A stretch of 64,000 bases of DNA. Source: Lingula anatina (taxonomy: Eukaryota > Animalia > Brachiopoda). The translations under genes were made by a program, and so were the position numbers. The notes below the pieces were generated by a model. That model saw only the letters and a list, made by a program, of their open reading frames with translations. It searched no databases and had not been told where the DNA came from. Each line of letters begins with the position of its first letter. Position 1 is the stretch's first letter. The DNA lies in the NCBI GenBank assembly GCA_051362555.1, contig CM120641.1:40430401-40494400 (forward strand). Direction: 5' to 3'. Below, one piece after another: positions 1-64,000 of this stretch.

Positions 1-27
1 ATAAGTTGAAAAATACATTTATGTTAC

Positions 28-3000
28 CTTGTTTGCCTGAGCAGCTTCCATAAGCCTTGTGTCCGATTTCTCTTTGGCATATGCATTCTGAGCAGCCTCA
101 AACTCCATATCTTTGACCAGTTTTTTCAGTTCTTCTAACTCAGCATTCTTTTTTCCCAGTTCTTCTTGTAGAGCCTCAGTACCTGCAGCATTTCTCTGAA
201 AAGAAAAAAAGTAAAGGGGGGGGATAAATATACTGGCAAAAGGTTATAATAAATTCCACTCAGATATTAAATAAAAATTATGAAGTAAAAATAATTTTTT
301 CCTGCTACACCCAAAAGGGTTTCTAAATGCACCTCCTCTTTGATCAAGCAAAAGTTCTTGCCACTCCAGATAAGATTCTTAAAAACTTCAAAAAGGCTAT
401 TATTGCCAATTCTACAGTGTACCTTCGCAACTTCTGCAGCAGTTTTGTATCTTGTGGCTTCCATTGTTTTGATCTCAATTTGCTTGAACAGTTGCTGCAT
501 TTTGTCCTCTTTCTCTTCAAGATCTGAAAATAACAGCAGAACATTATAAATCATTGAGAACTGCTTCAACTCTTTTTAAAAGAGATTCTAACAAATTGCT
601 CCTCCCCAATGCTATTAATAATGCATAAAATAAAGTTTTCAATTATATTTACTCCACCATATAAATACCTAATAACATTGTTTATGTTTATGTTATGTGC
701 AACTTAAATTGAATTCTGACCTGTTTGTGCTGCCATAAGTTTCTCACTTAAGGTTACTATGTCTTCTTTGGCCATATTCAATGCTTTCTCCAGCTTCTTT
801 CTACCCCTGGAAACAGCCATGATCATAAAATTAGGAATAACATCCAAGAACTGAGCCAGATGATTTCATACACGGTTTCAATAAATCTTAAGAAGTGGAC
901 AACTGTCCACTATAACAATAGATTTATGATTTATTAATGATATTTAAAATAACAGACCTCCAAGTTAAACAACAGAAGTAGGATTAGCAACATGTCTCCA
1001 GATTGATTTGTATTGATGCATCAGGTGAATATACACTTCCAAGGTAATGAGATATCTTAGGCTTTTGTGAAATAAATTAATTGGAGTCCCAGAGTAATTG
1101 ATATTGTCTCTGGGAATACTTCAGCAAAAAATCAATCTTAGGCTGCTGGGATTTCATAAACAATGTTTCTCAAAAATATGACTTGTAATTTTCTGGTCAT
1201 GTCATCACTTTAACTACATTTTCATTACCAATGTTTATTCAAATCTTTCTTCCTAAGAAATCTTAAAGAGGATAACTTTGTGAACATGGTCTAACATCAT
1301 TCAAATCAACCTGTGCAGAAAACTGTGAGGTGACCATGATGATTTTATCACATGATAGTTTTCGATGTGAACACATACACTAAAACTGTGATGTAAATGC
1401 ATCAAATCAATATTTGTTTACTGTAGATAGATATCATATATAGTCTCAATTTCTTAGGTTTCAGTTTCAAAATACCTTAAAGCCTGGTTATAAACACTTT
1501 GACATAAGTCTACAAATACCACCTGCTATAATTAAACATCTAATAGTGAATTTTTGCATCTGTCAGAAAGTAAGCCAACAAAATTCTGAGGCTGCAGCAA
1601 TTATATTTTTTTACAATGCGCTTATAGAGTTAGCATGCTTAAAAACTTATTCACTAGGCAATTGCTTTAGTTTGAAATGTAAAAATTACTAGAAAGATCA
1701 ATACTGGTAAATTCTTCAAATGATAAGAAAATAAAATATCCACAATCATAACCATAAACCAATGTAAATGAAGCATTTATTTCAATTAAAGCCAATCTTT
1801 AGGAATGTTTAAAGAGCACAGTTTAACATGGATTTAATTCACAAAATTCACAAAAAATGTCATAAATAATAGTTAAATGATTAAAAACATTTAGTGATAA
1901 AAGAACTGAAATCAAGTATAATTCAACAAGGGGTAGGGTGACACACATAGACAAGAGAACAGAAACAGCTCAATAGTTGCCAGAATTACATCCATGCACA
2001 ATGGTACAACACCATTACCTCTGCTCTCTCAGGAACAATTCTGGGCTGTTGCAATAATTGTATAATATTAACATCATTAACTATGTCTTACACTAACTGT
2101 CACCTTCTGTTTCATTACATAAAATACATTTTTTCAGAAAAATAAATTTGCAATATGATATTACAATGGTATTATTTTATAGATTAATGGATAAAGTCAT
2201 TGTCAAATATACACATAAAAAAATCGCAACACACATTCAAAGAGACTATGATACATGCCTGTTTACACATTGATCATATTGATGTTATTCAATGTGCATT
2301 CTTATTTTCCCTATTCACAGCCATATCTACTTACTTGTTTCCGGCTTTTGCTTGTGCATAATTTGTTAGGTATTCTACCATTTCCTTATTCAGATCTGAA
2401 ATCCGCTGAGTTAGCTCAGCCGCTGTGTTGAGAGAGTCTGTAATCTTTACAGCTACTTCATCAAGGTCAATATCAGGGCTGCCTTTTCTCAGATCTTCCT
2501 CATCAAAAGTTGATGAATTTTCAATGAAAAACTGGAAAAAAATGAAAAACAAATTATATATATATAAAAAATAAAATACTTGTACTGACCTAAAATGAAT
2601 ATCAATGCTGAATGAACGATCCCATGTGACATGGTTACCCCAGAAAACTTACAACATCATGAAGAAGATATATTCACAAAATAAAACAGGTTAAGTAAAG
2701 CACTTATATCCCAATACTGGATGACCTTCAAACCTTTTAAAAGAATTGTAGTTTCAGTTTGACCATTAAAATTAAAAAACAAAGGAATGTTTCTTGGTAA
2801 TAAATGCCCTGATGCTAATGTCAAAGGATTAATTGATAAACCAACATAAGAGATCTTTTATGCACTCTAATTTGATACATTCAAACATATCAATTGAAAG
2901 CCACCTTAGTAATCTCAGTTTCCAAGGACTTTTAATTCATGCTGCATATTTAAGGCTGCAATTTCCATATTGAAATATTTCCTGTCTCTCATATTTTGTT

Positions 3001-6000
3001 ACAAATTGCACAGTGGTTTCAGAAACTAAACTTTGGTAAAAAATGTTGCATTCTACTTGACAAAAAGAATCTATTTGATATCAATTTATAAAAAATATGC
3101 ATAATATATGTGCAAAGTTTAAAAATAATTTTACTGCATACTAAACATTATCATATTTACAGTAATCAATACATCTATGCCATAGGTGTTTCAACATGGT
3201 CATAAATCACTCAGCAGAAACTAGAATGGAAAAATCTTGTTCAGATCTGTCAGTGGACATTGATTTGGCATTCATTACCCTTAAGTATTGTTTGGCAACA
3301 GGAAAATCCCAAAGAAAATGCCACTAATTAACAAAGAGCTTCAACTGGATTAGATTTCTGGCTGCGTTTCCCAGTTGTTTTCAATATCCAAGATTCATTC
3401 TTGACCAGTTAAGTCTTAATACTGAACTGCTATTATACCAGCCACTAGCAGATAAATACTGGCAAAAAGACATTGCTGATGAGTTTAGGTAAGTAAAACA
3501 ATTGAAAAAAAGGTTTTGAAGAAGATAAAATATGAAAGATATTAAATTATGTTTTGCAAATAAAGCATCACATGTATATCAATCTGAAATTATTACAGAC
3601 AAATAAGTAATCTGTACACATAAAGTTTTTGAATTAATTACAGTTGACTAATATCTATCTGCTTAGCAAAATTTTAAAGATATTAATTTTTTCAATTAGG
3701 AAAATGTAATATAAATGTAAACAAATTTCATTTTAATTACTTTACCTTACCTCATTGACTTGTTGTAAAAGTTTCAGTCTTTGATCAGACACATTCTTGT
3801 AGCCAACCACAAATATGGTGACCTGCTGCTGGTACTGAAATCACATTGAAAAAATTACGAGATTCACAAATTTTAACAACTGTTCTTTAGAGTGGGTTAA
3901 ATACAAAACATGTATTATCTATGAGAGGGATCAAATAATCATACGAACCAATTTATTTTACTTGTGATGAAACTAGACAGCAAAGCTGACAAATACGGTT
4001 TGAAAGTTATGGGGCAAATGTCATGTGTAGGACAGCAACAGCGACGGTGATGGTGACAGCACAAGTGACAGTGACAGGGACGATACAAACAGACACTGAC
4101 AGACCAATCAGAATATATACAGATGCTTATAGTGTCTGTATATAAATAAGACTTAAAGAGGATTTATACCTTTCTTTTCTTCACAGTGTCTCTCAGCAAT
4201 TCCTCTAGTTCCATCTGAAATATTTGAAATAATTGACCTCTGATACCTTTCAAATACAATGAGGCAACACTACTGAAATTGAGCTGCTATATAAATGTAA
4301 CCATTAGTAATAATCATAAGTAAAACAACATAAATGACAAATTTTATGCATAATCTTTTCTTGATAATAACCTGTTCATCTCCTTCATCTCCATATTATG
4401 TATCTGTATTGAAATGATTAAAGGTGCTTAAATTGAATCTACAAAATATACATTTTTTATAAAATCACTTACAATATCACTGAGATATTCCATGTTGTTC
4501 TTGCCAGCACCCTCCATTAAAGCTTCACCATATTCATATGTGCCATAGATCTATGAAAAATAAGACAAAATTACATTTTGCATCTTAATTACAATATAGT
4601 CGAAAAGATCTCAGCTGAAGGGGACAGTCCCATACATGTACCTTATTTAATATGCTTTTTAAGTAATGAATTCATTATTCATAATAAACAATTGCATACT
4701 TATTGGGTGTGAAAGTAAGCATTGTTGGTTTTTCAAAAAAGCCTTCATAAATATATAAAAAATTTGGATATTTGGATATTTGACTTTTGAAGATCAACAT
4801 TTACAAGATGATTCACGACAACTACAAAATTGTATATGTCTAGATCTTAATCAAAGTTATGTTGCTGATTTGCAGTGATTCTGATTTTCTCCAACTGCAC
4901 AAACTGCATATGTACTCAAGTGCATTGCTTTAGAAGAGATATCTAACAGCACACCTCAAACAATCAAACCAACTCAAAAACATCTTAGTGTATCATTCCC
5001 ACAGACATCTACGTGCTGTATGACAACTTTTCTGATCCTATGGTCTAGACAAGATATTATTTTTATCATTGCAAGAAAAGATTATTTTCTTTATTGTTTC
5101 AATATAAACAGCCAAAGGGAAGAGGGTTGGGGAAGTTAAAAGAACTGCCCTTAAAGCCCTAAAAGATCTGCTTGAAGTAAAATTTTGATTTATGATCTAT
5201 GCCATTTTCTCAACTAGAGGGGTGAAAAAGTCCACTTTTTAGCAGAAGAACCCCTCTCTCCTCTTTAAAATTACTGTTTATAGGATTGTTACATAAATTT
5301 TAACACTGTTTGAACTATTTCAGAATACAATTAGTCCAGTTTCTATTTTGAATGAACTAACCACAGAACTTCCCTACTTTGTTGCCTCTGATGGAAATTT
5401 GCTGTTGTAAGTAAAATATAATAGGCTACTGTAAGCCCAAAAATACGGTATCTATTCTGACTCTTATTTGGTGAGACAAGTTTTGTTTATTCATCATGCT
5501 GCCCACTAATGCACTATCTACACAAAAATTGTTCAAATGAATCTGCTCTGCATGGCAGTATCAGGGCTTGATGGTAATTTTCATAATGGGTTAAAGTAAA
5601 TATAGGAAATATATGTATTGCTTCTCTCAAGTTAGTGATAGATTTCATTGCAAAACAAAATTTGTTAAAAAAATGTTAAATTAATAAGACATTTGGGAAA
5701 AATGGAATGTTTCTTTTAAATTTCACTAATCAAGATACTTCATTTTGGACATTCACACCTAAGTCTAAACTAAATCACAGAACTACACTTAACAGCGATT
5801 CCCAAACTTATTCCAATTTTTTTCATTAACTTACATGGTCGACTCTTTTCATTACTTTCTCCAATTCTTCTTTAGTATCGTCAGCCATACGCTGTGCAAA
5901 TGACCTGGCGTTCTTGTCCAGCACCAGCTGAGCTGGGGAGTCTCCCCTGTCCAGTATGTTAATACTGCCCACATAGCTCATTGCCTCCATGGCTGGCTGG

Positions 6001-7418
6001 AGAAGAGGGTCCAGATCAAAGTCGTCTTCAAATATAGTCTCCTATAGACAGAATAGAGAAAACTGCCCAAAAAATGTGTAATGGCAAGACATAATTATCT
6101 TGTGTGATTAGTACATACATATGGAATATGGATTCTTATTTTAAAAGTATTTTAACGTCACAAGTCAGTAAAGTCAAAATTGTCAGAATTAACATTAATC
6201 AAATGTAATGTAAATTAATATAGCCACAGGGAATGTCAAATATCACAAACAATTTGTTAAAAATCCAGTTTCAGTATATCTAATCTAGCAGGTCTACATA
6301 AAGCAATTATGCACCAAACATACCTATGTATTAATATCAGTAAATGTTTGAAAAAGATTACAAATTCAATAAAAAACTGCTAAAATATATGTAAAATATG
6401 TTCTTACAACTAAACCATAAATTGTCATATAGAATTTAGTGTACCAATTTTAACTTAATAAAAAGACAGCTACTGGCACATAGTTCAAAATGTATTGGTC
6501 TGATATTTGTTGTAATAATAGGGAGGGAATATATAAATAACTTAAAACCCAATACTAGTATGTGTGCCCTGGTTGACTTTTGGTCTTAACATTGATCTGC
6601 TTGGAACAATAAGGAATTTATTGACCAAAAAGATTCTCTGTAACTTATGCCCATTAAATAAGACTATAAATATATTCTATTTGATAAATATATAAATATT
6701 TTCTTTTTGAGTCATTTTTCAAGAGTAATTTTTACAAATTAGCAAAGGATTGAAGATGCCAATCAAAACTAAAAAGCAAGGAAGTTATCAAATCAAACAA
6801 TAATTGAAACATTAATACTTCGTTGAATCAAACCTTGCACCTAAATCTGGCGGGAAAAGGAAAAAGAAAATAAGGCACATTTTCTTAACTGCAGAAATAG
6901 CATATGCAAACAAAGCTTGAGAATATGAAAACCAGCTGTTCTTTAAAAGATTTAATGCTTATCAATGCATGAAATTCTGCACCTAAATCTGTCAAAAAAA
7001 AAAAAAAAAAGAACATGAAATGCAGAAATAGCAGATGAGTATTGAGTAAAATTACCCCTCAAAATATTTATCCTTGTGTTGAAACCTAAAATGTAAGAAC
7101 TTCATAATTTTACATTCTTTTCACATCATGGGATTTTACGTCACAATGCATGCACGTGCACTGTTTTTACATGTTGTTAATATCCCATGCAATGGTCAAA
7201 ATTAGCATTTATGATATATGCGATATTTGAGGTAGCAGTTCCAGTAGCTCTGCTGATAGTGATGGCTCTACTTGTTTTAACAGTTGCCAAGAATCTACAT
7301 TCCATTTCTAATTTTACACAAACGTGTCATTTAAGCGAGATGCATATACAATAGTAAGTCGTTATTCAGCTGGGGTATATATCCATGTTAAGGAAGCTGG
7401 GAATTGAAAACTCACCAT
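28..7418 (-). CDS. Uncharacterised coiled-coil protein, 3'-partial (continues past window start)
   Basis: Phase-consistent GT-AG exons: 7418-7416 (ATG|GTGAG), 6041-5835, 4550-4473, 4214-4170, 3834-3751, 2531-2335, 806-721, 523-423, 195-28. Translation METIFEDDFDLDPLLQPAMEAM...RKKLEKALNMAKEDIVTLSEKLMAAQTDLEEKEDKMQQLFKQIEIK... is E/K/L-rich with heptad character. Family not recognised. Confidence 0.8.
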
Positions 7419-7763
7419 AATGAAAAGAACTTAAACGGTCTATGAGAAGTTCATGTTATTGCACACAGAATTCGTCCCCCTCCATGTTGTTTAGAGGTTC
7501 AGCGTCACGTGACCAAGTTGTCAAGTTCATGCTGACATCTACTGGCTGCCAAAAATAAGATGACTGTTATAGATTATAAGAATGCTATTTTATATAGATT
7601 ACCCGTAAGTAAAGTGCATGTATGAGGGGGTTTTCATTCGGACATTTCACTGATTTCACTTTGAGCAGTTTACTTAAAATAAAAGTGAAAGCTCATCTTG
7701 AAAAGATTTATCGTGCACCTTGCGAGAAACGAAGAGATTTGGTTGTGGCGGTATTGTTTAAAG
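7419..7763. promoter_or_regulatory. Bidirectional promoter between the coiled-coil gene and GAMT
   Basis: Divergent ATGs about 345 bp apart. Palindromic E-box GTCACGTGAC at 7504-7513. YY1-like AAGATGGCCG overlaps the GAMT ATG. Confidence 0.6.
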
Positions 7764-10700
7764 ATGGCCGACGTGCAGCAAGGAGGGCGCATTTTCCAAA
7801 GCGGAGAGGATTGTAAGCAAAGCTGGAAGGATGCGGGTGCTGGTTATAATGAAACAGATACACACCTCGAAATAATGGGAAAGCCCGTCATGGAAAGATG
7901 GGAGACTCCTTATATGCATAAATTAGCCGAAATCGCAGCCTCCAAAGGTACTGATACTTTCAAGTTTCAGCCTAGCCGGCCTACGTGCCAAGTACTAATA
8001 GTACTGGTATAGTCGACCTTATGTTCTTAACCATATGCAGAACTTACAGGCTCACCAAAAGTATTTTGACTTGGTATTTGTATAACAAAGTATAGGTGTG
8101 GTATTCAGAGCATTTGCTTGAACTCCCATACTCGTATCTAGAGCGTGACGCATTTATTTTAATGTTTGGTGAACTACAAGGGTGTTGTGCCTTGTGCATT
8201 ACTTGTTCAATAACAGACAATATAGTGTGCAGTTCATGCACTATTGCAGAGCAGTGGGGGGAAATTCAGTGTTTTTAAAAGGGTTACATACTTTTTTCTA
8301 CACCTGAGCTTTGTGTAGGAAGGGTCCTGTTGCTGCTCATAACATTATGTACATGCCCTAGGGATGCCATGGGCAATGTGATACATGTCATTTTAGTAGA
8401 ATTGCATATATACCATTAGCAAATAATTCCCTTACTGGAAGTTTTATAAAGTAGATGTACCATTTTAATAATCTTTTATATATTAATTTGGGTTGGTAGG
8501 ATTAAACGGACCAGTTATGGTTTGTATCAAATGCTATGTTGCTTGCATATCTTGTCTTAACTTTTGTTGCCAACCATTTTTAATTGTTTAATTTAACACC
8601 AGACTTTTTCATTTTTTTTCCAGAATTACTTAGTTTTTTTCAAATTATCTAAATGTAAATGCTTAAATGAATAGTGAGAAAAACCCACACCCAGTGTTAG
8701 AAATTAAGGCTGGACCGTCTGCCCGGGGCAGACAACTTTCAGAATGGGCAGAATGGGCATTCTAGCCAGCTAATTTTCAAGATGGCTGAGCTTTCAGTCC
8801 AGCAACTTATTTTCCTAAGAGGCAAACACTGCCCACACCATATGTGCTGCAGCACCACCCATAGTTATATGAGATGGGAAATGGGTCTTTGTTTTGATTA
8901 ATTCAGAGTGCTACATTTAACAAATTTTCATATTTCATTTTTTAAAATTATCAGCAGAAATGTGAATGGTTATATTCAATGAAGATAAGAATAACCTCTG
9001 TACTCAGATACTGCACTTAGATCAATCGTTGTACCAGCCTTTAAGGTCATGGTTTTGGTGTTTATCACTTTGATGTCAAGTTATCAGTACACAGGAAACT
9101 TCCACCTTCAGGACAAGTACTTGATAAATATGAACTCTAAAAGTTGAACAACTGATACAGAGATAGTGCATATGAAACTTACATAGACTAATAGTGATGT
9201 TAATATTTATGTAACTTTTATGTGTGATTTTAAACTACATTTTGGAGGTTGGGTTGTTTCAGTGTGGAACACTCAAAAAGTTTATGAAACAGTTTTTTCT
9301 CTAATTTTGTGCATTGTAGGTTAACAAATGGACATTAATTACAAGCATTATAGCATGGAAACGAATGTTTTTATACATTTGGCTTGTTCAGTTTGAAGTT
9401 CCTTAAAGATCAGTTATGTTTTGAAAGTAAATGTTATGATGTTTATGCAAGAAACCACTTTCTGAAGTTAAATATTTGAATTGCATTAATCTTTATCACT
9501 CAAGGAGGCTCAGCTGTATTGTTATAATGTCTGGATAATTGTACATTCCTCTGGAAAAGAAATGCTCACTGTAGAATGCATTCTTTGAAAAGATTGTTAA
9601 TCAGAACAAGTCCCATTTAGCAATCATTGCATGATGTGTAAATTTTCATATCAATTATTCCTTAGCATGAAAATTCATGCGTTAGCACTCCTATTGACAG
9701 TTCTGGGATATACTGGCGGTCCTAGGACAGAACCGTCAATTAAAGTGCTTATGCATGAATTTTCATGCTAATTATTCCTATGGACCTTTTATTTTAATAC
9801 TAACCTTATAATAAGCAACTTATTTCTTTTGCTAAACCATTAATTTATGTAAATTACCCAATGTGTATTTGAAATAATATAATGCTATACACATAAATTT
9901 GATATATTTTCTGCAAATGAACAATTTAAGTTGTTGAGCTTATAATTTTTGAATTACTAAAGAATAATAATTGTCTTTGGTGAAATACCACAGTTATTTT
10001 GAAGAAGTGCCAACACAAATATTTAAAAAGGAATAATTATATTTGGCTTTGTGCTTTCAGGAGGAGTGGTGCTAGAAATTGGCTTTGGAATGGCCATATC
10101 TGCCAGTAAGATAGAGGAGTTTGATATACAGGAACATGCTATCATTGAATGCAATGATGGTGTTTTTCAAAGACTAGAGAAGTGGGCGAAAGAGCAGAAA
10201 CATAAGGTAATTGTTTGTCTCCAGAACTAAATTATAGTATCTTTCTACTGATAAGGATTAGGATAAGGATTGCAAATATTTTAGGTGATAACAAATGAAA
10301 TCAAAGATCTACTTAAAATATACTGTTCTATGTGCTTTAAAAATTTACTTTACTCTGGACAATCTCCAAGTGCAAATTCTGTTATTGAGGAGGACAAAAG
10401 TAAAAAGAATTATTTAGGTATCTTTTTGGTTTTTGGGAGTGTTCATATCATGTCCAAAAATGCATTTATAATTTATGGAATTATTTAATTAGAAAAATGG
10501 CTGAATGGCCTTTTGCTAAACTTTTTATTTCAGATCACACCACTAAAGGGGATGTGGGAAGATGTAGTGCCAACTTTGCCAGATGCTTCCTTTAATGGTT
10601 AGTTTATTGGGTATCATTTACTTTAAATATTACAACATGCTTATATGATCATTGTATTATTTATTTATCGTGCTATTTTCATACTTATCAACTCATCTCT

Positions 10701-11467
10701 CAGAAGTTACCTTCTTAAATTGATGCACTGTATAATCTTTTATTGACAGTTTATAGTACAGTATGATACATTTTTTTATATAGGGTTAAATGCAGAATCA
10801 CCTTAATATACTTTTAACATATTAATAGCAGATTTGATGCCATTGTTTTTATTTGGCAAGGAATCATGTATGATACTTACCCCTTGAGTGAAGAGGACTG
10901 GCACACTCATCAGTTCAACTTCATCAACAACCATGCCTTCCGGCTGCTGAAGCCAGGGGGAGTGCTCACCTACTGTAATCTGACTTCCTGGGGAGAACTG
11001 ATGAAGACCAAGTACACAGATATTGCCAAAATGTTTGAGGTAGGCTGGTGGTAACTAGTGATATTTTATGCTTTGTGGAGGATCATTTTCAGTTTAATGT
11101 GAATGTTAAGGAATGTTTTTTTAAAGATTATTTTAACTTCTATTGTTTGCAATGTTAATGCTGCTGAAACAAATTCGTTTTGCAAGATGCAGACATATCA
11201 TGAAGTTCTTATAACAAGATTGTGTTAAAATTCCTTTGATTAAATCCGTGGAAGATTTTTGTGTATAGGGTCTGCATTAATATGTATTTTAAAAGTATAG
11301 TTATAACATCTTTTCTTTTTGTTCTGTAGGAAACCCAGTTACCCAAGCTTCTAGAAGCTGGCTTTAAGCGAGAGAACATATCTTGGGAAGTGATGGCAGT
11401 GGAAGTGCCTGAGTGCAAATATTACTCTCATAACTTCATGATTGCTCCGACCTGTATCAAACAGTAA
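7764..11467 (+). CDS. GAMT: Guanidinoacetate N-methyltransferase
   Basis: Exons 7764-7947, 10061-10206, 10534-10597, 10861-11039, 11330-11467. Hallmark segments [33 protein letters not shown] (SAM motif I), [52 protein letters not shown]. Confidence 0.95.
9663..9770. mobile_element. Fold-back MITE, 108 bp, 9-bp TSD (Mutator-like)
   Basis: TIR TAGCATGAAAATTCATGC...GCATGAATTTTCATGCTA with further internal pairing. Flanked by direct repeat ATTATTCCT at 9654-9662 and 9771-9779. Lies in GAMT intron 1. Confidence 0.85.
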
Positions 11468-13189
11468 ACAGCCTCTTCTCAAGAAGTCTTGTTGCCTTTG
11501 TTTCACCAAAGTTCCATGAGTTTAAGTTTCCTATGCTTGTTGCACTCTGAATTCCCAAAGAATATTCACTTATTATTGCACCTTACTTGTAATAGTATTT
11601 GAACATAATGTGCAGTTGTTGCACCTGGTTATTTTTGTTTTTAGCATGCAGTTAACAAATAGGTCTGTGTCAGTGCATAGTTTCATGAAAATGTGATTTG
11701 CAAAGCATATGTTATGTTTGATTTGTCGAATTAATTAAGTAAATACTAAGTAATCTTTTATAGATATAATTTAACATGTAACAAATGTTATTGCTGTTGA
11801 GTTTTTGTAGTCAGTAGAGAATTGCAGACTTCCGTCTCACCAACACCTCACTGGATGTTCTTGGGCTATCATTGTTAAGTACCTCATTGCACCAGTATTT
11901 TTTATATCTTTCAATTTCTCTTTAAATGCTGCAGGTTGCTGCATGTGGATTTAATTTGTACCAAAATGACTATAATGACGTATTGAATGTTTTAAGAGGG
12001 GGGTTTCTTGATTTAATTACTCTTTTACATAATGCTTCTGTTTAAACAATTTTTAATGTGACATATTTTTGATTTTTTGATTGAAGTTCAAAATGTAAGG
12101 TGCCAAAACCCAAAAATTTGTAGACTTATATTGAAACTTCCAAATTGATCATGTAGTGAAAAATGCTAAGAACAAAGATATCATTGGAAACCATTTACAT
12201 TAATTAGTGTATTGTGTCCTTATTTAAATGCAATTTGCATTGTAGGGAAAAATTGACTCAGTGAACCTGTCCAAACTTACAATAATGTATTAGGGACATT
12301 TGTATGGTCATATTTTTGATAAAGTACACTTACATTCTTGTATGATATCCTTGTTACCTTGTTTTTAAACTGGACTTTTTGTGTTTGTTGAAAATTAAGT
12401 AATGGATGATTCTTGTTAATAAATAAATTTTGAAATGTTATTATGGTGTTTCAATATTTTGTGCAAAAGAATAAAAGGAAAATAATAACAGTGTTACTGA
12501 TTATGACTATTGACTAGAAAAGAAAATGAAATTCCTTAGTTCTTTATGGGGCTTTGGAATTTTTCAGACTATACGAGTAGAGTATAAATTCTGAAATTGC
12601 GTGACCAAATGCCTGATGCACAGGTAGATCCAAAAATTGGCAATGCAAATCCCTCTCTTTCATATTTAAATTGAAGGTAGAAGCATATAATCTATATTAT
12701 AGCAGAAACGGCTAGTTTGAAAACGATGAATAGGACATTACTAACATTGTGTCAGGTGAGACAAGGTGGACCTTGCAGAATGTGCGGGTGAGACAAATTG
12801 TAAACACCATTTCACAACGTTTCACAACAGATCGACACTACCGGTGTAATATGATTTCTGTAGTACAGTGCTCATAAACCATGCATTTGATTCAGTATGA
12901 TGACAAAAGAAACTTTTTCTAACAGGTGAGTTTGAAATACAGCATGTTTAGCAGTATCAATTTTAAAGACAGCTGAGTAACATAAAAATTTAAGTGACTC
13001 GAACCTTGAAGTTACATTCGATATATTGTTCATTAGTTCCGTCTTTATACGTACTATAGTTGATTAAAGGGTTTGCGATTTTACATTTTACAATGAATAT
13101 TTGTCATGCTCATAAGCTAAATGTAATCAAAACTATTTAAGAGAGTGTAGTACTACCTGTACTACGTACTTAAAGTCTTTCAAGTCTTA

Positions 13190-13470
13190 GAGGCCGTCCC
13201 CATAATTAACCCAGTCGTACTAGCTCGATTAATCTAACACCTAATAGGGGATTCTCACTAAATTGCATTCAGTTTAGCACGGCTCCTGGTAAAGTAAAGT
13301 ACTTGAGTAAAGTCGGGAACTTTGTGCTCCAAGATGTTGTTCATGTTGGTTTGCAAGGGGGCGTGCCAGACAATTAAGGTGCTTGTAATGTACATTGACT
13401 TGCCATAGTGAGAATCCCTGCTGAGATAGATTATTAAATAACTCCTCATGCAGGCAGGGGCTGATGTAGG
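13190..13470. mobile_element. Degenerate non-autonomous DNA element, related to the copy at about 61180-61433
   Basis: GGATTCTCACTAAATTG at 13249-13265 also occurs at 61236-61252, with inverted partner TAGTGAGAATCC at 13406-13417. Boundaries are approximate. Confidence 0.5.
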
Positions 13471-13654
13471 CCGTCTTCTGGATCTTCCGGAAGACGGTCA
13501 GATTTTCAAGTTTACATTGAAGGGTATCTAATTTTTCTGTTGGAAGATTGTCAAAAATGAAGAATGGATCAACAAAGATAATTCGGAAGACTGTCAGAAA
13601 ATATCTCTGAATCTGCTCCTGTCCTGCAGTATGGACCAGTGTGCTGAGGTTATG

Positions 13655-13801
13655 CAGGGCCGTAGCCTGAGCAAAATGCCAGGGGGGGCAGTAAGCGGAC
13701 ACGAGGGGGCAAGCTACAGAGGGGGGAGGGTGTGGTGTGTAAAATTCCAAATTCCAGGGGGGGCAGCTGCCCCCCCTGCCCCCCCGGAGGCTACGGCCCT
13801 G
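13655..13801. mobile_element. GC-rich MITE, 147 bp, CAG ends, 5-bp TSD (hAT-like)
   Basis: Perfect TIR CAGGGCCGTAGCC...GGCTACGGCCCTG, TTATG on both flanks, G/C-run interior. Confidence 0.85.
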
Positions 13802-13950
13802 TTATGGAAACGCAATCTTTAAAGTCTAGTAATAATTTGCACTCTGCCTGCTCCCCAAACCATTCCCTGCCCACTGAGTGCCACAATAATAATGTGGTAT
13901 CAAAACAGCAGCAGTTTTTTTTCCATTTCAGCAGATAAAAACAGGACCCA

Positions 13951-16900
13951 ATGGAATCTTCAAGTTCAAATCCAGATTTATTGGCCCTAGCAACAGCTAG
14001 TGTCCAGGCTCAGGAAAGATTGCACTTGGAGCTGAAGAAGAGGAAAGTGAAGAAGAGAGATGGTAAATCTACATCAGGTACTATAGTACAGTGCATAGTG
14101 TTCTGTTCAGTGAAATATTACATTTACACTTACTATACTGACTTTTAAACTAAGAAAACTTTTGATCTAGACCTAAATTAACATACACATTGTCAAGAAT
14201 TTCTGGTGACCTGTAGAGATATTTCAGTGTTATTAAATACCTGAATTGAAGTTGGCATAACAGTTTGACTATTATTCATTTCAGCATTTGACCATTCCAT
14301 ACAAGCATTAGAACATCTTCAGTCCTTGAAGGCAGAGCTTGAAGACAGAGATTTCAAGCTTCATGACTATAGTTCTAAGGTCACAGAAGAAGGACTGCAG
14401 TCTCTGAGGCAGCTTTGCCTCATGCATGTTCCCAGCTCTGTCACAGAAGATGTTAGAGGGTCATTTCAGGAAAAAATCCAAGATATATTTGAAGGTACTC
14501 ATAGATGTGTTCTATAGAAAGGAAACAAAACATTCAGATAAGATACATATAATTAGATTTTGTTGGTAACCATGTTTCACATAATATATTTGATTTAACC
14601 ATCTTTTTTTTTTTTTTTTTTTTTTTTGCACACAGTTGAATTCTCATACATTTGAGAAATGTCTGTTAATGTACAATGTATGTACTTTAAAATGTATAGA
14701 AATTTTTGCTAAACAACCCGACTTGGGTCTTTATAATACACAAAAGACATTGCCTGCAAACTGCCCGAAAGACAATCACTGCTGTTAGTTAATTATAGTG
14801 TGTGTGTTCATAGTCCGATAGATGTTATTTGATTTTTTTTTTAATTTAAAGCACGTAGATTGAGTGACTTTCAATTCCTGTATCGTTAAATGGTTATTTC
14901 ATTTTTTTTTTGCCACAGATTGATAAGATAATTGTAATTTTAGGTTGGAGCAGAGAAGTCTTATTTGCTGCAATCATAACTTGTCCATGGTACTGGGCCA
15001 CACAAGAAGAAAGAGGGCAGCAGGCCAAGCATAACTCTATTTTAGTGATTTATGTAGGGCAGGATGAGGAGTTCTTTGCTCCAATTAACAGACATTTTAA
15101 AGAGCAGCACAATGTTATAGATTTGGTGAGCAAGGTGTTTTGAAATTATTCAGAACTTATATCTCTGTCAGGTTTGCAATTAAATATCATTTTGTGTTCA
15201 CTTGTGTATCTAATGAATTGCCATATGTTTCCCATGTTTTTGTACTTTGTAGAAACATTAAATCTTTTTCTTAAAAATAATCTTTTTTTCAGGGATGGTT
15301 TTATGCCGCAGAAGTTTTTCATTTTTGCAACTATGCTGTTAAGGGAAAACAAAGATTTGTTGAGGCTTTATGTCTACCACAGACAGCAATCATATTTGAA
15401 TCTGACCAGTGGGTGAACATGAAAACTTCTCTTACCAGCCAATTGCTCAGTGAGTAAAACAAACATTTTTTTAATTCATACATTTAGCAAACATGGGAAG
15501 ATCAAATATGACATTGCTTGAAATTTGCTTGCCAGAAATAATTTCCTATGTACATATTAAAATTAATTGAAAAAAAATCAATTTCTGAACATTCTGTCTA
15601 CAAAATTGAACTTAATATTAAGAATTTTGAAAATTTCATAAAACTGGTAAAAATACTTCATATTCTGAGGTTCTGCGTATGTACATTTTCTTCTCTGTCA
15701 TATTTTGACTATGAAAATCTTCATCAAGGCCATCTACTGATCATTTGACAATTTGAAAATTTAGCAAAAAAAAAAAGTAATAGTAAGTACTTGTAATTGT
15801 CAGTGAATAATAAAACAACAAAAATTATAATTAATATACAAAAGTTATTTGATTCTCCACAGATCTCAGGGGATTTTTGGAGCAGTGTCGGGGCCAAGCC
15901 ATTGGTGGTATATCCAAGAAGAGCAAAGTTTCTGGACAGATGCGGCTGAGTGATAAGGCTACACTTTATGAAATGAGCCAATCATTTCGCCTCTTACATA
16001 GTGCATCATGTGTCTTAAATGGTGAAATACCTTCAATGGACTGTATTCTGGAAGCTGATAATCTTTCAGATGTGGGCAAAGAAGCTCTCAGAAAACTCCA
16101 GGCAGCTTATCAGGTAAACATGAAATGACTAAGTTTGTGTTGAAAAAGATTTAAATCCATAGTCCACTAGAAGAATGTTCCTGGTGTTGTTATTAGAATA
16201 CTCAAGACTGGTGAAGTTGTTTTTCTTATTTTTGTTGAAATATAAGTCCTGCTTTTGACAAAAGTTATGGTTAAATTTTATTGTTGCTGTTTTTATCTCA
16301 GTATAATCATTACAGGATGAAACCATGTCCAAGCTAGACTTATTTGATATTGTACAGCGATGGAAAAAGGAGGTGGATTGTAAAATGTCCAAAGCAAAAT
16401 TCAATAAACTGGAAAAAGTACAAGAAGAGCTTGGCAAGTGGCAGGCTGATGTCAGGTGCTGTCAGAAAAATGTGAACTTCCAAAAACTGGGTAATGGAAC
16501 TGCATCATTACCTGTTTAATAATTAGGGTTTTATTATTTAAAAAATAATTTCCTTCAGATTAGAACAAGTATAAGGTGATCATGGTATCCTGAATGGTTA
16601 TTGGGATTGGTAATTCCTGATCATAACCACAAAAGAGGAACTTGTTCCCAATAATATTTTTTTATTTTTAAAAATGTCAAAGAGAGTAACATATTTCCAA
16701 TGGAAATTAGTGTCTTTAAAATGCCACTGTTTGAAATTAAATGTCTCCTAATGCATAAGAAAAAGGTAAGGGGTTGTGAATCATGGACCCCACTTTGCGC
16801 ATTATTTAGAAAGTAGCAAATATTTCATTCAGTTTTCTATTTCAGTTGTTGAAGATTCTGCTAGAGACTGCTTGCTGTCACTAATGAAGAAGATTGGAGG

Positions 16901-19093
16901 TCCAGTAGCTAGTATGGAACCTGAGCAAATAGTCATGATAGCACAAGCAGGGAGTTATTTATATAACCTGGCAACACCTGATAGTGATGTGGATTACATT
17001 ATAGTTTATCTTACTCCCACAGAGGTGAGTCTCAATTATGTTGTTCAAAATGGTTTCAACATTAGGAAAAAAACTTGAGAAAGGGAGAAAAAACTCTTAA
17101 GCCTAATTATTTCCCCGAATATGTTAGTCAAAATAGTGTGAATCAGGAAAGTGTACTGTCTAATTTGAAAAAGACCGGGATTAAAACGCTGAGTGTATCT
17201 TGCACATCATTTCATGATTATTTTACCAATTGAATATTATTGATATGATATCGTTATCAGAATTTCATAAATCCAGTCTGCTTATTATAAAGCATATAGT
17301 TTATTTTGAACATTTCAGAAAATAATAAGTTCCTGTGGCATAGGAAATGAATCGTATGAGAATCGTGGCCCCCAGAAGCAGTTTGAGTATGGAGCGTATG
17401 AGGCAAGACTGTTCTGTGAGATGCTCAGTAAAGGCAGTGTGGTCATCTTGGAGGCTAGTTTCAGAACTTTACTTGGATATTTTTTATAAATTAATTAATC
17501 AATTTTTATTGTACGGAGAGGGTGTAGTCAAATTCTTCTTTAATAGACATGCATGATGCAGCTATAATATTTGTAAAATCTGAAGAAGTTTATTGATGAA
17601 AGTAAACAAATGGTATGAAGATGTTATTCAAAGTTGAAGCATATCAGGAATATACGTAGGTATGTAAAACAAAGAAGCAGAATGTAATGATAAAAGTACC
17701 TTTCTCTCCAGGAAAAGGATAGAAGTATCTCTCACTCTATTATCTGTTACTTTTTTGTTTCTCCTACAGCTAGTTTTCTCTTTGGATCTGGAATATACCA
17801 GCTCAGCCTGGAGGGTAAGTTGGACAAACGATGACAGCTGTCCCATATGTATATAACTACAGTTGGTTAATGCCTTTTTTGTAGGATGTTTAACTGATTA
17901 AAAAACGTATGTAATCAAATATTAAAGCACATTATTTCTCTTCAAATCAACACTCATTCTTGTTATAGTTTAAGTGATAAGGTAATGATTTGATATTCTC
18001 AGTAGGTAAAATTGACATTGATGTTGAGTGGTAGCAACAAAGTAGAAAAGCAGGCTACCCTAAAGTTCTGTTCTCTACAGTTAAAGCACTTAAATGCTAT
18101 ACAGAATATATTTTTAAGGATTTCAAAATTATGTATTTGAAAGATTGACAGTTTTTTCCTTTGAAAAGTTGGTCATTACCATATTTTATTTTAAATGCAT
18201 GAGAATGATTAATCAGCTTACTAGTATGTTAATGGGGTCATAACAAGTGACAAGTTAACAATTTGAATGTAATGGACAAATATACTTGGCTTACTCAATG
18301 TTCATTATTTGATTTGTTGTTTATCATTATTAGATTTTTTGTATGAACAGGAATTGGTCAGTCATAAGCAAGACTTTGTGACAGAAACTGCCATCCAGCA
18401 ATACCTAGGTCTTGTAAAAAACAACATGAAAATGATTGAGGGTGGTAAACACCAGGGCACATCCAGGGAGAGGAAGCTTTTTTATCAGGTACATTTATAA
18501 CTATTCACTAGGTGTGTTGTACATTTCACAGGTTGCATAATTATTGAACTTAAATGCTATTTTAGATGAATAGTTTTAACTTTAAAAGTTTGACCTACTT
18601 CAGACGTTCCACAAGCTGGACAGCCTGGAGTTCTTCCTCCAGGGTAACCCGCCCCCAGTTAAATGTTCAGGGCACATCAAGGATTTCATCATGAAGATAA
18701 GACAAGGACCTCTTGAGGTAATGACAAGAATAAAATATTTTAAAACAAGTCGGCAGAAAATCCTAGCATTGGTTACTTCCACCATCAGAAATAACATCAT
18801 CTCTATTTAGAATGTTCGACCTTTACTGAACATTTCACCTTGTAGTCAGTTTCTTTTGTTTGTTATTAACCTATTGCATTTTTTAGAAGAGAGTTTCATA
18901 TTTTGAAGGACTTATTTATTTTTAGGGAGAAATTTCTAGAGAAATTTTGTTCAAACTGGCTGAAGAAAGACTACAGAAACTTCAATCTGCTTTTGCTGGC
19001 AGAGCTTGCAGGCTTCCAGAGCATGCTAACACAAAGTATCTGACCGACTGGCTGATGCGCACTAGGGGATGGAAAGTGGAGCCCCAGAGTTGA
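13951..19093 (+). CDS. Tandem RlaP/YcgL (Nuc-transf)-like Pol-beta superfamily nucleotidyltransferase, about 626 aa
   Basis: Exons 13951-14077, 14285-14494, (optional 14700-14783), 14944-15125, 15293-15449, 15863-16113, 16316-16490, 16846-17024, 17319-17453, 17770-17814, 18351-18488, 18604-18717, 18926-19093 join into one open frame. The C-terminal domain has AGSYLYNLATPDSDVDYIIVY (GS-x-DxD), YGAYEARLFCEMLSKGSVVILE, IMKIRQG and RLPEHANTKYLTDWLMRTR. A probable non-coding first exon ends at 12925 (AG|GTGAG). Confidence 0.8.
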
Positions 19094-21134
19094 TCTTCAT
19101 TTACATACAAAATATGCTAAGCATCTTTATATACTCGACCAAATAAGTTCAGAAACACCCTTATATTGAATAATTATAAATTAATCATATGAGCTCAGGT
19201 AAATATTTTAACCAAATATTGATGGATAATGCACCCACCATTTGTTACTCTTTTACACTGAAGACTTTCCCACTAAGTTGCAAAGTTTTTTAATTATTGA
19301 AAAACAAATTTAGGTTTCTTAACCTTTTTAGGTCTGGTGTAGATGGTGCATGTTGGTAAAGCTGTGATAACCTTACACAGGATTACATCTTTAATAATTT
19401 TATTTGCATGAGAGGATTATTTCCATACTTTTATTGTATATAGCATGCTGTTGTTATGTCACGAGAATTATAGTAAATGTTTTCCTACATAACTGTGTAA
19501 TAAGAAGTAATTTTAACTTATGAGTGCAATGTTTAAATGTTATTAGTTGAAAAAATAGTGTACCTTACTATGTTAATCATGTTGCAGAAATAGCAATATA
19601 TTGCACCAAGTAAACAAAGGAATCTGCAAATATGAGAAACAGGCTTGAATGGACCTTTCCTGGTAGAAAGGATTTTCACACGGTTATTCCTTATTTCTCA
19701 TGAATAGTGTTAACTTTTAACATCTGGCTGGTGTTTGCAAATTTGTTCTATTCATTCCCACAATGCCTTTTCTGTTCTTCCTTTTCCATTTAGAAATTCC
19801 TTGATAAGACAAAGATTTTTAAGCAGCCATGGTCAAACGTATACAATGTAACTGTGCCCCATCTCCAAGAATTGGGATTTGATGTCAAAAGTTGAGGCAA
19901 AGGGAGGGCAGTGTGTGCATTGAGTTACCAACATCTCTACATGTTATCAAATGCCTCAGGTTATTGAATTTGCAGGCAAGGTAAGAGTGAGAAAATGTAC
20001 AAATCATGTCATTTGTATGTCAATATTCATGAATACTAAAATAATAAATACCAACAATCAAACTATTTTTTATTGCAAAGGAAGTTTATTTCATCTTTGA
20101 AAAATATGTAGCATGTGATTGAATGTCATGTCAAAAATGTAAACCCATGGGTGTTGTTAACTTCAGCTGGCTTTTCCATAATTCAATACTTCTGTTTTAA
20201 TGTGTAGTCTGTGGTTACAAATCGAGACATCACTGCTTTTAATCATTGTCCAACCATTAAAATCCCTTGATTACTTCCTATTTGGAGATTAAATTATTTC
20301 AACTATTCTTCAAGGTCCTTCTTGGCCCTCCTTGTATGTGGTGCTCTAGCGATCATTACCTGAAAGATAAAATTATGATATCTTTAAAACAATATAATAT
20401 GAAGAGAAAGGGATACATAAAAACGTCTTGATCAACAACATCTTCAGACACTACTAGCATAAAGCATTATTCACATTTTTTGTTTTTCAAAAAACTGCAG
20501 ATTGGACCTAAGGGCAGAAATCTTCATGATGTAAAAATAAAACTGTTAAGTCGCATATGAAATGTATCAGGTTAAAGTATAACAACTACAACATGTGGCT
20601 GCTCTAGAAGGATAACACAAAAATAATGTAGAGGAAATGGCAGAAAGTATCAACGATGCCAAAAAGTATAACAACAATAGCATCTAACAACATAATGGGT
20701 GACCAAAAAAGGATAAAATAAATGCAGAACAACCGATTAGGGGACTACAAACTGAAAGCGGAAACAAAGTGGACAGTCATTCAGAAAGAATAATTTTAAT
20801 GAACATTATGTATAAAGAAGCTTTCCAGAATAAGCATACATCTATATAACTGCAATTTATGAGGAATAAATATAAAGTAACATTTAAAAGTATGAGTCAA
20901 AAGACATTGGCATCGATTACATCATGCTGTGTGTGTGTGTTTGTTTTTTTTTTTTGGGGAGGGGGGGGGGGGGGAGGAGGCATAGATAGATAAATGTATC
21001 TCTATGCTCTGCAGCAGGGTTTTGAGGACTAGATTTCCTTCTATCTCCGGTTTTAACACATTAAAACAGCATGCTGGTGGTTACACTGACTTCCAGTCAC
21101 TGGTCATGCAGCCAACTCTGTTATGGAAATAGTC

Positions 21135-24100
21135 TTACTCTTTTTTACTGGCATTAACCTCTGCGGCGTTACCTTCCTCATCATCCCTCTGATCATCGTC
21201 ATCCTCATCGTCACTCTCCTCAGTGGTACTTTCCTCCTCTTCCTCCTCGTCTGACTCAAAGGTGTTATCAGGGATGTCATAGATTCTAATCATTGGCTTG
21301 AAAAAAGAAAGCATTTTCAAATTAAAAAGTATATCAGACATAGCAATGCTAAGTTATGTACTGGCAACTTCTAAAACGTATCAAAGTGAATTTCATGTCT
21401 ACCTAGGCTTTAATTGCATGAGTAAGAACATGTAAATGGCAAGCACAAATAGAAAAGACATACTTTTTTTGTAAATATGCAGTAACTGAATGCTTAGCAC
21501 AGCTCAAAATTAGTTACCAAGCAACCATTTTTCCCTTTTATAATGAGAAATACTCACCTTATTAGGGTCCTTCATAATTAAATATTTTCCTTCCTTCATC
21601 TTCATAAGTGTGTCTACAATACACCTCAGTATACCCCATCCATTGTCCATACTCAGGTTGATCTGACTGGCAAACTCAATGGGCTTGAACTGCTGTGTGC
21701 CTAGGATCACATGCTTGGCTGAGTCACGTTGGTGAACACGAGAAACATACCTGTGAAAAAACACAAATGGATGAGCAAAATGCTAGATAAAGAGAAGTTG
21801 CTACTAAAAGAGCAGTGAAACATGGACAGCCTGAATCAACGTGTTCATCTCAGGAAATCACACGTTTTTTTAAATTTGAAAAATAATTGATTGATCACTT
21901 TTTCTGTTTAAAAAATAGAAGAAATTCAGGTTAGTACAAGCATAGAGCATTACCCAAACTTAATCTGGTCAGATCCAGCCAGCAGAGCACAGACAGTCCA
22001 CTTGGCCAGTTTACAGCTATTGTTCTTCAGCTCAGTAGCAAGAACAGCTCCTCTCTGAACATCCAAGCGACTGCGCCAATCAACACCACCAGAAAACTGG
22101 AAAGAAAAATAAAGGTCATGACAAATTGTACTGCACATCACCGGTAAACTGAAAATTATTTTCAATTAATTTTTCTCTTGTGAAAACAGATTCGTGAACT
22201 GTAATTCGCACTTATAAACTAAAAAGTTAGCAATGTATGAAGTATCTAAAAGTCTGCACATTTTCAAAAAGGATCGAGTCTGTGCTTGTCTTTTCAGTGC
22301 TTAACAATAGAAGAACATTGCAATCTTACCCTAGAATCCCACTCATTAAGAGCCTTGATGTTAATGAAATTGGTCTCATTATTGGGTCCAACCATTACAC
22401 CATCATGCTCTGTGCGGCAAATCAGTTCAATATCATTTCCAAGGTCCCACTTGCGATACCTATAATGAAAAGAAAGATTTTGAAAGCCACCAGTATTGAT
22501 GAATCAGAAGAAGGTTAATGCTGACCAAAAGAACTAAACTGCTTGAAAAATTAGACAATACGGAATTTCAACAAATGTGAGCACCAGAAAATTATTAGCA
22601 CCCATATAATAAAACACTTCTTAAAAACTTAAAAAGCATTGATATGAAAATTTTAATTTTTCAATATTCTATAATTACAAATATTTACCTGTATCCAACA
22701 GATGCCACCTCTCCGTCATCTTCCTCCTGAACAAATGGGTTCTTGTTCTCAAAGCTGAATTTCTCCTGGTTCTGAAAGTTCATAAAGACAATAAATGTGA
22801 AATGCTGTCAGAACATATGATAACGAAACAACAGGAGTAAACCACTAAAATTATATACAAATTTTTGTATATGAATAAAATATGCATAAAATGTGCATTA
22901 AATATGAATAAAATATGCACAAAATGTCTACTTCAAAGCCAAATAAACATGGGCAGGTCAATATGGCCAGTGTCCAAACATCAAATTTTCAGATATTGAG
23001 TCACTTTTAAAAAATTCGCAAATGGAGGTGAAATGCTGACTAACCATCTTGAGAACCTGCTGAGAGAAATTATGGTTGATGAAGGTTGCCTCTAGAGCCA
23101 AGCTTCTTGGGGAGTTGATGCTTGTCCCTTCTTCCTGGGGTGGTTCTATAGCTGTCTCACTCACAGTCAAAAGATCTAATCAATAAAAACATAAATATAT
23201 CAGTTTATTTGCAAACAAAGGCATGCATGTAAAAACAATTATTTTGCAGTATGTTTCAGAGCTGAATTATTCAAAATCTCTGGAGACTGTATTATATGCA
23301 AAATAAATCTGCATTATAACCTTTCACAGATCCTCACCAAATTCAGAGTCATCTCTTTTATCCAAGAAGAGCTTGTTCCCAACTCTCTGTGCCACTATGT
23401 CCCAGGAGTAGGTGGAGCGTGTACAACACATGATGGTAGCCAGGATAACATCAGTGGCAAACACATTGCCTTTACTCTTAGCAAGCTGGAATTGAAATCA
23501 ATCTCAAAATTTTATTTGTTTCACATGAACATAAATCGGTATCATGCTAATTAAAGCACCAGGTATGGGCTAGAGTTTAAAATTGACTATTTCTTTCATA
23601 TATTACTCAAGTTTCTTTCATATAAAAGTTATATATTAAAATGAATTTATTTATATTTAACAAACATTTTTCTTCCTCAGTTAATATTTTGAAAATTCAA
23701 TCCTATTTCACATTTGTACATTTGGACAGACATGCTGTGTCTAGACATACAGCCATCTATCACCTGTATGTATGTCAGCACCACTAGTGTGGCGGTGTGC
23801 TTTCCTGGATTTTTGCTCTGTTCTTTTTGTTGCTCATGTGATCCCACTAGCAACAGAACTTTATGTAAGTGCAGCACATCTTACCTTCCTGATTACTGGG
23901 TCATCAGTGGTGGTCACTTTGTGAAAGATTCTATTCACACGCTTCAACTTCTTCTCATTCTTAGTGGTCACTCTGTCATAAGACTTATTGTAGTACTCCA
24001 TACTACCACAACATACACTGGAAATAAGTTGGTTGATATAAATATATAGAGTTTCAAATTTTAAGAAATTAAGCAACACCTAATATGCACAAAAGTCATT

Positions 24101-27100
24101 GCATATTTTCTAAAAATCTGTAATACAAGTGATGAAGGTTCAGGTTTGGGAGGCATGAATACAATACCCAAATATACGGATTAATTTCTACATAAATCAG
24201 GAAAACTTTCATCTTTACTTGTAACAGATGAAAACTAATGAAAGCCTCTGGGAAAAAATTGAACAAGCTCTCCTAGTAAGACTCACATATCCTGTGGTTC
24301 CCCTACAGTCGGCAGGCTGAGCTTGGTAAGCCGGGGGAAGTCCATCTCCTCCACCACATCCCAAGTGTCACGCACCTGCACTGACGCATCACGGTGCTTC
24401 AGCTGAATCTGAAAACAAGGAAACTATGCATTTAGTACACTGATCAACAGAGGAAAAAAACATAATCTTATTGTGGTGGTCAAAGTTATGAAATTATGAA
24501 CATTTATGAATATGTTTTGGAACATTGGTGAGTTTGTTCCCACTTTCCTTCCACCTTCCTATTTTAGCTCATGCTTCTAAAATACAAACATCTTTAATAA
24601 AGTTATCTTCAACATTTGACTGAAACCTCTTCCTTATTTGGCAAAATAAACCCAGTTATAGACTTGCGTTCTACCACAGTCAACTCTGAACTGCAGTCCA
24701 GGAGCATGCGCACAAGTAGGCAATTTATCACATTTTTGGTAGGTTATTAGTACTGTTACACAAGTGTTTTTCTTATGGAAATATTTCTTTTATGAATATT
24801 TATTAAATATTTATGCAGCATAACAATCATTGCTACTTGTACCGTCACATTGTTCACATCATTACCTTTTAATAAGTACAATAGTGTGAATGCTTAATAA
24901 AAGGTATCATTGATAAAAGTTCTGTAAATGTAACCTTAAAAGCAGTGTTTATTCCACTGCAGTTCTATTGGGATTTATTGAACTGCAGTTTGAAAGTGTG
25001 TAAGGTCCTTACACTTTACTGCATCAGATATGAATGTTTTTTCACTTTTCACACAGATGTTTTTTTAAGCTTTTTTTTTTTTTTTGAATACTCACTGCTG
25101 CATCTGATATATGTTTTAAGAACACTCATTATAATTCTCTCAAGATTTCTACAAACAATTAAGCAAAAACACACAGCAAATTAATTGGACACAATCCATG
25201 GGATGACTTTACTTCCTAGTGTGTGGGCAGTAAATCTGAACAGCTACTCCAGAGCTCTGGTATAAGAGCATAAAACAAGTAATTTATCCTTCACAGATTT
25301 TCCACTACTTTAAGCTGTTAACAACCAGCTGTCCTGGAGACAAACAACACTTTATCAAGCCATATATCTCAAAACATTGGAAGCATGTATGGGTTATGTT
25401 TGGTGTGGGCGGTCTCCTGGCCTGTTTTTTATCTATCAACACAGAAGAGTAAATGACAAGACATTTAAAAGATCCTGTTTCTAACCAGATATCCTATTTG
25501 TTGAACTGGTTAAGTAAGTACAATAAGAGCTAGGTCAGGAAAAGTGGGACCCTTTTCAATATAGGTGACTAAGAAACTGCCTACACCTATAATTTTAGTA
25601 GCTGTACTTACGCATAATGCTTACGGCTTCTGTGGGATACAGTCATGTCTAAGGTAAGTGGTAATTAAAACTGAAATAGTCGCTCCCCAAAACATTGGAA
25701 GCATCATAGACTATTCTTCCAACTTCATTAAGTTGAAAATAGGAAGGGGTTTATGGTAATTAATACATTTGACCAGAAGAAGGTAATATGAAGGTGAGAT
25801 ACCGTGTAGATAGAGCAGTGCGTATACATGGTAGGCATTAAAGGCTATGGTGTTTTTTAACGCCTTGGAATCTTTGGGGTTTTTTGTAACATAAAATTTA
25901 TGAAGTCAATAATTTACACATGAATCTGTCGACTCAGAACTTTATCTAGCTCCAGTCAAATCATAGTTGTAAGTAACCATTTTAACTTCTCTTCTTTTCT
26001 TCCAGTTAAAGATGTTGAATGAAGCACAACTGTTGCTTTTCCTATGTGTGTGTATAGGAACGTCAAAAGTACTAGTATCTGGGGCACCACAGCAAGAAAG
26101 CTGTCCACATGATTGCACATGCCAACCATCAAGTTTGTGGGATTTTTTAGAAAGCAAGATGAAAGAAGTAAACACAGTGTATGGAACAAGTGATAGTCTT
26201 TCCAATACAAAGACGAGCTTGACAAGCCTACTAGACCAGCTGAAACCCTTCTTTCAACTATTCCCTTGCTTAAACATCCAATGTGCTGTTCATGATGATT
26301 GGAGCTTTGACTTAAGTGAAAGTGTCAAATATGCCACTTCACAAGGTGTTTTTGTTACATTGAATGTTATCTGCCCCAGAGGAGCTGTGCTAAACTGGAC
26401 AGACACTGCCCCCTATAGTCAAATTGCTGGTCTGACAGTAAGGGGCTGTGCTTTACAGAAGAACACAAACATTTCAATTGAAAACACAGTTAACCTGATA
26501 GAAATAGATTTCTCTAATGTTGGCACAAACTGGTTTAGGCACGTTACAATCCATGCTCAAGCACTTTCCAATGTGTATAAATTAAGCTTAGAAAACAACA
26601 ATCTCACTACTTTTCCACTTGACACTAGTGGTTTTGGGATGAAAAACCTGCGCTGGCTGAATTTAAAAGGTAATCATTTTAGTTCAATAGACTGCGCCCT
26701 GCTGGAGAAATACGATACTTTAGTGGACATAAACATGGACAACAATTTAATCACAACCATCCCAAACTGTGTGACACAGCACAGATCTCCAAACCACGCT
26801 AAATTACATTTACGTCACAACCTCATCACAGACCTAGAAGCATGGTATGAACCAAAACGCGTCACCAGCTCTTTGTGGGGTCTTTATCTTGACTACAACA
26901 AAATCACAAGTCTGCGCAGAATTGCCAGTTGTAACCTACAGATTATTCACCTCAGCCACAACAATATCAACTACATCGAACCCTCCACATTCTGGAGTTT
27001 GAAGTACCTCATGGACGTTGACCTGAGCTACAATATGTTGAGCTACATAGAGCCAGGGACATTCACAGGTCTTCCCATAATAGACAGATTAGACTTGAGC

Positions 27101-30100
27101 AGTAACAAGCTTGTTGTTATAAGTGAGAGTATTTTACCAACCTTCCTTGGGATTTTAAACGTTAGTGCCAACCAACTGCAACATCCACCTTTCCATAACC
27201 CAGACTATCAAATCCCACCAATTAGAAATATCTATGCCAAAGACAATCCATTCCGATGTGACTGCACTAACTCATGGTTACAAAGTTACCTTCAAAAGGC
27301 AAACGTCACAGAGGTCTACTACCCATCTTCATATGAATTTCTTCACAGAGGAAAATACAATAACCTGTCACTTTCTACAAACCCATTTAAGGATATAGAA
27401 GATTTTCAATGTGCGAGTCCAGCCAAATGGAAAGATGACAAATTATTAGATCATATTGATTTTACTGCCGTTTGCCCAGTGGTTGAAGATTGCCCTTACC
27501 CATGCTATTGTAACTGGGACAACAGATTTAACCTAACAAAAGTCCACTGTGAAAATCTAAATATCACAACTCTGCCATCAGCGATGCCAAAAGGCAACCT
27601 CAGTATTTACTTACAGAACAACAAACTTGAAATAATCACAGATCAAGATTATTTCTCAAGAGTACATACACTTGTTGCCAGCAACAACTCAATTGCAAAA
27701 ATCACCAGCAGGATTTTCTGGTACATATCCCATGTGCAGCTGGATGGAAATATTCTAAAAAGTTTACCACAGGACATAGAAAGTATGAAAGGTCATAACA
27801 TAACTTCCCTTTCACTGAGCCGGAACCCATGGACGTGTTCCTGTGAAAACCTGTGGCTAAAGTCATGGCTTCTTAAAAAGAGAAAAGTCATCCACATGGA
27901 CTCCATTATATGTACAAATGAACCTGTTAAAGGAAAACCAATATCACAAGTAACGGAAGAAATGCTGCTTTGTCACCCTGCCAGCTACATTCAAGTAGCA
28001 GTATCTTTAGGCATTCTGCTCTTGCTGACACTCATAACAATAGCAGTCTTATATAAATATCGCTTTGAGGTCAAGGTTATCCTACACAGTCGCTTCAACT
28101 GGCATCCCTTTGATAGAGATCAAGAAATGACAGAAAAACTATATGATGCCTTCATTTCCTACAGCAGTGAGGACCGTTTATGGGTACACACCACCTTGGC
28201 TCCCACACTAGAAAACCAACAGTTACCTTATCGTCTCTGTATGCATTGCAGAGATTTTCTGCCAGGGGAGGCCATAGATAACAACATCATACAGGCCATT
28301 CAAAACAGCAGGTGCACCATTCTGGTGCTAACAAAGAACTTCTTAAAGAGCAACTGGTGCATATTTGAGTTCCAGCAAGCCCATTATCAAATGATCCACA
28401 ATGCTCACTTTAAGGTGATTGTCATCCTCAAAGAAGATATCCCAGCTAACGAGGAAATGGATGATGACCTCCGTGCCTACCTGAGAACTCATACCTACTT
28501 AGAGGCAAAGGACAAATGGTTTTGGAAGAAACTACTGTATGTGATGCCAACAATGAATAAAAATCACCATGAAAGAGGCTATAACCTTGCTCAGGATGGT
28601 GCAACAAATGTATAATGTCTGTAAAAGGAGGCATTTCAGCAGCTTGATATTTTTTAAAATAAATGTTAAATTCCAAATAAACAGAAAGAGAAAGACAATC
28701 AACATCAACAACTTTGTTTTTCACTTATAACCATGTACATTTTTAATACTTTCTAAGCTTAAAGAGATAACAACTGTTCATTTAGGTAAAAAAACAGATT
28801 TGCCTAGGGTAAACGATGATTTCCCCATACTTAACAATGGTTAATTAATTCATTCTGACATTTAAAGTTAGTCCATGTTATTTTTCTTATAAGTTTTTTT
28901 TTGGTAATAATCTCTTAAGAGTTGTTTACAATGTATTTATTTTGAAAAATGAATCTCATTTCAACAGTTGTTATCCCTTTATTATATATATATGTAGAAT
29001 TCAAGAATGGCAGCACATTTCCTTCTTAGAGCAGTGAGGTATCACAGCAGATAATACAATATGACTGAGAACAAGTAAAACAGAATATTCAAGATGGCTC
29101 ATTACTCTTTGATCATTGTTTTTTACTTAGTTCTTATATCAAATTTTGTTTATTAGTGAATCATAATAAAAATGATGCAATATTAAATGTAAAGTTACTT
29201 CACAAGTTATTTTATAAACCATAACTGTCCTACACAGTCTAATCTCTTTAAACCAGTTTAATGCTTAAGAGAAATAGGAGTGTAGATTTGATATCCAACG
29301 GCATGGAAAGAGGTACTTCATAGTTCTGTGTGAGAACAAAACTCAGCCTCCATGAAATCGTTGGTGTTGGTAAAGTCTAGATCTACTTTGCTTTACTCAA
29401 TGTAAACCTACCTTTCTCTGATCATGCATTGTGCGTCCAAACTGCTTCTGGAACTTACGTAGCTGACGCATACGATCCCTTAAAAAAATGAAAATAAGTG
29501 ATTATCTAGAAGTCAAAAATGGAGGTTTTTAAACAAATATGATTGCTCACATGTACAGCAGACAAATGTTAGAACACATCAGACATATCACTGATCAAGT
29601 ACTTTAGTTTACTGAACATTTACAGTCAAAATACAATAACATGAATTAACAATTCTTACCTTTCTCTACTCTTCTGCGTTTTAGAAAGCACCTGCATGCT
29701 TGCAGCATTTTGCTGTTGCCGCCGCTCTCTTTCACGTCGCAGTTTATTCTGTAACAAATTGGGTGAATCAGAATAAGACATTTCAGTTTGAGGTCATTTG
29801 CAGCTTTCCCCCCCCCCCCCCCTGTGAAATAAGTTCTCATTTAGTTGAAGATAGTTTAAAGGAAGTGTGTCCTTTCCTTACTTTTCGTAAGACTTGAAGA
29901 TGAAGTTTTCTTATAGAAGGGGGAATAATGTAGAAGTCCAACCCAAAGAATTTGACAGCTTTATTTTCAAAATAGCTCACCATTTGCGAAACCATAGTAT
30001 ATTGACTGCCTATTACACCAAAATTCTCATTCCAACATTTCACTTTGGCAATGCAAAAATACATGAAATCCTAGTTCTCATAATATCACTTATGAAAGTT

Positions 30101-30993
30101 TCTTATGAGGCTATTTCTGATACCTGGTTGAACTTCATCCTGGCTCTCTGGTAGATGGGTTTCTGTACTTTAGCAGTATCAACCAGCTGGAAGGTGCTTT
30201 CATCTTCTTCATGATAATAAGCGTATTGACTACCACCTCCAAACTGAGAAGAATACTTATCTAGAAAGAAGGGAGTTATTCCTATTATAATTTGGTAAAT
30301 TTGATGAGATGAAATGACTGGCAACATTGTCTAAAGTTCTTGAATGTTGAACATAAAGTTCTGACTACATTAAAATTTTCATTTGAAAAATTCATAAAAA
30401 TCATTGGTTGAAATCAAAATCAGCACAAGCACCTGCATCTTAACATACTTGGCTTTTCAGTACAATATTAACAAAAGTAATATAATTACTCATATATCTT
30501 CTGTCTTGGTAAGTGGAACCCGTCCAGTCAGACACCTAAAATGTAACGGTACAGTTCACATAAAAGAAGAAAACCTTCTGCATATTGTCACATAAAGAGT
30601 ATGTGGAGCCAGTTTTTTGTTGGACATGACAGGTACATGTAATCAAATTTAAAAACTTTACATATTTAAATCCCTTGGCTCAGTCGAATATCCGAATGTA
30701 AGAATAAACTTTAAATATTTTGGACTCGTACAGCACTTATTTACATTTTTTGCTCAGCAGCAAGGCAACTGAGATTACTTTAAAATCCAACTTTCTTCTC
30801 AGACCACGACACCGGCATATGGAAATGGAAAGGCACGGCAGGGTGGTGACAGATGGCAAGGTTCACTTACCTTTCCAAGTCTATCTCCCTTTGAAAACGG
30901 TTGATATGGCATATCTTTGAATTTCTCAGGTACTTGACATGGTCCCCAGCCATTGGGGTTGTCCTGTATGACAGGCGGGGTGAAATGGGCCAT
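21135..30993 (-). CDS. EIF3D: Eukaryotic translation initiation factor 3 subunit D
   Basis: 14 coding exons running from [18 protein letters not shown]...[15 protein letters not shown] through [47 protein letters not shown] and [18 protein letters not shown] to [10 protein letters not shown] plus an acidic tail. A further 3' exon starts at 20359, with polyA signals near 20070-20090. Confidence 0.97.
26012..28615 (+). CDS. Toll-like receptor, multiple-cysteine-cluster (protostome) type, intronless CDS, nested in eIF3d intron 5
   Basis: 867-aa ORF with signal peptide, LRRNT (CPHDCTC), LRRs, LRRCT (NPFRCDC), a second LRRNT (CPYPCYC), LRRs, LRRCT (NPWTCSC), a TM helix and a TIR domain ([29 protein letters not shown]). 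Acceptor TTTTCTTCCAG just upstream of the ATG suggests a 5'UTR intron. Confidence 0.95.
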   Translation: MLNEAQLLLFLCVCIGTSKVLVSGAPQQESCPHDCTCQPSSLWDFLESKMKEVNTVYGTSDSLSNTKTSLTSLLDQLKPFFQLFPCLNIQCAVHDDWSFDLSESVKYATSQGVFVTLNVICPRGAVLNWTDTAPYSQIAGLTVRGCALQKNTNISIENTVNLIEIDFSNVGTNWFRHVTIHAQALSNVYKLSLENNNLTTFPLDTSGFGMKNLRWLNLKGNHFSSIDCALLEKYDTLVDINMDNNLITTIPNCVTQHRSPNHAKLHLRHNLITDLEAWYEPKRVTSSLWGLYLDYNKITSLRRIASCNLQIIHLSHNNINYIEPSTFWSLKYLMDVDLSYNMLSYIEPGTFTGLPIIDRLDLSSNKLVVISESILPTFLGILNVSANQLQHPPFHNPDYQIPPIRNIYAKDNPFRCDCTNSWLQSYLQKANVTEVYYPSSYEFLHRGKYNNLSLSTNPFKDIEDFQCASPAKWKDDKLLDHIDFTAVCPVVEDCPYPCYCNWDNRFNLTKVHCENLNITTLPSAMPKGNLSIYLQNNKLEIITDQDYFSRVHTLVASNNSIAKITSRIFWYISHVQLDGNILKSLPQDIESMKGHNITSLSLSRNPWTCSCENLWLKSWLLKKRKVIHMDSIICTNEPVKGKPISQVTEEMLLCHPASYIQVAVSLGILLLLTLITIAVLYKYRFEVKVILHSRFNWHPFDRDQEMTEKLYDAFISYSSEDRLWVHTTLAPTLENQQLPYRLCMHCRDFLPGEAIDNNIIQAIQNSRCTILVLTKNFLKSNWCIFEFQQAHYQMIHNAHFKVIVILKEDIPANEEMDDDLRAYLRTHTYLEAKDKWFWKKLLYVMPTMNKNHHERGYNLAQDGATNV

Positions 30994-31316
30994 TTTTATT
31001 CGCTTTTTCTACCTACGAAAAACGTGGAGAGCAATGGCGCTTATCCACCACTGTCCCGCAGTCAATAATAATTTGACGTGATTAAGTTGTATCTCATCTT
31101 AACTTTTGATATACCGTCGTCCAAAAATACATAAACTATATTGTAAAATTAAAAGCTCCACAAAGGTAGTAAATAATATTGATAAAAATGATAAAATTTA
31201 ATTTAGATCTCCGCATCAAATTGATGGGAACCTTGTAATGTAAATGAATGACGAAGGTACTTGGTGTGACGATTTGTGTCGGCTTACCTTTAACCTGTTG
31301 AAAATGTAATCAGACG
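30994..31316. promoter_or_regulatory. Bidirectional promoter between eIF3d and TRAF7
   Basis: Divergent ATGs about 323 bp apart, with locally raised CpG. Confidence 0.6.
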
Positions 31317-42292
<10,976 letters not shown>

Positions 42293-44113
42293 TCAGTATG
42301 ACTTAACAGAAAATGACACCAGCTCAACTGTTTTATTTGCAGAAAGGATAGAAGAATATTGTTCTTACAGGATGCATCCCTTTTTGATATATGACCTTTT
42401 CTTTGTTTGGTTTTTTAAATCCAAACATCTGACAATTTTAAAATATTATAATGTGAATCCAATATTTTAATGACATGTTTTGAACTAAAGCATTATGTTT
42501 TTCAAAGATTGGATGCTTTGTTCTTTTTTGAACCTGGTAGGCCTACTGCAGAAGCTTTCAATATTTCACACAGTCTTCAGCAATTATAATGTTTTATTGA
42601 AAAGAGATAGCTCCTTGAGCTTATATTATTTATTTAGGTTTAATATTTTATGCAGTTGAAGATATGCTTTGTACACCAAAGATGACATGGAAGTGCAAAA
42701 TTGATTGGTTTTTTAAAATTATTAAAGTAATGCTCCCCACATGGCATTTATCTACATTACATTTGCAATATGAATGAAGTTTTTTATGGAGTGCGTTGTA
42801 TTGAGATGGTATTTCAGATATTTTAAGTATTAAGCATTGAGAAAGAAATATTGTTTTAAAGATGGCATAAGCCCTATAGTATGTTTAATTGTAGATTTTA
42901 AGCAGCATTTGTGGTCTTTTCAAATTAGAAGAATAATGGAGATGTAACTACTTAAGATATTAGATCACTGTAATTTTAACATTGAAGGAGACCAATTGTT
43001 TAACATGCATGTTTCAGCTAAGGTAGTGCCATCATTGTCTTATTATGTCCATTGTAGATACGAAAAAAAAAAAAATCATTGAAATAAATGAAAATCAGTA
43101 TTTACATCAAATCAGAAACCTTGTCAAAATTTTACATTCCACTACCAAGTGGCAGTAGTTACCTGCATTTAGTGCTTATCTGTCTTTTTGCAGAATTATT
43201 GAAAATAATAGACATTCTTATATAATAATAAAAATCTTAATTTATGTGAGATAACAAAGCTGAATTTTACAAATGTGGCATATTTTTCTTAGGTTTATTT
43301 CTAATCACCCATGTATACATATAAAAATAACGATTCCATACATTGCACATCTTAATGCTAAACCATAAAATGATTACTTCAGCTTTTGTCATAAACAATT
43401 CAAATTATTGCACACATTACTGCAGCGCACCACAGTAAAATAGACAACTTCACCAAATGTGAATGTCTTTCACAACAGTCTTAATGTAAGGTAACAAAAA
43501 CTAGGCTGGGGAAATGATGCTGTTTTTGAGGATTTTTTTTTTTTTTTTCTATTAAAGTAACCTAAGCAACAAGTACCAAATGAGAAAATATATTTAACTT
43601 CCAGTTATATTAAGAATGACCATGTTATTCTATATTTTCCTGCATGAAGGAAAAGTACTAGAAAGAAATTTGGTGACTGCAAGAGCAGGACAGCATAATA
43701 CAGATAACAATACTTTTTAGCTGTAACCTGTCAGTTTGTCAGTTGACAGCCATGATGTTGTTTAAATAAGATGTACACAGAACTTGAGCTCTTACCACAA
43801 TCAACCTGATTAACAGTTTGTCCAACATGCAATGAAAAAAAAACAAAAAAACTAAGGACAAAAGATCGCCATACTGCCCCCTTAAAATAAAATTATAGCA
43901 TGGTATCTGCATAACTTGAATGTCATTTTTTCTAAATAAGTTGTTAAAAATTCATAATTACTCTTGGATTTCATGGAATGTATGCAAAAGGCTGTAGCCA
44001 AGACTACGCATGATATTTACCATTTCAATGTGACAGCAAGGGGAAAAAAGTTGGAAGCTGTATATTTGTATTTGTATTTGATTTCTTTCTTTCTGCTCTT
44101 TGTATGATAGTAA

Positions 44114-54801
<10,688 letters not shown>

Positions 54802-57528
54802 CACTGAACTTTGTGGTAAAACTTTTATAGAATAGAATTAAATACAATAAGGTCAGATCAGACCACAGCATTGGTTTAGACAAGTAACAAACAAGTTTTT
54901 TTTACACTTACAAATACACTCACAGTGACAATTGTATTTGTCAAGGCAGATAAGCAACAGTCAAGAAAACATCAGACACAAATATAGCTAGTTATCTTGT
55001 TTGTCTGTTTATCAAGGGGTTTTCTTGTAGTGTATTGCATGCTTTGTCTACACCATGGGTGAGGCAGTATTTTACTAGGCAACCAAGTACCACTTACTGG
55101 GAAACCCAACTTCTGATTGACAACAAGTACTTGGAAGAGAATATATGATAGATATTATTGACATGTACAGACTGTATATACATATATATGTAGAAATGAG
55201 TTTAATTAAGTTAGAAAAGATGATTAATCACAGGGATAGATCCTTAATAACATTTAAGAAAACTGAATGACTTCAGTCTCTAGTATTCTACAGGGATTTT
55301 CCTGCGAAGCAAGTGAAACCCAGTGAGTTTTGAAACCTGCACAATTTTTTCAGACCACTTTCATAATTTAGATTGCAATTATCTTCTCAGAATATCCATA
55401 TGTGAAAGCAAGCTATTTACAAGAATTGCTTTCTGTAATTTCTTTGCTTAGGACTTTGTTAAAATTTAGTCGATTATCACTGGACTCTTGTAGCTGATAC
55501 ACACACACACAATATATATATATATAGTATATATAGGAATACATATTTAAGGTGCTTTAAACTTCCCTCAAAATCTTGCTTGGATACTTGACTCTGTTGC
55601 TGGACTTTTTATCTGTGATATGGTTAGTTCACTCTCACAAATCAATTCCCGATTAAGTAATTAAGAGACAACACTGTTACCCATCAACCACGTAAAACAA
55701 TGATCTTGTACTCGTTTGATAGTTAATTATCCAAATTTTCTTGAGAACAGTGACAGATACATAGTGTTTATGTAATGTAACAACAGCTTGGCAGCTGAAG
55801 AGCAAGATCTTGAGGGTATATTATTTTGCTTCATAACTGGCATTGCAAAAGCACAGCTTGGCTTTTACAAATGAGAAGCAATGCATTCGTAGGGTGATGC
55901 AAGAGTGCTTTCTCCATCTTTCATTTGGTTTCTTAACTAAAATGAGCTCACATTTTCTTAGAAGTGATGAATTATTTGTGATGCTAGGGCCAGTTGTTAA
56001 GTTATTTAAATTTTAAAGGCAATGATCATCAAAAACCTGTTTTGCGCAGATGTAAAGCACCCATCCCTTTCATAGAACTGAACACATTTCGAAGAGGAGT
56101 TAGCTGTTAGTGTTGGTATTCAGTTGAATAGGCTAACAAACCTTAAATTGTGGTGGATTGCTAACTTTATTAGTCAATAGAATATTTATAAGGCACCAGT
56201 TAAGAAAGAAGTTCCAGTTTAAATATATTGAAATGTACATGAATAACACATTTTCTTTAGCACTGGGGATGACAAAGCTTAGAAAATAATAATTTGAAGC
56301 TATTCCAGCTACTCCTAGCGAGTGTGCCTACTTGAAGCTGATATGCCAAAGGCTCTAACCTTTCATGTGAGATCATGTATGAAACTATCAGGATTAAAAT
56401 ACTAAAATCATATGCCGTTTGTCTTTTAGAACAATATCTTAGAAGAATATAAATAATTGCTTCAATTTTTGCTTCTACTCCAAATATCATGATAATGTTT
56501 TGACACAAATCATGACTGAACAAGGTGGGACTCATTTTCTTTGAGTTGTAACCAACATTCACCCCACAGCAGATGCTTAGAACAATAGGATAATTGCATA
56601 TGTAGCCAAATACAAGTACATGCAGATTATACTGTAGATGAGCTTCACATACACTAAAGAGCGACTGAAGGATATGTGTCAGAACTTCCATGGGGAATTC
56701 CCCACTCAAGTGACCTATGCAATACAATAAGCAGGGAAAACAGGCTTCTCTGCATTTTATTTGGTGCACTCTGAGTGAAATACAAGAGCAGTCCTATTAT
56801 TTGAAACGCCTGCATTGGGATGAGCCAGTCACGATGACTCGTCCACTTTATGCGCCAAATAAGAGCAAATTATATCTTGGCTGAGCTTCAATGTCATCAT
56901 GATCTCGTTTGTTGCATTTGCTAGAGACGACTAGTGTAGTAACTAGTACATAGTTTAACCCCCCCCCCCCCCCAAATTATCAAAAACTATTAGAAAGGCA
57001 GTAAAATCCAATTAAGCATATTTTCTTCACACAAAGAAAAAAAAAACGAAAGTTGTAACACCAACCTTTATTGTAATGATATCCTTAATTGCAGTATACA
57101 AGATCACTGCTGATAAATAAATAATTCACTGCTTTTCTAGTAGTTCTGTAAGTAACGGGTGTAATCAATACAACTGCTGGAGAGTAAACCAAAAGTTCAC
57201 CCTTATAAAATCAGAAGTCCTGTAAATATGAAAGCAAATGCCACATACCCAGTAAGTAATAATGACTTTGCTTAATCATAATCATAAAAGACGTTATATT
57301 TATGTAAATTTACGTTCATACTACTTCAGAGATGAGCAAAACAAAAAGAATAAATCTAACATATTTTAAATCAAAGTAAAAACTGATGACATTAGAATCT
57401 GATTCAATTGTAAAGTTCATTATTTGAATAATTACCTTCCAGGAACTTGATTTTAAGTACAATACTATCACACCATGTAAATAAAAGTAATATTATGTCA
57501 GTTAGAAACCATGTTTACTAGCAGATAA

Positions 57529-60500
57529 TCACTTTTTTGCACTAGACAAAGAAGCTGCTATCCCACCTAAAGATGGAAAGTCTGTATCTAAACCGTGAGC
57601 TGCCAAATGCATTTCAGAGTCTTCCTTTAAGAGAACCTGATTGCAAATATGGCAAGGAGTAAAAAGCACCGCATTCCCGGAGGTCCACCCTTTTTTCTTG
57701 GCACGAATCTGAAGCACATCATTCTTTTTCTTATCAACTGCAGTATTGTAGACTTCTAGTAGCTCATTCTGTTTAGATACGTCTGGCAGTAAAGTGACTA
57801 GTTCTGGGAAAATTGTGTCAAATTGTTTCTCCCCAAACAGATCTTGGCAATGTCTGTAGTATTCTCCTGCTTGCAGTAAACCTTTCCTAAATTCACCAGA
57901 CCACCCTTTAAACTTCCCAAACTTAACTTCGTCCTGCAGGCCGTCTAAAATTAATTTCATCAACTTCTGATTTCTTTGCTTGAAATCGGCAGGCTGTATG
58001 TAAGACGATGTCACCTTATCTTGTGTTGAAATATTTTCCACACTGTTCAGTGGGTTTGAGAAGCCAGGTGGTGGTTTGGGTACTTGTGGGCTTGTGAAGC
58101 CAGGTGGGGGATTGGCAACTGTTTTATTAAATCCTGGGGGAGGCCTGCTGAAGTTAGTGGCACAGCTATCGCCCTTACTAAACCCAGGTGGTGGTTTACT
58201 TGGCTGTTGGACAGTGCTCAATAAACTAGGAAAGTCAGCATCTAAATTTTGTTGAATCTGTGGTTGTGGTGGATTCTTTGAAACAGACTTGTATACTATA
58301 AGTGGCTTTTCCTCTGGTGGTGGTGGTGAATGCTTTTTGAAGGGCAAGTTGTATAGATCAAAGCCAGATTCTTCTTTTGCAGCATCATTTTCTTCCTTTT
58401 TATTTTCTTTTTTGGAAGACTTCTTTTTCTTTTCCAGAGGCTCCTTGTTTTCTAAACTAGAACTAGAACTCTCAGTATATTCAGTTTTTCCGTGACTTTT
58501 CTGTTCCTCAGATGTTTTCTGACAATCTGTGCCTGTAGCTTTATTTTTCTTTTTCTTCTTTTTGGTGGATACTTTCATGAAAGGAACCTCATCTTCTTTC
58601 TCTGCTTCTTTTACTGGTTTCACCCACTTAGTATTGAGTACTAACTGGGGGTCAGATTTGCCCAGTGAAGGAAAATCTTCCTCGGCTACCAATGAGGATA
58701 TTTCTTTTAAACTTGAAGGACGAGGCAGACTACCTTTTAACTGAGTGTTCTTCAAAGCAATATTTCCTATCACAGCGGGTGCATTACTAGGTCTCTGTTT
58801 CACCTTGGACATTTGTTTTGTGATAGACGGTGCCCCATCTCCTGGACCTAAAGCAGGAAAATCTTCTTCTAAAGATGCCTTTGTATTAATCCAAGCCTGT
58901 TGATTTTTAACAGGTACTTTCCTTATAGTACTATTGCTCTTACTGCTGCCTCCAAGAGATGGAAATTCCTCTTGAGTCAATCCACCTTCAGCAACTGAGA
59001 AGTTATTAGCCATTGCAAACCTCTGTGCCATTGAACTAGTTTTTGACTGAACAGGTGCTTGGGAGTCTGTCTCACTATTAGTCGCAGTGTCTTCATCTCT
59101 CAAGGATGGGAAGTCAGCTGAAGTACGCTTAAACTGTGTTCCAGCTTCTTCAGAATCTCTCTTACTTTTGCCCGACTTTGCCTTCTTTTCCATGTCTGCC
59201 ATGGATGCTTGTATACCTGCTTCCAGTTCAGTATCCATCCTGTCAACACAATGAAAACAGACATTTTATTATGCTTGCTTTAAAAAATACAATAATTTGG
59301 TGACTGCATCCCTTTGTTTTTTAATATTTAAGAAGAATAGCATTTTCAATTTGGAGATGAAATCCTATACAGACAAGTGTTTTTCCAGTCCCAATTTTAC
59401 AATTTGAATACTAAACAAGTGGACACGTTCATGTTAGTTATTTATTTTAACATGTATCATGTTATTTATGGCAAGACCAGCACAATCCATTGGAAATCAT
59501 CCAAGATGTAGCTACTATGTGACAACATATGAGTATGAAAACTTGGGAGAATGCGCAGGTGGGATTTACCTTTTTAGCAACAAGGCAGGAAATCTACAGA
59601 GTCTAAGAGCACATTCTCACAGATAAATTTCTAGCTTACCTCCCTTTCCCATGTCCCCTATTCTGTGCCTGTCTTAATTGCTTTTCTGCATTATTTATGA
59701 CTTCTTGGTAGTCTTCTCTGCTTATAACACCTAAAATATCATTATGTACTTTGTGTAATACACAGCAAATGGTAATTTCATTTAGTTTTATCTGAATAAA
59801 GTACACACATAATATTGCTATTTACCACCATGTTTTACAATAGCACGAAACACGAACAACAACAGGGACCAAAATGCTAAGAGACAAGACTTTAAGCTAC
59901 AGCTTATCTTCAAAATTATAATATCTTTCAATCTTTTCAAATTACTGCATTTCACTTTTACCTCTTCCTCTGCCTCTGTGACTTTCTCTTGGTGCATAAT
60001 TGAATTCTATGTCCAAGGTTCTAGCTTGCCTAGCCTGAGCTTTTTTCATTGCTTTCGTGTGCTCAGTGGCCTTATGGGCTCTCAGATCTATGTCACTTCT
60101 AAATGCATTGGTGAATTGAACGCCCCTGCATTCATCCTCTTCACAAAGATAGTGCTGTCCCCTAAAGTGATCTTGAAGATCCTTGTAGTTTCTGTAAAAA
60201 TATCAAAACATAATTGTTATCCACAAACAGTATGCTCCCCAACAAAAGAGAGCTAACTAGATATGAAATTCAATGTTAAAGACCATTTCATCATTTTAAT
60301 GACGGCATAAACCTTTTTTGTGCAATCACAGCTCAAAGTTAAATGTACCTACTATTACACTCATCTTATATGATATTATTTATTTTTGGACTTACTCAAA
60401 ATAGTCTTGTAGTCCATCTGTATCACAAAAATGACAGAAATAGTGATCTTTCCTAAGATGTTTCAGTAGTTCATCATTATCAAAGTAACGCACATCACAG

Positions 60501-62261
60501 AATTCACAGTTTGGGTGGCCTTTGTATGACTTGTCATCAACATCCCCAAGTCTGCGGTGAGTAGCCAGATCTTTTCTGTCATAGTGTTTCCTCTCTGATG
60601 AAAATATCTAAAAATAATTAAACGTATTCATGAACAAAGAAATGTAACACTTGTAGTTTGGCTAGATAATATTTCATTTCCAAAAGTAATTAGTTGGTAA
60701 AATGCAATAGGTAAATAATTTTCACAAAGTTAATCATAAAAACTCGTATTTCTGATGCAAGTCACTTCAGTCTCTTACCGTTAGATGATTGACACATAAA
60801 TCACAATACTGCCTTCCATGTTCTCTCCTCATATGATCTCTCATTTGCTGAAATGTTCTGTCAGGTTTTCTGTCTTTACATATTGGACATTTGTGTTCTT
60901 GTATTTCATAGAAAGTATTTTGAATAGCCCTGGTTTCAAAGTAAATATTGTATTTTCTGGCAGCAGTCAGCTGATCTAAGATAAAGCTATCATAACGTGG
61001 CTTCGAAGAGTAGATCATCTACAAATACAAAAAAAAAATTATATATATATATATATATATAATCATGATCATCACATTCTTAAATAATAAATAAGACCTT
61101 GCCATGCAAACTACAGCATGCCAATATGATGTGGACATTGAGGAAAACTAAAATTCACAGGTAACCTAAATTAATGAGCTAAGGGACCATTCCCAGACCC
61201 TTTCATACTAACTGTGGATCGATCTATCTCGGAGAGGATTCTCACTAAATTGAAATAAATTTAAGTGACTTACATATCTGTCACGCCTACTGAAGCTTCT
61301 AGGGGGTAAGTAATTATCATTTTCAATAGGCTGCCAGACATCTAAGCCGCTAAAGATGAAAGCAATTTAGCAAGAAACCCTTCGGAGACGGGTGGATCCT
61401 GTTAGATCGATCTAAGTGTGGGAACCCAGTCTACAATGCAAATCAATGCCTCTACAGACATGCTGAAAACTTTTCAGATTAGTCGGACATTTGGACAGGC
61501 AGTAATGAAAAATTTGCCGGACCAAAAATCACCCTATTTGTTTGAGACAGATACTACCAGTACGATTAGGGTACAAAATGTAGCTTACTTTGTTTGTGAA
61601 TGTGATAGGTTTGAAATGGAAGAGAAAAAAACACTTTGGGTTTTATATAATTTTATTAGTGAAGTATGTCGATTGTTGACTGTAAATTCAAAATTGCGGC
61701 TCTTTAAACTCTTGTCGGTCCTTTTTTACCGGTCCAGACAAATTTTCTCGGTCATGACCGATCGGACTGATAGTTTCAGCATGTCTGCTCTATCATCTAT
61801 GACCTTCATTTCCAGAAGACTTTTAATAACAGGCAAGGGTGGGGCCATTTCAATTTAAACTGCACCTATCTTTTGACACTCTAGCACAGTAATGAACTAA
61901 CACATATACATATATGTATATATTATTGTTAAACTGAAAATGGGCGTTCCAGAGGTTGATTATCCCAAACCTCCAGACAAGTACTTCAGAAACACCTTCA
62001 GAAGTATAATTATCTCGAAATTGTAAACAAATGTGTTATAACTGAAAAAACTCCTGACTGAGTTCTGAGAGGGAGAAATAAACAAACCTTTTGTAATTCA
62101 GCTCGACAAATAGCACAATAGTTCTGCTGGCACAAGACCCTCATTCGGGTAGCACATTTGAAACACACAGGATGATTACATTTTCCAATCGCAAAATACT
62201 TGATCTCTTCGTTACAGAGAGGACAAACGTCCTGGGTATTATCCGTGATCTTTGAAGACAT
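57529..62261 (-). CDS. ZNF598: E3 ubiquitin ligase ZNF598 (Hel2 homologue, ribosome quality control)
   Basis: Exons 62261-62088, 61018-60779, 60607-60396, 60191-59962, 59730-59640, 59239-57529. RING CPLC...CNHPVCFKCATRMRVLCQQNYCAICR, C2H2 fingers (GHPNCEFCDVRYFDNDELLKHLRKDHYFCHFCD), six FPxL motifs and four PPPGF motifs. Confidence 0.93.
61180..61433. mobile_element. Degenerate inverted-repeat DNA element
   Basis: TTCCCA...GATCGATCTA and GGATTCTCACTAAATTG are mirrored by CAATTTAGCAAGAAACC...TAGATCGATC...TGGGAA. Shares its core with 13249-13265. Confidence 0.55.
61455..61787. mobile_element. MITE, 333 bp, CAG ends, 5-bp TSD (hAT-like)
   Basis: TIR CAGACATGCTGAAA...TTTCAGCATGTCTG with CTCTA on both flanks. 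Lies in ZNF598 intron 1. Confidence 0.8.
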
Positions 62262-62640
62262 GATCCTGAATGCCGTTTTCTAATCAATTAAATATTAATC
62301 TTTCTGTGTACTGCGAAGTAAAACCGTCTGCTAGCTAGTGGATATGTAACATAGAGCATGGCGCCGAGATATAAATACCCGGATGTTGGTGGCTAGTGGT
62401 GCAATATTTCCGCACACGTCATCAAATGATTGTGTTATCTGTGATAAATGAAAGTGTGAAAAAAGTAAGAATTATCAGTTTGAATAAAATGAATGGGAAA
62501 TATTTTACATTGTTGTGTGATATTTATGGCAGAAATTTTATGAATGATCATTCAAATAAATGTCATATTTTACACCAACCTAACTTTTGACGTCACCAGC
62601 ACATGATATCTTTGTGAGAGCTAAATTTAGAAGTTTCAAG
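62262..62640. promoter_or_regulatory. Bidirectional promoter between ZNF598 and synaptogyrin
   Basis: Divergent ATGs about 380 bp apart. CRE palindrome TGACGTCA at 62588-62595. Confidence 0.6.
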
Positions 62641-64000
62641 ATGGAAGGCCAAGCTTATGGAGCAGGGATGGCTGGTGGCTCGTTTGATGCCATAGCTTTT
62701 ATCAAGAAACCAAGTGTGATTCTTAGACTATTTAGTTTGGTAAGTGTGTCTGAGCTGCATGAAATTGAGATATATTTATACTTTTTGCAATCTCCATGTT
62801 AAATAATTGCAGAAGTCATGGCCCTGGTTTGCGTGGTCTTGCAAAGACTGCAATTTCTAGATGGTGGATCTATGCGCAATTTGAACAACGAAAGTTAGCA
62901 TTTCGAGGTGATCAATAATTGGAGTAAAATTTTGTACTAGGTGTTGATTCTATGCCTTTACTTTCACCAGAACTTATGACATAGTCTTGGTTTCAAATGG
63001 CAATTAATGGATATAATTATATAGAATATTTATTTCAATAAAATCAATATCACCTGTATTTGTGAAATGAAAAGGATGACATTGTACTTATTGCTGTCCA
63101 TTAATATTAACGTCATATTTTGTTAGTCATCATATTCTGTTGTTTTGCTTTGTATTTATTAGTGTTGACTTTTACATTTTGTTTCATTTTGGTTTTTGTT
63201 TCATACTAGTAGCTTCCTTTCCCATTGCCCTTGAGCCAAGGATAGATATAAGAAGCAATTACATTTATGAGTCCCAATGTTATAGTTATGCATATTGTAC
63301 TCATAACATATGTGCACATATGAACAAATGGGAATTGCATTGAGTAGGTAAATAAAAATCAACATTTGGTCTGTTTTCATGTCAAATTGTGAGAAGTACA
63401 GTACATAAAAAAGTGCATAGCGATACTACATGCCTTGGCTTTCTTTGTCCCAAATGTGCCCATAAAATATAGCACAGGTCCTGAGCTGAATTGAATGCCC
63501 TGATTTCTTTGTGCATTTAGTGAGCATATATCAATGCACAATGAAATTAGGAATTCAAGTATACTTGCATATATATACATGCCATATTGGGGCACATTTG
63601 GGAAAAAGAAAGTCAAGATATATGCACATGTTGTTCTTCTGTGCATACATTATTTTGTATGTACTTCTACAAATAGAGACAAAATGACACTTCTTACTGA
63701 TCAATTCAACATACTTTTGGTTTGGGACCCCCCCCCCCTCCAAGCATGTACATGTATTTCATAAGTTTGATTATGATAGCAATGTACATATATATGCTAG
63801 AATAATTGTGTGTTTGTCATCTCTTGTAGCTGTTCTCCATAATTGTGTTTGGCTGTATATCAAGTCCAGTGGGAGGCTACTATGAGGGGCAATGTGTGTA
63901 CAACAATGATCCAAATGCTTGTAACTATGGCATTGCAATAGGAGTTATTGCCTTCATGGCCTGCATTGTTTTCCTTATATTGGAAGCTTTGTTTGAAAAC
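62641..64000 (+). CDS. SYNGR: Synaptogyrin (MARVEL domain), 3'-partial
   Basis: Exon 62641-62739 gives MEGQAYGAGMAGGSFDAIAFIKKPSVILRLFSL. Exon 63830 to window end gives LFSIIVFGCIS...CVYNNDPNACNYGIAIGVIAF. Confidence 0.92.
63378..63690. mobile_element. Degenerate fold-back element in synaptogyrin intron 1
   Basis: CTTGGCTTTCTTTGTCCCAAATGTGCCC (about 63434-63461) is mirrored by GGGCACATTTGGGAAAAAGAAAGTCAAG (about 63590-63617). Outer boundaries are approximate and no TSD was found. Confidence 0.55.

Follow-up and report, generated by a model that had tools for sequence, protein, structure and literature searches.

In the presence of Mn2+, the RlaP nucleotidyltransferase of Pseudomonas can extend RNA 3'-OH ends with any NTP, has a preference for cleaved-tRNA mimics, and halts after one or two nucleotides (PMC12776372). 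PfRlaP takes dATP as well, and no labelling of E. coli proteins or DNA was obtained with either PfRlaP or PaRlaP (PMC12776372). Both are single-module proteins whose genes lie between rtcB and rtcA; in each, a helical domain and then a terminal helix come after the Pol-beta nucleotidyltransferase domain, and the three conserved acids are all Asp (PMC12776372). A dimer is nowhere mentioned in the PfRlaP paper (PMC12776372). The assayed RlaPs all belong to network cluster 1a and NrdC.11 of phage T4 to cluster 5; in the supplement, a single reaction for the whole family was argued from one network cluster (PMC12776372).

The locus described here lies in a window of 64,000 nucleotides from the brachiopod Lingula anatina (contig CM120641.1). 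The RlaP family is already known, and the PF10127 label is attached automatically to animal proteins, which limits the surprise; no paper on an animal RlaP tandem was found, even if animal members may already appear in earlier family surveys. Animal Pol-beta nucleotidyltransferases have repeatedly proved to be immune or RNA-quality enzymes, and the Lingula RlaP tandem is a conserved and unstudied one.

An earlier note, made from the DNA sequence, had described a gene of 12-13 exons and about 626 aa. Indeed, 12 coding exons run from the ATG at 13951 to the TGA at 19093 with an open reading frame throughout, and a 5' non-coding exon brings the total to at least 13 (Table 1). The product is 626 aa long with the exon-3 donor at 15125, and an uncharacterised Lingula protein (NCBI model P0001) is 97% identical to it. 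The spliced transcript on which the earlier proposal depended is present, ten of the 11 coding introns being supported by RNA read joints (reads from four runs), among them the GC-AG intron 17454-17769. Intron 2 (14495-14943) is used in P0001 and is not among the RNA joints listed. The 5' non-coding exon ends at 12925 and is joined by RNA to 13932; an in-frame stop precedes the ATG. Exons have a GC content of 43% vs 28% for introns, and the transcript level is low and steady in all eight RNA runs. Two alternative sets of boundaries were dropped: an exon 6 end at 16455 with an exon 7 start at 16865, as RNA joins 16490 to 16846, and an exon-3 donor at 15134, as RNA takes 15125. The adjoining genes are GAMT and eIF3d, and the other neighbours (an LRR-TIR receptor, a Ras-family GTPase and ZNF598) are likewise animal or eukaryotic genes. 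The argument previously made against contamination from introns and animal neighbours is supported: contamination or a gene-model artefact is ruled out by the spliced reads, the GT/GC-AG introns, these neighbours and orthologues in many species.

Table 1. Exons and protein regions of the Lingula RlaP tandem gene (positions in the window)
Feature	Position	Strand	Evidence
5' non-coding exon (start at least 75 nt upstream of the fixed end 12925)	12851..12925	+	RNA joint 12922/13929 cut +3, GT..AG, 3/4 runs; in-frame stop before ATG
Coding exon 1, ATG at 13951	13932..14077	+	Gene model, RNA
Coding exon 2	14285..14494	+	RNA for 5' joint; 3' joint from P0001, none among RNA joints listed
Coding exon 3, TCPWY...KHN motif (from 14979) in place of GS...DxD, N-terminal module	14944..15125	+	RNA donor 15125
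Coding exon 4	15293..15449	+	Gene model, RNA
Coding exon 5, conserved Lys/Arg-rich hairpin, N-terminal module	15863..16113	+	Gene model, RNA, predicted structure, alignment
Coding exon 6	16316..16490	+	Gene model, RNA
Coding exon 7, Gly-Ser 16950-16955, Asp 16986-16988 and 16992-16994	16846..17024	+	RNA; residues invariant in 32/32 aligned homologues
Coding exon 8, third acidic residue Glu 17385-17387, GC donor at end	17319..17453	+	RNA; Glu in 31/31 homologues covering the site
Coding exon 9, 45 nt	17770..17814	+	Gene model, RNA
Coding exon 10	18351..18488	+	Gene model, RNA
Coding exon 11	18604..18717	+	Gene model, RNA
Coding exon 12, through stop codon	18926..19093	+	Gene model, RNA
Predicted N-terminal helical hairpin, aa 8-89	13972..14424	+	Predicted structure
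Module 1, degenerate RlaP without GS or catalytic acids, aa 90-360	14425..16468	+	Profiles, alignment
Module 2, RlaP with intact catalytic motif, aa 367-620	16487..19072	+	Pfam, PHROG, alignment

Membership in the RlaP family, anticipated in the earlier note, is borne out by a PF10127 score of 38.9 bits for P0001 (gathering cut-off 23), and the same domain is precomputed on 33 of 35 homologues. The closest profile is the PHROG nucleotidyltransferase phrog_388 (E 1.5e-28), that of phage RlaPs of the T4 NrdC.11 kind. Matching phage records number 644 and, among the 40 listed, align with the C-terminal module only, at 22-24% identity; these phage proteins differ by their single module and branch separately from the animal ones in the tree. 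The animal families to which the protein might instead have belonged (TUT, PAP, Mab21 or OAS) gave no better profile match, since TUT, PAP, Mab21-cGLR, OAS and SMODS profiles have no match to P0001 at E up to 1. A weak MTPAP-like palm match occurs in 14 of 32 members (best E 0.013). P0001 has no NCBIfam family, and a sequence search of the PDB yielded no relatives.

The Lingula protein is made of two RlaP modules in tandem, a degenerate N-terminal one and a C-terminal one with an intact catalytic motif. The motifs reported earlier were all located, with GS...DxD at aa 403-417, EYGAYE...ILE at 450-472 and the helical tail at 564-568 and 600-618, and the catalytic residues stand as proposed: in P0001 numbering, G398, S399, D410 and D412 of module 2 are found in 32 of 32 aligned homologues and E445 in 31 of 31. 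The assignment of E445 as the third acid is inferred from its strand position and its alignment to gp218 of Bacillus phage G. The second, N-terminal RlaP module was unmentioned in that note. Halves searched singly by blastp gave nothing useful among the matches listed, and profiles were needed. With a profile of 88 motif-bearing modules, from which the named animals were left out, module 1 is matched in 32 of 32 members and in none of 32 reversed controls; hhalign gives a probability of 98.7% (E 2e-16). Judged from these profiles, module 1 derives from RlaP. In the alignment, C-P, (K,R)-x-N and W replace its G-S, D-x-D and E, respectively. Charged positions conserved at 80% or more amount to 13 Lys/Arg and 6 Asp/Glu in module 1, vs 17 and 19 in module 2. 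No intron occupies a matching place in both modules on comparison of intron positions.

Compared by description only, the Lingula protein shares with PfRlaP and PaRlaP the Pfam family, the domain order and three conserved acids (PMC12776372). It differs from PfRlaP by its two modules, its N-terminal helical hairpin, a third acid that is Glu, spliceosomal introns and the lack of a neighbouring ligase gene. In RtcB-RlaP-RtcA and 5'-P ligase operons RlaP is ligase-adjacent, whereas the flanking genes of the Lingula tandem, GAMT and eIF3d, include no RNA ligase gene. Gp218 of phage G, an uncharacterised protein, also combines one intact and one motif-less RlaP module and is the best structural match over both, but its active module comes first, it is only 12% identical to the Lingula protein and it groups with phage proteins; its tandem most likely arose by independent duplication.

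The full-length predicted model (pTM 0.88, pLDDT 91.7) shows a nucleotidyltransferase domain followed by a C-terminal helical domain and terminal helix, as in the RlaP family. Single modules match predicted phage nucleotidyltransferases with TM up to 0.78. Tandems of opposite order, those of gp218 and of amoebozoans, superimpose across both modules: the Lingula tandem and a reverse-order tandem reach TM 0.57 and 0.65 on gp218, where single modules stay at or below 0.33 and 0.39, each superposition being of one predicted model on another with rmsd 6.3-7.5. This suggests, at the level of models, that the Lingula tandem is a fused RlaP dimer. A single-module relative, P0128 (pLDDT 88), has a predicted self-pairing score of 0.60, the best of three controls being 0.33, and its runs share at least 90% of contacts; the self-pairing mark is attained in 21 of 30 pairs and in none of 23 single chains with solved structures. 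In neither animal module does the predicted self-pairing surface stand out from the average in conservation (0.55 vs 0.53; 0.63 vs 0.65).

Among solved structures, the top match of module 2 is HalB (PDB 9dbh; Z 8.9, near the stated noise range, rmsd 4.5 over 175 residues, 11% identity; Foldseek E 2e-3). In the Hailong system, the product of HalB is tyrosine-primed oligo-dA, which serves the HalA channel (PMC13434031). The match brings in a nucleotide-signal synthase, in which module 1 would act as a nucleic-acid sensor and a short oligonucleotide messenger would be produced by module 2 in the manner of HalB or OAS2/OAS3. The likeness to OAS2/OAS3, as to TUT4/7, is one of architecture only, inactive N-terminal duplicates preceding an active C-terminal nucleotidyltransferase (PMC12922763, PMC6488673); both belong to other Pol-beta families. 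The acceptance of dATP by PfRlaP, a patchy distribution and three paralogues in Sycon, which resemble conflict genes, also fit a signalling role. This role appears improbable, given the absence of OAS, Mab21 or SMODS profile matches, the modest HalB match, the lack of a known effector, and the steady selection suggested by identities of 41-52% among brachiopod, annelid and mollusc proteins with mostly one match per named species. The further matches to ANT(4') (E about 1e-3), ANT(3,9) and LinB, and that of the DrrA N-terminal region to model residues 85-332 (Z 6.5), could point to nucleotidylation of a protein or small molecule, as by MNT antitoxins, the DrrA AMPylase domain or aminoglycoside nucleotidyltransferases, in which case module 1 would supply the specificity. 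They are weak and reflect the common Pol-beta fold, and the lack of protein labelling by PfRlaP and PaRlaP and a YTH fusion pointing toward RNA make this activity very unlikely. None of the best solved-structure matches, HalB and the aminoglycoside nucleotidyltransferases, is an RNA-repair enzyme.

By analogy with Pseudomonas RlaP, which is of a different subgroup, the Lingula tandem most likely adds one or two NMP to RNA 3'-OH ends. In profile comparisons, module 2 gives E 1e-51 against phage-like single modules and 4e-9 against a proxy profile, which we take to be YcgL-like, and module 1 gives 3e-14 and 2e-4; the proxy stands in for the cluster of the assayed RlaPs. On these values the animal modules are far nearer the phage-like singles than the proxy subgroup, and function is for this reason carried across RlaP subgroups. 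In the explanation that we favour, at a probability of roughly 0.55, the chemistry of Pseudomonas RlaP would operate in an animal subgroup, nibbled tRNA or other RNA ends would be restored and then joined by a 5'-P/3'-OH ligase, the two modules would form a fused dimer, and the gene would descend from unicellular eukaryotes. We know of no animal ribotoxin requiring such repair. Some molluscs are reported to possess C12orf29, a 5'-P/3'-OH RNA ligase (PMC9931718). The link to RNA draws on RlaP biochemistry, on the Lys/Arg-rich conserved positions of module 1 and on a protist relative in which a YTH RNA-binding domain is joined to three RlaP modules.

The same fusion, identical chemistry and the low, steady expression would also suit RNA tailing for regulation or decay, with module 1 serving to bring in a certain RNA or protein partner, as the inactive N-terminal duplicate of TUT4 binds Lin28:pre-let-7 (PMC6488673). 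This is distinctly unlikely: RlaP halts after one or two nucleotides and prefers cleaved-tRNA mimics, and the profile search revealed no TUTase/PAP-associated domain, zinc knuckle or RRM. If RNA-end repair is true, nucleotide-restoring repair extends to animals; what the dead module does, like RlaP pairing generally, becomes directly testable, and the RlaP preprint of 2025 offers a clear assay.

Molluscs, annelids and sponges carry homologues, and protists have relatives with several modules; a search for shorter homologues returned two fragments only. Animals among the named hits are sponges and lophotrochozoans only, with no vertebrate, insect or nematode member. The human orthologue, of which the earlier note knew none, is missing from the 27 named hits, which is consistent with absence and is no proof of it. 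In a quick tree, built without any named bacterial RlaP, the animal modules are enclosed in one clade with those of Diphylleia and Platysulcus (support 100/99) and adjoin tandems bearing the same CPW...KxN dead module (98/91), one of which lies beside a RasGEF gene on an intron-containing contig. The AU test rejects a clade of lophotrochozoans and phages (p=8.6e-5); it allows strict animal monophyly (p 0.22), but the tree does not show it, P0042 lying inside the animals. DNA scans with exact short words, which are weak evidence, found no relatives in viral contigs or prokaryote genomes and none of P0042 in metagenomes. The animal proteins being nested among protist and not phage ones, old eukaryotic inheritance, with many animal lineages losing the gene later, fits better than an animal-specific capture, and domestication from bacteria or phages in animals, as the earlier note worded it, is unsupported. 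Capture of a bacterial or phage gene by an ancestral animal, either in a single event or in sponges and lophotrochozoans independently, with introns gained later, would agree with an overwhelmingly bacterial and viral family, the restricted set of named animals and the composition of the tree; set against the two supported groupings and the rejected phage clade, it is unlikely.

More speculatively, and with low probability, the tandem may belong to an ancient eukaryotic RNA-damage defence kept in sponges, molluscs, annelids and brachiopods and lost in model animals. In this fused dimer, the dead half would recognise cleaved or foreign RNA and the active half would rebuild bases for a C12orf29-type ligase or make an oligonucleotide signal, the pairing of active and dead modules being a general family rule at which animals, amoebae and phage would each have arrived on their own. 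The third modules of some protist-like relatives retain D-x-D, and the label "dead" is unfit for them.

The gene runs on the + strand from an ATG at 13951, preceded by an in-frame stop, to a TGA at 19093, and inspection of its splice sites gives 12 coding exons closed by a single terminal stop; its position is the one proposed in the earlier note. The length of about 626 aa proposed there also holds, the protein measuring 626 aa with the RNA-supported donor at 15125. In four RNA runs with the same species label, spliced reads support all but one of the 11 coding introns; four further runs repeated most of these joints and added a 5' non-coding exon with its end at 12925. All introns are GT-AG except intron 8 (17454-17769), which is GC-AG and has read support in seven of the eight runs. 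Intron 2, absent among the joints shown and present in the NCBI model, contains a poly-T run at which reads are cut. Depth is low (about 1-10 reads, with 6-30% of each run sampled), and where the libraries look stranded, read direction agrees with transcription from the + strand.

A search with exon 7 retrieved "uncharacterized protein LOC106178780, Lingula anatina" (P0001), 97.1% identical to the window protein model, for which it stood in during remote searches (its C-terminal numbering is 5 lower). Residues 387-550 of P0001 exceed the Pfam RlaP cut-off (38.9 bits vs 23), which bears out the assignment to PF10127, and the phage family phrog_388 is matched at E 1.5e-28. No TUT, PAP, Mab21 or OAS profile matches P0001 at E up to 1. 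Among 32 aligned homologues (of 35; one near-duplicate, one fragment and the second of two Mya forms were excluded), the RlaP profile matches 31, and a mitochondrial-PAP-like palm appears weakly in 14 (best E 0.013). Neither a known animal nucleotidyltransferase family nor a missing spliced transcript, the two outcomes named beforehand as fatal to the proposal, was therefore encountered, and the gene is a real member of PF10127.

The predicted structure (pLDDT 91.7, pTM 0.88) consists of a helical hairpin (8-84) followed by two alike alpha/beta-plus-helical units, here called module 1 (N-terminal) and module 2 (C-terminal). The two halves of the protein align to one another (hhalign 92%, E 5.6e-7). 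A profile of 88 motif-bearing modules, built with the named animal proteins excluded, scores the N-terminal unit in 32/32 homologues (17-44 bits) and none of the 32 reversed-sequence controls; profile-profile comparison gives 98.7% (E 2e-16), and a language-model search places this unit among nucleotidyltransferase/RlaP clusters (0.94). In module 2, G398, S399, D410 and D412 are invariant in 32/32 proteins and E445, E450 and E467 in 31/31; E445 would be the third metal ligand, judging by where it sits on its strand and how it aligns with gp218, a tandem RlaP of Bacillus phage G. Inspection of the column tables puts C121-P122, K/R136-x-N138 and W170 at the matching places in module 1; residue 136 is acidic in 1/32 proteins, and residues 138 and 170 never are. 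Because C-P, K/R-x-N and W replace the catalytic positions, module 1 is very likely dead as a catalyst. It is conserved nonetheless, with a mean column identity of 0.56, vs 0.64 for module 2; C121, W123, N138 and R351 are invariant, and a basic hairpin (236-252) carries a net charge of +2 to +6 in 32/32.

The relative placement of the modules can be compared with that in gp218 (L001:215-1774), whose first module is intact and second motif-less (halves matching at E 2.9e-12). It is the best viral structural match of the animal model, with a TM of 0.57 over 580 columns (rmsd 6.3), against at most 0.33 for single modules. The model of P0096, a reverse-order tandem that groups with amoebozoan proteins, matches both modules of gp218 at TM 0.65 (rmsd 7.5), singles reaching at most 0.39. 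One 250-residue module could attain no more than about 0.40 with the animal model and 0.49 with P0096; both modules must therefore superimpose, in similar relative position, in these predicted models. P0128, a single-module relative, is predicted to pair with itself at a score of 0.60 (best of three controls 0.33), a mark attained by 21/30 solved pairs and 0/23 solved single chains; contacts agree at at least 90% between runs, with a pLDDT of 88. Two points speak against pairing: mapped onto the animal modules, the predicted surface has no extra conservation, and a dimer is nowhere mentioned in the available part of PMC12776372, on Pseudomonas RlaP. The gp218 record, annotated only "NrdC", is the sole one of 920 matching phage records to span the whole query.

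Species names accompany 27 of the 35 homologues (23 molluscs, two annelids, one brachiopod and one sponge), and no chordate, arthropod, nematode, cnidarian or echinoderm is found among these 27. With an E cut-off of 0.001 the full HMMER search yielded 2253 proteins, 150 of them listed; Lymnaea, Ephydatia, Sycon (with three paralogues), Platysulcus, Diphylleia, Acytostelium and Stenamoeba are among the organisms of 30 relatives looked up. Among 60 newly listed relatives of at least 450 aa, 56 consist of two or three modules, and in 52 a full GS...DxD motif occurs just once. Both the length threshold and a query with two modules favour such counts, and third modules that belong to another RlaP subgroup retain D-x-D. 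Amoebozoan tandems have the intact module first. One Platysulcus chain combines a YTH domain with three RlaP modules. Among P0049, P0073 and P0114, RlaP is fused to YTH (the Platysulcus chain) or Methyltransf_24, and three-module proteins join two RlaP subgroups. A relative of P0047 shares the dead-first layout of the animal protein, on an intron-containing contig where RasGEF and NRPS genes adjoin; the NRPS-type ORF (L005:3-3746; condensation, AMP-binding, PP-binding) lies next to the tandem RlaP gene on this eukaryotic contig.

Trees of motif-bearing modules were built from 112 rows (quick), 69 rows (mixture model, quick) and, carefully, 42 rows picked from these two plus P0047, truncated Capitella and Amphimedon rows being excluded. 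All three agree on the placement of the animal modules. Animals and P0042, another homologue, cluster (96/87), then join four dead-first tandems (98/91), and next come to lie in one clade with Diphylleia and Platysulcus (100/99); four phage proteins fall apart from this animal/protist clade. The word "domesticated" in the earlier note is not supported as it stands: animals group with protist modules, and a forced grouping of lophotrochozoans with phages is rejected (AU p 8.6e-5), this test group having been chosen after earlier trees, with a long-branch outgroup as root and no named bacterial RlaP among the rows. On these sequences, the simplest reading would be that animals inherited the gene from unicellular eukaryotes and that it was lost many times; further back, a bacterial or viral source may still apply.

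The function that we infer follows two Pseudomonas RlaPs, which, in the part of PMC12776372 available, lengthen 3'-OH RNA ends by one or two NMP taken from any NTP or dATP, prefer Mn2+ and cleaved-tRNA mimics, and restore in part the charging of repaired tRNA. Module 2 would likewise add NMP to an RNA 3'-OH, module 1 would be a fused partner and an RNA-binding or specificity part, and a 5'-P/3'-OH ligase would complete repair; C12orf29 orthologues are reported from some molluscs (PMC9931718). Nucleotide signalling is a less likely function. The solved structure of HalB, the Hailong nucleotidyltransferase, is a weak, generic match (Z 8.9, rmsd 4.5, 175 residues), as are aminoglycoside nucleotidyltransferases. 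The animal modules are nearer to phage-like single modules than to the proxy profile for the other RlaP subgroup, which we take to be YcgL-like. HalB performs tyrosine-primed oligo-dA synthesis, according to the review PMC13434031. A dead N-terminal duplicate has precedent in OAS2/3 and TUT4 (PMC12922763, PMC6488673, both in part), and regulatory RNA tailing is a still more doubtful function. Protein modification is the least probable: DrrA matches module 1 weakly and generically (Z 6.5), and the Pseudomonas enzymes are inactive on DNA and protein (PMC12776372, same part). As regards RNA 3'-end repair, the preferred reading, the assayed Pseudomonas RlaPs and T4 NrdC.11 occupy separate network clusters in that source.

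The predicted role of the family is already published (PMC7824862, PMC6514570, as far as available), a few eukaryotic members are recorded in the available part of PMC12776372, and databases already label the homologues PF10127. Among the matches listed for RlaP, RNA-repair, tandem-nucleotidyltransferase and Lingula gene-transfer literature and for gene identifiers, none deals with the animal proteins or with the tandem; Burroughs and Aravind 2016 and the PMC10400998 supplement, outside this coverage, could bear on the point. The two-module animal RlaP is a new variant of a known family.

Other features of the window are collected below. The eIF3d gene lies on the - strand, tail to tail with the RlaP gene, and their 3' ends may meet or overlap, since reads in both directions occur at 19800-20300; the last intron of eIF3d has two alternative splice sites.

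Features in and around the tandem RlaP gene (window positions)
Position	Feature	Remarks
13455-13622	Dispersed repeat	RNA depth in hundreds, both strands; unrelated loose ends either side
13655-13801	GC-rich 147-bp element in 5' UTR intron; looks like a MITE	13-bp terminal inverted repeats, 5-bp flanking direct repeat
25973-28612	One long ORF, candidate Toll-like receptor	LRR and TIR domains
33026-35733	RING-finger ORF, presumably TRAF7-like	Weak Pfam match
54511-54798	Ras-family GTPase, assumed to be Rac-like	
57532-59265	ZNF598	

Structural matches in BFVD also reveal an RlaP-fold region within giant-virus proteins labelled endonuclease V or exonuclease, and a region matching this fold in baculovirus HE65/ORF132 proteins.
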